Assembly (NCBI GenBank): GCA_964634445.1 | Contig: CAZWJA010000004.1 | Span: 13,258 to 77,257 of the forward strand | DNA length: 64,000 bases | DNA from: an uncultured Candidatus Saccharibacteria bacterium | GTDB lineage: Bacteria > Patescibacteriota > Saccharimonadia > Saccharimonadales > AWTP1-31 | Direction of reading: 5' to 3' | Part shown: positions 1 through 64,000 of the stretch, one piece after another | Numbering within the stretch: the stretch's first letter is position 1 | Layout: each line of letters opens with the position of its first letter | Notes under the pieces: generated by a model | Told to the model about the DNA's origin: nothing | What the model saw: the letters and a program-made list of their open reading frames with translations, nothing else | The model's database searches: none | Translations under genes and position numbers: made by a program

Positions 1-702
1 AGTAATCACCACACCCTTTAACCGTTTTATCGGAATAGGTAGGATCATAATTACACCTAATTCTTTTAAGTGGGTAATATTGTGCCGCTTGCTGAATATG
101 AAATCATCGGCTGCATTTCCCCATTTTGCTTTATCCAGATAGATAAATTCTATATCCCTAGTTTCAAAATCACTTGGACGAAGTTTTTTATATTTGCTAA
201 TTAGATTCTTTTGGTATTGCTTGCTTTCGCAGAACCGGATAGCAGCATAAATTTCACAAATATTTTCCCGCTTTAAAATAGAGTCGATTGATTTGTAGCC
301 AAGTATCTTCATAACCTTCTTAGGAGGCGATGCTTTTAGCATTTTCTTTGCCACGCTCTGTTTCATAGTCCAGCATGATTTGTTAATAGCAAGGTTTTCA
401 AGCGTCCGGCTAATGCATTTCAGTTGATCATCGAGTGCTTCATTTGATCCCGTGCCAATAGCTTGGGCTAGATATTTATCATGCAGAGATACCATGGCCT
501 GTAGTGCATGGTAGAGTTCAATTCCAGTCGTATCTTTCGGGTCTAATGCCAATTCTTTAATCTTGTTTAAAACAATCGCTGAAATATCTGATACCAAATT
601 AATATCTACGGCATTATGTCCGCTTAGTTTTTCAAGTTCACTAAGTCCAAAACTAAATTTTGGCTCGCTAGCGTTTAATAGCGTAGATAAAATCTGACTC
701 AT
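1..702 (-). CDS. hypothetical protein (C-terminus cut by window edge)
   Basis: Minus-strand frame open from ATG at 702-700 (MSQILSTLLNASEPKF...) to position 1. Absent from the track because it has no stop inside the window. Starts 4 nt after the stop of the upstream kinase gene. No motif recognised. Confidence 0.6.
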   Translation of the reverse strand, partial: MSQILSTLLNASEPKFSFGLSELEKLSGHNAVDINLVSDISAIVLNKIKELALDPKDTTGIELYHALQAMVSLHDKYLAQAIGTGSNEALDDQLKCISRTLENLAINKSCWTMKQSVAKKMLKASPPKKVMKILGYKSIDSILKRENICEIYAAIRFCESKQYQKNLISKYKKLRPSDFETRDIEFIYLDKAKWGNAADDFIFSKRHNITHLKELGVIMILPIPIKRLKGVVIT

Positions 703-706
703 AAGA

Positions 707-1711
707 TTACTTTAACGGTTCAGCTCTATACCAGCGCGGTGAATTCTGTAATAGCGTATTTAATTGACGCTGGGTTAGCAAACCTTTTTGGGCCCCAACA
801 TGCTGAACGACACTCATCGAGTTAATTGGTCCCCACTGCAAGGCACCCTCTATGTCGCTGCCATTGATTAAAGCGGCGACAAAAGTTGAAGTAAAAGCAT
901 CCCCAGCACCTGTTCGCTCATATGGTGGTGACGGATCGGGATAGATCGGCATCTTTAACCGCTGAGTTCCGTCAGAAGCGTAAGCACCGTCAGGTCCGTC
1001 ACTAATGACGACTATTTTTGGTCCAAGACTATGAAGCTTATCGAAAAGCCCGTGTATGTCTTTATAATCACCTCCAGAAATAGCTACTGCTTCTTCACGG
1101 TTGACAGCTAGGACTTCTGTATTGGCATACATTTTAGCCAATCGTTTAGTGCCCAGTTCTATCTGAAATGTCCCTGGTTGGAAAGCCAGTTTTACTTCAG
1201 GATGTTTCTCTAGCCAATCAGCCATTTCATCGTGGAAGCCTTCGGCGTTTTTGGATATCGAACTGAAATATATCCATTTCGGCATTTCATCCGGACGCAA
1301 ATGAGGCCAATGGTAATTGTATTCTTCGTGCTTGATTAGAATCGTCCGCTCGTCCTTGTACCAAAGTACATAATGATAATTGCTAATTTTGCCAGGATTA
1401 ACTTTCATGAGTCTAGTGTCGACTTTGTTTTTTTCCAGGGCTACAAGCATATCCCGCCCATGCTGGTCGTGTCCGACATTCGCGTGGAGTGCGCTCTTAA
1501 GTCCCAGTTTAGCAAAAGCTACACTTGCATTTGCAGCATTACCAACTGATTCGATAACTTCAGCATGATCGAATGGGACTTTTGAACCGAACGGCATTGT
1601 CAGCCACTTGCCCTTTGAATCTTTACTGGCGACAGCTTGATTGTCTAATAGCTTAATAAAGGCGTCTGTTACGATATCTCCTACCGATAATACGTCTATT
1701 TCCTGTGCCAT
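707..1711 (-). CDS. PfkB-family carbohydrate kinase (ribokinase-like); substrate unassigned
   Basis: 334-aa ORF with the C-terminal PfkB signature TGAGDAFTSTFVAAL. SD AAGGTGGA lies upstream of the ATG. Confidence 0.8.
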   Translation of the reverse strand: MAQEIDVLSVGDIVTDAFIKLLDNQAVASKDSKGKWLTMPFGSKVPFDHAEVIESVGNAANASVAFAKLGLKSALHANVGHDQHGRDMLVALEKNKVDTRLMKVNPGKISNYHYVLWYKDERTILIKHEEYNYHWPHLRPDEMPKWIYFSSISKNAEGFHDEMADWLEKHPEVKLAFQPGTFQIELGTKRLAKMYANTEVLAVNREEAVAISGGDYKDIHGLFDKLHSLGPKIVVISDGPDGAYASDGTQRLKMPIYPDPSPPYERTGAGDAFTSTFVAALINGSDIEGALQWGPINSMSVVQHVGAQKGLLTQRQLNTLLQNSPRWYRAEPLK

Positions 1712-1792
1712 CTGAAAAGTTCCACCTTTTTTTATTTTACTTATGCTTATTGTACACTGTTTTAACGGTTTTTAACCAACTGATTTACAAAT

Positions 1793-2707
1793 TTAACTCG
1801 GCTTTGCCCGACCTTCAGAATTAAAGGCTTTTATTTTCGATTCGACAACTTGTTGGACCTCATCAATGACGTCGTCCATCAGCTTAATTACAGCAAACTC
1901 AGTTTTGTTTTCCTTTAATACTCTCTCAAGCGTCGTCCGGTAAGCAACCCGCATATCCGAATTAATATTAATCTTGCTGACGCCGATCTTAACTGCGTCC
2001 TCGAAATAATGGAGCGGCGTACCGCTGCCGCCGTGCAGCGAGATATTGCAGTCAACGGCATCCCGAATAGACTGCAGCAACTTTAAATCCAACCGCTTAG
2101 GAACCGGGTATGAGCCGTGCAGATTGCCGACAGCAGCCGCATATGTATCTATTCCGGTCGCATCGACAAATGCTTTTGCAGATTCTGGCGTACTAAAAGT
2201 CTTCTTAATCTCATTGTAGTCAAATGCCTTGGTAAATTTATTAGATCCACCGCCGAAATAATGGGGTTCGCTTTCTACTAGTGCTCCGGTTTTCTTAGCG
2301 TATTCGACAATTTCCTTGGTCCCGTTAATTATGTCTTCTTCGCTAGCGTTGTGGTTGGCTTGGGATATGTCAATATGAATAAATTCAAAACCGGCATCGA
2401 TGCCAGCTTTGGCTGCTTCAAGTGTAGGGCTATGATCCAGGTTGATATACATTTCAATTGCAAACTGTTGTTTGTAGTTGTCGACCAGATCGCGTACATT
2501 TTCCAGTCCCAGAAGTTCAACTTCACCTTGGCTGACTTCAACCATCAGGGGGGCATTCATTTTAGCTGCCGCTCGGGCTACGGCAATAAGTGTTTCCTGA
2601 TTGTCTAAGTTAAAAGCTCCGAGTGCATATTGCCCAGCCCTGGCTCTTTTCATCGCTGCCCTAGCATCGGCGCAGTATTTTTGTATTTGAGATAAGGTTG
2701 GCGGCAT
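1793..2707 (-). CDS. fba: class II fructose-bisphosphate aldolase
   Basis: 304 aa with class II aldolase motifs NLDHS, GNLHG and LHGGSG. SD GAGGG lies before the ATG. Confidence 0.85.
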   Translation of the reverse strand: MPPTLSQIQKYCADARAAMKRARAGQYALGAFNLDNQETLIAVARAAAKMNAPLMVEVSQGEVELLGLENVRDLVDNYKQQFAIEMYINLDHSPTLEAAKAGIDAGFEFIHIDISQANHNASEEDIINGTKEIVEYAKKTGALVESEPHYFGGGSNKFTKAFDYNEIKKTFSTPESAKAFVDATGIDTYAAAVGNLHGSYPVPKRLDLKLLQSIRDAVDCNISLHGGSGTPLHYFEDAVKIGVSKININSDMRVAYRTTLERVLKENKTEFAVIKLMDDVIDEVQQVVESKIKAFNSEGRAKPS

Positions 2708-2801
2708 ATGTTTCCCTCTAGAGTTTCTATTTATTTACTTATGTTGCTTATGTTATAGAATAACATATACTATAAGGGTAGATTAAATAAAACAAACAAG
2801 T

Positions 2802-3446
2802 TTGGAGACTCCATATAGCATGAGAACGGAAAGCAGAACCTACCGCTTCAAGCAAGCTTTCTTCTGGTTCTTACCGACTGGAATTGAATTGTCGCTATAC
2901 GTTTTTATTACCGGTCTGACCATAGTTTTAAGCAGTCTTGACCAGGTTAAATCTGCTTTATTCGTTACCGGCGATTTAAATCCGATTCGACTAGGTATTG
3001 AATCTATTGATATACTCTTGCAAAATTTTGTTGGCGAGCGGGTAGCCGGCTCTTTGTCTCTAGCAATCTTCTGGGGCTCAGTCGGACTAATCGTAAATCT
3101 TATTTGGTGGCTGGGGTCAAACTTCTCAACTGAACTCAGTAATGACCTGGTTTTTAGCAAATACGTGCACCCAAAAGACACCGATCCGAAGTCGCAGTTA
3201 TATGCTTTCATAGAGCGGACAGTACTTAGAACAATAATAGCTATTATTGGAATATTGTTTTTAAACTTCTTTATCCAGCAAGGTCTGCCCCATACGACGA
3301 CTAACTACGCTCGGGTAATATCTGAATGGAACCGTGAAAAACTCTTCGGTTTGGCGATCGTAACCATACTTTTGGAGATATTAATGCTCCACTTCTTTGT
3401 TATTTTAGCTCGATTAATTTTGCTGAAGAAGCAAATATTCGAATAG
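2802..3446 (+). CDS. polytopic membrane protein, unknown function
   Basis: 214-aa ORF with several hydrophobic segments. The track start is TTG at 2802; the first ATG at 2820 is an alternative start. Confidence 0.55.
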   Translation: METPYSMRTESRTYRFKQAFFWFLPTGIELSLYVFITGLTIVLSSLDQVKSALFVTGDLNPIRLGIESIDILLQNFVGERVAGSLSLAIFWGSVGLIVNLIWWLGSNFSTELSNDLVFSKYVHPKDTDPKSQLYAFIERTVLRTIIAIIGILFLNFFIQQGLPHTTTNYARVISEWNREKLFGLAIVTILLEILMLHFFVILARLILLKKQIFE

Positions 3447-3494
3447 TTACTTATCTTAATAAGACATCTACACACTTTTTCAAGTATTAGCTGA

Positions 3495-4481
3495 TTAGCT
3501 TTCTTTTTCTAAAACCATATGATGCGCCGTCATTGCAATATGCTTCGCTGTTAGACCGAAATGTTCTAACAGTTCTTCCGGTTTGCCAGATTCGCCAAAG
3601 CGGTCCTTCATGCCGATCCTAATAAGTTTAGTTGGCTCATGTTCGCTTAATAGTTCAGAAATTGCTCCGCCAAGTCCTCCAACAATCTGGGCTTCTTCTA
3701 CAGTTATAACTGCACCAGTTTTTTTAGCACTGGCAATAATGGTAGTCGCATCAAGCGGCTTAATTGTCGGGACATGTAGAACTTCAGCACTGACCTTGTC
3801 TTTTGCCAGCATGTCAGCAGCAGCTAGAGCTTGATATGTCATCGTACCCGTCGCAATTATTGTCACGTCGTTGCCTTCAATATATTTGTAAGCTTTACCG
3901 ATTTCAAACGGTGTTTTTTCGGTTGTAATAATTGGTGTTGCTTCGCGGGCTAAGCGGATATAGGCTGGGCGCTTGTCTTTGGCTAAAGCAAGCGTTGCCC
4001 GTTCAGCTTCAGGTCCGTCGGCAGGAGCAATTACGACCATGTTAGGCAACACCCTCATAAGAGCAATATCTTCCAGCATCTGGTGGGTAGCTCCGTCAGC
4101 CCCTACCGATACGCCGGCATGTGATCCGACTATACGAACCGGCCTGTCGTTCAAGCATATGGTAGTTCTAATTTGTTCCCAGTTTCGACCTGGACTAAAA
4201 GCTGCGTACGAGCTAACAAAAGGTATCTTACCCATGGCAGACAAACCAGCCCCGACCGTAACTAGGTTCTGTTCGGCCACACCTATCTCTATAAACCGGT
4301 CCGGAAATTCAGCTTTAAACAAGCTCATTTGTGTCGAATCGGTTAGGTCGGCGCAGGCAGCAACGACATTTTTGTCTTCTTTTCCAGCTTGAAGCAGTCC
4401 GCGCCCGAAACCTTTCCGAATTGGTTCAGCATCGAACTTATGAGACGACCATTTAGTAGTAACCAGATTTAGATCACTCAT
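3495..4481 (-). CDS. transketolase, C-terminal (pyrimidine-binding) subunit
   Basis: Split-transketolase C-half layout (ACADLTDSTQM..., EQNLVTVGAGLS, GATHQMLEDIA). I place the start at ATG 4481 (MSDLNLV), which gives the 8-nt ATGAGTGA overlap with the upstream subunit. The track start at 4520 looks like an over-extension. Confidence 0.85.
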   Translation of the reverse strand: MSDLNLVTTKWSSHKFDAEPIRKGFGRGLLQAGKEDKNVVAACADLTDSTQMSLFKAEFPDRFIEIGVAEQNLVTVGAGLSAMGKIPFVSSYAAFSPGRNWEQIRTTICLNDRPVRIVGSHAGVSVGADGATHQMLEDIALMRVLPNMVVIAPADGPEAERATLALAKDKRPAYIRLAREATPIITTEKTPFEIGKAYKYIEGNDVTIIATGTMTYQALAAADMLAKDKVSAEVLHVPTIKPLDATTIIASAKKTGAVITVEEAQIVGGLGGAISELLSEHEPTKLIRIGMKDRFGESGKPEELLEHFGLTAKHIAMTAHHMVLEKES

Positions 4482-5325
4482 GCTCACTCCTGATCTTGCC
4501 TTGCAGGGTTCTAAGCTCATGCAGGGCTAGTTTCGCCTGCTCGTGATTAGGCGGCATTCCATGCCAATGAAAATCATATTCCATAAAGTCTACGCCCTTG
4601 CCGGGTATAGTATGAGCAATCAGCATAACTGGCTTATTTACAACTGCTCTAGCCATAGCGCAAGCATCAATTACAGCTTCAATATTGTTGCCGTCGACTT
4701 CAATTACATGCCAGCCGAACGCTTCCCATTTGGCGCTTAAATCTTCCAAGGGCATAACAGATTCTGTTGGGCCATCTATCTGAATATTGTTCCGGTCAAT
4801 GATGCCAATAACATTGTTGAGCTTGTATTTGCCAGCTAACATAGCAGCCTCCCATACGTTGCCCTCGTCAAGCTCGCCGTCGCCAAGTACGACATATACC
4901 CAACGGTGATGCTGATCATCCATCCTCATGGCCAGCGCTATACCGGCGGCTTGGCTTAGTCCGCTACCCAAAGGTCCGCTAGTTGTTTCAAGACCTGGCA
5001 AGCGTGTTCGTTCTGGATGACCTTGCAATCTAGATCCGTATAGGCGAAGGGTTGAAAGCTCATCTCGGTCAAAATAACCGGCATGTGCCATAGTTGCGTA
5101 TCTAACCGGTACGCAGTGACCGTTACTTAGGATTAATATATCGCGTTCGTCCCAATCAGGCTTCTTCGGGTCATGTTTTAAAATGTCAAAGTATAGAGCT
5201 GTAAAAATATCTGCTAGCCCTAATGGTCCAGCGCTGTGGCCTGAGCCGGCATGCTCGAGCATCTTGATAATATCCTCACGGATTTTGACAGCGATTATTT
5301 CCAGTTCTTCTATTGGTTTACTCAT
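4474..5325 (-). CDS. transketolase, N-terminal (thiamine-diphosphate-binding) subunit
   Basis: 283 aa with GHSAGPLGLADI and the TPP motif GDGELDEGNVWEA. Confidence 0.85.
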   Translation of the reverse strand: MSKPIEELEIIAVKIREDIIKMLEHAGSGHSAGPLGLADIFTALYFDILKHDPKKPDWDERDILILSNGHCVPVRYATMAHAGYFDRDELSTLRLYGSRLQGHPERTRLPGLETTSGPLGSGLSQAAGIALAMRMDDQHHRWVYVVLGDGELDEGNVWEAAMLAGKYKLNNVIGIIDRNNIQIDGPTESVMPLEDLSAKWEAFGWHVIEVDGNNIEAVIDACAMARAVVNKPVMLIAHTIPGKGVDFMEYDFHWHGMPPNHEQAKLALHELRTLQGKIRSEHE

Positions 5326-5969
5326 ATAACTAATGACTTAAGTTTATCATAAGCAGCATGTGGGTTATCCGCACGTTGGATACCACCGCCGACATTTAAA
5401 ACATCTATCCCGCCTTTGCTTAGCAAGTCTGCATTATCAAAATTTATACCTCCATCCCAGCCAATCTCAATATCCTTGTTTAGTTTTTTAATCTGTTTAA
5501 CCTTTTCAAGTAGTCTTAAGTCAGCATGTCCGCCGAAATGGCCAAGGTCGCCGCTAAAGATTAATACATGACTAATATCTTTAATTGCAGTTTTAATTTT
5601 TTTGACTTCAGTATGCTGTAAGATTGAAACTCCAACCCGAATACCATGTTTGTTTAGTTTTCGAGCTATATCATAGAAGTTTCCAACCGCCTCAGCTTGG
5701 ACAATTAGCATATGTGGGCGGAGTTCGATAATCTTGTCCATAAATGGTAGAACCGTTTCATACATCATATGCACGTCTACTGTTAGACCTGCCGGCCACC
5801 AAACTTGGTCAAGATCAATTAATTTGTTATCCGTAAATACTCCGTCAGCCAGATCAATATGTATCCTGTGGGCAAAACCGGCTATTCTTTCCATCTGAGC
5901 TCTGTATTCATGAGGTTCAGTTGCAGTTATTGTCGGACAAATTGTCGTTTTAGTCTTCATGGTTGACAT
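5322..5969 (-). CDS. divergent ribulose-phosphate 3-epimerase-like barrel protein
   Basis: 215 aa. ICPTI...HIDLADGVF...VDVHMM follows the Rpe layout (SILSAD...H.D.MDG.F...DVHLM) but is divergent. Sits between transketolase and rpiB. Confidence 0.55.
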   Translation of the reverse strand: MSTMKTKTTICPTITATEPHEYRAQMERIAGFAHRIHIDLADGVFTDNKLIDLDQVWWPAGLTVDVHMMYETVLPFMDKIIELRPHMLIVQAEAVGNFYDIARKLNKHGIRVGVSILQHTEVKKIKTAIKDISHVLIFSGDLGHFGGHADLRLLEKVKQIKKLNKDIEIGWDGGINFDNADLLSKGGIDVLNVGGGIQRADNPHAAYDKLKSLVI

Positions 5970-6678
5970 ATTTCCTTACCACTTCGTTTAACTGTGTTTT
6001 ATCTATATCGCTGTATAACTTTGGATTTTCGTCGCTGTAAGTTGCAAATGTCGGGCATTTGGACGTGTCTGCCTTCAGTTCATTACTACCCTGGAGCGTA
6101 CCAGTTTTTGCGTCGTACACCTTAAAGGTATAGTCAGCATTATATAACGGCAGCGATACTACATTGCCGGAAGTGTTGGTAAACTGGCAATTATTACCAC
6201 TCTTTTGCTCCTTTATTAAATGAATACAGCCGACTAGCTGGGTAGATAAGTAATCATCTGATTTTGCTTGCCAGCCGCTGTCGGATAAGGTGATATTAGG
6301 AACTGAATACTCGTTCTTATTATTGACGTCGTCTTTCATTAAAACAATCGGATGAGGATTATCACCGCTGTAACTACCGACATTTTCGATCTGCTTGTCT
6401 TTACAGACATTGGCAAAATCATTTATCGAAGTTGCTTTAGTCGCATTACTTTGCACAATTACCGGATCAGGTTTTGGTGCTTTACGATTCAACCTAGCAA
6501 TTACTACAAAAAATATTGCTGCAGTTGCTAGAACTAGAAGTGAATACCAGATTATGTAATCATAATTCTTTTTCCTCACTTCAGGTTTTGTAGACTGATT
6601 CAACTGTGTATTTGGGGCATTTCCAGTAACTGAACTTTCTGCTACGGGCTTTTGGTCGTTAGATTCAATAGAATTCAT
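5950..6678 (-). CDS. single-pass membrane-anchored protein with Cys-containing external domain, unknown function
   Basis: 242 aa with one hydrophobic helix (YSLLVLATAAIFFVVIA) and four Cys in the C-terminal domain. Its 3' end overlaps the rpe-like start by 20 nt. Confidence 0.55.
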   Translation of the reverse strand: MNSIESNDQKPVAESSVTGNAPNTQLNQSTKPEVRKKNYDYIIWYSLLVLATAAIFFVVIARLNRKAPKPDPVIVQSNATKATSINDFANVCKDKQIENVGSYSGDNPHPIVLMKDDVNNKNEYSVPNITLSDSGWQAKSDDYLSTQLVGCIHLIKEQKSGNNCQFTNTSGNVVSLPLYNADYTFKVYDAKTGTLQGSNELKADTSKCPTFATYSDENPKLYSDIDKTQLNEVVRKYVNHED

Positions 6679-6697
6679 AAAAAAGTGAATTTGTTAA

Positions 6698-7159
6698 TTA
6701 AATAAACTGTTTGCTTACTAACTCATCCATCTCATTGTTGCGCCTAATAAACCTCGGAGCTGCCGCAAATGGAGTGCTGAGCCATGTTTGGACAATTATA
6801 TTAGTTTCATCTTTTTGCAGTACTTTAGCCGGCAGGCACAAGACATTGGAATCGTCGTCATTTCGGGCGCTTCTAACAGACTCGCGGTCGTATCCTAAGC
6901 AAGCTCGTATACCTTTGAATCGGTTAGCAGCCATGCACATACCCTGCCCGCTGCCGCAAATTAAAATTCCTCTTGATTCAGGATCGCCACTATTTAGCAT
7001 GTCGGCAACTACCTTGGCTGCGAATATAGGGTAATCGTCTTCGGGTTTAAGTACGGTATCCCCGTCGTCCTGAACCTCGTAACCGGCACTTTTCAAATAC
7101 GTCACCAATTGGTTTTTTAGATGAAACCCGTTGTGGTCGGCGCCGATATATATTTTCAT
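6698..7159 (-). CDS. rpiB: ribose-5-phosphate isomerase B
   Basis: MKIYIGADHNGF... and CGSGQGMCMAANRFKGIRA are RpiB/LacAB motifs. Start set at ATG 7159, giving an ATGA overlap with the gap stop. The track start at 7219 runs into gap. Confidence 0.85.
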   Translation of the reverse strand: MKIYIGADHNGFHLKNQLVTYLKSAGYEVQDDGDTVLKPEDDYPIFAAKVVADMLNSGDPESRGILICGSGQGMCMAANRFKGIRACLGYDRESVRSARNDDDSNVLCLPAKVLQKDETNIIVQTWLSTPFAAAPRFIRRNNEMDELVSKQFI

Positions 7160-8178
7160 TTCTGCAACTGTTTGCCAGCTTCTGCAACCATTTCTACCAG
7201 CCGGTTGCTGTAGCCCCATTCATTATCGTACCAAGCGACAACTTTAAGCATATTACCACCGACTACGGCAGTTAGCTTTAGATCTACAATAGCCGAGTGG
7301 CTGTTGCCAATAAAGTCGCTGCTGACAAGTTCTTCTTCTGTAACATCGAGTATTCCTTGGTAAAACGGTTCTTTGGCGGCGGCTTTGAATACTTCGTTTA
7401 CTTTTTCAACTGTAACCGGCTTTTTAGTGATGATCACAAAATCGCTTAACGAAACCACTGGGGTTGGGACACGTATGCTTAAGCCCCCGAATATTCCTTC
7501 TAGTGCCGGCAGAGCTTTACCGGCAGCCTTACTAGCTCCGGTAGTGGTCGGAACAATGCTTTCGGCTGCATTCCTAGCTTCACGCAGGTCTTTAGCCGGA
7601 GCGTCTTGCAGCTTCTGGCTGGCGGTATAGCTGTGGACGGTAGTCATCATGGCCTTTTCTATTCCGAAATGAGATTCAATTACTCCGGCGACAGGTGTAA
7701 TGCAGTTGGTAGTACAGCTGGCGTTGCTGATAATCTTATGATCAGGTTTTAAGTCTTGCTCATTAACGCCCATGACGTAAGTATCATGGTGGGTATCATC
7801 TTTTTCAGGGGCGCTTAGTACAACCCGTTTTGCACCGGCTTTGATATGGGCTTCGAGCTGTTCATGTTTGGTAAACAGTCCTGTACATTCTACAGCCACA
7901 TCTACGTCTAATTCTTTCCAGGGCAGTTCCAATGGATCTTTGACTGCTAAAACCTTAATTGGCAAACCTTTGACTATAATATTCGTGTCGTCAAATCCGA
8001 CTTCATGCTCATAAAGCCCGTAATTACTGTCATGCTTGAGAAGATGGGCCAGTGTTCTGGTATCTGTTAAATCGTTGATGGCAACGATATCTATATCTGC
8101 TCGCTCGAATGCAATTTTAAATGCGTTGCGTCCGATACGGCCGAATCCGTTGATTGCTATTCGTGTCTTCATGCTCAC
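7156..8178 (-). CDS. gap: glyceraldehyde-3-phosphate dehydrogenase
   Basis: INGFGRIGR NAD-binding motif and the catalytic SNASCTTNC. 340 aa. Confidence 0.92.
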   Translation of the reverse strand: MSMKTRIAINGFGRIGRNAFKIAFERADIDIVAINDLTDTRTLAHLLKHDSNYGLYEHEVGFDDTNIIVKGLPIKVLAVKDPLELPWKELDVDVAVECTGLFTKHEQLEAHIKAGAKRVVLSAPEKDDTHHDTYVMGVNEQDLKPDHKIISNASCTTNCITPVAGVIESHFGIEKAMMTTVHSYTASQKLQDAPAKDLREARNAAESIVPTTTGASKAAGKALPALEGIFGGLSIRVPTPVVSLSDFVIITKKPVTVEKVNEVFKAAAKEPFYQGILDVTEEELVSSDFIGNSHSAIVDLKLTAVVGGNMLKVVAWYDNEWGYSNRLVEMVAEAGKQLQK

Positions 8179-8240
8179 CCTCCAAGGTAGATATTATTCT
8201 ATATCTATAAGCATAAACGAAATATCACTTGCCAGCAATC

Positions 8241-8837
8241 TTATCTGTCAATAACTTTTCCAGTATATTCTGGCAGAGCCAACAAATCTTCGATAGTCTT
8301 ACATTGTAGAATTAACGGAATCTCATAAACCATTGAATGGTTATTGGTATTCAGGAGCATTTCTCTAAATTCGTCATATGGTTTTTGTAAGACTGTGATT
8401 TTTTCACCGTCACTATCTAAACTCTGCTTAACTTCAGAGATTAAATCTGTTGCTAGAAATAGAGGAACAAAACTTTCTACTTTATGTTGGGGCTGTAGTA
8501 CACTAATGAGTTTCCAATTCTTAAATGTAAATCCCGTTTCTTCTAGTAGTTCTCTTTTGGCGGCCTTGAGCCATGATTCATCTTCAGAATCAACTCGACC
8601 GCCCGGAAAGCCTATTATTGAGTGCCTGTCTGGTTGCTCATCATCTACTAAAATAACTTTGCCATCATTTACAGCTAGAATCAAAACAGTGTCCGACCGT
8701 TTTAGCATTTCAAATGTTTTTTTACTGCCATCAAACATTTCCTGCTGCCATTGGTAGACATCGAATAATACGCCCGAAAACACCTTACCAGCCGAATCAG
8801 GTACTAATATTGCATCCTTCGGCAGTATTTTTTTCAA
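8241..8837 (-). CDS. NUDIX hydrolase
   Basis: Nudix box GGRVDSEDESWLKAAKRELLEETG. Confidence 0.75.
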   Translation of the reverse strand: MKKILPKDAILVPDSAGKVFSGVLFDVYQWQQEMFDGSKKTFEMLKRSDTVLILAVNDGKVILVDDEQPDRHSIIGFPGGRVDSEDESWLKAAKRELLEETGFTFKNWKLISVLQPQHKVESFVPLFLATDLISEVKQSLDSDGEKITVLQKPYDEFREMLLNTNNHSMVYEIPLILQCKTIEDLLALPEYTGKVIDR

Positions 8838-8840
8838 TAC

Positions 8841-9374
8841 TTAAGCCTCTTTGGCCCAGCGGGCTTGACATTCCTTGATAGTTTTCTTAGCTTCCTCTAT
8901 ATCACCCCAGCCTAAGACATGGGTGCTGTCTGGTTTCTTTAGGTCTTTGTAGTGGTTGAAATGGTGCTCAACTTGCCTGATCCATTGTTTAGGCAGACTG
9001 TCGAGCGTAGTTAAGGCATCTCCAGTGTTGCGGTCATCGGCTGGAACGACTACAACTTTATGGTCCATTTCACCGTCGTCTTCAAAATTCATGATACCTA
9101 GTATTCTAACTTCCAAGGTCACACCAGTCGGAATTGGTTCGTCACAGATAATCAGTGCATCCAGTTCGTCTCCGTCTTCGTCTAGAGTCTGCGGGATAAA
9201 GCCGTAGTTGCATGGTTTGGCAAAAATATCAGGTTCAACACGGTCAAGTTCGAAAATGGCTTTCTTACGATTCCACTCTATTTTTAGCTTAGAGCCTTTG
9301 CCGATTTCATTGACGACATTAATTACCCCGTTGTCGACATTTCCTGTTTCTAGTATCTGGTTGAAGTCCGCCAT
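8841..9374 (-). CDS. ppa: inorganic pyrophosphatase (family I)
   Basis: 177 aa with DEDGDELDALI and FEDDGEMDHKVV acidic metal-binding motifs in the family I PPase layout. Confidence 0.85.
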   Translation of the reverse strand: MADFNQILETGNVDNGVINVVNEIGKGSKLKIEWNRKKAIFELDRVEPDIFAKPCNYGFIPQTLDEDGDELDALIICDEPIPTGVTLEVRILGIMNFEDDGEMDHKVVVVPADDRNTGDALTTLDSLPKQWIRQVEHHFNHYKDLKKPDSTHVLGWGDIEEAKKTIKECQARWAKEA

Positions 9375-9442
9375 TTTTATCTCCTTAGGATTAGTACTAT
9401 TCTAGTCTTTTTAATCAGCTATATTGTACACTAAAGATAAAT

Positions 9443-10144
9443 ATGCGCGTAATAGGACATAGAGGGGCGGCAGGACTAGCGGCCGAAAACAGTATTAGTG
9501 CCATTAAAGCAGCCATTGCTGCCGGAGTGGACGCTGTTGAGTTTGATATTCGTTTGTCAAAAGACGGCAAGTTGTTTTTATGTCATGACCCGAGTTTGCA
9601 GCGGACGCATGACGTAGAAGAGCATATTGCCAATCTGACTAGTCATGAAATTAAAAAACTTAAAACTAAAAATGGCGATCACGTACCATCGCTTGAAGAA
9701 GCCTTAAAGACCTGCCATGGAGTCAAAGTCTTTATAGAAGCTAAAGGTAGCGACTGGGCCAATCAGCTAGCTAAAGTGGTTTCAGACCACCCGGATAAGA
9801 GTTCATTCAAAGTTATTTCATTCAATCACCAAGAATTATTCGAGTTTACTGAATATTGTCCAGAGATTCCTTGCTATGTTTTAGAACACCGCAACCCGTT
9901 CGACGCTATTAATGCCGCCCGCTTGTATAACTTTAGCGGTATTGATGTTAACTACTGGACCCTGAATCCTCTGGCCTACCATCTGGCAAGGCGCCATAAT
10001 TTAGATATTGCAGTTTTTACCGTCGATAAGCCCTGGATTGCCAAACTAATGAAGATTTTCTACTCCGACATATGGATTACTACAAATTACCCAAACAAAT
10101 TTCAATTCCTTAGGAGAAAGACAAGCCGCAGGAAGCGAAAATGA
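9443..10144 (+). CDS. glycerophosphodiester phosphodiesterase (GDPD family)
   Basis: HRGAAGLAAENS...EFDIRLSKDGKLFLCHD is the GDPD N-terminal signature. Confidence 0.8.
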   Translation: MRVIGHRGAAGLAAENSISAIKAAIAAGVDAVEFDIRLSKDGKLFLCHDPSLQRTHDVEEHIANLTSHEIKKLKTKNGDHVPSLEEALKTCHGVKVFIEAKGSDWANQLAKVVSDHPDKSSFKVISFNHQELFEFTEYCPEIPCYVLEHRNPFDAINAARLYNFSGIDVNYWTLNPLAYHLARRHNLDIAVFTVDKPWIAKLMKIFYSDIWITTNYPNKFQFLRRKTSRRKRK

Positions 10145-10818
10145 AAGTCAGCTTAGACCATATCAAGCAGGAAACTTCAGATATATTCACATTCTTTTTT
10201 AAGCCAGAGACATACTTTAAATACGTTGCCGGCCAGTTCATTGAAATGACGTTGCCTCATGACAATCCTGACGCCCGTGGCATTAAGCACTGGTTTACGC
10301 TATCTTCGGCTCCTGGTCAGGAGGTAATTAGTATAACGACAAGGCGGGCCGAAAAGTCCAGCACTTTTAAAAAGACTTTATTTGCAAAAAAACCAGGAGA
10401 CATCTTTGAAATTAGTGAACCAATGGGTGATTTCGTACTTCCAGTAGATGAGAATACTCCGCTTGTGTTTGTTGCGGGCGGAATCGGTATCACACCATAT
10501 CATTCAATGATAGAGTGGCTGGTATTAAACAAGCAGAAGCGTAAAATCCAAATGATATATTCAGCACACTCTAATGCCGACTTGGTATTCAAAGAACTAT
10601 TATCTCAAGATTATATAGACATTATTTATTGGACGAATAAGGACCAATTAACAGTCGATAAGATTATAGAGCTAGTAGATGGAATATCCGGAAAACAGGT
10701 CTACTTGTCCGGACCCGAACCAATGATAGAGAGCTTTGTAGACCAGTTCAAAGAGCTTGGTATCACTCAGAATCAATTAATTACAGATTATTTTCCTGGC
10801 TATTCAGCTGTTTTATAG
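10141..10818 (+). CDS. FNR-like FAD/NAD(P)-binding oxidoreductase
   Basis: 225 aa with HWFTLSS (the FAD R/H-x-F/Y-S/T-like motif) and GGIGITP, the NAD(P)-binding motif. ATGA overlap with the GDPD gene. Confidence 0.65.
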   Translation: MKVSLDHIKQETSDIFTFFFKPETYFKYVAGQFIEMTLPHDNPDARGIKHWFTLSSAPGQEVISITTRRAEKSSTFKKTLFAKKPGDIFEISEPMGDFVLPVDENTPLVFVAGGIGITPYHSMIEWLVLNKQKRKIQMIYSAHSNADLVFKELLSQDYIDIIYWTNKDQLTVDKIIELVDGISGKQVYLSGPEPMIESFVDQFKELGITQNQLITDYFPGYSAVL

Positions 10819-10831
10819 TTTTAGACAGGGT

Positions 10832-11806
10832 TCAATCTAGTTGTTGCTTCATACCATCTAGGTACTCACGGATCATGAGCGCGGCTGTCGCACCTTCGCC
10901 GGCAGCACTGGCAATCTGCATAGTTGCACCGCTTCTGACGTCTCCGGCGGCAAAAACGCCTTCCATGGCTGTTTCCAGTCGTTCGTCAGTTTCAATTAAT
11001 CCAATTTTATCTAGTTTAACTTTCGTGCCTTTTAAAAACTCTGTGTTTGGCGACAAACCGACAAAAATAAAGACGCCGTCGGTGTTGAATTCAACCTTTT
11101 TCTTTGTTGTCGTATGAGTGCTTAGTACTTTTGTGACTTTATCGTTTTCGGCAATAATCTCATCTGTCGTATGATTCAAGTGAACTGAAATTTTGTCTTT
11201 GTGCTTGTCTAACTCTTTGATCAGGACATCACTGGCCCGCATCTTGTCGCCGCGGACTAGCAGGTCAATATGACTGGCAAACCTAGTTAGAAAAATTGCT
11301 TCCTGAACTGCTGAATTACCTCCACCGACTACAACTAATCTTTTATCGCGGTAGAAAGCACCGTCACACGTTGCACAGTAATGGACTCCGCGAGCAAAGT
11401 ATTCGGCTTCACCCGGAACTCCAATTTTCTTGTAGTCGCTGCCGGTTGCTAATAATATTGCTCTGGCTTTGATATCTCCGCTGGTAGTTTTTAAAACCTT
11501 ATGGTCTTTAGCTTGCTCTATATTCGTAACTTCTCCAAGTTCAATCACGCTACCAAAACGTTCAGCCTGGTCCTGCAAGTTTTGAGCTAGTTCAAGTCCG
11601 GCAATGCCTTTAGGAAAGCCGGGGTAGTTGTCTATCCAATCGGTTATAGCAGCTAGGCCGCCAATAACGCCCTTTTCAAACAAAAGCGTCGATATGTCTT
11701 CACGGGTGGTATATAGGGCGGCGCTTAAAGCAGCCGGTCCTGCACCAACCATAACTACATCCCAAATATGATGGGCGCTGGCATCCTTTGGTTTTGTATC
11801 AGTCAT
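10832..11806 (-). CDS. trxB: thioredoxin-disulfide reductase
   Basis: VGAGPAALSAALY FAD motif, redox-active CATCDG, and a second GGGNSAVQEA dinucleotide motif. Confidence 0.9.
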   Translation of the reverse strand: MTDTKPKDASAHHIWDVVMVGAGPAALSAALYTTREDISTLLFEKGVIGGLAAITDWIDNYPGFPKGIAGLELAQNLQDQAERFGSVIELGEVTNIEQAKDHKVLKTTSGDIKARAILLATGSDYKKIGVPGEAEYFARGVHYCATCDGAFYRDKRLVVVGGGNSAVQEAIFLTRFASHIDLLVRGDKMRASDVLIKELDKHKDKISVHLNHTTDEIIAENDKVTKVLSTHTTTKKKVEFNTDGVFIFVGLSPNTEFLKGTKVKLDKIGLIETDERLETAMEGVFAAGDVRSGATMQIASAAGEGATAALMIREYLDGMKQQLD

Positions 11807-11836
11807 TAATAAAGTCTACTATATTCTGCTGATTTG

Positions 11837-12085
11837 TTATGCAACTGCTGGAGCAAGTTTAGATAAATTATATCCAACGACTACTTCTTTGCTGTCGTCC
11901 TCTTTGGTAATCACAGTAACCGGAACGGCTAACTGACCGCTAAGTTCATAGGCGTCTTTTTGCCGTTCCGGGTGTTCATCCAGGTTTACTTCTTGGTATG
12001 TAAAACCTTTGGCTCCCAGCCATTTCTTAACCATGACGCAGTATGCGCATGTATTTGTCGTAAATATAGTTATGTCTTTGGCCAT
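11837..12085 (-). CDS. glutaredoxin/NrdH-like small redoxin
   Basis: 82 aa with a CAYC active site in a thioredoxin-fold context. Lies directly upstream of trxB on the same strand. Confidence 0.75.
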   Translation of the reverse strand: MAKDITIFTTNTCAYCVMVKKWLGAKGFTYQEVNLDEHPERQKDAYELSGQLAVPVTVITKEDDSKEVVVGYNLSKLAPAVA

Positions 12086-12145
12086 AATTAATTACCTCTG
12101 CTCCCTTTAGTTGTTTTTAAGTGTTTTTATTTGTGAGGTTACTTT

Positions 12146-12175
12146 ATTATATCTAGCGTAAGCACTATATGTCAA
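12146..12175 (-). promoter_or_regulatory. sigma-70-type promoter for the redoxin-trxB unit
   Basis: Minus strand reads TTGACA (12175-12170), an 18-nt spacer, then TATAAT (12151-12146), about 60 nt upstream of the ATG at 12085. Confidence 0.5.
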
Positions 12176-12230
12176 CACACCATATATTGTGTTTTGTACA
12201 TCTTTTTGGCACTAAACGGTGTTAATTACC

Positions 12231-12773
12231 TTATTCGCCGATTTTAACTAACTCAATATCGAAAACTAAATCTGCGTTCGGTCCAATATTTGGCGGGCTG
12301 CCTTGTTCGCCGTAAGCCATAGCGGCTGGAATTAACAGTCTTCTAGTTCCTCCGACCTTCATGCCAGGTACGCCTTCTTGCCAACCTTTAATCACGTTAG
12401 CTAGCGGAAAGGTGGCTGGCTGGCCAGAGTCTTTCGAGCTTTCAAATATCTTGCCGGTAGCTGCTACTGCGCCGGTGTAATGAGCGGTGACGGTATCGCC
12501 CGCTTTAACTTCTGCCCCAGTCCCTTCTACTTTATCTATTTTTTGTAGTGATTCGACTTTAGCTACTGGTGTAAAATCTTTTAATTGTGTTCCTTGCAAT
12601 GAATTCTCCTTCTTTTGCGGATCGACCGCTTTATTTGTATTCTGAGTTGCTGCCTTGTCTTTACGGTTCTGCTGATGTGTCTCCCAAATTACTAGTCCGC
12701 TGAATCCCAACGAAGTAATTAAGAACAATACCGCCATAACTGATACTATTATCCGTTCGCCTACTTTTGACAT
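12231..12773 (-). CDS. FKBP-type peptidyl-prolyl cis-trans isomerase, membrane-anchored
   Basis: N-terminal hydrophobic anchor. The FKBP core reads GDTVTAHYTG...VIKGWQEG...GGTRRLLIPAAMAYG...LVFDIELV. Confidence 0.85.
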   Translation of the reverse strand: MSKVGERIIVSVMAVLFLITSLGFSGLVIWETHQQNRKDKAATQNTNKAVDPQKKENSLQGTQLKDFTPVAKVESLQKIDKVEGTGAEVKAGDTVTAHYTGAVAATGKIFESSKDSGQPATFPLANVIKGWQEGVPGMKVGGTRRLLIPAAMAYGEQGSPPNIGPNADLVFDIELVKIGE

Positions 12774-12856
12774 ATTTCCCCTTTTTACCTAAAAAAGTAT
12801 AGCAAAATGCAATCAACTAATTAACTTCAATTGCTATTAATACTACGTTTAACTTA

Positions 12857-14626
12857 TTACGCATCCATATCGTATTGCTTGAGCTTCTTTTTGTTTAGTT
12901 CACTCTTGCCCTGTTGCAGCTTGAGCAACGTGGCATAAATGCCGGATGTAGTGGCCAGTTTTTCTGGCGAACCGATTTCCGAGACTTGACCGTTCTGGAG
13001 AGTAATAATGGTATCGACATTTTGGATTGTACTTAAGCGGTGGGCAATAATTAGCGTCGTACGACCTTTCATAAGCCGTTCTAAGGCTTCTTGGACCATA
13101 GCCTCACTCTTACTATCCAGGCTGCTTGTAGCTTCGTCTAGGATAAGAATGGGTGCGTCTTTCAGCAAGGCTCTAGCAATTGCAATCCGCTGTTTCTGTC
13201 CACCGCTGAGCTTGAGACCCCGTTCACCTATTTCCGTATCGTAGCCTTTGTCTAGCTTTTCAATGAATTCATTGGCATTAGCGGCCTTGGAAGCTTCAAT
13301 AATATCCTGCTTTGAGGCATGCTCGTTCCCATAGGATATGTTTTCTTTAATTGTTCCGCTAAATAGCGACGGGTCCTGAAAGACAACACCGATATTAGCT
13401 CGCAGACTTTCCTGAGTAACGTCCTGAATATTTACGCCGTCAATTTCTATGCTACCAGCTTGCGGTTCGTAGAGCCTAAGCAGGAGGTTAGTAATTGTCG
13501 TTTTACCTTCGCCGCTTTCTCCAACCAGTGCTATTTTCGAATCAGGTTTTACATCAAAAGAAATTCCTTTAAGCACTCTTTGCTTGTCGTATGAAAATTC
13601 AACATTATTAAACGTAATCTTGCCTTTATTTACTTTAATAATCTGGGCATTAGGTTTATCGGCTATTGCCGGTTTGGTGGCCATGACCTTAAAGTAATCT
13701 TTGCTGTCGGCAACAGCTTTCTGAGTGTTCTCAACCAAGAAGCTAATTGTAAAAATTGGAATTCTGATCTGCTGCGACAATAAAATCAGAGCGACAGCTA
13801 CACCTGGAGAGTAGTCGCCACGTGCTGCTTGAATGAATATAAACAAGTAGACACACAGGAAAATTGCATTAAGAACCAACCGGCGTCTAATATCCCGGGT
13901 ATGCCAGTATTTAGACTGCGGCTTGTCGGTATTTACTACTTTTTGTAGTTCTTGGTCAAAATATTTAAGTTCGTTCTTTTCTTTAATGAAGCTTTTAACT
14001 ACTTTAATCTGCCCGATCGCTTCTGCGAACCGTCCAGTGGCAATATCCCGGTGTAGGTTTTTAGTTGCCTGGTAGTTCTGCCAAGTATTGCTGCTCCGGA
14101 CTGTCAGCCAGATGTAAATTGGATATAGCAGGAACAACATGAGGGCGACTTCACGGCTGTAATAGAATACGACAGCTAGAGAAATTACAGTTGTAAAGAT
14201 GAACTGCAGGAAGTTGTTGCTCATCATATGCATGAAGCTAGATATCTGGTTAATTGACCTGTTTAACCGGTTGATGATAGTACCGGATAGTTCACGGTCG
14301 AAATATGTTTGAGGCAGGTCAAGCAGGTGCTGGTAGTAGCGAGTGCTTAAAATCTTTTGTAGTTTTTCGCTCATCCGGTCGCCCAAATAGCCGTTGAAAT
14401 TGCTAATAAATGTACCCCCGACATCAAGCAAAAAGATAACAATAGCTATTAAGGCTAGATATTTTATGTTGGCGTGAGTTCCTTTGCTAATCTCATCGAC
14501 TGCTCGCCCACTCAAAATTGGATTCAGCAGTGCTAGAAGACTAATTACTATTGATAGTGCGCTAACAGAGTAGTAGTACTTATTCAGTTCCTTAGTGAAT
14601 CTAATTATTCTAAATATGTGCTTCAT
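12857..14626 (-). CDS. ABC exporter, fused permease/ATPase (MsbA-like type)
   Basis: 589 aa with an N-terminal 6-TM-like region, Walker A GESGEGKTT, signature LSGGQKQR and Walker B ILILDEATS. Confidence 0.85.
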   Translation of the reverse strand: MKHIFRIIRFTKELNKYYYSVSALSIVISLLALLNPILSGRAVDEISKGTHANIKYLALIAIVIFLLDVGGTFISNFNGYLGDRMSEKLQKILSTRYYQHLLDLPQTYFDRELSGTIINRLNRSINQISSFMHMMSNNFLQFIFTTVISLAVVFYYSREVALMLFLLYPIYIWLTVRSSNTWQNYQATKNLHRDIATGRFAEAIGQIKVVKSFIKEKNELKYFDQELQKVVNTDKPQSKYWHTRDIRRRLVLNAIFLCVYLFIFIQAARGDYSPGVAVALILLSQQIRIPIFTISFLVENTQKAVADSKDYFKVMATKPAIADKPNAQIIKVNKGKITFNNVEFSYDKQRVLKGISFDVKPDSKIALVGESGEGKTTITNLLLRLYEPQAGSIEIDGVNIQDVTQESLRANIGVVFQDPSLFSGTIKENISYGNEHASKQDIIEASKAANANEFIEKLDKGYDTEIGERGLKLSGGQKQRIAIARALLKDAPILILDEATSSLDSKSEAMVQEALERLMKGRTTLIIAHRLSTIQNVDTIITLQNGQVSEIGSPEKLATTSGIYATLLKLQQGKSELNKKKLKQYDMDA

Positions 14627-14629
14627 GTA

Positions 14630-17167
14630 TTAAATACGTTTTACTTTAGCGCTTGTTTCGATTTTTTCAACAATACTGTCAACTATTATGTTTGCTTCTT
14701 TGGTTGTAAGCGTACGTTCAGGGTTATTTAGCTTCAGCTTGAATGTTAAATTCTTTGTTTTGCTATTCTGTTTTTGAAATATATCCACGGGTTCAACCGT
14801 AATTGTCAGCTTCTCTGTTTTAGCAGCTGTAGCAGCTTCTTTATCTAAAATGCCGGCAATAGCGTCAAACTTAGTACTAGCGGGTACTTCGAGGGTAATA
14901 TCTTGAGTTATATTCGGGAATCTTGAAATCGGCTGATAGTTTTGTTCCTGGCCAAGTTTAGCGAACAATTTCGTATTAATTTCGAAACCGGCAATATAGT
15001 CAGGAAGTTTAAGATCTCTTTTTACTGAAGACTTATATTCTCCTATAACTCCCCACATCCAGTTGTCTTCTCCAAGAATAACTGCGCTTCGGCTGTGCTC
15101 ATAAGGTGCTACTAGCTGTTTATCATAATCGTGCTCCAGGACGTATTCGCTTAAAGGCACGTAACGCAAATTACTAATTGAAAAGATATCAAGCAGATAA
15201 TCAAGATATTTACGAGCAGAATAGTATGCAGCTCCGGAGTATTTTTCTTTGGCGGTTTTATTTTCTGCTGCAAACACTACCGCTAAATGATTCATTTCTT
15301 TAGGTAGTTTCTCTACATCAACAATTGTCTTAGTGTGTACTTTATTTATCTCGTAAATGGCAAATTCAGTATTACCGGCTTTTATATTGGAGTGCACCTT
15401 TTCTAGTAAGCTTGGTGTAAGACTCAATCTGTAATACTGCAGTTCAGGGCTAAGTGCATTAGACAATTGAAAAGCTTGACGCTTATCTTGACAACTAATG
15501 TCCAACAAGTTTCCTGCAACAAAAGTATAGGTTAGAAGTTCATTAGCGCCTGCACTAGAAAGAGCAGTTTGAATTTTGTATCTAATTTCAAAATCTACAT
15601 TCTTCGGTACCGGACTGCTATTCCTAAGCGGGAGTGTTTTTGGCAGATTATCATAGCCGTATAATCGCCCTACTTCTTCGACAATATCTTCTTGAATATG
15701 CAGGTCGGTTCTCCAGAACGGCGGAGTTACTTTTATAGTCTCGTCGTCTAATTCAACAATAAGCTCAACGTCTCTAAGTAAGTTGGCAATTTTATTAATG
15801 CTTAAATCAGAACCAAGTAGCGAGTTGATTAAACTTGCTTCTACAGTAATTTGCTTATTTTCATGAAGTTTTGCGTGAGTATCTACAAGCTGGCTTGCCA
15901 CTTCGCCTCCGGCCAATCCTAATATATCTTCAGCGATTTTACTTATTACTACTGTATTTTGCATTTCTGATTGACCCTTGGTAAATCTGGTTACGGCATC
16001 AGTAAACAACCCGTATTTCATACTGGAGCGTCTTATGTTGTACATATCAAAACTAGCGCATTCAAGTACAATGTTTCTTGTTTTATCGTCTACTTCAGTT
16101 TTGGAACCGCCCATTATGCCACCGATTCCCACAACTTGCTTATTTGTGGCTATGACAATAGTAGAATTATCTTCTAATTTCAAAGTCTTACCATTCAGCA
16201 AGCTGACGCTTTCTCCTTTTTTACTCCGACGAGCTACAAGAACAGCTTCATTTAAGCTTAGAGTTTTTAATTTATCGTAATCGTAAGCGTGAAGCGGTTG
16301 ACCAGTAAGGTGCATATAAAAGTTAGTTAGATCAACTATATTATTAATCGGTCTAATCCCAACTTTGGTCAGTGCTACCTGAAGCCAAATAGGGCTGGGT
16401 TTGACGGAGATATTACTGATGGTAAGTGCGGTAAATCGAGGTACTAACTCAGGAGCATCAACTTGAATCTTAATCGGCAGCCTATTATTATTTTTGAGCT
16501 TAACCGGCTGCTTATACCAGTCAGGACTTATAAAGGCTTTGTTTTGAATTCCTGCTAATTCCCGGGCAATACCTAAAATACCGAAACAATCAGGACGATG
16601 AGTGAACATCTTGTTTTCACAGTCGATAATATAATCATCAAGTGCGTACAGCTTTTTAAATTCTGTTCCAGGTTTAGCCAAATCTAATCCTACTTCATCC
16701 GGATCTATTTCAAGGATTCCGCTGTGGTCGTCGCTAATGCCAAGTTCGCTACTGCTAGCTAACATCCCGTTACTAACTACTCCTCTAATTTCTCGTGCCT
16801 CTAATACAAAAGGATCTTTAGTGATTGAACTAGGAACGGTTGCACCAGGTGGTATCCAAGCCACAGTTAGTCCGACTTTTACGTTAGGCGCTCCGCAGAC
16901 GACTTGGATTAACCCTTTGTCGTCGCGTTTTACTTTTGTATTCTTATTTCCGTCATCTATCAAACAGACATTCAACTTGTCGGCATTGTCGTGCTTTACA
17001 CAGCTTATTACTTTCGAAACCAGGATCCCGTCGTATTTTGCACCCCAATCAATTACCTCCTCAACGGCTGCAAGTTGTGAGCCAATCTTAAAGACCAGGT
17101 CGTCAATTTTAAGCTTTTTAAGTTCAGTATTGCTGTAGTATTGTGCCCAGTTTAAGCTTATTTTCAT
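14630..17167 (-). CDS. pheT: phenylalanine--tRNA ligase beta subunit
   Basis: 845 aa with the N-terminal tRNA-binding domain and B3/4-B5-FDX layout. 4-nt overlap with pheS. Confidence 0.9.
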   Translation of the reverse strand: MKISLNWAQYYSNTELKKLKIDDLVFKIGSQLAAVEEVIDWGAKYDGILVSKVISCVKHDNADKLNVCLIDDGNKNTKVKRDDKGLIQVVCGAPNVKVGLTVAWIPPGATVPSSITKDPFVLEAREIRGVVSNGMLASSSELGISDDHSGILEIDPDEVGLDLAKPGTEFKKLYALDDYIIDCENKMFTHRPDCFGILGIARELAGIQNKAFISPDWYKQPVKLKNNNRLPIKIQVDAPELVPRFTALTISNISVKPSPIWLQVALTKVGIRPINNIVDLTNFYMHLTGQPLHAYDYDKLKTLSLNEAVLVARRSKKGESVSLLNGKTLKLEDNSTIVIATNKQVVGIGGIMGGSKTEVDDKTRNIVLECASFDMYNIRRSSMKYGLFTDAVTRFTKGQSEMQNTVVISKIAEDILGLAGGEVASQLVDTHAKLHENKQITVEASLINSLLGSDLSINKIANLLRDVELIVELDDETIKVTPPFWRTDLHIQEDIVEEVGRLYGYDNLPKTLPLRNSSPVPKNVDFEIRYKIQTALSSAGANELLTYTFVAGNLLDISCQDKRQAFQLSNALSPELQYYRLSLTPSLLEKVHSNIKAGNTEFAIYEINKVHTKTIVDVEKLPKEMNHLAVVFAAENKTAKEKYSGAAYYSARKYLDYLLDIFSISNLRYVPLSEYVLEHDYDKQLVAPYEHSRSAVILGEDNWMWGVIGEYKSSVKRDLKLPDYIAGFEINTKLFAKLGQEQNYQPISRFPNITQDITLEVPASTKFDAIAGILDKEAATAAKTEKLTITVEPVDIFQKQNSKTKNLTFKLKLNNPERTLTTKEANIIVDSIVEKIETSAKVKRI

Positions 17168-18192
17168 TTGAACTGCCTCAAGAATTCTAATTTTCCGCTA
17201 TGGAAATTTCTAATATCTTCAATTCCATACTTCATCATGACTAGTCTGTCTAACCCCATACCTCCGGCAAAGCCTGTATACTGCGTCGGATTAATACCCC
17301 CTAGTTTTAAGACATTAGGGTTTATCATCCCCATACCTAACAGTTCAATCCATCCTGTATAACTGCAGACCTGGCAGCCCTTCTTTTTGCAGAATGGACA
17401 GCTTAAAGCTAATTCTAGGCTTGGCTCTGTAAACGGAAAATAAAAAGGTTGGCTTCTGACTTCGATTTTCTGGCTATAATACTCCTCCAAAAAAGTTTGG
17501 AAAGTAGATATTAGGTTGCCGACATTAATATTTTTGCCGACGTGCATAATTTCAACTTGGTAGAAGGTATGCTCATGCCTTGCGTCAATGTCTTCGTTCC
17601 TAAAGCTTCGGCCTGTATACACCGCACTAATATTCTTACCTTGTTTTAAGTCTTGACCATATTGTTTTAACAACCGGTTCTGCATGACAGAAGCATGAGC
17701 CGGTGCAATTAGCCCTTCGGTAGTAATAAACGTATCATAATCATCTCTAGCCGGATGGTCGTCTGGAAAGTTCAGACTTGTAAACATATGAAATTCGTCA
17801 TCAATTTGGGTACTTTCAACCGAGACAAATCCCATACGATTAAAAATATCTAATACGGTCTTAAGCTCTGTCATTAACGGGTGCTTGCTTCCTTGCTCTG
17901 CAGATAGGAGTGCCGGTTGATTATTTAATGGAGTATTTATGTCAAACGGAGCTGTGACATCAATCGGTTCTAATACTTCTATTACTTCCTTCTTTGCTTT
18001 TTCAATTTCGCTCCTCAGTCGGTTTACTTCTTGTCCGAATTGACCCCTTATTTCAGGTGCAAGAGTAGGAATTTCAGAATATAATGATTTTAGTTCGCTT
18101 GATCGCAAAAGCGTAGTGCTGTCTTCGCCTTTATCTAGCCGAGCTTTAAGATCTGCTGCAACATCAGCAATTCGTTTATTCTTATATTCCAT
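17164..18192 (-). CDS. pheS: phenylalanine--tRNA ligase alpha subunit
   Basis: 342 aa with class II core motifs (HPARDDYDTF, FRNEDIDARHEHTFYQVE, GFAGGMGLDRL). Confidence 0.9.
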   Translation of the reverse strand: MEYKNKRIADVAADLKARLDKGEDSTTLLRSSELKSLYSEIPTLAPEIRGQFGQEVNRLRSEIEKAKKEVIEVLEPIDVTAPFDINTPLNNQPALLSAEQGSKHPLMTELKTVLDIFNRMGFVSVESTQIDDEFHMFTSLNFPDDHPARDDYDTFITTEGLIAPAHASVMQNRLLKQYGQDLKQGKNISAVYTGRSFRNEDIDARHEHTFYQVEIMHVGKNINVGNLISTFQTFLEEYYSQKIEVRSQPFYFPFTEPSLELALSCPFCKKKGCQVCSYTGWIELLGMGMINPNVLKLGGINPTQYTGFAGGMGLDRLVMMKYGIEDIRNFHSGKLEFLRQFK

Positions 18193-18288
18193 CTTGAGTA
18201 ATATTGTAACAAATAGTTGTCAAAGAACTTAATTTCTCATATAATAAGTTTTATTTATTAGCAATTATGTTTCCAAAAGTGAGTAAAT

Positions 18289-19506
18289 ATGCCTAGTCCA
18301 ATTGAATCGTCAATGAGTGAATTACTGTTCGGAGATTTCACCGAAAGTCAAAGAGTTTCATTACTAAAAGATAACTACGAAATGGTTGCTAAAAGATTTG
18401 GTAGCGTTGCGACACCTGATGTAGTAGATCTGATAAATGACAACTGCGAAGTTCAAGCTGTTTTTAATTATCACGGAGACGATACGGATGCATTAAGAAC
18501 AGTTAACGCAATTTGGGCACCCGGTGATCCAGAATCGAAAAAACCTTTCATAACCTTCATGGAAGGCGTACATAACGTAGACGTACACCAAGAAATATCT
18601 TTCCAGTATTCAGTTAACAGTGCTTTTGGTTTAGCATTCGATGGTGTAAAGCCAAATATTGGTATTTATTATCCTGACCAACAATTAGCTAGTGGGAAAG
18701 CACCCTGGCAGTACTGGCGAGATCGCGGACTGATTGAGCGAGGTAGTATATTAGTACCGATTGATCTCAGAAAATATAGTGCTCAGTATGTCGAAACTCT
18801 GATTGGCGCACAGTACAATCCTGAGTTTTTAAGCGACAGACCAAGCCTTTACAATCTTAGGAACAACTCGTTTGAAGATATGTTCAAAGCTGCACGCAAC
18901 CATGGTATGAAAATACATTATTCAAATGGTCTTCGCGAGTACGCATCAGCCGCCCAAATAGTTGGAGTTTTATCTAGAGTTTTAGGACATAAAGAAGCTC
19001 AGCTGCAATTAACTGAAGATCAGCAAAGAAAACTTGATGCCCTGCGTCAAGAACGACTTAAAAACGATGATCCACTACCGATAAGCATTATCTACGGCAC
19101 AGCACATCACGCTATGGTTCATATTCTAAGAAACGCCGGTATACAAATTGACAGAAATATTGCCGACAAAAAAGATGGTCCGCATAAATTCACCGGTTCC
19201 GTAATGGATCAGTTCTTTGCTAGTCACTTCTTTGGACTGCGACCAATCGACGTAGATAAATATGCCCGGCAGATGCTAATAAGTCATATGTTGCAAACTC
19301 CGCTATACGAACCAGCTGAATTTGGTACAGTCATTGATGCCAAAGACCGGTCAGAGTTTATTGATATATATAACAAAATCTCTAAATTAGCTCGCTCAGA
19401 AGATCTAGCTGACAATATTGAAGACTTCTTTGTACAGTTTCAGCAAAATCCAAATATTGTCGTCGGTATGCTCCAAAAAGCCGGTATTCCGATAACAGCT
19501 ATATAA
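18289..19506 (+). CDS. hypothetical protein (orphan, 405 aa)
   Basis: Long clean ORF with no signal peptide or TM segment. Only two His-containing motifs noted (FMEGVHNVDVHQE; YGTAHHAMVH). Confidence 0.6.
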   Translation: MPSPIESSMSELLFGDFTESQRVSLLKDNYEMVAKRFGSVATPDVVDLINDNCEVQAVFNYHGDDTDALRTVNAIWAPGDPESKKPFITFMEGVHNVDVHQEISFQYSVNSAFGLAFDGVKPNIGIYYPDQQLASGKAPWQYWRDRGLIERGSILVPIDLRKYSAQYVETLIGAQYNPEFLSDRPSLYNLRNNSFEDMFKAARNHGMKIHYSNGLREYASAAQIVGVLSRVLGHKEAQLQLTEDQQRKLDALRQERLKNDDPLPISIIYGTAHHAMVHILRNAGIQIDRNIADKKDGPHKFTGSVMDQFFASHFFGLRPIDVDKYARQMLISHMLQTPLYEPAEFGTVIDAKDRSEFIDIYNKISKLARSEDLADNIEDFFVQFQQNPNIVVGMLQKAGIPITAI

Positions 19507-19513
19507 TATATAC

Positions 19514-20011
19514 ATGGCTACATTCTCATTCGACATTGTTTCAGACTACGACAAAGCGGAACTCAACAATGTATTCGACCAGACGCAGCGTGAAATAACT
19601 GCGAGGTATGACTTTAAAGGTACTTCGGCGGCTGTCGAATGGCTGAATCCGGAAAAGACTGGACTGAAGATTACTGGCGACCACCAGTACCAGCTGGATG
19701 CGATTGCCGATATCATTAGGAAAAAACTAGCAGCAAGAAACCAAAGTCAAAAACTTTTAGATACAACTACCGAACCGGTAACAAGCAACCTAAAAATGAC
19801 TTGGGAAGTTCCATTCAAACAAGGTTTGGACCAAGAAAAAGCTAAGAAGATTACCAGCAAAATAAGAGAAACGCTACCTAAAGTAAAAACACAGATTCAA
19901 GGACAGGAAGTCAGAGTAATGAGTGGCAGCAAAGACGACCTCCAGCAAGTCATGCAGCTGCTTAAATCACAAGACCTTGATTTCCCGATTAGCTTTACTA
20001 ATTTTAGATAG
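19514..20011 (+). CDS. yajQ: YajQ-family (UPF0234) nucleotide-binding protein
   Basis: MATFSFDIVSDYDKAELNNVFDQTQREITARYDFKG matches the YajQ N-terminus (SFDIVS...RFDFKG). 165 aa. Confidence 0.85.
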   Translation: MATFSFDIVSDYDKAELNNVFDQTQREITARYDFKGTSAAVEWLNPEKTGLKITGDHQYQLDAIADIIRKKLAARNQSQKLLDTTTEPVTSNLKMTWEVPFKQGLDQEKAKKITSKIRETLPKVKTQIQGQEVRVMSGSKDDLQQVMQLLKSQDLDFPISFTNFR

Positions 20012-20067
20012 TTATTAGTATTAAATTAGTTTAAGCATTGCAAGCATAACCATCGTATAATTATGCT

Positions 20068-21390
20068 ATGTCGCTAAACCAACAGATAATTGACGAGGCT
20101 GAGAAAGTGCTAAACAACAACAGCCAGGGCAGCTTCACCATGCCAGCTGAGAATCTTTACCCACATCAATGGCTTTGGGATAGTTGCTTTATTTCAATTG
20201 GACTTAGACACCTTGATATAGAGCGAGCTCAACTTGAGCTTACATCATTACTTCGTGGGCAATGGAGCAACGGTATGCTACCTAATATGATCTTCGACGA
20301 AGCTTTGATTTATACTCAGGATCGTAATATTTGGCGCAGCCAGCTGTCTATCTTTGCTCCGGACGATACTAGTACAACTGGAATCACCCAGCCGCCAATG
20401 CTGGCAGAAGCTGTAGTTCAAATAGGTCAAAAGCTTAGCAAGCCCGAGCGACGGAGCTGGTATACAACCATGTTTCCAGCACTAGTGGCATACCATGAAT
20501 GGCTATATAGCGAACGAGATCCTAAATACAGCGGATTAGTCCTGCAGATACACCCTTATGAGACTGGCTTGGACAGTACACCACCATGGTTGGATCAGTT
20601 GCATAGACATCACAAGCCATGGTGGGCGACTTTTATCAAGAAGACCGGTTTAGACAACTTTGTAGAATTAGTTAGACGGGATACGCGGCATGTGCCACCC
20701 GGACAGCGTATGGGCAACTTAGATGCTCTGCTGTATTACGATGTCATTCGGAAACTACGCAACAAACACTACGATATTAAGAAAATACTTAGAAAATCCA
20801 GCTTTGCCATCCAAGATTTGACGTTCAATAGCATATTCATAAGAGCTAACGAATGCTTAAGCGAAATAGCCGATACGATTGATCAGAATTTACCTGAACA
20901 TCTAGCTGAATGTATGACTAAAAGCCGACTGGTATTGGAACAGCTGTGGGACGGCTACAGCAGCCAGTACTATTCTAGGAACTATTACACTAACAAACTG
21001 ATTAGAGTACCTAGTATTGCTACTCTTATGCCGCTATATGCAGGCTGTATTTCACCCGAGAGAGCCGAGCAATTAGTTAAAATGCTGCACCAGAACAATA
21101 TGTTCGATTCTCCGTTTCCGGTAGCTAGCGTACCGCTTAGCTCTAAGGATTTCAGCGCATTAAGGTACTGGCAGGGACCAACCTGGTTAAACACTAACTG
21201 GCTAATAGTAAAAGGCTTAGAAAGATATGGATATAAAGTAGAAGCTAAGATCATTAAGCAGAGCTCAATTGCTTTAGTGGAACAAAACGGGTTTTACGAA
21301 TACTTCAGCCCGATAGATGGCACACCCGCAGGAGCTAAGAACTTTAGCTGGACTGCGGCTCTGGCGATTGATCTTCTGAAGCAGAAATAA
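20068..21390 (+). CDS. GH63-like (alpha/alpha)6 glycoside hydrolase (glucosylglycerate/mannosylglycerate hydrolase-like)
   Basis: 440 aa. The YPHQWLWDSCF motif and size recall MGH/GgH-type GH63-like enzymes. Recognition is from memory only. Confidence 0.6.
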   Translation: MSLNQQIIDEAEKVLNNNSQGSFTMPAENLYPHQWLWDSCFISIGLRHLDIERAQLELTSLLRGQWSNGMLPNMIFDEALIYTQDRNIWRSQLSIFAPDDTSTTGITQPPMLAEAVVQIGQKLSKPERRSWYTTMFPALVAYHEWLYSERDPKYSGLVLQIHPYETGLDSTPPWLDQLHRHHKPWWATFIKKTGLDNFVELVRRDTRHVPPGQRMGNLDALLYYDVIRKLRNKHYDIKKILRKSSFAIQDLTFNSIFIRANECLSEIADTIDQNLPEHLAECMTKSRLVLEQLWDGYSSQYYSRNYYTNKLIRVPSIATLMPLYAGCISPERAEQLVKMLHQNNMFDSPFPVASVPLSSKDFSALRYWQGPTWLNTNWLIVKGLERYGYKVEAKIIKQSSIALVEQNGFYEYFSPIDGTPAGAKNFSWTAALAIDLLKQK

Positions 21391-21748
21391 TTTCCGACAT
21401 TATATTTTTAAATATTTTAATTTTTTCAGCAAATTCATTTGCTTCAGCGAAGATAGACTGAGCGCTTCGGCTGCCGACCCAGAATTCCCAGTATTCAAGT
21501 GCAACCCTGGGGTCGGGTTTTTCACCGCACCATTCTAGTATTTTAAATTGCTTTAGATCGTCTAACTTAAATGCTTCGTCGATAAACTGCTGTGATGCAC
21601 TTAGTTCAATACCATGAACAGTATCCCTGGCTTCTTCCACGCTTAGGCCCTGCGTCTCTTGAAAAAACCTTACATTTAAGGTTCTGTTTTCCTCTAACAC
21701 CAAGTGGGCTTCTACAACTAGATTAGGCGTTATCTCAGGACTGGTCAT
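21344..21748 (-). CDS. hypothetical acidic protein
   Basis: 134-aa ORF. Its 3' end overlaps the convergent glycosidase gene by 47 nt. Confidence 0.45.
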   Translation of the reverse strand: MTSPEITPNLVVEAHLVLEENRTLNVRFFQETQGLSVEEARDTVHGIELSASQQFIDEAFKLDDLKQFKILEWCGEKPDPRVALEYWEFWVGSRSAQSIFAEANEFAEKIKIFKNIMSEIISASEDQSPEPQSS

Positions 21749-21829
21749 ATAAGTATATTTATATACTATTAATAACTTTTAGCAACTATATTCTTAATAT
21801 CAGCTTACTATTATTAATGCTAATAATGG

Positions 21830-23077
21830 CTACAAAAGTACGTTGCTATCTTCTTCTACGATTTCTGCTTCAGCTGTTGTTTTGTCGGCTAAAACCTGTA
21901 CTTTGTTAAGCTGACGTTCAATTGTCCGGCTCTTGGTGCTGGCTGTATCAATGTTCTTAGTGGCTTGAACTAGCTTTTCTCGCGTCTTGTCCAGAAGATC
22001 ACCAAACTTACCAAATTCACCTTTTATTCCTGTCAGCAGTTCCCATACTTGTCCGGTTTGTTCGGCAATTGCCAGCGTCCTAAAGCCAAGTTGGTAGCTG
22101 CTAAGTATGGCCGCAATTGTAGTTGGTCCGGCAATGGTTACCCGGTATTCGCTCTGAAGCATTTCAAATAGTCCCGGTTCGCGTAGAATCTCAGCAAACA
22201 TGCCTTCAGTAGGCACGTATAAGACAGCAAAGTCGGTTGTTTTAGGCGGGGCGATATATTTGTTTTTAATTGACTTAGCCTCTATTTTAACTCTGGCTAC
22301 CATAGCTTTTTGCGCGGCTGCAGCCAGAACTGCGTCGCCTTTTTCCTGGGCAACAACCAGGCGCTGGTAATCTTCCAATGGAAATTTAGAGTCAATCGGC
22401 AAATATATAAATCCATTAGCCGAGCTTTTGTCTGGCAGCTTAATAGCAAAATCGACAACTTCGCTTGATTTCGGGTTTACCCGAACCTGCTTTTCGTAGT
22501 GGTCCTTAATAAAGACTTGTTCTAGCAGGTTTTCCAGCTGGACTTCACCCCAGGTTCCTCTTGTTTTCACATTTGTTAGTACCCGTTTGAAGTCGCTGAC
22601 GTCTGTAGCTAAGTTCTGCATTTCACCGAGGCCTTTATGGACCATTTCCAGTCTCTCGCTGACAACCTTAAAACTTTGGCTAAGCCGCTTTTCAAGCGTA
22701 CTCTGTAGCTTCTCATCGACAGTGCTGCGCATTTTCTCTAGTTTCTCAGCATTGTCCTTCTGTAGAGATTCAAGCCTTGTTTCAACAGTCTTTCTAATAG
22801 ACTCCAGTTTTTCATCATTCTTGTCACGCATTTGGTCCAATCGCTTTTCTAGCGAGTCTCTAGACTGAACAAGTCCAGCGTTTATTTCCTGGCGCAGTTC
22901 TTTATTGGCACTAGCAAATTCTTTACGGTTCTGGGCAAATTCGCCTCTCGCAACACCGTCCATTCCATCCGAGCTGCTTTTCTTAATAAAGATAAGATAC
23001 ACAAGAAGTAGGATGTTTATAAAACCAATTGCCAACATAACTCCATTCATATGTCTAATTATAGCTCTTATGGTCAT
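21830..23077 (-). CDS. rmuC: DNA recombination protein RmuC
   Basis: 415 aa with an N-terminal TM segment, a long coiled coil (repeated LE/KL heptads), and a C-terminal RmuC nuclease-like domain (AVLYVPTEGMFAE). Confidence 0.8.
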   Translation of the reverse strand: MTIRAIIRHMNGVMLAIGFINILLLVYLIFIKKSSSDGMDGVARGEFAQNRKEFASANKELRQEINAGLVQSRDSLEKRLDQMRDKNDEKLESIRKTVETRLESLQKDNAEKLEKMRSTVDEKLQSTLEKRLSQSFKVVSERLEMVHKGLGEMQNLATDVSDFKRVLTNVKTRGTWGEVQLENLLEQVFIKDHYEKQVRVNPKSSEVVDFAIKLPDKSSANGFIYLPIDSKFPLEDYQRLVVAQEKGDAVLAAAAQKAMVARVKIEAKSIKNKYIAPPKTTDFAVLYVPTEGMFAEILREPGLFEMLQSEYRVTIAGPTTIAAILSSYQLGFRTLAIAEQTGQVWELLTGIKGEFGKFGDLLDKTREKLVQATKNIDTASTKSRTIERQLNKVQVLADKTTAEAEIVEEDSNVLL

Positions 23078-23252
23078 ATTGGTCGAATATATAGCGGTAT
23101 ATAAAAAAGGAACCCCGGCATATAACCAGGGTTCGCGGGAAGCCTCACACTTCCTTATCTAGCTTATGCCTAATAAAGTGCTAATGCAAGTGAGATAATA
23201 GAAAATAAAACTACCATTAAACAGTTTTTTAAAGTATAATCACCCCTGTCGC

Positions 23253-23326
23253 TGGGGATTGGCCAAGTGGTAAGGCAGCGGATTCTGGTTCCGCGATCGG
23301 GGGTTCGAATCCCTCATCCCCAGCCA
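23253..23326 (+). tRNA. tRNA-Gln (anticodon CUG), CCA encoded
   Basis: Hand-folded cloverleaf. Acceptor TGGGGAT/ATCCCCA (U1:A72), D stem GCC/GGC, anticodon stem GCGGA/TCCGC with loop TTCTGGT, T arm GGGGG-TTCGAAT-CCCTC, discriminator G plus CCA. Confidence 0.9.
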
Positions 23327-23349
23327 AGTATTTCGTCAAAGGAGACATT

Positions 23350-24060
23350 TTGGCTCAAGATCATATTATTAGAGACGATGTAATTTCGTATCGGGAGATG
23401 TGCGACATTGAAAATGCTCAAACTCTTCAACGTGGTATGAATTTTAGATTAAATCCTAGTTATTCAGTGCTATTAATGTCTCAAAGGTCGAACGCCCCAT
23501 ATACAGACCGAATTCATGAAGATGGCGTCACTGTTGAGTATGAAGGTCATGATGTTTCTAGGAAGACGCACAATCACAATCCAAAGTTTGAAGATCAAGT
23601 TGATTATTTACCGTCGGGCAAGCGAACCCAAAATGGATTATTTATCAAAGCTGTCGAAAATTATAAAAACGGCAAAACCAGACCAGAATTGGTTAGAATA
23701 TATGAAAAAGTATTGCCAGGCGTTTGGTCCTTAAAAGGTATCTTTAAACTCATTGATTACAAAGTTGTTTTTGATAATGGCAGGAATGTTTTCAGATTTA
23801 TACTACGTTTGTCTGATGATCAAATAATTAATAAAGGGGCAAATTCACAAGATATCGAACATACAAGGGTTATCCCCAGTAAAGTCAAACTAGAAGTATG
23901 GAAAAGAGACAATGGTCAATGTGTTTTGTGTGGTACTACAGAAAATCTACACTTTGACCATGAATTGCCTTTTTCAATAGGTGGCACAAGTCTGACAGCC
24001 AATAACATTAGACTTCTTTGCATGAAACATAATCTTCAAAAATCAGCAAAAATTGAATAA
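23350..24060 (+). CDS. HNH endonuclease with N-terminal SRA/PUA-like putative modified-base reader domain (Type IV restriction-like)
   Basis: TTG start 5 nt after GGAG. C-terminal HNH motif CVLCGTTENLHFDHELPFSIGGTSLTANNIRLLCMKHNLQK. The N-terminal ~170 aa follow an SRA-like motif order (QRGMNF, SVLLMS, YTDRIHEDGVTVEYEGHD, EDQ...NGLFIKAVE, LVRIYEKV, VFRFILRL). Confidence 0.7.
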   Translation: MAQDHIIRDDVISYREMCDIENAQTLQRGMNFRLNPSYSVLLMSQRSNAPYTDRIHEDGVTVEYEGHDVSRKTHNHNPKFEDQVDYLPSGKRTQNGLFIKAVENYKNGKTRPELVRIYEKVLPGVWSLKGIFKLIDYKVVFDNGRNVFRFILRLSDDQIINKGANSQDIEHTRVIPSKVKLEVWKRDNGQCVLCGTTENLHFDHELPFSIGGTSLTANNIRLLCMKHNLQKSAKIE

Positions 24061-24095
24061 ATACGGGCCTTGTCGCTCAGTCTGGTATTTAGTGG

Positions 24096-24385
24096 CTAAA
24101 GATTTTCTAAAGGTATTCCCGTTTTATCAGAAACTTTTCTTGCCCATACTAGCAGTTTCTCGAACTGATTATCACGAGCTGTTATTCAGTTTCATACTTA
24201 TCTATTCTAGAAATAAAACCGTCAATTGTATTTATCAGCCGATCATACTTAGATTCCATCACATTAAAACGCTCGTCAACTTGTTTCATAAAAGTATGCA
24301 AAATATCTGTCAGATCATTAAAAGACTCATCGATTTTGTTGTTCAGATCAGTGATATCTTTTTTTGTTACTACTTCGCTCATCAC
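24096..24385 (-). pseudogene. small coiled-coil protein gene interrupted by a frameshift
   Basis: Frame A (GTG 24385 / ATG 24382 to TAA 24184-24182) encodes (M)MSEVVTKKDITDLNNKIDES...RIDKYETE. From 24185 to TAG 24098-24096 a second frame, offset by one base, stays open and encodes ITARDNQFEKLLVWARKVSDKTGIPLENL. The total of 290 nt is one base short of a multiple of 3. Confidence 0.5.
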
Positions 24386-24409
24386 CCTATTATATCACCA
24401 ACTTCATCT

Positions 24410-24440
24410 GCGACCGGGTTAGAATCCTTCATCTACAACC
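24410..24440 (+). repeat. degenerate copy of the tRNA-Gln 3' portion (variable loop, T arm, acceptor)
   Basis: GCGACCGGGTTAGAATCCTTCATCT aligned by hand to tRNA-Gln 23293-23319 (GCGATCGGGGGTTCGAATCCCTCATCC) gives 21 of 25 aligned positions identical with one 2-nt gap. Same orientation as the tRNA. The T stem no longer pairs. Confidence 0.5.
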
Positions 24441-24509
24441 TTATATATAAAGTTTTTTTAATTAAAATATTAGAAAAAAAGATAGTATTAAACTTGAGTA
24501 AAATTGTTA

Positions 24510-24785
24510 TCAATCAATGTTTCTTCCGTGTGTATGTCCGAGCCTATACTCGCCAATCAGCGATCCAACTACCATACTTCTCATAGTTGCCTGTGCTATA
24601 AGTAACTCTGCTTTTGTCATACCTGGGCGAAACAGAGTTGATATTTGACTTGCTGTCGAACGAGCTTCCTCAATCCGCCAGAGCTCATTTTCTTCACTTG
24701 TGCCGAACACAGTAAATTCAGGTACTACAAGCGGAGTTTCCGCGCTACTTTCTGTTACTTCCGGCACAAACTCAAATCTAGCCAT
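24510..24785 (-). CDS. hypothetical protein (91 aa)
   Basis: ORF with plausible amino-acid composition (MARFEFVPEVTESSAETPLV...). No SD or motif recognised. Confidence 0.4.
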   Translation of the reverse strand: MARFEFVPEVTESSAETPLVVPEFTVFGTSEENELWRIEEARSTASQISTLFRPGMTKAELLIAQATMRSMVVGSLIGEYRLGHTHGRNID

Positions 24786-24933
24786 ATTTTAGTAATTCTA
24801 ACTATGCATAAAATATTTGCAAGAATAAGAATTTAGAATTTAGTAGTAGCATGCCTAACAATCACCGGAAATGACTTCCAGGTGTTATATAGGAGTATAA
24901 TTTAGACATAATTAAATTACGGGGGACAGCAAT

Positions 24934-25014
24934 ATGGCTAAATTCGAAATTTACAAGTGTAATAACGGATATCGCTGCAGACCAAATGCCTCCGCATGCG
25001 ATACTAATATTTAA
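24934..25014 (+). CDS. 26-aa micro-ORF resembling the N-terminus of a YegP/DUF1508 repeat (possible remnant)
   Basis: MAKFEIYKCNNGYRCRPNASACDTNI compares with the DUF1508 start KFE(I/V)YKD..G.(Y/W)R(F/W)RL.A.NGE. A GGGGGA purine tract lies 7 nt upstream. Its TAA directly abuts the next ATG (TAAATG). Confidence 0.35.
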   Translation: MAKFEIYKCNNGYRCRPNASACDTNI

Positions 25015-25587
25015 ATGAATTTACAATCTACCATCAGTAAATCTATCGGTGAAGACGTTCAGCAGCAAATTGCTAATAAAACTAATACAAGTCCTGATAA
25101 GGTAAATAGCATTATTACGTCTAGTCTTCCTATTCTTCTTGGTACGCTTGGAAAAAATGCATCTAGAGATAAAGGTGCGGCAGAATTGTCGCAAACTCTA
25201 GACGAAAAACATGACGGATCTCTGCTATCTAATATTGGAGATTTGTTTACTAAAAGCGGCGATACGAACTCAGAGGGCGATAAGATCCTTGGACATATAT
25301 TTGATTCCAAATCAGATGCCACAGAAAAAATTGCAAAAAAGAACGGAGTTGATATTTCTACTGTAATAAAGGTGTTAAGCTTCATTGCCCCAATAGTCCT
25401 AGCTCAGCTCGGCAAGAAGAAGATTGAATCAAAATTGGACAAAGGCGGTCTAACAGATTTATTAAAACAGCAAAAAACAGCTAATGGCAATCCATTAATG
25501 GACATCGCGACTAAATTCTTTGATAAAGATGGCGACGGTCAAGTTGTAGATGACCTATTTAATATGTTTAGTAAAGGAGCAAAGTAA
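25015..25587 (+). CDS. DUF937-family protein with C-terminal DxDxDG calcium-binding-type loop
   Basis: The layout LPILLGTLGKNASRDKGAAELSQTLDEKHDGSLL...ILGHIF...IAPIVLAQLGKK matches the DUF937 pattern as I recall it. C-terminal FDKDGDGQVVDD loop. Confidence 0.7.
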   Translation: MNLQSTISKSIGEDVQQQIANKTNTSPDKVNSIITSSLPILLGTLGKNASRDKGAAELSQTLDEKHDGSLLSNIGDLFTKSGDTNSEGDKILGHIFDSKSDATEKIAKKNGVDISTVIKVLSFIAPIVLAQLGKKKIESKLDKGGLTDLLKQQKTANGNPLMDIATKFFDKDGDGQVVDDLFNMFSKGAK

Positions 25588-26216
25588 TGGCAAGTACAGA
25601 TAAGAACACAGAAAAAAGTCAGCCGGCAAAAACTGTCGATGACTCGGCGAAAATAGCCAAAGAACGACAGAAAAATGCCGAAGGCGGTTTTTTCCTTAGA
25701 TCAGCGGTCTGGCTATTGTCTAGATTCCCACTTACAAAAAATAGATATCAGAATTGGACTTCCGGTAGAAGAATATTAGTCGGCTGGATATTATGGTTAA
25801 TTTGTCTACCGATTATTCCGATCGCAGCCATAATCTTGTGGTGGCTTAAGGATCCTGAAGGATTTAAGAAAAGTCCGTGGGCTAAGGCATTAGTTGCGCT
25901 GGCTGTTGTATGGGCCGGAGCATTCGGTATAGTTGCGACCTCACCAGCCCAGCTGGATCAGAACGGCAAATACTCGCCAGTCCAGACTCAAGCTGACGGA
26001 GAAAAAGGATCAGTCACTGACAAGCCAGCCTCAGCAGCGTCCGAATCTGCAAAGGAAAAGATAAAAAACCAATCTGAAAGCAAGCAGTCCAATGGCCGAA
26101 GCTTTGACAACTGTACAGAAGCATTTGATGCCGGCGTATTCAATATAAAAAGATCTGATTCATCATACGATAATAAACTCGACCGTGATAACGATGGTAT
26201 TGCCTGCGAACGTTAA
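25587..26216 (+). CDS. membrane protein with C-terminal Excalibur calcium-binding domain
   Basis: TAATG 1-nt overlap with the upstream gene, with AAAGGAG inside that gene's end. Hydrophobic segments are present. C-terminal FDNCTEAF...LDRDNDGIACE is the Excalibur motif. Confidence 0.75.
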   Translation: MASTDKNTEKSQPAKTVDDSAKIAKERQKNAEGGFFLRSAVWLLSRFPLTKNRYQNWTSGRRILVGWILWLICLPIIPIAAIILWWLKDPEGFKKSPWAKALVALAVVWAGAFGIVATSPAQLDQNGKYSPVQTQADGEKGSVTDKPASAASESAKEKIKNQSESKQSNGRSFDNCTEAFDAGVFNIKRSDSSYDNKLDRDNDGIACER

Positions 26217-26356
26217 ATACATAAAATTCAAAATATTTAGTTAAACGAATTTTAATATATACAAATGTATATTTGTTCTTACATATTGATTGTAATTCAA
26301 AGCTGTATTGCTTATCATTAAGCTATCTTGTAATAAAGTAAGTGCTGTAAAGCTAT

Positions 26357-27475
26357 ATGATAAAAACTAAACTGAATCGATTTTTGAAGTACGAAAAGAC
26401 TTTAGCATTTATTTTAATAATTGGTATTAGTGCAGTTGGCACTTTTTTGTTAGTTAATACTAGAGCTGCAACACCCACAGCAGCTTTTGAGACTGAACTT
26501 GGCAGTATAATTTCTCCTGCGAAAATATTAGATAACATTCCTAGTGCATCAAATAGTAAGGGTGTACTTTTTGCCAATAATTCCGTTGCCAATCCAGTAA
26601 GTTCAGACAATCCTTGCGTCGGTAATTCTGCTCCTTCTGCTGGTTGGAAACATATCGTGGTTCTAATGTTTGAAAACAAAACTTACAACTCCGTTATCGG
26701 GTCGGCAAGCGCACCTTACATATCTAGTCTTGCCAATAAATGTGGAAGCTATACAGCTTGGAAAGACGCCAACTTAAAAGTAAATGGAACAGTGGATGGT
26801 AGTTATAGTTCAAAACCTAATTACGCAACCTTAACTAGCGGTGTACCACCAAGTGTACACGGTATGATAGATAATACTTTTACTACAACAAGTAGTGTAG
26901 ATAATATTTTCAATCGTCTTAAAAATATAGGTAAATCGGCAAAAGTATATCAGAATGGCGTCGCTAACAGTTGTAACAAATCCAATTTCAGCGGGTCATA
27001 CCATGATCCCCTTCGTTACTACACTAATTTAGGAGGCCAATCAGCGGATACAACTACTTATTGCAACAAGAATGATATCCCACTCAGTAACTTCATGACA
27101 GATGTTAATAATGGCAATTTGCCAGCTTATTCAATGATTATTCCAACTAACAATGAGAACATGCATGACAATTCGATATCAAGTGGTGACTCATGGGCTC
27201 AAGCATTCCTAGTCCCGCTTCTTGATAGTGCTCAGTATAAATCAGGCGATACAGCAGTTTTCTTCTTATGGGATGAAGATACACCGATACCAAATGTACT
27301 GATAGCTCCATCTATCGACAGCGGTTCAAAGCCTGCTATTCCTGGGGCTGGCAGTAACCCGATTGGGCATTATAGTGCGCTAAGAACCTGGCAAGAAATG
27401 TTGGGTGTATCACCGTTTCTTGGTGACAGTGGTCAGGCCCCTAGTTTGCTTAGTTATTTTAATGGGAGTTTATAG
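26357..27475 (+). CDS. secreted/anchored phosphoesterase-family protein (acid phosphatase / phospholipase C family)
   Basis: N-terminal signal-anchor (LAFILIIGISAVGTFLLV). HIVVLMFENKTYNSVIG matches the phosphoesterase-family start (vvvlm.EN.sfd...G). Confidence 0.65.
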   Translation: MIKTKLNRFLKYEKTLAFILIIGISAVGTFLLVNTRAATPTAAFETELGSIISPAKILDNIPSASNSKGVLFANNSVANPVSSDNPCVGNSAPSAGWKHIVVLMFENKTYNSVIGSASAPYISSLANKCGSYTAWKDANLKVNGTVDGSYSSKPNYATLTSGVPPSVHGMIDNTFTTTSSVDNIFNRLKNIGKSAKVYQNGVANSCNKSNFSGSYHDPLRYYTNLGGQSADTTTYCNKNDIPLSNFMTDVNNGNLPAYSMIIPTNNENMHDNSISSGDSWAQAFLVPLLDSAQYKSGDTAVFFLWDEDTPIPNVLIAPSIDSGSKPAIPGAGSNPIGHYSALRTWQEMLGVSPFLGDSGQAPSLLSYFNGSL

Positions 27476-27477
27476 CA

Positions 27478-27966
27478 ATGGTTTTGCATTCAACTCGTTT
27501 GCGGTCTAGAAGAATTGTATTACTAATATTGTTTATAGTTTTTTTGGTGCTACTAGTCCTGACATTCAAAGCAACTAGAAAAGATAAAGTTCCAATAAAT
27601 TCAAATGCTCCTATTTCTAATTCACAAGTTACTGTTCCAGCCTATGATCAGCGAATTAACGACCCTAATAAAAGCTTCGACATAGTCGTAGAACATGAAA
27701 AGATTGTTAAAGGACCTAGTAAGATCATTGTCAACAAAGGAGATACTGTGAGGGTGAATTTAACTGCTATCGGTGAAGAAGCAAAAGTGCATCTTGAGGT
27801 ATACGACATAATTACGGAGCATGACCCATCGGATAATGTACCCGGGGGGTTTAGCTTTGTAGCCGACAAACAAGGAACTTTTGATTTCTATGCATTAGGA
27901 GAAGCCTCTGCCGATGGTACGCCTAATAATTCAAAAAAACTCTTAGGTTCAATAATAGTAAAATAA
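27478..27966 (+). CDS. membrane-anchored hypothetical protein (possible cupredoxin-like beta-sandwich)
   Basis: 162 aa with an N-terminal TM (IVLLILFIVFLVLLVLTF). The IIVNKGDTVRVNL segment recalls cupredoxin-like domains, but the fold call is weak. Starts 2 nt after the phosphoesterase stop. Confidence 0.45.
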   Translation: MVLHSTRLRSRRIVLLILFIVFLVLLVLTFKATRKDKVPINSNAPISNSQVTVPAYDQRINDPNKSFDIVVEHEKIVKGPSKIIVNKGDTVRVNLTAIGEEAKVHLEVYDIITEHDPSDNVPGGFSFVADKQGTFDFYALGEASADGTPNNSKKLLGSIIVK

Positions 27967-28018
27967 ATAGTTTCAATAATTACAGTTAAGCTTACTAATA
28001 ATACCGTATACTAGAATA

Positions 28019-28444
28019 ATGAAAGATATATTTACAAACGTAGAAACAAGATATGTGTTAGGTCTATTAGTTTCATTAATCTGTGGAATTCTGATCGGGG
28101 CTGAACGAGAGTTAAAGAAGAAACCGGCTGGAGTAAGCACTCAGACACTAGTAATTGGTGGTTCTATGACTTTCGCTTTTCTATCTCAGATATTAGGGGC
28201 TGGTGATCCTGCCAGGATAGCTGCTCAAATAGTTTCTGGTGTTGGTTTCTTAGGGGCTGGTATAATTTTACGATCTGAAAATGGCAGTAAGGTAACAAAC
28301 GTAACCACAGCCGCAAGTATTTGGTTTTCAGCTTCTATTGGTATGGCTATAGGGTTTAAATATTACGTAATTGCCTTATCAGCAGCGTTATTTGCCATCA
28401 TTATTTCTCGTATTCCAAAAATAGATAAGTTTTTAGAAGAATAA
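28019..28444 (+). CDS. MgtC/SapB-family membrane protein
   Basis: 141 aa. LICGILIGAERELKKKPAGVSTQTLV and GVGFLGAGIILR are typical MgtC-domain motifs. Confidence 0.8.
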   Translation: MKDIFTNVETRYVLGLLVSLICGILIGAERELKKKPAGVSTQTLVIGGSMTFAFLSQILGAGDPARIAAQIVSGVGFLGAGIILRSENGSKVTNVTTAASIWFSASIGMAIGFKYYVIALSAALFAIIISRIPKIDKFLEE

Positions 28445-28463
28445 TCTTATAATTCTTCGTTTT

Positions 28464-38446: not shown

Positions 38447-38534
38447 TTAGATAACTAACTGAAAAAGGGAAAATCTATTGTTATTGTTTGTTTTAGCTAA
38501 TAGATAGCTATTAGCAATAATAAAGGAGGGTTAT

Positions 38535-38690
38535 ATGGGTAAAATGCTGGATGATATGAAGGACAAAGCCAAAGACAAGATGAATCAAGTCGAAAACAAG
38601 GCCCATGAGATGAAGGGTAAGACTGAACAGAAACATAAAGATACGCAGGAGCAGAATAATGACCAAGATACGTATTACGACCAGTTGTAA
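38535..38690 (+). CDS. 51-aa Lys/Asp-rich hydrophilic small protein (CsbD/hydrophilin-like)
   Basis: AAAGGAGGG lies 5 nt before the ATG. Encodes MGKMLDDMKDKAKDKMNQVENKAHEMKGKTEQKHKDTQEQNNDQDTYYDQL and is followed by a strong terminator. The track shows only an antisense ORF here. Confidence 0.65.
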   Translation: MGKMLDDMKDKAKDKMNQVENKAHEMKGKTEQKHKDTQEQNNDQDTYYDQL

Positions 38691-38720
38691 TTACAATTGA
38701 AAGTTTCATGTGTAGTCATT

Positions 38721-38742
38721 AGCCCGAGAAATCGGGCTTTTG
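38721..38742 (+). terminator. rho-independent terminator
   Basis: AGCCCGA-GAAA-TCGGGCT followed by TTTTGG, 30 nt after the small-gene stop. Confidence 0.75.
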
Positions 38743-38800
38743 GCTTAATTAAGACTAGTTTGGGTTACAATATATTAGATAAGAAAAGTTTAGGAGCTTA

Positions 38801-38923
38801 ATGTTATTCTTTGCCCATCACAATATTATCCACAGCTTACAGTCATCTGCTGTCTATATTGTCGGAACTGCCCTAGTAGTTTCAACAGTTATAGCCGCCT
38901 TAATTAAAAGGTATAGCAAATAA
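38801..38923 (+). CDS. 40-aa single-TM micro-protein immediately upstream of, and in frame with, sodC
   Basis: TAGGAG lies 4 nt before the ATG. Encodes MLFFAHHNIIHSLQSSAVYIVGTALVVSTVIAALIKRYSK. Its TAA (38921-38923) abuts the sodC ATG. Confidence 0.5.
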   Translation: MLFFAHHNIIHSLQSSAVYIVGTALVVSTVIAALIKRYSK

Positions 38924-39457
38924 ATGACAATTGATTTAACTGCCGATAACAAGAAAGTTACATCTACCGCAGTTGCAGAGATGAAAGGACCATCATTAAA
39001 TTCCGGTAAAGCTGTTTTTACAGAATACGATGTCGACGGCTGGAAATACGTTCATATCAAGCTTGAAATTTCCGGCGATCCAAAAGTCTTTACTGCCGGC
39101 AAGCACGCCGTACATATTCATGAAAAAGCAGCTTGTGACTGCGACGGTTTTAAATGTGCAGGCGGGCATTTTGATCCAGGTCCAAACGGCAATACAGACC
39201 CTGACGCCAACCATGGCTACCATGCCGGCGACTTGCCAAGCATTACGGTCGACAATGATGGTAATGGCGTATTGGAAACCCTTACGACAAGAGTCACTTT
39301 ATCTGACGGACCAGTTTCTATATTAAGCAAGGTATCAGCGCCCGACGGTACTTCTTTAATGATACATGCCAATATTGATCCGTATAGCCCTGGCGAATCA
39401 GGTTCGGGCCACAGCGGCGGACCGAGACTTGCCTGCGGTACGATCGAAAAAAGCTGA
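38924..39457 (+). CDS. sodC: Cu/Zn superoxide dismutase
   Basis: HAVHIHE, GGHFDPG, HAGDLP and GGPRLACG motifs. The ORF as called has no N-terminal signal peptide. Confidence 0.9.
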   Translation: MTIDLTADNKKVTSTAVAEMKGPSLNSGKAVFTEYDVDGWKYVHIKLEISGDPKVFTAGKHAVHIHEKAACDCDGFKCAGGHFDPGPNGNTDPDANHGYHAGDLPSITVDNDGNGVLETLTTRVTLSDGPVSILSKVSAPDGTSLMIHANIDPYSPGESGSGHSGGPRLACGTIEKS

Positions 39458-39508
39458 AAGTTCTTTTAGCTTAAGAATTAAAGCCCATCTGCTACAATAT
39501 TTTTAAGC

Positions 39509-40381
39509 ATGGAAACAGAAACAGCTATTAACTTTGACGGGGTTACTAAGAAGTATTCTAATGGAAAAGGTATATTTAATGTCAGCTTCAGCGTCAATAA
39601 AGGCGAAATATTCGGTTTTCTAGGACCTAACGGTGCCGGAAAGACTACAGCTATCAGAACTATCATGGACTTTATGCGTCCGGATAAAGGCTCAATTAGT
39701 ATTTTAGGACTTGATTCGACTAAAGATTCAGTCAAGGCCAAACAACTGATCGGCTATGTTCCATCGGACCGGCAGATGTACCAGAAACTTTCCGGCCGAG
39801 AGCATCTCAATTTCTATACTGCCAATCGTGAGAATAATAGCAGCAAGTACGCCAAAATTTTAAAATTAGATCTAAATACGCCGGTGAAGCACTTATCTTC
39901 CGGCAACAAGCAGAAGCTGGCAGTTTTACTGGCATTAGTCGGTAATCCCAAGCTTTTAGTCATGGATGAACCGACTGCCGGACTGGATCCATTCCTACAG
40001 CAAACAATCTATGATCTGCTAAGACATTACAAAAATAATGGTGGAACAGTATTTTTAAGTTCTCATAACCTGCCTGAAGTTGAAAAGATTTGTGACCGAG
40101 TTGGAGTTATCAAAGAAGGTCGAATAGTAGCTGATAAAACCATGGCCGATATTAGGAGCATGAGCATTCATATTGTCAGCGTCATTACCGACCAACCACT
40201 TAATTTAAAAACTATTGCCAGTAAAGATGTCGAAATTGTGTCTCAGAACGATAATCACGCCGTTTTGAAAGTTAAAGGCAGTTTAAATAAGCTTTTACAT
40301 TTACTGGCTAAACAGAATGTCCATGACCTAGAAATTAATCATGCCAACCTGGAAGATATATTTTTGGAGTATTACACATGA
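39509..40381 (+). CDS. ABC transporter ATP-binding protein (ABC-2 type exporter)
   Basis: Walker A GPNGAGKTT, signature LSSGNKQK, Walker B LLVMDEPTAGLD. Confidence 0.88.
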   Translation: METETAINFDGVTKKYSNGKGIFNVSFSVNKGEIFGFLGPNGAGKTTAIRTIMDFMRPDKGSISILGLDSTKDSVKAKQLIGYVPSDRQMYQKLSGREHLNFYTANRENNSSKYAKILKLDLNTPVKHLSSGNKQKLAVLLALVGNPKLLVMDEPTAGLDPFLQQTIYDLLRHYKNNGGTVFLSSHNLPEVEKICDRVGVIKEGRIVADKTMADIRSMSIHIVSVITDQPLNLKTIASKDVEIVSQNDNHAVLKVKGSLNKLLHLLAKQNVHDLEINHANLEDIFLEYYT

Positions 40382-41184
40382 TATTCGATATTATCAAAAA
40401 AGATATCAAGGAAAAGAAACTGTCTCTAATAATATACTGTCTGACAGGTATTTTTCTAGTCTGGCTTTACATTTCGATTTATCCATCGATGGCTAAACAA
40501 GCGGCTGATTTTGAAAAGCTAATTGCTGCTTTTCCTAAAGACTTCTTAAAAGCATTTGGCTTCCAAGGTTCATATCTAGAAAATGCCGAGAGCTTGCTGT
40601 CGACAGAATTATTCGGCTTGATCTGGCCGATAATGACCGTCATTTTACTGTTATCACGCGTAGCAGGAGGAATAGCCGGAGAAATTGAAAGTGGCACAAT
40701 CGGTACTTTATTATCCCAGCCAATTTCTAGAACTAAGATTTTCTTGGCTAAATATTTGTCTGCCGTAACTACATTAGTTGTTTTCGTTTCCACGACAGTA
40801 CTTATTAACATTCCGCTACTAGCTGCATATAAGTTGGAATTTTCAGTTAAATACGAATTATTGTTCGCTTTAGTTTGCTTGCTATTTGGTTTAGCTATCA
40901 TTGGAGCGGGGATTGCAGTTTCGGCCATGTCCAATGAAAAAAGCAAAGTCTATGGAATTGTCGGTGGATTAATTGTTTTAATGTTTATTGTTAACATAAT
41001 ATCAGGCTTAAAATCAGATTTTGATTTCTTAAAATACACATCGATATTTTACTACTTCAGTAGCTATCATATTATTGTCAGGCATGAAATAAATATGGTA
41101 GCTGTTGCAATATTCTCAAGTATAGCTTTTGCTGGAATGTTATTTGGATTAACAATGTTTAATAAACGAGATATCCAAGCTTGA
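40378..41184 (+). CDS. ABC-2 family transporter permease
   Basis: 268 aa with about six TM helices. 4-nt overlap with the ATPase gene. Confidence 0.75.
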   Translation: MIFDIIKKDIKEKKLSLIIYCLTGIFLVWLYISIYPSMAKQAADFEKLIAAFPKDFLKAFGFQGSYLENAESLLSTELFGLIWPIMTVILLLSRVAGGIAGEIESGTIGTLLSQPISRTKIFLAKYLSAVTTLVVFVSTTVLINIPLLAAYKLEFSVKYELLFALVCLLFGLAIIGAGIAVSAMSNEKSKVYGIVGGLIVLMFIVNIISGLKSDFDFLKYTSIFYYFSSYHIIVRHEINMVAVAIFSSIAFAGMLFGLTMFNKRDIQA

Positions 41185-42104
41185 AAAAACTAACCGAACT
41201 CAGCTTATCTGCAAAACTTTCCAGGGCTGTCGGCTTAATCGCAACTATTATTATTTTATTTGTCTATATTAAAGCGCCAAGCTGGCCAACACCTGACAAA
41301 CTGCTGGTCCTATTCACAGCAGTTGCTATGATATTCGGCCAAGCCAAGCAGCTGTTAAAGCGATTTTTACCATTTGTTATCTTAATACTAGTATACGAAT
41401 CGTTTCGAGGCTTGGTACCTGGATTAAACGGCCGGGTTAATTACCTCTGGATGCCGGCGGCTGACAAGTTTATTTTCGGCACTCTTCCAACTGCGTGGTT
41501 ACAGAAGTACCTTTGGAACGGACATACCCAGTGGTACGACTTTGTTATGTACTTTTTCTATACCATGCATTTTATTCTACCTCTCGGGTTAGGACTGGTA
41601 GTTTGGAAGAAAAGAGATCATTTCTACTGGCAGTATATGTTCACCTACGTAGCATTGTCTTTTTCAGGTTTCCTGACATATCTAGCATTTCCAGCAGCAC
41701 CGCCATGGATGGCGAGTGACAAAGGATTAATTGAGCCGATTACCCGTGTATCCAGCTATGTATGGCATGCCGTTGGTATTCATGACTTCCCGTCGGTCTA
41801 CAATAAGATATCTCCTAATCCAGTTGCTGCTGTGCCGTCTCTGCATGCCGCATATGCAACTCTATTTGTAATTATTACTTACCGCTTGTTCGGTAAGAAA
41901 TGGGCCTTAGCGGCAACTATTTACCCGCTAATGATTTATATCGGGACTATTTACCAAGGAGAGCACTATGCAATCGATGCAATCCTTGGCATTATCTACG
42001 CATTTGCCGCTTACTACTTAGTAGACTACATTTTCAAGCGGTTTGTTCACAAGAAAGCTAGAGTTAAAAAAGATACAGCTGAACCAAAAAAGTTAAATAA
42101 CTAG
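41181..42104 (+). CDS. PAP2-superfamily membrane protein (PAP2_3 / Aur1-like)
   Basis: 307 aa, polytopic, TTG start. Motifs PSLHAAYA and GEHYAIDA resemble the PAP2 C2/C3 motifs. Confidence 0.6.
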   Translation: MKKLTELSLSAKLSRAVGLIATIIILFVYIKAPSWPTPDKLLVLFTAVAMIFGQAKQLLKRFLPFVILILVYESFRGLVPGLNGRVNYLWMPAADKFIFGTLPTAWLQKYLWNGHTQWYDFVMYFFYTMHFILPLGLGLVVWKKRDHFYWQYMFTYVALSFSGFLTYLAFPAAPPWMASDKGLIEPITRVSSYVWHAVGIHDFPSVYNKISPNPVAAVPSLHAAYATLFVIITYRLFGKKWALAATIYPLMIYIGTIYQGEHYAIDAILGIIYAFAAYYLVDYIFKRFVHKKARVKKDTAEPKKLNN

Positions 42105-42751
42105 TCGGCAGTTTTGCTGTTTTGCTTTCGCCAGGCTTCGATCTCAGCATGATTGCCATTAAGCAGGACTTTCGGGACTGACATTCCTCGGTATTCTTCC
42201 GGTCGTGTGTACTGCGGAAATTCTAAGGTTTTTCCATCGCTAAACGATTCAATCTCAGTACTTTTTTCACCACCTAACACTCCAGGAATAAGTCTGACGA
42301 CACTATCAATAATAGTCATAGCTGGGATTTCACCGCCAGTTAGAATATAGTCTCCAACAGAAATCTGCATATCTACGACAGAAGTAATCCGCTCATCATA
42401 GCCTTCATACCGTCCGCAGATGATAATTAACCCCTTGTTTTCATCTGCTAACTTCTGGGCTGTTGCCTGAAGCCAACGTTCACCACGGGCAGTCATTAAA
42501 ATAACTTCAGCTCCTGGATCAATAGATTTTGCTACATCAACTGCTTCAAAAAGCGGCTCAGGTTTTAGCAGCATGCCGTCGCCACCGCCGTATGGAGTAT
42601 CATCTACCGTTTGCCTAGGACCAATACCATAATCACGCAGGTTAATATAACTGATTTCAACTATGTCACGATCCTGGGCTTTCCAAAGCATACTGGCGTT
42701 CATTACACCCGGAAACATGTCCGGAAATAGGGTGATGATTTGTATTTTCAT
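42101..42751 (-). CDS. trmD: tRNA (guanine37-N1)-methyltransferase
   Basis: MKIQIITLFPDMF..., GGGDGMLLKPEP and CGRYEGYDERI are TrmD motifs. Confidence 0.92.
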   Translation of the reverse strand: MKIQIITLFPDMFPGVMNASMLWKAQDRDIVEISYINLRDYGIGPRQTVDDTPYGGGDGMLLKPEPLFEAVDVAKSIDPGAEVILMTARGERWLQATAQKLADENKGLIIICGRYEGYDERITSVVDMQISVGDYILTGGEIPAMTIIDSVVRLIPGVLGGEKSTEIESFSDGKTLEFPQYTRPEEYRGMSVPKVLLNGNHAEIEAWRKQNSKTAD

Positions 42752-42967
42752 TAGCTTTATTATACCACTATATTAAATAACTCTCTAAACCAAGAACACC
42801 CCGATTTCTCAGGGTGGTCTTGTCACATAAAGCTCCCATTCTCTCGCGTGAATGGCTCGCATGAGCTTTTCAAAAATATATCTTTGTTTTTGAAAGAACT
42901 GGTCTATTTAGACTCATGTCTATACTAACTAATTGTTACTGTAAGCACAAGCAGAAAATTATCTTGA

Positions 42968-43477
42968 CTAAATATCTAAATCGTCAAGATCTTCAAGTTC
43001 TTGTCGGTGCTTTTTAGCTATATCGCTTGGTTCATCCATTTCCGGTTCGCCTGATTCGACAACATCATCGCTTGGCGCTACGGACGGTTGAGTTGCAGGT
43101 ACTTCAGTGGATTCAGTGTCATCTTCGCTGTCATCGTCTTTTGCAACAGGTGCTGGAGAGCTCGAAGAACTGTCATTTCGATCTTCTTGGTTGTCTCTTT
43201 CTGGACGAGCTGGTCGTTCGTAGTCCTGTGGTCCGTTATCGACAATTTTCAGGTTATAACGGGCGTCATTCTTGGTTCCTAGTGCTCGCAGAAGAGTTCT
43301 TAGACTTTGGGCGGTAGCACCGCGTTTACCGATAATGCGCCCTAGATCTTCCGGATCAACAGTTAGTTCTAATAAAACTCCTTTTTCATCTACTCTACGG
43401 TCAATCACGACTGCATCCGGATTGCCGACTAAAGATTTAACTATAAATTCTACGAACTGCTGGTCAATACTACTCAT
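42968..43477 (-). CDS. KH-domain RNA-binding protein (YlqC-like) with long acidic C-terminal tail
   Basis: The N-terminal ~80 aa match KH/UPF0109 (GRIIGKRGATAQSLRTLL). The remaining ~90 aa are D/E/S-rich. Confidence 0.8.
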   Translation of the reverse strand: MSSIDQQFVEFIVKSLVGNPDAVVIDRRVDEKGVLLELTVDPEDLGRIIGKRGATAQSLRTLLRALGTKNDARYNLKIVDNGPQDYERPARPERDNQEDRNDSSSSSPAPVAKDDDSEDDTESTEVPATQPSVAPSDDVVESGEPEMDEPSDIAKKHRQELEDLDDLDI

Positions 43478-43569
43478 ATGTCTGTCTCCCTGTTTAGTTA
43501 CCTATCCATTATAACAAAAAGACCAAGTTATTTTCTTGGCCATAAAAGATTAACTTAAATCAAGTTTAA

Positions 43570-44064
43570 TTATTTTTCGGTAGGAGTTTCTTCGGCTTCT
43601 TTTGATGCTTCAGGTTCTGTTGCTTCTTCGGCAGCAGTATCGGTAGATTCTTCTTTTGCTTCATCTACGGCTTCTACAGTCGTTTTTTCGGGGGTTTCGG
43701 TTGAAACATCAGTTACTTCCACAGCCGGTTTTTCTTCTACTTTTTCTTCCTTAGGCTGATCTTTGCGTAGTTTTTCAGGATTACGAGTCTTCTTTTTTAT
43801 ATCATCTGAAATAACTACCCAGTCAGGTAGTTTTACGCCTTCTTTTTTAAGAAGTCTGGCGACTCGCTCTGACGGCTGAGCGCCATTCTTTAGAAACAGG
43901 CTAGCTTTGTCCTTGTCTACTGTGACGGCTTTAGTGTGTGGGTCATAGTGACCAAGGTTAGCAACTACTTTGCCGCTGGTTGGGGTGTAACGTGAATCTT
44001 GTACGATTACACGGAACATTGCATGTCCGCGGCGTCCAGTTCTTTGCATTCGAATAGCTAGCAT
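43570..44064 (-). CDS. rpsP: 30S ribosomal protein S16 with acidic Glu/Thr/Lys-rich C-terminal extension
   Basis: MLAIRMQRTGRRGHAMFRVIVQDSR... is the S16 core (~85 aa), followed by a ~75-aa low-complexity tail. Confidence 0.9.
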   Translation of the reverse strand: MLAIRMQRTGRRGHAMFRVIVQDSRYTPTSGKVVANLGHYDPHTKAVTVDKDKASLFLKNGAQPSERVARLLKKEGVKLPDWVVISDDIKKKTRNPEKLRKDQPKEEKVEEKPAVEVTDVSTETPEKTTVEAVDEAKEESTDTAAEEATEPEASKEAEETPTEK

Positions 44065-44124
44065 AGGGTTATGAATTTATCCTTTTAATTGATTACTTAA
44101 AGATTTATTAAACAATTCCGCATA

Positions 44125-44153
44125 ATTATAGGGGTAAATCAGATAAAAGTCAA
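44125..44153 (-). promoter_or_regulatory. near-consensus sigma-70 promoter of the rpsP operon
   Basis: Minus strand reads TTGACT (44153-44148), a 17-nt spacer, then TATAAT (44130-44125). The ATG is at 44064 with an AAAGGA SD. Confidence 0.55.
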
Positions 44154-44168
44154 CGGTTCAAGTATTTA

Positions 44169-44891
44169 TTATCTTTTAGAGTATTCAAGTAATGCTGCTT
44201 CGGCTGCTTTTTGTTGGCCAGCCTGTTTGCTAGGTCCTATGCCTTGGCCTTTGAGCTTACCGTTTACAAATACCCCGACAGTAAATATTTTGTCATGGTC
44301 AGGACCTTCTTCGCTCAAAACTTTGTAGACAGGCGTAGATCCTTCATTACTTTGAGCTGCTTCTTGGAAGTGGGATTTTGGATCCATCCATGAGCCGGAT
44401 TTAAGTATGTCTTCAAACGTACAGATTAAACTGTCGTTAATAAACTTAGCTGCTGCATCATAGCCTTGGTCTAGGTATAGGGCGCCGATGACGGCTTCGT
44501 AGCAGTTAGCAAGTATCTGAGCTCTGGCTCTGTCAGTTCCTCTTTTCTCACCCCGGCTAAGCCTTAGTAACGGTTCGAAATTGTGTTTATTAGCTGCCTC
44601 ACTTATGCTTTCAGTTCGCACTAATGCACTCCGCCAGTTAGTTAGTACGCCTTCAGGATCCTTGTAGTTCTTATACAAGTAGCTGGTAACTACAAGTTCC
44701 AGAACTGCATCACCCAAGAATTCAAGCCGTTCATTATGTTCTTTAACTGTTTTACGGTGCTCGTTTACATACGACCGGTGAGTAAATGCTGTGATTAGAA
44801 GTTCGACATCGTTAAATTCAACGTCCAAAACGTCTTTTGCAAATTTTATGTAAGGTTGTATATCCATAGGTATAAAGTAAGTATTATCCAA
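44169..44891 (-). CDS. rnc: ribonuclease III
   Basis: Signature ERLEFLGDAVLE plus a C-terminal dsRBD (GPDHDKIFTV...AAEAAL). An alternative start is the second in-frame ATG at 44867 (MDIQPY). Confidence 0.9.
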   Translation of the reverse strand: MDNTYFIPMDIQPYIKFAKDVLDVEFNDVELLITAFTHRSYVNEHRKTVKEHNERLEFLGDAVLELVVTSYLYKNYKDPEGVLTNWRSALVRTESISEAANKHNFEPLLRLSRGEKRGTDRARAQILANCYEAVIGALYLDQGYDAAAKFINDSLICTFEDILKSGSWMDPKSHFQEAAQSNEGSTPVYKVLSEEGPDHDKIFTVGVFVNGKLKGQGIGPSKQAGQQKAAEAALLEYSKR

Positions 44892-45384
44892 GTTTGCCGG
44901 AACGTATTTTTTTCAATGCCAATAGAATTAGCTTTCCTATATCTTCATAGGCTATTTTATCAAGTGCCTCCTTAGCTGGAAACCACTTTATTCCATTCAT
45001 CCAGTCTTCAGGTGTCAGATCATCAGTATCTCCAAGAGCCTGTACTAAGAATATCTCTGTTGTCATCAGCACTAAGCTGTTAGTTCGGCGATAACGGAAA
45101 TTGATTTTACCCAACCAATTGAGTACCTTCGATTTCTTTAATCCAGTTTCCTCGCCTATTTCCCGCTGAGCAGTTTCTTTGGCACTTTCACCTTCTTCAA
45201 TGTGACCCTTAGGAATAGTCCAGCGGTCTTTGGCGTCTTGAATTAATAAAATTTCGATCTCCCCTTTAGGGCTGCGTCGAAAAACAATACCGCCGGCGGT
45301 AGGCTCGCGTACAACTTCGCTGATAGCAGGCCGACGCTTATTTACAAATTTCTTAAATCCTTCAAAAGGCTGGGGTCTTTTCAT
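44884..45384 (-). CDS. NUDIX hydrolase
   Basis: Nudix box [24 protein letters not shown]. Confidence 0.75.
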
Positions 45385-45860
45385 TTTTTAACTTCTTTCG
45401 ACTGCTTCAATGTCTTGGGTAGGTCCAGTGTTTTGGCTTCATATTTCTTAAGAATCGTACCTAGAACGCCGTTGATGAACTTGGAGCTGTTCTCGCCACC
45501 GAAAGCTTTAGACAGTTCGACAGCTTCATTGATTACTACCTTAGGCGGTATATCACTATCCATTAGTAGTTCGTACAGGCTCATTCTAAGGACTAACCGG
45601 TCCATTCTGGCAATCTGTGATATTGGCCACTCAGGTGCCACAGGTTGTAAAACCGCATCCAAATCTTTTTCACGATCTGCCACGCCTTTGACTAAAGCCT
45701 TTATGAAACCGATATCATCAACAGTGTCGCTGTAACGTTCAATATTGCGACTTAAAATATCATCCAGGTCCAGATTCTCGTCACCACAGTCATTACGAAA
45801 GTCGTATTCGTATAGTGTCTGCAGTGCCAGTATGCGGCCTAAATGACGGTTTGAAGCCAT
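45381..45860 (-). CDS. nusB: transcription antitermination factor NusB
   Basis: [13 protein letters not shown]... and the all-helical NusB layout. 159 aa. Confidence 0.85.
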
Positions 45861-45916
45861 ATTTGTTAAATTCCTATCTCTAAATTAGATATTACCATTA
45901 TAACCATAATGGCTGA

Positions 45917-46066
45917 CTATTTGCTTAAGGTTTTTGAACTTTCTCGCCTAGTAGTGAAAACCTTCACTGGCGATTTGCCATTAACAGCACGGGCCAGCTT
46001 TAAAACAAGGTGGCTTCGGCGTGTGCCGGTTCGGCGTGGACTGGTTCGCTTCTTTGGTTTACCCAT
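45917..46066 (-). CDS. rpmF: 50S ribosomal protein L32 (Cys-less form)
   Basis: Missed by the track (49 aa). AAGGAG lies upstream of ATG 46066-46064. Encodes MGKPKKRTSPRRTGTRRSHLVLK..., with the L32 hallmark PKKRTS...RRSH. TAG at 45919-45917. Confidence 0.8.
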   Translation of the reverse strand: MGKPKKRTSPRRTGTRRSHLVLKLARAVNGKSPVKVFTTRRESSKTLSK

Positions 46067-46161
46067 GAAAAAACAGAACTCCTTAACGATTAATTAATAA
46101 CTTAAGAGAAATTATATCTTAAAAATGCTTAAAATACAATAACCGACAAGCTATAATATAA

Positions 46162-46190
46162 TTGACTTTACTTAGCATAAGTGGTACAAT
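46162..46190 (+). promoter_or_regulatory. promoter placed 8 nt before a start codon (leaderless candidate)
   Basis: TTGACT (46162-46167), a 17-nt spacer, then TGgTACAAT (-10 at 46185-46190). The ATG is at 46199 with no SD. Confidence 0.5.
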
Positions 46191-46198
46191 ACTCACTT

Positions 46199-46474
46199 AT
46201 GAGTAATTTTTTAAGACTTGAAAAATTTAAACGGCCGGCTGCTGTTGTGGCACTAACTGCCGCTGCTATTTCACTTTCGTCTTGTATGCTGGACGAACCA
46301 AAAAATACATCTGATAAGATATATGATAAAGCTTATGAAGTATGCTACGAAGGTGCAATTCGAAGCTTAGAAGAACAAGGTTTACTTGATCAAAGACATA
46401 AAATAGAAGTAGAAAATAATTGTGCCGAAATAGCATTTAAAGCAGACCAAGAAGCACATGGTATTGAGCCCTAA
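46199..46474 (+). CDS. small lipoprotein, unknown function
   Basis: MSNFLRLEKFKRPAAVVALTAAAISLSSC has a lipobox LSS|C. The track GTG start at 46181 lies inside the promoter, so ATG 46199 is preferred. Confidence 0.6.
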   Translation: MSNFLRLEKFKRPAAVVALTAAAISLSSCMLDEPKNTSDKIYDKAYEVCYEGAIRSLEEQGLLDQRHKIEVENNCAEIAFKADQEAHGIEP

Positions 46475-46476
46475 TT

Positions 46477-46764
46477 ATGCGAAGAGTGTTTCACAGAATT
46501 ATAACCCAGCAATCCGATATTGAAAGGGTCGGGCCAGTTACATCTCTCTATGACTGTGAGAAAGATGCTGGATATATTGAAGATTTCGGTAATGGCAATA
46601 CAAACGACAAGCCTAGCGTACCTACTTCAAATGAAGTACCAGAATCAGCCTTAATAGAATATGTTCAGCAGCAGCAGAAAATTTCTCCAAAAGCCGGCGA
46701 CGTAGCTATAACCAGTGTTTTGACTTCATTAGATAAAATTCATTCTAGCGAACGACAAAATTAA
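46477..46764 (+). CDS. hypothetical protein
   Basis: 95-aa ORF starting 2 nt after the lipoprotein stop. Its 3' end overlaps the convergent leuS by 20 nt. Confidence 0.4.
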   Translation: MRRVFHRIITQQSDIERVGPVTSLYDCEKDAGYIEDFGNGNTNDKPSVPTSNEVPESALIEYVQQQQKISPKAGDVAITSVLTSLDKIHSSERQN

Positions 46765-49159
46765 CTAGTTTTCCTGGTACGAATATTTCTTTGACAACTT
46801 CTCCGGTAAGATAGACTTTAACATTGTCGTTCTCTTTAGCAGCAGCAATTACATTTTCCTTGCTGCTATCATTCGGCAGCTCAATTTGAGCCCTTAACTT
46901 GCCATTAACCTGTACTACAAAGGTAACTGAATCGTCTTGTAAGTATTCCTGCTTGATTTCCGGCCAGTGGTCTTTATTCACCGAATCGCTGTGTCCCAGC
47001 TGCTGCCAGAGTTCATCTGAAATATGGGGAGCAAATGGAGCATTTGACATAACAATGACTTCCAAAGCTTCCTTCCACTGCGGAGATTTAACAATTGCTG
47101 ACTTGGCTTTTACTAGATACAGTTTATTGACAGCTTCCATACAAGCCGCAATGGCAGTATTAAATCGGTTACCCTCAATATCTTCGGTAGCTTTAGCGGC
47201 TGTCTTGTAGACAATACTCAGAATCTGTTTAGCTACCTTAGGCTCTATTTCTTTTTGATCGGCTTGGTTATATTCCTGGACCAGGTTCCATAACCTGGAT
47301 AGGAATCTATGAGCTCCAGGTACTCCCTGTGAGTCCCATCTAGCACCAAGTTCTAGCGGAGCTGCAAACATTAAGTAGGTCCTCAAAGCATCTGCACCGT
47401 AGCCGCTGTCTATTATTTCCAATGGGTCTGGTCCATTACCTAAAGTCTTAGAAAAAGCACTGCCGTCTTTTGCCGTTACTTTTCCGTTATACAGCATCTG
47501 TCTAAAGGGTTCTTTGAAATCTATTAGACCAATCTTATTAAAGAAGCGGGTGATGAAGCGAGCGTAGAGTAAATGGGCAGTAGCGTGATCGGCTCCGTTG
47601 TAGAAGTCTACCGGCATCCACTTGTTTGCTTGCTCACTTGTAAATATTTCTTCCTGGTTGGTTGGATCCAAGTATCTGAACATATACCAGCTAGAGCATA
47701 CGTATGTATCCATTGTATCTGTCTCACGCTCGGCTGGGCCATCGCATTTAGGACAAGTCGTATTCAGCCAGTCTTTAGCGCGTCCTAGAGCACTTCTGCC
47801 ATCCCCGCTGGGCGCAAAATCAGTTAGTTCAGGCAGTATTACTGGTAGATCTTTCTCACTCAAAACTACTTGCCCGCAATTTGGGCAGTCGACAACTGGA
47901 ATCGGCGCACCCCAATATCTTTGACGCGAGATACTCCAGTCGCGCATCCGGTAGTTGACCTTTACTTTAGCAATTTGATTTTTTTCAAGCTCTCGAACTA
48001 TTTTTTCAATCGCCTGACTGGAATCAAGTCCGTTGTATTGGCCAGAGTTTATTAATTTTCCATCGTCTTCAATTACTTTTCTAGTTTCAAGTTTATGCTT
48101 CTCAGCAAATTCCTGATCCCGCTCGTCGTGAGCTGGAACTGCCATAATTGCACCAGTACCGTAACCTGACAAAACATACTCTGCTATATAGATTGGCAAT
48201 TTTTCATTGTTTACCGGATTAATAGCGTAAGATCCGGTAAATACGCCGGACTTGTCTTTGCTAGCTTGCCGCTGTACTTCAGTTTTTTTAGCTGCCTGCT
48301 TAATATATTCTTTTACTTCGTGTTTCTTTTCTTCTTTTGTTATGTCCAGTACTAAGTCTGAATCTGGCGCCAGAACCATAAAAGTTGCTCCATATATGGT
48401 GTCTGCCCGAGTAGTAAAAACGGTTATTGTTTTATCCGAACCATCAACTTTGAAGTCTATTTCTGCACCTTGGCTGCGTCCAATCCAGTTTTTCTGTGCC
48501 AGCTTTACGCTTTCTGTCCAGTTAAGTTCATCGGTCGCTTCCAGCAGTTCGTCTGCAAAGTCAGTAATCTTAAAAAACCACTGCTTGACTTCTTTTTTCT
48601 CGACGATCAAATCGTCTTTGCCGTCATGGCGCCAGCACTTGCCGTCAATAACCTGCTCATTAGCTAAAACCGTCTGACATTTAGTACACCACCACTGCCA
48701 GCGGCTGTCTTGGTAAGCCAAACCCTGTTCAAACATTTTGATAAAGATCCATTGGGTCCATTTGTAATATTCTGGTTCGCTGGTAGTGATTTCTTTTTCC
48801 CAGTCGTTACTCCAGCCCATTTTTTGGTACTTTTCCTGGTAATCCGGTATTAATGTAGTCATGCTTTCCTGAGGAGAAACACCGGCTTTAATAGCATAGT
48901 TTTCTGCCGGCAGACCGAAAGCATCCCAGCCAACAGGATGGTAGCTTTCATATCCTTGCTGACGCTTGAACCTGGCTTTTACATCACTAATTGTAAAGTT
49001 CATGGCATGCCCGACGTGCAAGTTGCCGCTAGGATAGTTGAACATGCCGAATGAAAAGTACTTCGGCTTGCTGCTATTAAGATTAGCGGTATAGACATTA
49101 GTTTCAGCCCAGATTTTTTGCCATTTGGGCTCAATATCTTTCGGATTATATCTTTTCAT
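46745..49159 (-). CDS. leuS: leucine--tRNA ligase
   Basis: MKRYNPKDIEPKWQKIW start, HIGH-type motif (PSGNLHVGH), and the CP1 editing domain. Start taken at ATG 49159. In-frame ATGs at 49165 and 49198 are alternatives. Confidence 0.92.
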   Translation of the reverse strand: MKRYNPKDIEPKWQKIWAETNVYTANLNSSKPKYFSFGMFNYPSGNLHVGHAMNFTISDVKARFKRQQGYESYHPVGWDAFGLPAENYAIKAGVSPQESMTTLIPDYQEKYQKMGWSNDWEKEITTSEPEYYKWTQWIFIKMFEQGLAYQDSRWQWWCTKCQTVLANEQVIDGKCWRHDGKDDLIVEKKEVKQWFFKITDFADELLEATDELNWTESVKLAQKNWIGRSQGAEIDFKVDGSDKTITVFTTRADTIYGATFMVLAPDSDLVLDITKEEKKHEVKEYIKQAAKKTEVQRQASKDKSGVFTGSYAINPVNNEKLPIYIAEYVLSGYGTGAIMAVPAHDERDQEFAEKHKLETRKVIEDDGKLINSGQYNGLDSSQAIEKIVRELEKNQIAKVKVNYRMRDWSISRQRYWGAPIPVVDCPNCGQVVLSEKDLPVILPELTDFAPSGDGRSALGRAKDWLNTTCPKCDGPAERETDTMDTYVCSSWYMFRYLDPTNQEEIFTSEQANKWMPVDFYNGADHATAHLLYARFITRFFNKIGLIDFKEPFRQMLYNGKVTAKDGSAFSKTLGNGPDPLEIIDSGYGADALRTYLMFAAPLELGARWDSQGVPGAHRFLSRLWNLVQEYNQADQKEIEPKVAKQILSIVYKTAAKATEDIEGNRFNTAIAACMEAVNKLYLVKAKSAIVKSPQWKEALEVIVMSNAPFAPHISDELWQQLGHSDSVNKDHWPEIKQEYLQDDSVTFVVQVNGKLRAQIELPNDSSKENVIAAAKENDNVKVYLTGEVVKEIFVPGKLVNFVVR

Positions 49160-49218
49160 ATTCATATTAAGCCTAACATAACAGAGGTAATACAACAATA
49201 TTTCAGTCTAAATTGAAA

Positions 49219-50133
49219 TTATAATACTGTAAGAAACTTGTTTCTATTCTGGTTCTTTCCGTGAAGCATATCTGAATGAAGTGCCATAAGCTTCCTAGTT
49301 ATTACTCCAGGTTTGCCATCGGCTATTTTCCTGGCATCTATTTCAATCACTGGTGAAATATAAACAGATGTACCAGATGCAAATACTTCATCTGCAATAT
49401 ATAACTCAGTCAGGTCAACCGTTCGCTGGATCACTTCTAGATTTAACTCCTTGGCAATTTCAATAATTGTCTTACGGGTTATTCCTTCTAGTAAATCACT
49501 AGTGCTGCTAGGCGTTATCAGTAGCCCGTTCTTAACTAGAAATATATTTGCTGTCGAAAGTTCACAGACGTGTCCTCGAGAATCTAGAAAGATACAATCG
49601 TCATATCCGCTATCTAAGGCATCTTGGTTAGCAAGGACTGAATTTACGTAGGCTCCATTTACTTTAGCTCTGGCAGGAATAGAAATATCAGGTACTCGAC
49701 GCCACATACTGGTTTTTAGCCTTGCTCCTGTGGCAGGTAGAATCGATTTAGCTGGATAAATAAATATGCTGACGACTGATTTAAGACCTCTCGATTTAGT
49801 ACCAGGTAGCTTATCGGACACGTGTACCGTGGCTCTTACTAAAACGTCTTCATCTACGTTATTAGTCTGAACTAAATCACTTACAACTGACTTGAATTTA
49901 TCTAGCGTCCATACACCTGGAAAAGAATCAATGCCCATTATCTGAGCCGACTCGCACAACCTGTTAAAATGGTTCTCAATTCGAAATGCTGCTAAACCTT
50001 CGTCTGTTTTGCTAACCTGGAAGACTGTATAAATGCTTAAGCCGTAAAGCACAGCTGAGCTTGCGACATGCAGATTTGCATGTGTCGAACTTACTAGTTT
50101 GTCATCAAACCAAATAAAAGAATATTTATCCAT
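49219..50133 (-). CDS. class IV (fold type IV) aminotransferase: branched-chain or D-amino-acid aminotransferase
   Basis: 304 aa with the fold-type-IV layout (...VFEGxR-like N-terminus, E(G)ITR motif as LEGITRKT). Lies next to ddl and murF. Confidence 0.7.
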   Translation of the reverse strand: MDKYSFIWFDDKLVSSTHANLHVASSAVLYGLSIYTVFQVSKTDEGLAAFRIENHFNRLCESAQIMGIDSFPGVWTLDKFKSVVSDLVQTNNVDEDVLVRATVHVSDKLPGTKSRGLKSVVSIFIYPAKSILPATGARLKTSMWRRVPDISIPARAKVNGAYVNSVLANQDALDSGYDDCIFLDSRGHVCELSTANIFLVKNGLLITPSSTSDLLEGITRKTIIEIAKELNLEVIQRTVDLTELYIADEVFASGTSVYISPVIEIDARKIADGKPGVITRKLMALHSDMLHGKNQNRNKFLTVL

Positions 50134-50137
50134 ATTA

Positions 50138-51301
50138 TTAAAACTGTTTTAGGAAGTTAGTATTAAATGCGGTTTGTTTACGAGCCTCTTTAGCGTGTTT
50201 TTCAAATGCATAGTCGATCAGCTTGGTTACCAATTCGACTGCCGAATAGCCCTTAGCCCGCCAGTTGTGAGCATACAGGCTGCCTGGCAATGGATTTACT
50301 TCGTTGAACATGACTTTTTTAGTTTTGCTGTCTATAAGCATATCTACTCTAGCAATTCCAGAGCAGCCTATTGCTTTGTAAACGTCGATTCCTAACTGCT
50401 CAGCTTTGCTATATAAGTCTTCTGGAAGATCAGCTGGTATTTTACTGTAGCCTTGAGCACCAACTTTAGCCGTGCCAATTTTCTTGCCCTTGCCTTGGTT
50501 CATATATTTGGTATCGAAATCAAAGAAGTTCTCCGACTCAGTGAGCGGCTGTTCAAGGTAAGACGGAATCGGGTTATCATTGCCCATGATAGGCAAGGTT
50601 ACTTCTATTAGGTTTTTAACTCCTTCTTCGACTATGACTTTATCGTCGAAATGGACAGCAACTTCCAGTGCGTTCATGAGCCCGTCTTTATTTTCAACTT
50701 TGCTGATACCAATACTAGATCCTAACCGAGCAGGCTTTACAAATAAAGGATATTTTAGCTGCTCAATCTTTTTTAATACGTCATTAGGTCTTTCTGACAA
50801 TTCATTGGCGTTAAACCAAACCCACGGTGTACTGGCTATGCCGCAGCTGGCCGTAACTTGCTTTGATAGTACTTTGTCCATGGCAACCGCACTGGCACTG
50901 ACACCGCATCCGACATAGGCAACGTTGGCCATTTCCAGTATTCCCATTAATTCGCCGTCTTCACCGTGAGTACCGTGCATAGCTGAAAATACGACATCGA
51001 TTTTCTTATATGACTTGCGTCCGGCAAACTGGCTTGACTTCACTAAAGTCAGACCGTTATCGAACAGGATATGAGTTTTAGAGGCTTTTTTAATATAATC
51101 TTCAATATCACCACTCTGGAATAATTTGATGTCATTCAGCTTCTTATCCCAAAACCAAGACCCGTCCTTGGAAATATACACCGGTTCGACGTCATATTCT
51201 TTACTGATTATTAAGGGCTTAATGATACTGGCAAGGGCGGTAACTATTGAAACATCGTGTTCAGCCGACCGGCCGCCAAAAATAACTGCTACTGTTTTCA
51301 T
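50138..51301 (-). CDS. ddl: D-alanine--D-alanine ligase
   Basis: VIFGGRSAEHDVS start, ATP-grasp core, and C-terminal NEVNPLPG. Confidence 0.9.
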   Translation of the reverse strand: MKTVAVIFGGRSAEHDVSIVTALASIIKPLIISKEYDVEPVYISKDGSWFWDKKLNDIKLFQSGDIEDYIKKASKTHILFDNGLTLVKSSQFAGRKSYKKIDVVFSAMHGTHGEDGELMGILEMANVAYVGCGVSASAVAMDKVLSKQVTASCGIASTPWVWFNANELSERPNDVLKKIEQLKYPLFVKPARLGSSIGISKVENKDGLMNALEVAVHFDDKVIVEEGVKNLIEVTLPIMGNDNPIPSYLEQPLTESENFFDFDTKYMNQGKGKKIGTAKVGAQGYSKIPADLPEDLYSKAEQLGIDVYKAIGCSGIARVDMLIDSKTKKVMFNEVNPLPGSLYAHNWRAKGYSAVELVTKLIDYAFEKHAKEARKQTAFNTNFLKQF

Positions 51302-51350
51302 AAACTAAGTATAACAACAATTAATAAATAATATATACAATTAAATGCGA

Positions 51351-52790
51351 TTAATTGTAATTATCAGTCCAATCATTCTGCATTAGAATTACATCGCCAA
51401 CAGCAATTAACTGGTCCAGATTTGTATAAAAATCCAACGGTTCGTTCTCTATGACGATTTTACCCTTATATCCCTCCTTTGTTAGACCGTCTTGTATCCA
51501 TTTGGTTACAGAATTCTTCATTAGTACCACTTGCGTAGGATTAGCATCAGCAATAAGACCACCCATTTGCCTATGTACTTTTTCCGATTCTTCACCTTGA
51601 TCGACTAGACCTGGAGTAACGTATATTTTACGCGTAGCGTCTAATTCCTTGAGCAAAGCAAGTCCAGCCCGGATACCCTCTAGATTTCCATTGTATGTAT
51701 CGTCAATTACCCAACCGCCGGCCAGCATCCTGGGCTGCATACGGTGCTCGAAAGGTGCTGTTTTAGCAATACCGGACTTAATTTGCTCGGCTGTTAAGTC
51801 TAATTTGTCGGCAATTACTACGCACAAAGCTAAAGGACCAACTAAATGGCGTCCAATGAGACCGCTAGTCAGTTTTAGTTTTTGCTTGTTTTTAGTCATG
51901 ACAAATTCTAAACCATCTATTTTGACTTCAATATCCGAGATTTTCCAGCTGTCTGCCTTTTCATGGTCGTAAGTTATATGCGTAGGTTTAATATATTTGC
52001 TGGCATCGCTCGATTCATTGTTGACGTAGACATTTTCGTCTTTTAAATAGACAGCTAGAGAAAATATATCTTTGGCTGCTGCATCTAGAGTTTTATATTT
52101 GTCCAGATGGGCTGGAGCAATGCCGGTAATAATACCAATATCCGGCTGGGTTGTTTCAGAGAATCTTTCTACGTCGCCCGGTTCACCTTCTCCGTATTCG
52201 ATAATAACTACTTCTTCGTCTCCGGATAGACGGCTAGCAAAAGCTGCATGCGAAACTGCCACATTCTTGTTGGCCGGCGTAGCTGCCACACGCTTGCCTT
52301 CGCTTAATACTGTTAACAGCAGTTCTTTGACTGTAGTTTTACCGTAGCTGCCGGCAACCGCTATTTTTACGGCGTTATGCTGCCCGAACAACTGTTTGGA
52401 TCTAGACATCAGCTTACGTTCTTTCGGCTTAACAACTGCGAATCGGGCAACTAGTAAAGGCAGGGTGATCAGATGAGCCCATACAACCGGATATGCCCCG
52501 ATAATGATTATTCCAATAATTAAATGTGTATTGTTTCTGCTTGAAACAGAAAATATTGCTATCAATAGGCCTATCAGAATTTGCAGCAAGATACCGAGAT
52601 TTAATGCAAGCAGCAGCAGTTTTGCGGCTTTTGTTTTTTGCAAACTTCTTCTTTTGGCGACATGTCTAAAGTCATCCGTTCGCCAATACCATTTCAAATA
52701 AGTACCAACCTGGTACTCAGTGCTTTGAAGCATGTAAATTATATTCCTAGGAAAAGTTGGTGAATATAGAGACAGCAAGCCTTTTATCAT
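51351..52790 (-). CDS. murF: MurF-like Mur ligase with N-terminal two-helix membrane region
   Basis: P-loop AGSYGKTT and DDTYNGNLEGIRAGLALL (MurF-type DDSYNANP-like motif). Two long hydrophobic stretches lie in the first ~120 aa. Confidence 0.7.
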   Translation of the reverse strand: MIKGLLSLYSPTFPRNIIYMLQSTEYQVGTYLKWYWRTDDFRHVAKRRSLQKTKAAKLLLLALNLGILLQILIGLLIAIFSVSSRNNTHLIIGIIIIGAYPVVWAHLITLPLLVARFAVVKPKERKLMSRSKQLFGQHNAVKIAVAGSYGKTTVKELLLTVLSEGKRVAATPANKNVAVSHAAFASRLSGDEEVVIIEYGEGEPGDVERFSETTQPDIGIITGIAPAHLDKYKTLDAAAKDIFSLAVYLKDENVYVNNESSDASKYIKPTHITYDHEKADSWKISDIEVKIDGLEFVMTKNKQKLKLTSGLIGRHLVGPLALCVVIADKLDLTAEQIKSGIAKTAPFEHRMQPRMLAGGWVIDDTYNGNLEGIRAGLALLKELDATRKIYVTPGLVDQGEESEKVHRQMGGLIADANPTQVVLMKNSVTKWIQDGLTKEGYKGKIVIENEPLDFYTNLDQLIAVGDVILMQNDWTDNYN

Positions 52791-53533
52791 TTTAGAAACC
52801 CTGTTATTAACTGGCTAAGCTGAGTGGTATTTTCGGTCGGCAGCATATGCCCAGCGTTAGGTATAATTTCTAGTTTAGATCCAGATATTTTATCTTTAAA
52901 GATTCGGGCATATGACAGTGGTGTTGACTGGTCGTTTTCCCCGTATATAAGTAGTGTTGGTATTTTAATCTTTTCAGCATCACTGCGGACGTCGTCTTCG
53001 ACAACCCGCTTGAATGTTTCCTGCAAATGCTCGGCAACCAGCATGTCGGATCCGATCGATGTGTATACTTTTTGTCTCAGTTTGTTTTTTATCCTACTAG
53101 GCAGCGGCGTTGTAGCCAGTTTACCGGCTTTAGTTATGTACCTCAAAGCCTTAACCCGCCCCTTATATGTGTTTCTTATCCCTGCTGACGCAATTAGTAC
53201 TAGCCTGTTGGACTTAATTCCACTAGCCAGTCCCCGGATGGCAATTGCCCCGCCATTAGAATGACCAACGACAGCGTAGACATCCAATTTAAGCTTTTCG
53301 ATAAAGTGATGTACGAAGATGCTGTATTCGTTTATACCCCATGTCTCAAGTGGCGGCTGAGTTCCGCCGAAACCAGGCAAATCGATTGCTACAACCTTAT
53401 ATTCAGAATCGAGAGTATTTATTAACGCATCTAACCCTTTAATGCTATCGCCCCAGCCGTGAAGCAGCAATATAGTCTTGCCTTTGCCTGACAGGTGATA
53501 GTTTGTTAAAAGCGAGTCAACCACCACCTGCAT
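52787..53533 (-). CDS. alpha/beta-fold hydrolase
   Basis: HGWGDS oxyanion region and nucleophile elbow GHSNGG, with a C-terminal GH. 248 aa. Confidence 0.8.
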   Translation of the reverse strand: MQVVVDSLLTNYHLSGKGKTILLLHGWGDSIKGLDALINTLDSEYKVVAIDLPGFGGTQPPLETWGINEYSIFVHHFIEKLKLDVYAVVGHSNGGAIAIRGLASGIKSNRLVLIASAGIRNTYKGRVKALRYITKAGKLATTPLPSRIKNKLRQKVYTSIGSDMLVAEHLQETFKRVVEDDVRSDAEKIKIPTLLIYGENDQSTPLSYARIFKDKISGSKLEIIPNAGHMLPTENTTQLSQLITGFLK

Positions 53534-53537
53534 AACG

Positions 53538-54458
53538 TTACTGGATTTCTTGTACTTTTTGTTGAAGATCGGCTGCGGAGATTGTTTTACTTGGCAAGCT
53601 GACTGGAGTATTTATGCCGTAGGCTGAGTAGGTTTCAATTTGATCACCTGAATACTCTATTCGAATCAGCTGGCGGGAAATCTTATCTACAGTCAGCTTA
53701 ATTTCAACCGGTGGCTGGTCTTTGTATGAGCTAGGGTCAAGGTTAGCCAGGTCTGACAGACCGATTTGCTTGGCTACAATTTGGACAGCTTGGACATATG
53801 CCTCTAGGTTTACTTTGACTGGGTATACTAAAGCCGACTTCCCGTTTATCTTAAGCGGCTTTACTTCAGAGTAATTTACGTCGTAGGCTTTTTTATCTTG
53901 AATCAGCTTTATAGCTTGCTGCCTGGTGTTGCCGTCTAGATTTGCAAACAGCATTAGGCCGAGCGCAGATTGGCTAAAATATTGTGGCTTTTCCTGTAGC
54001 GGATCTGATTTGCTCCAGATATTTTGGATTGAAGAGTAGTCAAGGGCTTTGCCGGCTTGATTCTTTTGATTAGTCTTGATGGTCAAATATTTAGAATAGT
54101 CTTCTCGCAGAGTTCCAATTGTTTCGGTTGAGACTTCATTGTTCTGCCCGTTTTCCGATTGCTTAATGCTGACAACTGATCTGACTGAGTTTTCTGGTAC
54201 AAAACTAAGGGTTTCGACCCGTTTCTGGTCGGCACCGTTTTCATTAGTATTAGTTTCTCTAGTGACACTGCTAGTAGACAGATTGTTTGTGAGCATCCCG
54301 TTAAAGACGTTGTGCGGGCTGTTATATATATTTTTCCACCAACCAAAGAGAGCGAAGGAGAAAATTAGTAAGGCCAGTATTAGAATAGATGCGGTCTTGT
54401 GAGCGATTACAAAAGGCAGGTCGTCTTTATCTGTTGTACTCGGTGTTATTTTCGGCAT
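53538..54458 (-). CDS. membrane-anchored hypothetical protein
   Basis: 306 aa with one N-terminal TM (ASILILALLIFSFALFGWW). No motif recognised. Confidence 0.55.
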   Translation of the reverse strand: MPKITPSTTDKDDLPFVIAHKTASILILALLIFSFALFGWWKNIYNSPHNVFNGMLTNNLSTSSVTRETNTNENGADQKRVETLSFVPENSVRSVVSIKQSENGQNNEVSTETIGTLREDYSKYLTIKTNQKNQAGKALDYSSIQNIWSKSDPLQEKPQYFSQSALGLMLFANLDGNTRQQAIKLIQDKKAYDVNYSEVKPLKINGKSALVYPVKVNLEAYVQAVQIVAKQIGLSDLANLDPSSYKDQPPVEIKLTVDKISRQLIRIEYSGDQIETYSAYGINTPVSLPSKTISAADLQQKVQEIQ

Positions 54459-54512
54459 GTAGCTATTGTAGCGTATGTACGAATAAGATTACAGCTAGAC
54501 TATAATGTATTC

Positions 54513-55694
54513 ATGACCACACCGCTCGCAGAACAACTCAGACCAGAAAACTTAAACGATGTTTTAGGCCAGGATCACGTTGTCGGAACAAATAAGCTAA
54601 TTAATCAGATTATTTCCAATAAACGTCCGGTCAGCCTTATACTTTGGGGTCCGCCCGGCACGGGCAAGACAACATTGGCTAGGATAATAGCCAAAGAAAC
54701 CGGGTCGGACTGGATAGAATTAAGCGCCGTAACTGCCGGAGTCGCGGATGTTCGTAAAGTCGTCGAACATGCCAGGCAGAACGAAAGGTTGCAGATTCCT
54801 ACGCTTTTATTCGTAGATGAAATACACCGGTTTAACAAATCTCAGCAAGATGCATTCTTGCCCCACGTTGAAAGCGGACTTATCACTTTGATCGGTGCAA
54901 CAACTGAAAATCCTAGTTTTGAAATAATCACTCCATTACTTTCCAGAAGTAGGGTGGTAGTACTTGAACCGTTATCTAAAAATACAATTATTAAGTTGTT
55001 GAAAAAAGGGGCTAAATTACTAAACCTTAGTTCAAAGCAGCTGCCTAAAGATTCAATTGATTTGATTGCCGAGCTATCCGGTGGCGATGGCCGTGTTGCG
55101 CTCGGAAACTTGGAAGTCGCCCACCAGTTAGCTGGGTCTAAGACTATTACCAAAGAGATTGTCCAAACTGCAGCTCAAAAACGAATCCCGGGCTACGACA
55201 AAAACGGTGAAAACCATTACAACCTGATCAGCGCTTTTATCAAATCAATGCGCGGCAGTGATTCTAATGCTGCCCTATACTATTTAGTCAGAATTCTCCA
55301 AGCCGGTGAAGATCCAAAGTTTATAGCCCGAAGAATGGTTATTTTTGCCAGCGAAGATATCGGTATGGCAGCACCCGCAGCATTGAATATTGCCGTAAGT
55401 ACGTTTCAGGCTGTTATCCAGATCGGGATGCCCGAAGCCCAATACAATTTGTACCACTGCGCAGTTGTAATGTCTAAATCTCCAAAATCAAGAACTGTTG
55501 CCGATGCCATGAATAAGGCAATAAGTCTCGCTAAAGATTATCCTGACTTGCCGGTACCAATTCATTTGAGAAATGCGTCTACTAAACTACTGGCTGACCT
55601 TGGTTACGGTAAAGATTACAAATGGGAAGCTGAATTTAAACATGCTAAAGGTTTTCTACCTCAAGAAATACAAGATCACAAAATAATTGATTAA
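54513..55694 (+). CDS. rarA: replication-associated recombination protein A (MgsA/RarA AAA+ ATPase)
   Basis: MTTPLAEQLRPENLNDVLGQ start, Walker A GPPGTGKTT, Walker B LFVDEIHRFNK, and a C-terminal MgsA domain. The track start at 54399 is an over-extension across the divergent promoter region. Confidence 0.9.
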   Translation: MTTPLAEQLRPENLNDVLGQDHVVGTNKLINQIISNKRPVSLILWGPPGTGKTTLARIIAKETGSDWIELSAVTAGVADVRKVVEHARQNERLQIPTLLFVDEIHRFNKSQQDAFLPHVESGLITLIGATTENPSFEIITPLLSRSRVVVLEPLSKNTIIKLLKKGAKLLNLSSKQLPKDSIDLIAELSGGDGRVALGNLEVAHQLAGSKTITKEIVQTAAQKRIPGYDKNGENHYNLISAFIKSMRGSDSNAALYYLVRILQAGEDPKFIARRMVIFASEDIGMAAPAALNIAVSTFQAVIQIGMPEAQYNLYHCAVVMSKSPKSRTVADAMNKAISLAKDYPDLPVPIHLRNASTKLLADLGYGKDYKWEAEFKHAKGFLPQEIQDHKIID

Positions 55695-55769
55695 CCACCT
55701 ATTACCTGTCAACTTAGTAGCCTAAAACTACTAAATATTGTACAATCAATCAGTTAATTTAATTAATTT

Positions 55770-55846
55770 GGGGCCATAGCTCAGTTGATTAGAGCGCTTC
55801 GCTGGCAGCGAAGAGGTCCGGGGTTTGAGTCCCCGTGGCTCCACCA
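55770..55846 (+). tRNA. tRNA-Ala (anticodon GGC), CCA encoded
   Basis: Hand-folded. Acceptor GGGGCCA/TGGCTCC with the G3:U70 identity pair, D arm GCTC-AGTTGATTA-GAGC, anticodon stem CTTCG/CGAAG with loop CTGGCAG, T arm CGGGG-TTTGAGT-CCCCG, then ACCA. Confidence 0.9.
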
Positions 55847-55853
55847 TATAAAG

Positions 55854-55887
55854 ATATCCTGCTTTTTAAGACAGGATATTTTTATTT
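55854..55887 (+). terminator. rho-independent terminator after tRNA-Ala
   Basis: ATATCCTG, a 10-nt loop, then CAGGATAT followed by TTTTTATTT. Confidence 0.7.
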
Positions 55888-55994
55888 CGTGCGCGCCCAC
55901 CCTGCGGCGGGTGCTAACTTTTATTTTTGTTTTATATTTGCAAGCGCCGCGGAGCGCACGATCTGTAATAATCATAACCTTTATTGCTATGCTG

Positions 55995-56711
55995 TCAAGA
56001 CCTTAGTTTGTTAGTCTTATGATCAAGTTCATTTGGTAGTATGCCAAAAACCAGTATGAAGGCAAACAACACGGCAAAGCCGCACAGGATAGATGGAATA
56101 CCGCTGGTTGTTTCCGGTTTGAAGCTATTGAGTAGCGTTGTTGGAATAATGAAAACTAAATACCCGATAACCAGCATACCCAGACTTTCTCTTTGCCTCT
56201 GCTTTACTTGCTTCATTAAACGAAGATTCAAGATAATACCAGCTAAAAGCCAGAAATAATAATGGATAAAGTAATATACTCCAACTTGGTGGTTTACATG
56301 GAAGATAATGTAATTACCACCGCAGGTATGATTCGAGAAAATTCGCTCCGTAAAGCCGAACAACAATATAAATACTAAGGCTGTCGCATAAGCAAGATAT
56401 CTTAACAGCTTGATGTCTTTCTTAGCAATAACCATAGCCAGGTGTATACCAAGAGGTGGCAGGGTTGCAATTACCATGAATCCAATTCTAGACCAGGTTT
56501 CGGCATGCAGACCTAGTCCCCCACAGACGTTATATTCGGCCATCTGAAATGCGGCCAAAAAGAAAAGCAGCACTGCAGCGATTTGGCCAATTTTTGTACG
56601 CTTATATTTCCAAAGCGTGTAGAACATTAGTACAAGTTCTATTGATGCAGTTGCGATCATTACAGGCGGCGAGAAACAATAAGTTTTTAAGCCCCGTTTG
56701 TTTAGATACAT
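55995..56711 (-). CDS. polytopic (about 7-TM) membrane protein, unknown function
   Basis: 238 aa made of successive hydrophobic helices. No soluble domain. Confidence 0.55.
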   Translation of the reverse strand: MYLNKRGLKTYCFSPPVMIATASIELVLMFYTLWKYKRTKIGQIAAVLLFFLAAFQMAEYNVCGGLGLHAETWSRIGFMVIATLPPLGIHLAMVIAKKDIKLLRYLAYATALVFILLFGFTERIFSNHTCGGNYIIFHVNHQVGVYYFIHYYFWLLAGIILNLRLMKQVKQRQRESLGMLVIGYLVFIIPTTLLNSFKPETTSGIPSILCGFAVLFAFILVFGILPNELDHKTNKLRS

Positions 56712-56768
56712 TAGTTAAAACTTTACAGCTTTACTATTTTGCCGTCAAATTGCTTATATTTATTTCAC

Positions 56769-58808
56769 TTAAGTATTTTTTAAGAACTTAATAAAATTAT
56801 CTTCGGTAATTATTTTAGTACCTAGCTTCCTGGCTTTTTCAATTTTGCTGGCTCCAACATTTGCTCCTAATACCAAATAGTCGGTGTCTTTTCCGACGCT
56901 GCTCTGAAATGTTCCACCTAGTGATCTAATCTTTTCGGCAGCTTCATCCCGACCCATTGTTTCAAGCGTTCCAGTAACTACGAACTTTTTACCGCTTAAA
57001 GGTCCACCGACCTTTTCAACCGCTTGTGGTTCGACGCCTAAATGCTTGAACTTATCTAGCAACTTACGGCTCTGGGGGTCAGCAAACCAAGCGACGATTG
57101 CCTCGGCTACAATATCGCCAACGCCCTCTACACCCGACAATTCGTCAATGGTAGTTGCCTGGATATTTTCCAGCGTATGAAATCTATTGCTTAAATCAAT
57201 AGCTGTTTGAGTGCCAACATGCCTAATGCCGAGTCCATAAATAAATCTGGCCAGCGGAGGCTGCTTTTTTTCTTGTATTGCCTTAATTAACTTATTGGCG
57301 CTTATTTCTGCAAACCGGTCCAGCTTTAGAACTTGTTCGGTAGTGATATTGTAAATATCTGCCTGATCGGCAATCAGCTTAGCGTCAAGCAGTGCGATAA
57401 CATTCTTCTCGCCAAGTCCTTCTATGTCGAGTGCTGATTTGCTAGCGAAATGCTCTATATGCTTCCAACTTCGAGCTGGACATGCTGTATTTGGACAGCG
57501 CCAAATAACGTCGTCTGCTTTTAATTTTGTTAGCTTAGTATTGCATTCTGGGCAATTAACTGGCATTTCAAACGGTTGTTCTTTGCCAGTCCTGAGTTTT
57601 ACTAGCGGCTCGATTACTTCCGGAATAATATCCCCAGCTTTATGGACGATTACAGTATCGCCAACTCGTATATCTTTTCTTTTAACTTCGTTATCGTTAT
57701 GCAATGTTGCCATCTGGACAGTCGATCCAGCAATCAAAACTGGTTCCAGCATGGCAACTGGTGTTGCAGATCCAGTCCGACCGATAGATATGAATATATC
57801 CTTAACAATTGTGGTCGACTGTTCAGCTGGGTATTTGTAGGCCACGGCAGCTCTTGGAGCTTTACCAACTACGCCTAAGCGGGAGTACATGTTTCGGTCA
57901 TTAATCTTAATTACCAAACCGTCAGTATTAAATTCCAAATCATGCCTTTTTTCTTCCCAGACGTTCGCAAACTCTAAAATTGCTTTTAGAGACGTCACCA
58001 CAGTTGCTTGCTTATTAGCCTGAAGGCCTAATTCACGTAAGTACTGGTAAGCGTCCATATGGGTTGCTACTTCGCTCGGATCGTCGCGGATTAGATCGTA
58101 GGCGTGGAATCGTAACGGCCGGCTAGCAACCAGATTAGGATCAAGCTGCCGAATTGTACCGGCTGCAGTATTGCGCGGGTTGGCAAACAGCGGCAAGCCT
58201 TGTTTTTCACGGCCCTGATTTAGTTTTTCAAAGTCTTTTTTATACAGTACAATTTCACCCCTGATTTCAGTGCGCCCAATCATAAATTTACTTGTTCTAC
58301 TGGTTTTGCGCAGCTGCAGTGGCACCGCATTAATAGTCCGAACATTAGCAGTCACATCTTCGCCGACAAAACCGTCGCCTCTAGTGATAGCTTTTACGAA
58401 ATGCCCATCTTCATACACAAGTGCGCAGGCTAAGCCGTCCATTTTCAGATCCATGAAATAGCCGGCTTTTACACAATCTGGTTCAATCTTTACGATTCGG
58501 TTTTTCCAGGCAGTCAGCTCAGCTTCATTGAAAATATCGTTCAGGCTTAGCATCCTGGTACTGTGACTGGCCCGCTTAAAACCCTTCAAGGCATGCCCAG
58601 CTACTCTTTGAGTTGGAGAATCTGGTGTAATTAGTTCTGGAAAAGCTTCTTCTAGCTGAGATAGCTCGTGCTTCAGACTGTCAGCGGCGGCTTCGTCCAT
58701 GATTGACTTATCGAGTACATGATACTGAAATCGGTAATCATTAATAAGTTCTTTTAGCTTGTCTATTCTAGCTTTTGCCTTTATCTTGTTAGTTTCAATC
58801 TTACTCAT
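56769..58808 (-). CDS. ligA: NAD-dependent DNA ligase
   Basis: Adenylation motif LKMDGLA, Zn finger CPECNTKL...CPNTAC, HhH repeats, and a C-terminal BRCT domain (GKKFVVTGTL). Confidence 0.93.
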   Translation of the reverse strand: MSKIETNKIKAKARIDKLKELINDYRFQYHVLDKSIMDEAAADSLKHELSQLEEAFPELITPDSPTQRVAGHALKGFKRASHSTRMLSLNDIFNEAELTAWKNRIVKIEPDCVKAGYFMDLKMDGLACALVYEDGHFVKAITRGDGFVGEDVTANVRTINAVPLQLRKTSRTSKFMIGRTEIRGEIVLYKKDFEKLNQGREKQGLPLFANPRNTAAGTIRQLDPNLVASRPLRFHAYDLIRDDPSEVATHMDAYQYLRELGLQANKQATVVTSLKAILEFANVWEEKRHDLEFNTDGLVIKINDRNMYSRLGVVGKAPRAAVAYKYPAEQSTTIVKDIFISIGRTGSATPVAMLEPVLIAGSTVQMATLHNDNEVKRKDIRVGDTVIVHKAGDIIPEVIEPLVKLRTGKEQPFEMPVNCPECNTKLTKLKADDVIWRCPNTACPARSWKHIEHFASKSALDIEGLGEKNVIALLDAKLIADQADIYNITTEQVLKLDRFAEISANKLIKAIQEKKQPPLARFIYGLGIRHVGTQTAIDLSNRFHTLENIQATTIDELSGVEGVGDIVAEAIVAWFADPQSRKLLDKFKHLGVEPQAVEKVGGPLSGKKFVVTGTLETMGRDEAAEKIRSLGGTFQSSVGKDTDYLVLGANVGASKIEKARKLGTKIITEDNFIKFLKNT

Positions 58809-59811
58809 TAAGTAGTTCCCTATACAGGCTATACAAGTATATTATGCCAAGCACCCAGCTAAATGACGAAACTGTGAAATACACGAATTCGGCTATAACT
58901 GGTAGGTATATCAAGAAAGGCAGCATGATTACTGCGATTAATATGAAAAGCGCTAAAGGTAGAAACAGTATTTTTCTTAGCACAATTAACCGGCGGTGCC
59001 GGACAAGCTGGCGGGCGCTTTTTAAAGCTTTAAACGGTGCCATATTGGGTAATGTAACAATAAAAGGAGCAAAGATAGACGAAATCAAAAGATAGAAAGA
59101 TAGAACTGCTAAAGCTAAAATCAATATTATCCAAACTACTTTTTCAACTAAATATACAGCTATGCCGCCACCTATTACCTGGGCATACAGCCAGGCGCCA
59201 ATACTAAGCGGCAATAACTGAACTGCAATTGCCATTAAAACTAAAATAAACGGGATCAACGGCCCCATACTTTTATAAAATGCGTCCCTTATAGTTATTT
59301 TTTGCTTGGCGATAACCTGTCGCAAGGCCCAAATTACTGACAATGTAGTAACAAATATAATCAGAGTCTGATATACGCTGGCACCATTATTAATTGCTTG
59401 CTGAGTGCTGCCGGTCGATGAGAATAGAACACCAAGTAGAGTTACTAAACTGAATATGCTACCGGTCTTGCCACTGTAAACTTCGCCGAGCGATGATTTC
59501 AGATCGCCAATATTCAAACTATTCTTTGAACTATTTACTAATATAAGTGATAGCAGAATATTTGTAATAACAATTCCTATAAACAGTTTCTTGTTGTTTC
59601 GTACTAAATTAATACTCACTTTTATCAATTTGTAGCCGCTGGAAAGTTTTGGCTGATGCGGTCGAATTTTCTTATGCATTTTAAATGATTTGTATTGGGG
59701 CAGTTTTAAACGCCGGGCGTTGTTGCTGGCAAATGTGCTTTTTTTGGCTTTGCTACTTTTCTTAACAACCTTTACTTTTTTAATCTTGCTTTTATCTGTT
59801 GTTTTTGGCAT
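58801..59811 (-). CDS. polytopic membrane protein with Lys-rich N-terminus, unknown function
   Basis: 336 aa. The 8-nt overlap with ligA and 1-nt overlap with htpX imply co-transcription. Confidence 0.55.
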   Translation of the reverse strand: MPKTTDKSKIKKVKVVKKSSKAKKSTFASNNARRLKLPQYKSFKMHKKIRPHQPKLSSGYKLIKVSINLVRNNKKLFIGIVITNILLSLILVNSSKNSLNIGDLKSSLGEVYSGKTGSIFSLVTLLGVLFSSTGSTQQAINNGASVYQTLIIFVTTLSVIWALRQVIAKQKITIRDAFYKSMGPLIPFILVLMAIAVQLLPLSIGAWLYAQVIGGGIAVYLVEKVVWIILILALAVLSFYLLISSIFAPFIVTLPNMAPFKALKSARQLVRHRRLIVLRKILFLPLALFILIAVIMLPFLIYLPVIAEFVYFTVSSFSWVLGIIYLYSLYRELLNE

Positions 59812-60692
59812 TAGCTGTTAGTCCCCATATTTCGCAGGATTCTGATCCTATCTTCAATTGGAGGGTGCGTGCTAAAAAGGTTAGACAAAGCTTTTTTGCT
59901 TAATGGGTTGGCAAAGAATAGGTGCGCCGTAGAAGTATTTTGCTTCTTAAGTACGCTGCCGCTTCGAGCAATCTTTTCAAGCGCACTGGCAAGTCCTTCC
60001 GGATATCTGGTGGTTAAAGCTCCAGTCGCGTCGGCCAAATACTCGCGCCGTCTGGAAATTGCCATTTGAATTAGGGCCGCCACAATTGGTGACAGTATAA
60101 TTGCCAGCAGCCCGACAGCCATGACTACTGGGTTAGATCCTCTGTCATCGTCGTCACCCCCGCCCCAAAACCAGGACCGGAGAACTATATCGGCGATAAT
60201 GCTGATTATTGAAGCTAGGGCGAATGCAACCAGACTGACCCTAATATCATAATTTTTGACATGTCCTAGTTCGTGGGCAATAACTCCTTGCAGTTCAGTA
60301 TCTGTCAGTGCGTCAAGCAGTCCTCGAGTCGCACAAACTACTGAGTGATTAGGATCCCGACCAGTCGCAAATGCGTTCATGGCCGGATCTTCTATTACAT
60401 AAACCTTCGGCATAGGCATGCCAGTAGTAATCGACAGGTTTTCAACCGTCCGATAAAGTACTGGTTCGTCCTTCTTGCTTACTTCATGGGCTCCGTTTAA
60501 GGACAACGCTAGCTTTGAGCCGGCAAAGTATGAAAATATTACGTACAGTAGAGCTGCAATTATAGCAAATGGTGCAAAGCTTTTGCCGCCAAAATAGTAG
60601 CCTGCAATATAGGCAATCGCACTGGCAAAGACAGCAAAAAACAGCATTATCAATACGCTTTTTCTTTTATTCGATGCGATCTGGTCGTACAT
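59811..60692 (-). CDS. htpX: M48-family zinc metalloprotease HtpX
   Basis: HELGHVKN zinc motif, four TM segments and a downstream EYLAD motif. Confidence 0.88.
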   Translation of the reverse strand: MYDQIASNKRKSVLIMLFFAVFASAIAYIAGYYFGGKSFAPFAIIAALLYVIFSYFAGSKLALSLNGAHEVSKKDEPVLYRTVENLSITTGMPMPKVYVIEDPAMNAFATGRDPNHSVVCATRGLLDALTDTELQGVIAHELGHVKNYDIRVSLVAFALASIISIIADIVLRSWFWGGGDDDDRGSNPVVMAVGLLAIILSPIVAALIQMAISRRREYLADATGALTTRYPEGLASALEKIARSGSVLKKQNTSTAHLFFANPLSKKALSNLFSTHPPIEDRIRILRNMGTNS

Positions 60693-60746
60693 AAATAAAA
60701 ACTAGCCGCAGTTTATACTAACGGCTAGTCGATTCTCCCATTGGTA

Positions 60747-61304
60747 TTAAAACTTTACGTTAACAGGTTCTTTTACGGCAGCTGTTTGAGCTTCGTCAAG
60801 TTCGTAGAATTCGCGCTTTTTGAATCCTAGAATTCCAGCAAAGATATTCGTAGGAAATGACTGGATTTTGATATTCAGGTCACGAGCTGAGCCGTTATAG
60901 AATCTTCGTGATGCTTGGATCTTATCTTCCGTGTCGGTCAGTTCAGCCTGCAGCTGAGCAAAGTTTTCATTGGCTTTTAGCTGAGGGTAGTTTTCAGCAA
61001 CTGCAAATAGGCTCTTTAGAGCGCCTGTAAACATATTGTCAGCTTCGGCAGTTTCTTGCACGCCTTGGGCTCCCAAAATCGCAGATCGAGCTTTGGTTAC
61101 ATTTTCGAAGACTTCTTTTTCGTGTTTAGCATAGCCTTTTACTGTTTCTATTAGATTCGGAATCAGGTCAGCACGCCTTTTTAGTTGAACTGTAATATCA
61201 CTCCATGCTTCTTCTACCCGGACATTAGCCTTTACCAGGCCGTTGTACATAGCTATGCCTGCTAGCAACAGTACACCTACGACAACTAATACTATAATCA
61301 GCAT
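60747..61304 (-). CDS. lemA: LemA-family protein
   Basis: N-terminal TM followed by YNGLV...[19 protein letters not shown], the LemA hallmark. Confidence 0.88.
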
Positions 61305-61362
61305 TTTCCACTCCTTAATTTACCTATTAATTATATCACTGTTAACAATAATATATCTATAT

Positions 61363-62118
61363 TTAACTTGTTACTGCTGATGAAACTTGCGATTTGACGT
61401 TCCAAAGCCAAACTACCAGTCCGATCGAAATAGATAACGAAATTAAATTACCGCTGCTAAAAGACGAAAATTTGTTTAGTGAATTAGCCAAGGTATCTAA
61501 CAAGCCGATAATATTAAGGACTAGAAGTACACTCAGAATAGTATTTACGTTTCTAATTTTCTTAGCATTAAGAAAATATAGACCTAAACCAATATACACG
61601 GCTGCTATTGCAAAGATCGCAAATATTGCAAAACTGGCTACATGCAAGCTTGAGGACTGTTTGGTTTTTGCAGAAGTGAACAGTTCCAATGTATTAAATA
61701 AACTAAGCCATGAAATAGTTGCAAGAAGAAACAATAGGCCGACTACTAATATAAATATGGCATATGGTTTAAGTTCAGGTACAAGCTCGATGACTTTTGA
61801 ATTTCTTAATTGTGGAGATTGTTTAGCTGGAGCTAAACTTGGTGCGACATGATCAAGTACTTCAGGGTAGATACTGTCGGTATTTGTTTCCGTATTTGTC
61901 TGGTTGGTAGGAGTGCTTTTTGGAACAGACGATGAAATTACAGGTTTCGGAGCCGGCTGGGATGGCGTGCTGGCAGTCTGGCCAACAAATTCCGACATAT
62001 CACTTACTGGTTGGATGACTTTGTTCTTAACATGCAGCGATTTACCGTCAACTGCTCTTTTTTCATTAGCTTCGTTTACATTTGAAGCCGGCTTTGGTTC
62101 TTTTTGTTCGTCTTCCAT
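61363..62118 (-). CDS. membrane protein with Ser/Thr/Pro-rich N-terminal region, unknown function
   Basis: 251 aa. The C-terminal half has four hydrophobic helices. Confidence 0.5.
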   Translation of the reverse strand: MEDEQKEPKPASNVNEANEKRAVDGKSLHVKNKVIQPVSDMSEFVGQTASTPSQPAPKPVISSSVPKSTPTNQTNTETNTDSIYPEVLDHVAPSLAPAKQSPQLRNSKVIELVPELKPYAIFILVVGLLFLLATISWLSLFNTLELFTSAKTKQSSSLHVASFAIFAIFAIAAVYIGLGLYFLNAKKIRNVNTILSVLLVLNIIGLLDTLANSLNKFSSFSSGNLISLSISIGLVVWLWNVKSQVSSAVTS

Positions 62119-62206
62119 ATACTGCTGCGTTTTTAATAACGTTAATGTTTACAATCACAATATATGCCAGCGTCTCACAATGCAATAATAAAATATAAAG
62201 CTGTAA

Positions 62207-63400
62207 TTAATTTTTGAACTTGAAATTAATATTGCCAAGCAAAGTCATAACATCTTTATCGCGATCAACGCCAAGCGCTGTACTACCCAATTTCAAAATA
62301 GGAAAAAAGTATTCCGCTAAAGCCTCTTTTTGTACTGTATTCAAATGAGCGTCAATTGCTTTTCTAACATAAAGTAGTTGTTCCTCAGATATAAAGTTAG
62401 AATCATTTCCGGCATCATTTAAAAGTAGTAATTCCGAGTTTGCTTCGCTAAGTTCATGATTTTTAGCTTGGACTTCTTCCCAGGCTATACTCCTGTATTC
62501 CTTACTTACGGCACCAATTAGCTCAAATGGTAGTTCTGTTGGCTCCTCATCATAATATTGATTCCATGTGCGTGCGTGAGCATATGATTCTGCGTTTAAT
62601 TTGTGCTGTCCTCTTGGACGCACGTACTTAGTACTTCTATCTATAGAAAATATACCTTTGTACCCGTCAAGGTATTCCGGAATAACAAATGTCTCAATTG
62701 GATTGCCGGTAGCAGCATCGAATATAATTCCGGATTTGATATCCCTAAGGTCAACGTAGATTGTTCTTACATCTCTGTTTACTTCAGTTCTTGGACCGGT
62801 TCCATAATCATCGGCTTTGAAATCTTCACTAACATCAGACCACCAGCTAGCATTGGAAATTGAATTTGAAAGTTTTCGAATTTTATCGTCAACCTCATGT
62901 CCTCTTAATCCACCTAAACGTACCAATTTCTCGCCAGGTTCATGACGATAAATATAAGTATTTCTAATACCGTTGGATAAAGAAATTTCTACTGCACTTT
63001 GTAATTCGGATGATATAAGCTCGCCGTTTAAAACACTGCTTGAAACAGATCTAAGGGCAGCAACCTGCAAGGGATTATCGACTTCTAATGTGACAGTTTC
63101 TTTACTACGAGATTTTTTTGGCTTAGTAAAAGCTGTTGCAAAGTCACTCACCTGGGTGTCGTTTAGTTTATCAATCCGCTCAGATGCATCGGTTATATCA
63201 AAAAACAACTGCGGTGTTGAGCCGCCTGTTTTGTCAGGATGGATAGCGCTACTAATTGCTCTTTGCACACCTTTTGCTGCTGTTCTGAGAGCATCAGTCG
63301 AACCAACTTCCTGAATCTGCTTTACTATTTCAGGCGTAAGACCAATATCTTCAAATGGATTGGTGCCGAATTGTTCTTCTAAAAACTTCTTCCTATCCAT
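62207..63400 (-). CDS. J-domain-like protein with unrecognised ~320-aa C-terminal body
   Basis: The N-terminal ~75 aa have a J-domain layout: PFEDIGLTPEI..., ALRTAAKGVQRAISSAIHPDKTGG (HPD motif) and LFFDITDASERIDKL. The rest matches nothing I recognise. Confidence 0.55.
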   Translation of the reverse strand: MDRKKFLEEQFGTNPFEDIGLTPEIVKQIQEVGSTDALRTAAKGVQRAISSAIHPDKTGGSTPQLFFDITDASERIDKLNDTQVSDFATAFTKPKKSRSKETVTLEVDNPLQVAALRSVSSSVLNGELISSELQSAVEISLSNGIRNTYIYRHEPGEKLVRLGGLRGHEVDDKIRKLSNSISNASWWSDVSEDFKADDYGTGPRTEVNRDVRTIYVDLRDIKSGIIFDAATGNPIETFVIPEYLDGYKGIFSIDRSTKYVRPRGQHKLNAESYAHARTWNQYYDEEPTELPFELIGAVSKEYRSIAWEEVQAKNHELSEANSELLLLNDAGNDSNFISEEQLLYVRKAIDAHLNTVQKEALAEYFFPILKLGSTALGVDRDKDVMTLLGNINFKFKN

Positions 63401-63447
63401 CTGTGTTCCTTATTACTTAAGATTACTTAAGCGCTTATACTATTGAC

Positions 63448-63981
63448 TTAGTAATCTAAACTTGAAGGTCTATCTGGACCATCATAAGGTGTATATGAAA
63501 AACCTGATGCATCACTACTTTGAAGAACTTGCTGTTCAATAAAGTCTGCATTATCAACATCGAATTCTAATAGTTCAGCCATCCAGCTAGCTCTTGTAAG
63601 TAGAGTACTTTTATGTTCGCCGGCGTTTATTTCTGCAACGCTGTCTTCTCTAGTTCTTGTTGAACCTGAAGTATCGACTGTATGGAAGGAATGATATGGT
63701 ATACCTTTTTTAGTCGCTCTCGCAACTTCATGCTGAAATGTATACTGCACCACACCACCAAGAATTAGTTCAATTGCTTCGTCATCAATCGCAATATCTT
63801 CTCTTGAAAGAAGTAACCCTGCTTTTCGAGCACTACGAATAACTGCTGGTAGAGAAATGGTAGTTTCTGCATTTAATTGCTCATCATTAATAACAGTGTG
63901 AACTTCTAATCCACCAGATAGTGTATGAGGGGATAATTTTTCAGGTAGTCGTGAACTTGTACCTCTAAGATAGCTAAGCAT
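63448..63981 (-). CDS. hypothetical protein
   Basis: 177-aa ORF, 47 nt upstream of and co-oriented with the J-domain gene. No motif recognised. Confidence 0.5.
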   Translation of the reverse strand: MLSYLRGTSSRLPEKLSPHTLSGGLEVHTVINDEQLNAETTISLPAVIRSARKAGLLLSREDIAIDDEAIELILGGVVQYTFQHEVARATKKGIPYHSFHTVDTSGSTRTREDSVAEINAGEHKSTLLTRASWMAELLEFDVDNADFIEQQVLQSSDASGFSYTPYDGPDRPSSLDY

Positions 63982-64000
63982 TTTGCTTGGTGGTAAATAA

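What the first reader, a model, noticed from the sequence alone, without database searches (positions are those of the whole stretch)
23253..24440. Mini-island bounded by tRNA-Gln and a decayed copy of its 3' end
A fragment at 24410-24440, 1.1 kb downstream of tRNA-Gln(CUG), repeats the tRNA variable-loop/T-arm/acceptor sequence in the same orientation. My hand alignment gives 21 of 25 positions identical with one 2-nt gap. This is the usual scar of site-specific integration into a tRNA 3' end (attL/attR). The enclosed cargo is only the reader-HNH nuclease and a frameshifted small gene, with no integrase. It looks like an eroded integrative element that left a defence gene behind.
Basis: partly seen in the sequence, partly recalled or inferred. 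Interest (0 to 1): 0.55.

Follow-up and report, generated by a model that had tools for sequence, protein, structure and literature searches.

The report
Restriction-gene cassette docked at tRNA-Gln end
In this Saccharibacteria genome a small self-contained module encoding a methylated-DNA-sensing nuclease sits exactly after the last base of a tRNA-Gln gene, followed by a broken small gene and a worn copy of the tRNA's 3' half, which marks this tRNA as a recurrent docking site for small defence modules.

Summary
tRNA-Gln(CTG) lies at 23253-23326. Positions 24407-24440 repeat its 3' half in the same orientation (24 of 29 identical with one 2-nt gap; P about 0.0015-0.01).

In related Saccharibacteria the 3' flank of tRNA-Gln is a real integration hot spot:
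- copies of the tRNA 3' end lie 95-950 nt downstream in at least four lineages;
- large serine recombinase genes abut the tRNA in two;
- several contigs break exactly at the tRNA.

However, the nuclease is not just leftover cargo. It is a discrete 757-bp unit (23327-24083) with three parts: a 21-23-nt leader directly after CCA, an SRA-HNH ORF, and a 23-nt tail ending in a CAGCCA-like repeat. The same unit occurs in at least 10 different neighbourhoods. The same leader and tail bound unrelated cargo in relatives (a reverse transcriptase, a 246-aa ORF, a seven-gene block), sometimes in tandem.

It also encloses a small gene broken by a frameshift. No recombinase is in the window.

The closest precedents are the tandem ssrA islands of Dehalococcoides, tycheposons and cis-mobilizable elements. 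I rate it a new variant of a known kind, of moderate interest.

The parts
21830..23077 (-). RmuC gene, the last gene of the conserved syntenic block. Synteny with Saccharibacteria relatives ends here.
   Evidence: Pfam RmuC, E = 1.8e-73. 63-84% aa identity in L001-L056 with conserved upstream gene order.
23253..23326 (+). tRNA-Gln(CUG) with encoded CCA. It is the docking site (attL side). A TATAAT box lies 14 nt upstream.
   Evidence: ARAGORN; Rfam tRNA 61 bits. The sequence is identical to the tRNA-Gln of relatives L008 and L053, which lack the nuclease.
23327..23349 (+). Unit leader AGTATTTCGTCAAAGGAGACATT. It starts directly after CCA and contains the ribosome-binding site. There is no room for a promoter or terminator.
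   Evidence: Conserved in all Saccharibacteria-type HNH units. A 21-nt weight matrix trained on these leaders hits, in the same register, three units with other cargo (L009, L098 unit 2, L046), each P < 2e-6. No promoter-like site lies between the tRNA and the ORF.
23350..24060 (+). 236-aa SRA-like reader plus HNH nuclease (TTG start). Predicted modification-dependent (type IV) restriction endonuclease.
   Evidence: Pfam HNH/HNH_5 at residues 191-235, below the curated cutoffs. Invariant C191, C194, H201, D203, H204, N219, C224, H227 and N228. AlphaFold2 model pLDDT 70. Foldseek top hits are SUVH5/UHRF1 SRA domains, AspBHI and ScoMcrA, E from 1.6e-5. More than 3000 homologues; the best 120 are >= 68% identical.
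24061..24083 (+). Unit tail ATACGGGCCTTGTCGCTCAGTCT. It is a degenerate copy of the conserved tail (consensus about ATCTWGACYnnnAYGCTCAGCCA), whose end repeats the tRNA's terminal CAGCCA.
   Evidence: It sits immediately after the stop codon, as in L087, L096, L098, L099 and L100. Matrix score over the 18 non-core columns gives P = 0.006. Across 8 junctions identity falls from 0.73-0.81 to 0.25 directly after the tail.
24096..24385 (-). Small coiled-coil gene broken by a 1-nt deletion near 24182-24186. The open part is 24182-24385 (67 aa); the last 29 codons are in another frame.
   Evidence: Six-frame translation compared with the intact homologue of about 95 aa in L031. The DNA alignment shows the single-base gap. 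Coordinates. An independent Logan contig, L175, is 100% identical over 23972-24943.
24407..24440 (+). Decayed direct copy of the tRNA-Gln 3' half (variable loop, T arm, acceptor 3' strand). Probable outer, older attR-type scar.
   Evidence: Local alignment 24 of 29 with one 2-nt gap. P = 0.0015 by Markov model and 0.005 empirically. Not a tRNA by Rfam or folding. Comparable copies occur in relatives.
24510..24785 (-). Orphan 91-aa ORF just beyond the fragment (context only). The flank is not conserved in any relative.
   Evidence: Only itself found among 5.8 billion proteins. No Pfam or NCBIfam hit.

Best explanation
The 3' end of tRNA-Gln in this Saccharibacteria lineage is a site-specific docking site where small modules accumulate. 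The window holds a two-layer islet.

Layer 1 (23327-24083) is a 757-bp unit inserted exactly after the tRNA's CCA. It consists of a 23-nt leader with the ribosome-binding site, one ORF for an SRA-HNH nuclease, and a 23-nt tail ending in a slightly decayed repeat of the tRNA's last bases (CAGCCA became CAGTCT).

Layer 2 (24084-24440) is older debris: a small gene broken by a frameshift and a decayed copy of the tRNA 3' half. The copy is the attR-type scar of an earlier integration by a different element type.

Inferred steps: units of this leader-cargo-tail type are inserted and removed by a recombinase supplied in trans. Large serine recombinases that abut the same tRNA in relatives are the leading candidates. 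New arrivals insert next to the tRNA and push older ones outward.

Also inferred: the nuclease has no promoter of its own, so it is transcribed by read-through from the tRNA promoter. It cuts DNA carrying modified cytosines, that is, it defends against modified phage DNA. The window's copy has a decayed tail and no recombinase nearby, so it is probably no longer mobile.
For: Shown:
- The nuclease unit has sharp, conserved ends in independent contexts. L081 and L086 are 100% identical from CCAGCCA onward but differ upstream. Similarity of L087-type loci to the window begins 12 nt before the start codon, and every blastn match ends at the stop codon. The 23-nt tail follows the stop, or follows a second gene in L081 and L097. 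Identity drops to background directly after the tail.
- The ends are not specific to the nuclease. The leader matrix hits in register after the tRNA in L009 and L046 (reverse transcriptase cargo) and after tail 1 in L098, each P < 2e-6. The tail matrix hits after L098's second ORF and 6.35 kb after the L009 tRNA, P <= 4e-4.
- Arrays and insertion next to the tRNA. L098 has tRNA | HNH unit | 246-aa unit. L084 shares L098's upstream genes but has an extra 1.55 kb between the tRNA and the HNH unit.
- Patchy presence at the same site. The unit sits 23-25 nt after tRNA-Gln in the window, L091, L092-94 and L098, whose tRNA sequences and neighbours differ. It is absent from L008 and L053 (tRNA identical to the window's) and from L003 and L032 (tRNA identical to L092's).
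- GC falls to 0.34 over 23.5-24.5 kb, against 0.41 for the window.
- The nuclease has an SRA fold and an intact HNH motif.
- There is no terminator or promoter between the tRNA and the ORF. Several relatives without the unit show what looks like a hairpin-plus-T-run terminator right after the tRNA (my reading of the sequences; no terminator scan was run on them).
Against: - No empty site could be shown for the window itself. Neither 24084+ nor 24441+ is homologous to the post-tRNA flank of any relative.
- The window's tail is weak on its own (9 of 23 to the tRNA end by eye; matrix P = 0.006).
- Three upstream junctions (L081, L086, L097) do not score as tails without gaps.
- Beyond CAGCCA the tail is barely similar to the tRNA end (P 0.04-0.23).
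- No recombinase is in the window, or in the gene lists of the HNH loci looked up. An LSR lies about 1.9 kb downstream of HNH in L140. No circular or excised form was seen.
- No hairpin or dyad symmetry that would identify the recombinase class was evident by inspection.
- The two large serine recombinases are only 23% identical, and their elements' far ends are off-contig.
- Most distant HNH homologues (about 75 of 94 loci) are not near any tRNA.
Confidence: 0.55

Rival explanations
1. A single integrative element entered the tRNA-Gln 3' end. The tRNA and the 24407-24440 copy are its attL and attR. Internal deletions removed the integrase and most genes, leaving the nuclease and a broken small gene.
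For: The direct repeat is real and in register. GC is low. There is no integrase. Single-gene islets bounded by the tRNA and a copy of its 3' end exist in relatives: a 250-aa ORF in L008, and tRNA-Asn, HNH and a 16-nt copy in L136/L141.
Against: The nuclease has its own conserved ends 324 nt before the fragment and occurs with those ends in at least 10 other contexts. L091 and L092-94 have the same tRNA-nuclease junction with no copy of the tRNA T-arm or 3' half within 3 kb, and L098 has none within 500 nt of the HNH stop. The fragment does not match the tail matrix.
Confidence: 0.2
2. The fragment is a chance match, largely carried by a T-loop-like decamer. Only the nuclease unit is real.
For: Another site in the window reaches the same alignment score. 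One-mismatch matches to GTTCGAATCC are frequent in these genomes. The flank beyond the fragment has no homologue that could confirm it as the original tRNA flank.
Against: P is 0.0015-0.005 for the region actually inspected. The match extends on both sides of the T loop into Gln-specific sequence (10 of 12 in the anticodon-stem/variable region, read from the alignment). It has the orientation and register expected of an att copy. About one third of comparable loci in this clade carry such copies.
Confidence: 0.1
3. tRNA-Gln plus nuclease is an old, vertically inherited transcription unit. The leader and tail are expression or processing signals (tRNA trailer, mRNA 3' end). The patchy distribution reflects repeated loss and ordinary rearrangement.
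For: The spacing is fixed at 23-25 nt in four lineages whose tRNAs have co-diverged. The leader contains the ribosome-binding site. Nuclease divergence (80-86% aa) is similar to that of the housekeeping RmuC (72-84%).
Against: The same leader and tail flank unrelated cargo, including a unit whose ORF starts 250 nt after the leader. Identical units have different upstream neighbours. The family is 66-86% identical across phylum-level candidate-phyla-radiation groups such as Levybacteria and Daviesbacteria, which suggests horizontal spread.
Confidence: 0.08
4. The nuclease is a free-standing homing endonuclease that cuts empty tRNA-Gln 3' ends and is copied in by repair.
For: It is an HNH nuclease placed next to a highly conserved target, as a single-gene unit with patchy presence.
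Against: Units with the same ends carry no nuclease. The N-terminal domain is an SRA-type modified-base reader, typical of restriction enzymes rather than homing enzymes. Most family members are not at tRNAs.
Confidence: 0.05

Closest known systems
Dehalococcoides ssrA-specific genomic islands (PMC3146451)
   Same: Multiple tandem islands lie downstream of a small stable-RNA gene, each bounded by the gene or a short direct repeat of its 3' end. A large (CcrB-like) serine recombinase sits on the reverse strand next to attL, as in L041 and L052 here. A conserved motif that is not part of the RNA gene lies just upstream of each repeat, comparable to the tail here. Some islands lack the integration module and were proposed to be cis-mobilizable.
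   Different: The target here is tRNA-Gln, not tmRNA. The shared core is only about 6-7 nt (CAGCCA) rather than 20 bp. Units can be as small as one gene (0.76 kb). A conserved leader follows the core. The link between the recombinases and the leader-tail units has not been demonstrated.
Tycheposons and tRNA-seeded genomic islands of Prochlorococcus (bioRxiv 10.1101/2020.12.28.424599)
   Same: A streamlined genome in which flexible islands sit next to tRNA genes. Partial tRNAs mark successive integrations, and newcomers push older elements further into the island. Degenerate remnants lack integrases. Tyrosine or large serine recombinases are involved.
   Different: Tycheposons are integrase-carrying elements of several kb with about 40-nt partial-tRNA att sites. 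The units here are far smaller, carry no recombinase, and are bounded by a leader and tail rather than by long tRNA segments. The window's outer fragment is the feature that resembles a tycheposon-type scar.
Cis-mobilizable elements (CIMEs) formed by accretion and deletion of integrative elements (reviewed in PMC5704250)
   Same: Segments bounded by att sites that carry neither recombination nor transfer genes and depend on a recombinase supplied by another element.
   Different: CIMEs are defined by demonstrated mobilisation with a cognate integrative conjugative element. Nothing of that kind is shown here.
Integron gene cassettes
   Same: Small, mostly single-gene, promoterless units sit in tandem at one fixed site. 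Each ends in a conserved recombination-site-like motif, is expressed from an upstream promoter, and newest insertions lie next to the fixed site.
   Different: No IntI-type tyrosine recombinase is next to the site. No hairpin-forming attC structure is evident. The fixed site is the 3' end of a tRNA gene.
SRA-HNH modification-dependent restriction endonucleases: TagI, ScoA3IV/Sco5333, TbiR51I/Tbis1 (PMC6212794, PMC4333417)
   Same: N-terminal SRA-like modified-cytosine reader fused to a C-terminal zinc-containing HNH nuclease. Stand-alone gene.
   Different: No detectable sequence similarity to the solved members. Pfam SAD_SRA is not hit. This family is specific to the candidate phyla radiation, unusually conserved, and untested biochemically.

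Membership tests
tRNA-integrated genomic island (attL/attR direct repeat) | Intact tRNA gene at one boundary | tested here: met
   tRNA-Gln(CUG) at 23253-23326.
tRNA-integrated genomic island (attL/attR direct repeat) | Direct repeat of the tRNA 3' part at the other boundary, in the same orientation | tested here: met
   24407-24440, 24 of 29 with one gap; P = 0.0015-0.005. The copy is decayed.
tRNA-integrated genomic island (attL/attR direct repeat) | Site-specific recombinase encoded inside the island | tested here: not met
   Only the SRA-HNH ORF and a broken 95-aa gene lie between the boundaries. No relative of the L041 or L052 serine recombinases is anywhere in the window.
tRNA-integrated genomic island (attL/attR direct repeat) | Empty site in close relatives (tRNA joined directly to the distal flank) | tested here: inconclusive
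   Relatives with an identical tRNA (L008, L053) lack the nuclease. Their flanks are not homologous to 24084+ or 24441+, and the ORF beyond the fragment is an orphan.
tRNA-integrated genomic island (attL/attR direct repeat) | Composition differs from the surrounding genome | tested here: met
   GC is 0.34-0.36 at 23.5-25 kb against 0.41 for the window.
Tandem stable-RNA-gene islands driven by a large serine recombinase (Dehalococcoides ssrA-GI type) | Several units in tandem, each ending in a short repeat of the RNA gene's 3' end preceded by a conserved motif | tested here: met
   L098 has two units with tails. L081-L084 have a tail, then HNH plus DUF6994, then another tail. L009 has a 6.4-kb unit. 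The window has a tail at 24061-24083.
Tandem stable-RNA-gene islands driven by a large serine recombinase (Dehalococcoides ssrA-GI type) | Large serine recombinase on the reverse strand next to attL | tested here: inconclusive
   Present in relatives L041 and L052 (Resolvase + Recombinase + Zn_ribbon_recom). Absent from the window. It is unknown whether those elements end in a tail, because the contigs end.
Cis-mobilizable element (CIME) | att-type sites at both ends with no recombination or transfer genes | tested here: met
   Leader and tail ends; one ORF.
Cis-mobilizable element (CIME) | Excision or transfer driven by a cognate element's recombinase | not testable with these tools
   Needs read-level or experimental detection of excised circles.
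Integron cassette array | IntI tyrosine recombinase gene adjacent to the insertion site | tested here: not met
   The genes upstream of the tRNA differ between loci (RmuC, MgsA, VanY, GDSL lipase) and none is a recombinase.
Integron cassette array | attC sites that fold into imperfect hairpins | tested here: inconclusive
   No consistent inverted repeat was seen by inspecting tails and leaders. No systematic fold analysis was done.
SRA-HNH modification-dependent restriction endonuclease | N-terminal SRA (PUA-like) modified-base reader domain | tested here: met
   Fold level only. Foldseek hits SUVH5, UHRF1, AspBHI and ScoMcrA SRA domains, E from 1.6e-5, with a model of pLDDT 70. Pfam SAD_SRA and sequence searches of solved structures find nothing.
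SRA-HNH modification-dependent restriction endonuclease | C-terminal HNH motif with zinc ligands | tested here: met
   Pfam HNH/HNH_5 at 191-235, below the curated cutoffs. Invariant CxxC, H-x-DH, N, C and HN residues across 33 homologues.
SRA-HNH modification-dependent restriction endonuclease | Cleavage dependent on 5mC, 5hmC or a similar modification | not testable with these tools
   Requires biochemistry.
Free-standing homing endonuclease gene | Mobility depends on the encoded nuclease cutting the empty target | tested here: not met
   The same leader and tail bound units without any nuclease (L046 reverse transcriptase, L098 unit 2, L009).

The most novel reading that the evidence does not exclude
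Saccharibacteria, and perhaps other candidate-phyla-radiation bacteria, have an integron-like cassette system. In it the 3' end of tRNA-Gln (core CAGCCA) acts as the fixed insertion site. Promoterless leader-cargo-tail units, many of them defence genes, are shuffled in and out by a recombinase encoded elsewhere, probably a large serine recombinase. They are expressed by read-through from the tRNA promoter.
Probability: 0.3. Interest if true: 0.75.

Novelty: new variant of a known kind. Interest (0 to 1): 0.5.

Why it matters
Saccharibacteria are ultra-small episymbionts with genomes of about 1 Mb and few recognised mobile elements. How they acquire and exchange defence genes is poorly understood.

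If the leader-cargo-tail units at tRNA-Gln are real mobile cassettes, they give a concrete, sequence-defined route of gene flux in this group. They also give a simple way to find new cargo: look between the leaders and tails. Cargo seen so far includes a type IV nuclease, a reverse transcriptase, Fic and PLD-family genes.

The SRA-HNH family itself is very widespread and unusually conserved (more than 3000 homologues; the best 120 are >= 68% identical, and 80 metagenome loci are >= 65%) yet uncharacterised. That makes it a candidate new modification-dependent restriction enzyme.

Tried and rejected
1. Empty-site test for the window. Local alignments of 24084+ and 24441+ against the post-tRNA flanks of 13 relatives gave nothing significant; the best was L053 at P = 0.10. 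tblastn of the downstream ORFs against L001-L174 found only one p67 homologue, in L031.
2. Homologues of the 91-aa ORF beyond the fragment. It is an orphan. Its only other contigs are identical short pieces of the same strain.
3. The window's own nuclease protein is not indexed for a context look-up.
4. Sequence-level identification of the N-terminal domain found nothing in Pfam, NCBIfam, PADLOC or solved structures, by single sequence or by profile. Only the fold search worked.
5. Phage origin. There is no full-length relative in IMG/VR or in GenBank phages, only hits to the HNH domain.
6. A scan of IMG/VR for a tail|leader junction pattern gave 53 hits. None resembles the motifs outside the fixed bases, so they are chance matches.
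7. Scanning the window with the tail matrix finds nothing above background.
8. Looking by eye for terminal inverted repeats, or for dyad symmetry in a reconstructed tail|leader site, gave one 6-bp inverted repeat in one unit type that others do not share. I dropped this line.
9. Pseudo-tRNA reading of the fragment: no Rfam tRNA hit at E <= 1 and no cloverleaf.
10. The p67 homologue in L031 has no tRNA-like sequence near it, so the fragment is not a conserved part of that gene's upstream region.
Full report
**Observation**

The window is a Candidatus Saccharibacteria (TM7) contig with 41% GC. ARAGORN and Rfam place tRNA-Gln(CUG), with encoded CCA, at 23253-23326.

A gapped local alignment of the tRNA against the next 1.4 kb aligns tRNA positions 38-66 to 24407-24433. 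It gives 24 of 29 identities with one 2-nt gap, in the same orientation. Weaker similarity (4 of 8, read from the sequence) runs on to 24440.

- The score is reached by 0.15% of Markov sequences of that length.
- It is reached by 0.5% of real 500-nt chunks from related loci.
- One unrelated place in the window ties it.
- The fragment is not a tRNA or pseudo-tRNA.

**What lies between the tRNA and the fragment**

- 23350-24060 encodes a 236-aa protein with a C-terminal HNH motif. The zinc and catalytic residues are invariant in 33 homologues.
- Its N-terminal domain has no sequence match anywhere. An AlphaFold2 model (pLDDT 70) matches SRA domains of SUVH5 and UHRF1 and the SRA-containing restriction enzymes AspBHI and ScoMcrA. 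It is thus an SRA-HNH fusion of the type known as modification-dependent restriction endonucleases (PMC6212794, PMC4333417).
- 24096-24385 (minus strand) is a small coiled-coil gene broken by a 1-nt deletion, relative to an intact homologue of about 95 aa in L031. An independent assembly has the identical sequence.
- There is no recombinase here or elsewhere in the window.
- GC drops to 0.34 across this stretch.

**The locus in relatives**

Gene order from about 8.8 kb up to RmuC (21830-23077) is conserved in dozens of Saccharibacteria genomes and then breaks. tRNA-Gln lies 1.5-9 kb beyond RmuC in those genomes.

None of them has the nuclease within 10 kb, including L008 and L053, whose tRNA-Gln is identical to the window's. 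Three contigs end exactly at the tRNA (L005, L011, L054).

Copies of the tRNA 3' end, from the T loop to the acceptor end, lie a short way downstream in several lineages:

| Locus | Identity | Position after the tRNA | Note |
|---|---|---|---|
| L008 | 21/24 | +922 | encloses a single 250-aa ORF |
| L012 | 18/18 | +332 | |
| L024 | 21/22 | +154 | |
| L081/L083 | 17/19 | +95 | two further copies within about 5 kb |

Large serine recombinase genes end within about 70 nt of the tRNA, on the opposite strand, in L041 and L052. A reverse transcriptase follows the tRNA in L046. Fic, PLD-family, DpnI and methylase genes lie nearby in others.

The tRNA-Gln 3' flank is therefore a genuine integration and defence hot spot. 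This raises the prior that the window's fragment is a real scar.

**The nuclease is a unit of its own**

The family has more than 3000 homologues. The best 120 are at least 68% identical, and they extend into other candidate-phyla-radiation groups. The closest relatives (75-86% aa) sit in at least 10 different neighbourhoods.

In the window, L091, L092-94 and L098 the gene follows a tRNA-Gln at 23-25 nt. Those tRNAs differ in sequence and have different neighbours. No copy of the tRNA T-arm or 3' half lies within 3 kb in L091 and L092-94, or within 500 nt of the HNH stop in L098. Only the short tail core recurs, CAGCCA in L098 and CTCGCCA in L091.

Where no tRNA is adjacent, the sequence just upstream still ends in (C)CAGCCA followed by the same leader. 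L081 and L086 are identical from CCAGCCA onward and unrelated before it.

After the stop codon comes a conserved 23-nt tail, about ATCTWGACYnnnAYGCTCAGCCA. In L081-86 and L097 the tail comes only after a second gene. Identity among eight junctions falls from 0.73-0.81 to 0.25 immediately after the tail.

The window has this tail at 24061-24083 in degenerate form (matrix P = 0.006).

**The ends are shared with other cargo**

A matrix trained only on nuclease leaders matches, in exact register, three places, each with P < 2e-6:
- the 21 nt after the tRNA in L009;
- the 21 nt after the tRNA in L046 (reverse transcriptase, whose ORF starts 250 nt later);
- the 21 nt after the first tail in L098.

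A matrix trained only on post-gene tails finds strong tails at four places, with P between < 4e-4 and 0.002:
- after L098's second ORF;
- 6.35 kb after the L009 tRNA;
- upstream of the nuclease in L096;
- upstream of the nuclease in L087.

L084 shares L098's upstream genes but has an extra 1.55 kb between the tRNA and the nuclease unit.

The picture is of leader-cargo-tail units arranged in tandem next to tRNA-Gln, with insertions occurring at the tRNA-proximal end. Only the terminal CAGCCA is clearly shared between the tail and the tRNA.

**Interpretation for the window**

The order is: tRNA | leader, SRA-HNH, tail (23327-24083) | broken small gene | decayed tRNA 3' half (24407-24440) | orphan ORF.

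It retains the T loop and resembles the longer tRNA copies seen in L008, L012, L024 and L081. It is best read as the outer, older att-type scar of a different element type. The nuclease unit then either inserted later at the CCA or travelled separately.

With only 23 nt between the tRNA and the start codon, and no promoter or terminator there, the nuclease is most simply expressed by read-through from the tRNA promoter. Several relatives without the unit show what looks like a terminator right after the tRNA (my reading).

**What is not shown**

- No empty site could be found for the window.
- No excised form was found, and no recombinase is linked to the leader-tail units.
- The far ends of the two serine-recombinase elements are off-contig, and the two enzymes are only 23% identical.
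- No relative of the unit is in phage collections.
- Most distant family members are not next to tRNAs, although some follow tRNA-Asn or tRNA-Pro. L136/L141 have a 14/16 copy of the tRNA-Asn end 100 nt after the gene.

**Comparison with known systems**

The closest precedents are:
- the tandem ssrA-linked islands of Dehalococcoides (short 3'-end repeats, a conserved motif before each repeat, a reverse-strand serine recombinase next to attL, integrase-less islands; PMC3146451);
- tycheposon-seeded islands of Prochlorococcus (bioRxiv 10.1101/2020.12.28.424599);
- cis-mobilizable elements (PMC5704250).

The arrangement also works like an integron array but fails its defining features. There is no adjacent IntI and no evident attC hairpins.

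**Verdict**

The finding is a new variant of a known kind, of moderate interest. The integron-like reading is the most novel one that remains open.

Noticed in passing
L092 5420-5900 (also L093, L094): Just upstream of the real tRNA-Gln is a degenerate copy: the first 51 nt are identical to the tRNA, then an insertion of about 84 nt, then a decayed T arm. A second similar repeat lies about 370 nt further upstream, and T-loop-like motifs occur in both orientations. Part of it is similar to the 330-nt segment between the L012 tRNA-Gln and its 18-nt repeat.
   Followed up: partly
window about 9957-9987, minus strand: A 31-nt stretch inside a conserved coding region matches the D-arm and anticodon-arm part of tRNA-Gln (25 of 31). 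It ties the alignment score of the finding. Probably chance.
   Followed up: partly
L046 (reverse-complement orientation), +1 to +253 after tRNA-Gln: About 250 nt of non-coding sequence lies between the leader motif and a reverse-transcriptase gene (Pfam RVT_1). It could encode a retron-type non-coding RNA.
   Followed up: no
L121 3911-3982 and L122: Between tRNA-Pro(UGG) and the SRA-HNH gene lies a 37-nt decayed copy (30 of 37) of the tRNA-Pro 3' half, ending 21 nt before the start codon. Here the tRNA-like copy precedes the nuclease instead of following it.
   Followed up: partly
L136 and L141, about 100 nt after the HNH stop: A 16-nt copy (14 of 16) of the tRNA-Asn 3' end follows the nuclease, which itself starts 71 nt after tRNA-Asn. 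This is a single-gene islet in a different lineage and at a different tRNA.
   Followed up: partly
L005, L011, L054 (contig ends); L022, L034 (within 50 nt): Assemblies of several related genomes break exactly at the 3' end of tRNA-Gln. This suggests strain-level variation or repeats at this site.
   Followed up: no
window 24510-24785, minus strand: A 91-aa ORF with no homologue among 5.8 billion proteins other than itself. It may not be a real gene.
   Followed up: yes
window 23327-36600; L055: Genes from 25 to 36.6 kb look accessory: DUF937, Excalibur, phosphoesterase, MgtC, CHAP, a PIF1 helicase and DUF1295. The core gene for BipA (36623-38446) lies between RmuC and tRNA-Gln, inverted, in L055. 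The flexible or rearranged region may therefore reach well beyond the mini-island.
   Followed up: partly
L052 (stored orientation) 142-249: A second, partial copy (86% over 36 aa) of the C-terminus of the large serine recombinase lies next to the intact gene. This hints at tandem or decayed elements at that tRNA-Gln.
   Followed up: no
L098 5840-7230: Downstream of the two leader-tail units lie an N6/N4 DNA methylase fragment and a DpnI-family methyl-directed endonuclease, which are further restriction genes in the same flank.
   Followed up: no
HNH protein family (P0001-P0120; L095-L174): The SRA-HNH protein is 66-86% identical across Saccharibacteria, Levybacteria, Daviesbacteria and other candidate-phyla-radiation lineages. 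That is more conserved than the housekeeping RmuC within Saccharibacteria and suggests recent horizontal spread.
   Followed up: partly

Follow-up and report, generated by a model that had tools for sequence, protein, structure and literature searches.

A divergent J-like protein and its upstream partner gene form a putative co-chaperone unit in Candidatus Saccharibacteria

Two co-oriented genes lie on the minus strand at the end of the window, the whole 64-kb stretch of Saccharibacteria DNA that was analysed. In the ORF list, the J-like gene (P0001, 397 aa) occupies 62207..63400 and the ORF first called as its partner (177 aa) occupies 63448..63981. The intergenic spacer of 47 nt (63401..63447, minus strand), read from the sequence, separates them, and both ORFs exist as the earlier note had described them. 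A Shine-Dalgarno-like AAGGA (63407-63411) precedes the ATG start codon of the J-like gene by 6 nt. Neither the 397-aa protein nor the partner ORF was matched by any model of Pfam, NCBIfam, PHROG or PADLOC. The J-like protein can be divided into three parts, all on the minus strand: a divergent J domain (residues ~12-95, 63116..63367), a variable middle region (residues 96-285, 62546..63115) and a conserved C-terminal domain (residues ~286-397, 62210..62545).

The partner was described as a 177-aa protein, but that length is an artefact produced by the window edge. From the ATG at 63981 to base 64000 the frame runs without a stop, and what the window holds is the 3' part of the gene (63448..64000, minus strand), encoding the C-terminal ~183 codons with the stop codon at 63448-63450. 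The sequence LPPSK, encoded upstream of the ATG at 63981, aligns with the conserved motif (N/Q)PS(K/S) of the partner family. In the relatives, which are 238-258 aa long, only the C-terminal two-thirds align with the window copy. The exact 177-aa sequence is absent from a collection of 15 billion proteins in which its two neighbours are present. The window edge truncates the gene, and ~95-100 N-terminal residues of the partner, with the true start, therefore lie beyond 64000. The product is ~240-260 aa long with an acidic C-terminal tail.

Close relatives of the 397-aa protein were not found among 5.8 billion proteins. P0001 is a singleton cluster of NCBI origin, and both it and the 251-aa membrane protein of the locus are singletons in the 15-billion-protein collection. 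A word-indexed search with the P0001 sequence returned only itself; with the family profile it returned only P0016 and P0001, and with the N-domain profile nothing. An exhaustive phmmer search collected 24 proteins at E<=1e-3, which are P0001 and 23 distant relatives. Their lengths are mostly 389-427 aa, and the architecture of the 23 homologues matches that of P0001. The best full-length relative (P0003) shares 27% identity with P0001 (E=1e-23), and the family also includes short (~255-aa) and double-J forms. G20, H54, D56, G296 and G389 are invariant in the 24-protein family, and N14, P15, R47 and P55 are at least 90% conserved. When housekeeping genes were compared, the homologue contigs had no genes in common with the Saccharibacteria sequence. 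A description of this J-like family was not found in a literature search.

The HPD motif that the earlier note quoted for the 397-aa ORF is present (R47-AISSAI-H54 P55 D56-KTGG ... L65FFDITDASERIDKL79), and the HPD codons, H54-P55-D56, are located at 63233..63241 on the minus strand. That note had pointed to the Pfam DnaJ model (PF00226) on residues 1-80 as a check, which the window protein fails outright: neither the whole protein nor its isolated N-terminal 101 aa gave a match even at E<=10. With the single window sequence against the PDB, the sole J-domain match was TIM14 with HPDK and helix III aligned (E=1.1, non-significant), and BLASTP against E. coli DnaJ gave no alignment across the J-domain region. 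Three relatives scored in the Pfam search, each below the gathering cut-off of 27.8 bits: P0014 with 25.8 bits (1.1e-5), P0012 with 18.7 bits (1.9e-3) and the closest full-length relative, P0003, with 18.6 bits (2.1e-3). The matches in all three span helix II, HPD and helix III.

Family profiles were compared with the PDB. The N-domain profile matched dozens of J domains in one register (E=9e-5 to 0.07). A helix II-IV profile, made by dropping the first 27 positions of the N-domain profile, matched T. thermophilus DnaJ2 in a single stretch (E=5.6e-7, 32 bits), followed by CbpA (4e-5) and DNAJB9 (6.5e-5), and J-domain proteins made up 36 of its 38 matches at E<=0.1. In the family profile comparison the HPD was aligned on the HPD of T. 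thermophilus DnaJ2. Across 26 domain copies H and D never vary and P is kept in at least 90%, and the HPD is thus conserved in relatives; a single family member has HAD in its place. By our own estimate an HPD is expected by chance in ~0.02 of proteins of this size. The tripeptide alone is thus insufficient, and it goes beyond chance because it is invariant across a family found only through exhaustive search. The helix III pattern F..I..A...(L/I) is retained (F66, I69, A72, I76) with canonical HPD-to-helix III spacing. In the window protein, helix II carries K43 and R47, but positions 50 and 51 are serines, and the helix is less basic than its counterpart in canonical J domains. The family consensus reads G..R..SRALHPD; R47 is conserved to at least 90%, and position 51 supplies a second R/K.

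The confident AF2 model of the N-domain (pLDDT 92.7) has five helices, namely the canonical I, II, III and IV and one inserted between I and II. The predicted order is helix I (NPFEDIG), the extra helix (PEIVKQIQEV), helix II (TDALRTAAKGVQRAISSA), the HPD loop, helix III (PQLFFDITDASERIDK) and helix IV, with the HPD directly after helix II and before helix III. In the Foldseek search against the PDB, HscB ranked 2 (TMq 0.50, rmsd 4.2, E=5, individually non-significant). Against BFVD, proteins annotated as J-domain or DnaJ made up 11 of the top 18 matches (TMq 0.46-0.54, probability up to 0.90), with every match at E>=0.5 and none significant alone. The best structural matches of the predicted N-domain are thus enriched in J domains, which is compatible with a J fold. 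The profile match to solved J domains, the HPD conservation, the Pfam scores of the relatives and the N-domain model together supported the J-domain reading as remote homology. The N-terminal J domain claimed by the earlier note can therefore be kept in this form, as a probable divergent J domain.

The remainder of the protein was characterized by conservation and modelling. The middle region is poorly conserved, its column information being 0.9-1.9 bits per 10-residue block compared with 2.3-2.9 in the J domain. A beta-rich structure is predicted for this region, with AF2 pLDDT mostly 35-75, and the short (~255-aa) family members lack it. Conservation returns in the C-terminal part, with peaks at residues 291-300 and 361-390 (pLDDT 65-80). 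G296 lies in the motif ..hhG(S/A)h(D/S)..F/Y and G389 in ..DG.h.hhG.h; both glycines are invariant in all 24 members, short and double-J forms included. A fold search of the whole-protein AF2 model against the PDB gave nothing below E=0.5, and the C-terminal domain profile found no relative in the PDB. Small beta-barrels of the Tudor, MBT and cold-shock types appeared among the weak fold matches and were set aside, being non-significant and based on a low-confidence model of the body.

The partner was then considered as a family. The window partner scores 1e-60 with the partner-family HMM and shares with its relatives the motifs YLRG, S..vIRsA..G..L and YTF..V.RatK.G.PY.T.H. The partner family had no Pfam match at E<=1, and its profile found no relative in the PDB. 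The J_N HMM matches the J-like genes only, and the partner is not J-like. The earlier view that the body and the partner match nothing recognised was therefore borne out in Pfam, NCBIfam, PHROG, PADLOC and the PDB and in the fold search of the body, and the C-terminal domain and the partner are two new domains.

The two ORFs also occur together at other loci. The partner gene is directly upstream of the J-like gene and co-oriented with it in all eight informative core-family loci (the window and those of P0016, P0003, P0004, P0005, P0009, P0019 and L029), with partner HMM E-values of 1e-21 to 1e-112. The J proteins at the partner-bearing loci share just 17-36% mutual identity, and the genes downstream of the pair differ from locus to locus. 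The gap between partner and J gene is 6-51 nt in the homologous loci, and a gap so short would be compatible with co-transcription. At the distant members P0012 and P0014, the adjacent upstream gene has no detectable relation to the partner family. The gene beside the short form P0023 shows marginal partner likeness (hhalign E=2e-4, probability 46%; HMM 1e-4).

The surroundings of the pair were compared with those in seven related Saccharibacteria MAGs. The string LemA-HtpX-336-aa membrane protein-LigA is kept in all seven, and neither the pair nor the 251-aa membrane protein was found at the syntenic position by tblastn and HMM searches. A tRNA-Cys and a tRNA-Leu are directly upstream of LemA in four of the seven, and the regions upstream of LemA have almost nothing in common. 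Judged from gene order, the unit and an orphan membrane-protein gene sit in a variable spot beside LemA and appear to have no functional tie to LemA/HtpX.

Our results suggested that the pair is probably a small operon for a specialised J-domain co-chaperone of class C, which would guide DnaK to a dedicated partner. According to this model, the N-terminal ~85 residues would adopt the J-domain fold, enlarged by the extra helix that separates helices I and II. The invariant HPD loop and the flanking helices II and III would dock on DnaK/Hsp70 and trigger ATP hydrolysis, and specificity would come from the lineage-variable, beta-rich middle region and the conserved ~110-aa C-terminal domain. In the core-family loci the most likely target would be the product of the adjacent upstream gene, which may be a client or adaptor passed to DnaK, or a CbpM-like modulator of the J protein. 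The model builds on family membership, HPD conservation, profile homology and strict adjacency as established by sequence comparison, and on the J-compatible helical fold of the predicted structure; beyond them, we infer that the J protein stimulates Hsp70 and physically contacts its partner, and in which direction regulation runs. No Hsp70 signature was detected within the 64-kb window or in the homologue and related loci examined; DnaK is near-universal in bacteria (PMC8215388). Points counted against the model are that the window protein has no Pfam DnaJ score and its best relatives stay under the gathering cut-off, that the body was modelled with low confidence, that the domain has five helices and a less basic helix II, and that no single Foldseek match was significant. 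The lack of an Hsp70 gene in the sequence examined and the unrelated upstream genes of P0012 and P0014 count against it as well.

Another explanation is that the pair and the orphan membrane gene form a horizontally acquired accessory or conflict islet, in which the J protein would turn an Hsp70 to ends other than housekeeping. A DnaK-needing toxin/antitoxin-like or defence pair, or an effector hijacking the DnaK of an actinobacterial host, would be examples. Such functions have precedents, since HopI1 of Pseudomonas syringae is a J-domain effector and Rki of phage RB43 is a phage J protein. The absence of the three genes from the syntenic position of the seven related MAGs, with tRNAs there in four, and the singleton status of P0001 and the membrane protein fit this explanation. 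So do variable-looking homologue loci, one with RadC and a type I methylase (L009) and another with a DUF87/AAA_10 ATPase (L021). However, relatives were found neither in 50,697 phage genomes and 72,556 plasmids (tblastn) nor in an IMG/VR scan. PHROGs did not match any window protein, family member or partner, and PADLOC gave none for the window proteins and a single marginal SduA match (0.0087) among 18 family members. No signal peptide is visible in the sequence, and the GC of the last 2 kb (0.38) is inside the range of the window (0.37-0.45). Furthermore, L001, L024 and L029 keep a core context of NTP-transferase, partner, J, rplU, parA and parB. The J proteins of this lineage are just 36-41% identical despite the shared context, and core-genome context kept while the J proteins diverged argues for stable vertical inheritance there. 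We consider the acquired islet unlikely.

It is also conceivable, and rather improbable in our view, that the domain is a pseudo-J or repurposed one, which derives from a J domain or simply resembles it, no longer works with Hsp70 and uses the conserved H..D for something else, such as catalysis or the binding of a metal or the partner. The window protein stays under every curated J-domain threshold, its domain has the extra helix and reduced helix-II basicity, the structural matches are individually non-significant, and HAD replaces HPD in one member. But J-like domains without Hsp70 function, such as Tim16/Pam16, typically lose the HPD, whereas here, in proteins that otherwise share only 16-27% identity overall, H and D do not vary and P hardly does. 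This argues for selection on the Hsp70-activating loop, and the F..I..A..L pattern of helix III is kept with canonical spacing as well.

Very unlikely is a host-manipulation module of an episymbiotic bacterium, an analogy with the plant-pathogen effector HopI1, in which the J protein would be delivered into or onto the actinobacterial host and its HPD loop would commandeer the host DnaK, perhaps with the acidic-tailed partner as an escort. The strain-specific unit, the tRNA-associated variable spot and the very fast evolution outside the J domain are compatible with it, and nothing positive for secretion was seen. If true, the Candidate Phyla Radiation would gain its first described effector that hijacks a chaperone.

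The earlier note had also held a link of the pair to the membrane/LemA/HtpX string to be conceivable, so that the pair, the downstream membrane protein, LemA and HtpX would form one membrane-proteostasis or surface-assembly unit. All of these genes point the same way and are closely spaced, the membrane gene (251 aa) following the pair after 88 nt, and no terminator-like site was detected between them on the minus strand. However, that scan is uninformative: terminator counts were at or below the shuffled expectation, and neither the terminator/promoter scan nor folding of the 88-nt spacer did better than shuffles. The link fails because the pair is missing from the syntenic region of the seven related MAGs, which keep the string without the pair or the 251-aa protein. 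Conversely, neither LemA nor HtpX was found near any homologue locus, the pair occurring in seven other independent locus groups without them, and the downstream genes are unrelated between loci. The comparison contradicts the single unit, which we hold to be highly improbable. Finally, the view that some unrelated helical stretch happens to contain an HPD, or that the ORF is spurious, would suit an expectation of ~2% for proteins this long and the non-significant single-sequence searches, but appears effectively refuted by 23 homologues of matching length and architecture, the profile match to J domains and the HPD conserved across the family.

J-domain proteins determine where Hsp70 acts. 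Large catalogues of them rest on Pfam/InterPro J-domain calls (PMC10410713), and this family, which scores under thresholds of that type, shows that such catalogues miss divergent J proteins. In the present case the missed family comes from Saccharibacteria, which are ultra-small, depend on a host and have tightly reduced genomes. With a J protein travelling always with one specific partner, the idea of a dedicated Hsp70 client or regulator could be tested in a compact system. In practical terms the gain is modest: about two dozen orphan protein clusters receive an annotation, and research on chaperones of uncultivated bacteria gains a lead. The pair opens no new mechanism; it would be a new small family of a well-known co-chaperone kind, unannotated before.

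The pair was compared with known systems. The segment GLTPEIVKQIQEVGSTDALRTA, which covers the end of helix I, the extra helix and the start of helix II, resembles the TALE repeat GLTPEQVVAIASNGGGKQALETV of Xanthomonas TAL effectors, and both are helix-short loop-helix units. This likeness was judged a coincidence, as the ranks came from summing 12-15 weak repeats, the best single i-Evalue was 63, and there is one copy and no array. Like the J proteins of giant viruses, phages and effectors, which are its best BFVD neighbours, the window protein combines a stand-alone J domain with an orphan body; unlike them, it has no phage, plasmid or viral-contig relative, no PHROG match and no evidence of secretion. 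Tim14/Pam18 was the only J domain picked up by the single window sequence, though without significance, and the family profile matches it with E=0.0095. Tim14 is a membrane-anchored J domain of ~70 residues paired with the J-like Tim16, whereas the partner here is not J-like.

A J protein with a specific partner from its own operon is already known in CbpA-CbpM, where CbpM binds the CbpA J domain and blocks DnaK access (PMC8215388). The window pair is similar in that the J protein adjoins a small dedicated partner gene, and CbpA supplies one of the best-scoring J domains in the profile comparison. It differs in that CbpA is a class B protein with DnaJ C-terminal domains, and CbpM is a MerR-like protein of ~100 aa encoded downstream, whereas the partner here is more than twice as long, encoded upstream, and without a MerR or other Pfam match, so that the small MerR-like partner of the CbpM type was not found.

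The last comparison is with the class C (type III) J proteins, such as E. coli DjlA, HscB and DjlB/DjlC. Unlike theirs, the J domain of the window protein is missed by PF00226 and has the extra helix between I and II. Its body and C-terminal domain match neither HSCB_C, the TerB-like/TM region of DjlA nor any other known domain, and in the core-family loci it has an obligate upstream partner gene. The G/F-linker/DnaJ C-terminal-domain architecture of class A/B Hsp40 (DnaJ, CbpA) was not found in the window protein, and no DnaJ_C or zinc-finger match from Pfam or NCBIfam was obtained for it or for any of the 24 members. In lacking the G/F region, the zinc finger and the DnaJ C-terminal domains it resembles class C. 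HscB was the best relevant PDB fold match of the N-domain model, and the window protein shares with class C the arrangement of an N-terminal HPD J domain followed by an unrelated, family-specific body.

The J-like protein P0001 (397 aa) is encoded at 62207..63400 on the minus strand of the window. ORF calling confirmed the two co-oriented ORFs with a 47-nt gap described in the earlier note, with the partner ORF running from first ATG to stop at 63448..63981 (-), and the quoted motif was present (K43-G-V-Q-R47-AISSAI-H54-P55-D56-KTGG, then L65-FFDITDASERIDKL). Relaxing the threshold to E<=10 still gave no Pfam DnaJ match, either for the whole protein or for residues 1-101. When P0001 was searched as a single sequence, the only J domain found was TIM14 at a non-significant E=1.1, and a word-indexed search of 5.8 billion proteins retrieved only P0001 itself. 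HMMER, run exhaustively against 1.84 billion cluster representatives, gave 23 relatives, mostly of 389-427 aa. Most of them resemble P0001 mainly in its first ~100 residues; P0003 can be aligned from end to end (27% identity, E=1e-23).

In the family alignment G20, H54, D56, G296 and G389 are invariant, and N14, P15, R47 and P55 are conserved in at least 90%; the HPD motif is thus conserved in the homologues. The 26 copies of the N-terminal domain share the consensus NPFE..GL.P....L.......AL..A..G..R...RALHPD. A family profile of this domain recovered dozens of solved J domains in a single register. After removal of its first 27 positions, the profile matched T. thermophilus DnaJ2 in one single stretch (E=5.6e-7) and CbpA (4e-5), and 36/38 matches at E<=0.1 were J proteins whose HPD fell on that of the profile. 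These alignments also preserved the helix III pattern F..I..A...L, represented in P0001 by F66, I69, A72 and I76. Pfam DnaJ matched three relatives in the same region at 25.8, 18.7 and 18.6 bits, below the gathering cut-off of 27.8. A likeness of residues 16-37 to TAL-effector repeats (GLTPEIVKQIQEVGSTDALRTA vs GLTPEQVVAIASNGGGKQALETV; window 63290-63355 (-)) was rejected, as the best single repeat had an i-Evalue of 63 and TALE proteins top the family-profile ranking only through the sum of many weak repeats.

The AlphaFold2 (AF2) model of the N-terminal domain was confident (pLDDT 92.7). In it, helix I is followed by an extra helix and then by helix II, whose 18 residues stop immediately short of HPD; helices III and IV come after. 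In Foldseek searches of this model, HscB ranked second in the PDB (TMq 0.50) and J-domain/DnaJ annotations accounted for 11 of the top 18 matches in BFVD (TMq 0.46-0.54), no match in either database being individually significant. Profile and model evidence together indicate that the N-terminus of P0001 is, by remote homology, a true J domain that has diverged strongly, with a predicted helical insertion of ~12 residues between helices I and II. The J-domain claim stood as regards remote homology and the functional HPD motif, but not as strict Pfam membership.

The partner gene lies directly upstream of the J-like gene in all 8 core-family loci with upstream DNA available: those of P0016 (L001-L006, L028), P0003 (L007, partial), P0004 (L008), P0005 (L009), P0009 (L024), P0019 (L026), a new member on L029, and the window. 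L023 and L025 were left out of this count since their sequence ends <90 nt upstream. The upstream genes of the core family are co-oriented, encode 238-258 aa, end 6-51 nt before the J-like gene and are homologous to one another (partner-HMM E-values 1e-21 to 1e-112). The expected co-occurrence of the two ORFs was therefore borne out at every informative locus. The genes downstream of the pair are unrelated from locus to locus. Outside the core family, the upstream gene of the short form P0023 overlaps and matched the partner only marginally, and the adjacent upstream genes of P0012 and P0014 were without Pfam matches and not detectably similar to the partner.

The earlier note had taken the partner for a complete 177-aa protein. 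Its reading frame stays open across 63448-64000 (-), with no stop upstream of the ATG before base 64000, and LPPSK, encoded upstream of that ATG, matches the conserved (N/Q)PS(K/S) motif of the relatives; the 177-aa length is thus an artefact of the window edge. Alignment of the window copy to its 238-258-aa relatives was confined to their C-terminal two-thirds, which together with the motif places ~95-100 partner residues beyond the window. The exact 177-aa sequence was absent from a protein collection containing both neighbouring proteins. The partner family had zero relatives in Pfam or PDB. Partner proteins (window 63448-63500; L001, L007, L009, L024 and L026), and likewise the ORFs stopping just upstream of further family members in L022, L023 and L025, terminate in acidic, often aromatic tails (e.g. 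...DRPSSLDY, ...PEWDE, ...DDYDDESFA, ...AGEWY), which may be docking tails.

Past residue ~95 the conservation of P0001 falls; it recovers in two stretches, 291-300 and 361-390, which include the invariant G296 and G389. The short family members (~255 aa) are made up of a J domain, a linker and the C-terminal domain, so the minimal architecture is a J domain plus a C-terminal domain of ~110 residues. Residues ~96-285 of P0001 are a lineage-variable insert predicted to be beta-rich. Two long members, P0012 (686 aa; L021 6001-8061) and P0024 (711 aa), carry one N-terminal and one internal J domain with a charged coiled-coil-like stretch between them. The neighbourhood of P0012 also encodes a DUF87/AAA_10 (VirB4/HerA-like) ATPase, a Yip1 protein and multi-pass membrane proteins. 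As noted earlier, the body resembled nothing recognised: Pfam, NCBIfam, PHROGs and PADLOC gave zero matches, a fold search of the whole P0001 model nothing below E=0.5, and the C-terminal-domain profile zero relatives in the PDB. The AF2 body was of low confidence (pLDDT mostly 35-78). Small Tudor/MBT/cold-shock beta-barrels recurred at non-significant E 0.7-3 for residues ~130-300 of model m4988f3f45d6d (window 62500-63010), and this variable middle region may contain SH3-like barrels.

A dedicated module of the pair with the downstream LemA/HtpX string had been proposed, and both LemA (5.6e-61) and the M48 peptidase HtpX (3.2e-32) were recognised in the window. The string of LemA, HtpX, a 336-aa membrane protein and LigA is kept in 7 related MAGs from which, by both tblastn and HMM, the pair and a 251-aa membrane protein are absent, and none of the homologue loci of the pair contains LemA/HtpX, which argues against such a module. 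The window LigA (56769..58808) is 66-69% identical to that of several Candidatus Saccharibacteria/Saccharimonadales MAGs, and window GC is 41%. The window is accordingly assigned to a TM7-type episymbiont with a reduced genome. The relatives carry unrelated genes upstream of LemA, in regions sharing little among themselves; four of these Saccharibacteria MAGs have tRNA-Cys(gca) and tRNA-Leu(taa) genes immediately upstream of LemA (L010 7141-7448, L012 7244-7403, L014 6335-7043, L020 2579-2747). The corresponding window position (61305-64000) holds three strain-specific genes and zero tRNAs. Together with the variable, tRNA-flanked site of the relatives, this suggests an insertion at a tRNA-associated variable spot, with its far boundary beyond the window. 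The third gene, encoding the 251-aa protein (61363-62118 (-)), is a singleton among 15 billion and absent from the relatives' syntenic position. About four transmembrane helices are predicted in its product, whose N-terminal half is of low complexity and rich in S/T/P/Q; Pfam matches were limited to Asterix (E=0.0025) and Otopetrin (E=0.79), both far under the cut-offs. In the related MAG locus L010, the variable region upstream of LemA encodes an 876-aa protein with ATPase-like motifs (1620-4250), with aldo-keto reductase and kinase-like genes beside it.

In L001 (2565-7560), L024 (59-2373) and L029 (4321-9493) the order NTP-transferase, partner, J-like gene, rplU (ribosomal protein L21), parA and parB is kept, while identity between the J-like proteins is down to 36-41%; in this lineage the pair acts like a stable part of the chromosome. 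PADLOC and PHROGs returned only one marginal SduA match for the family members and partner, phage, plasmid and IMG/VR collections held zero relatives, and promoter and terminator scans gave counts at or under chance. The window also encodes genes that look accessory for a reduced genome and are unrelated to the pair: a Pif1-family helicase (33784-35106 (-)), a Cu/Zn superoxide dismutase (38924-39457 (+)) and a 497-aa CHAP-domain protein (28464-29957 (-)).

The best-supported reading makes the J-like protein a J-domain co-chaperone of class C, in which the HPD loop together with helices II/III would stimulate the Hsp70 DnaK, and the conserved C-terminal domain together with the variable insert would select the target. 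Given the strict adjacency across very deep divergence, the upstream gene product is most likely a target or regulator that would physically interact with the J-like protein. No Hsp70 gene was found in the 64 kb and no Hsp70 signature in the window or the homologue and related loci; a DnaK-sized ORF (36623..38446) proved to be BipA/TypA.

In the literature retrieved by our search the family was nowhere described. New are a J domain so divergent that Pfam misses it, with an inserted helix, the C-terminal domain, the partner family and the presence of this J-like family in Saccharibacteria. The range of class C J proteins is very wide, with 2,712 architectures in a survey relying on InterPro J-domain calls (PMC10410713), so one more architecture is unsurprising in kind. 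Bacteria offer a precedent in CbpA-CbpM, where the operon of a J protein also encodes its specific partner (PMC8215388); these proteins are unrelated to those of the window pair.
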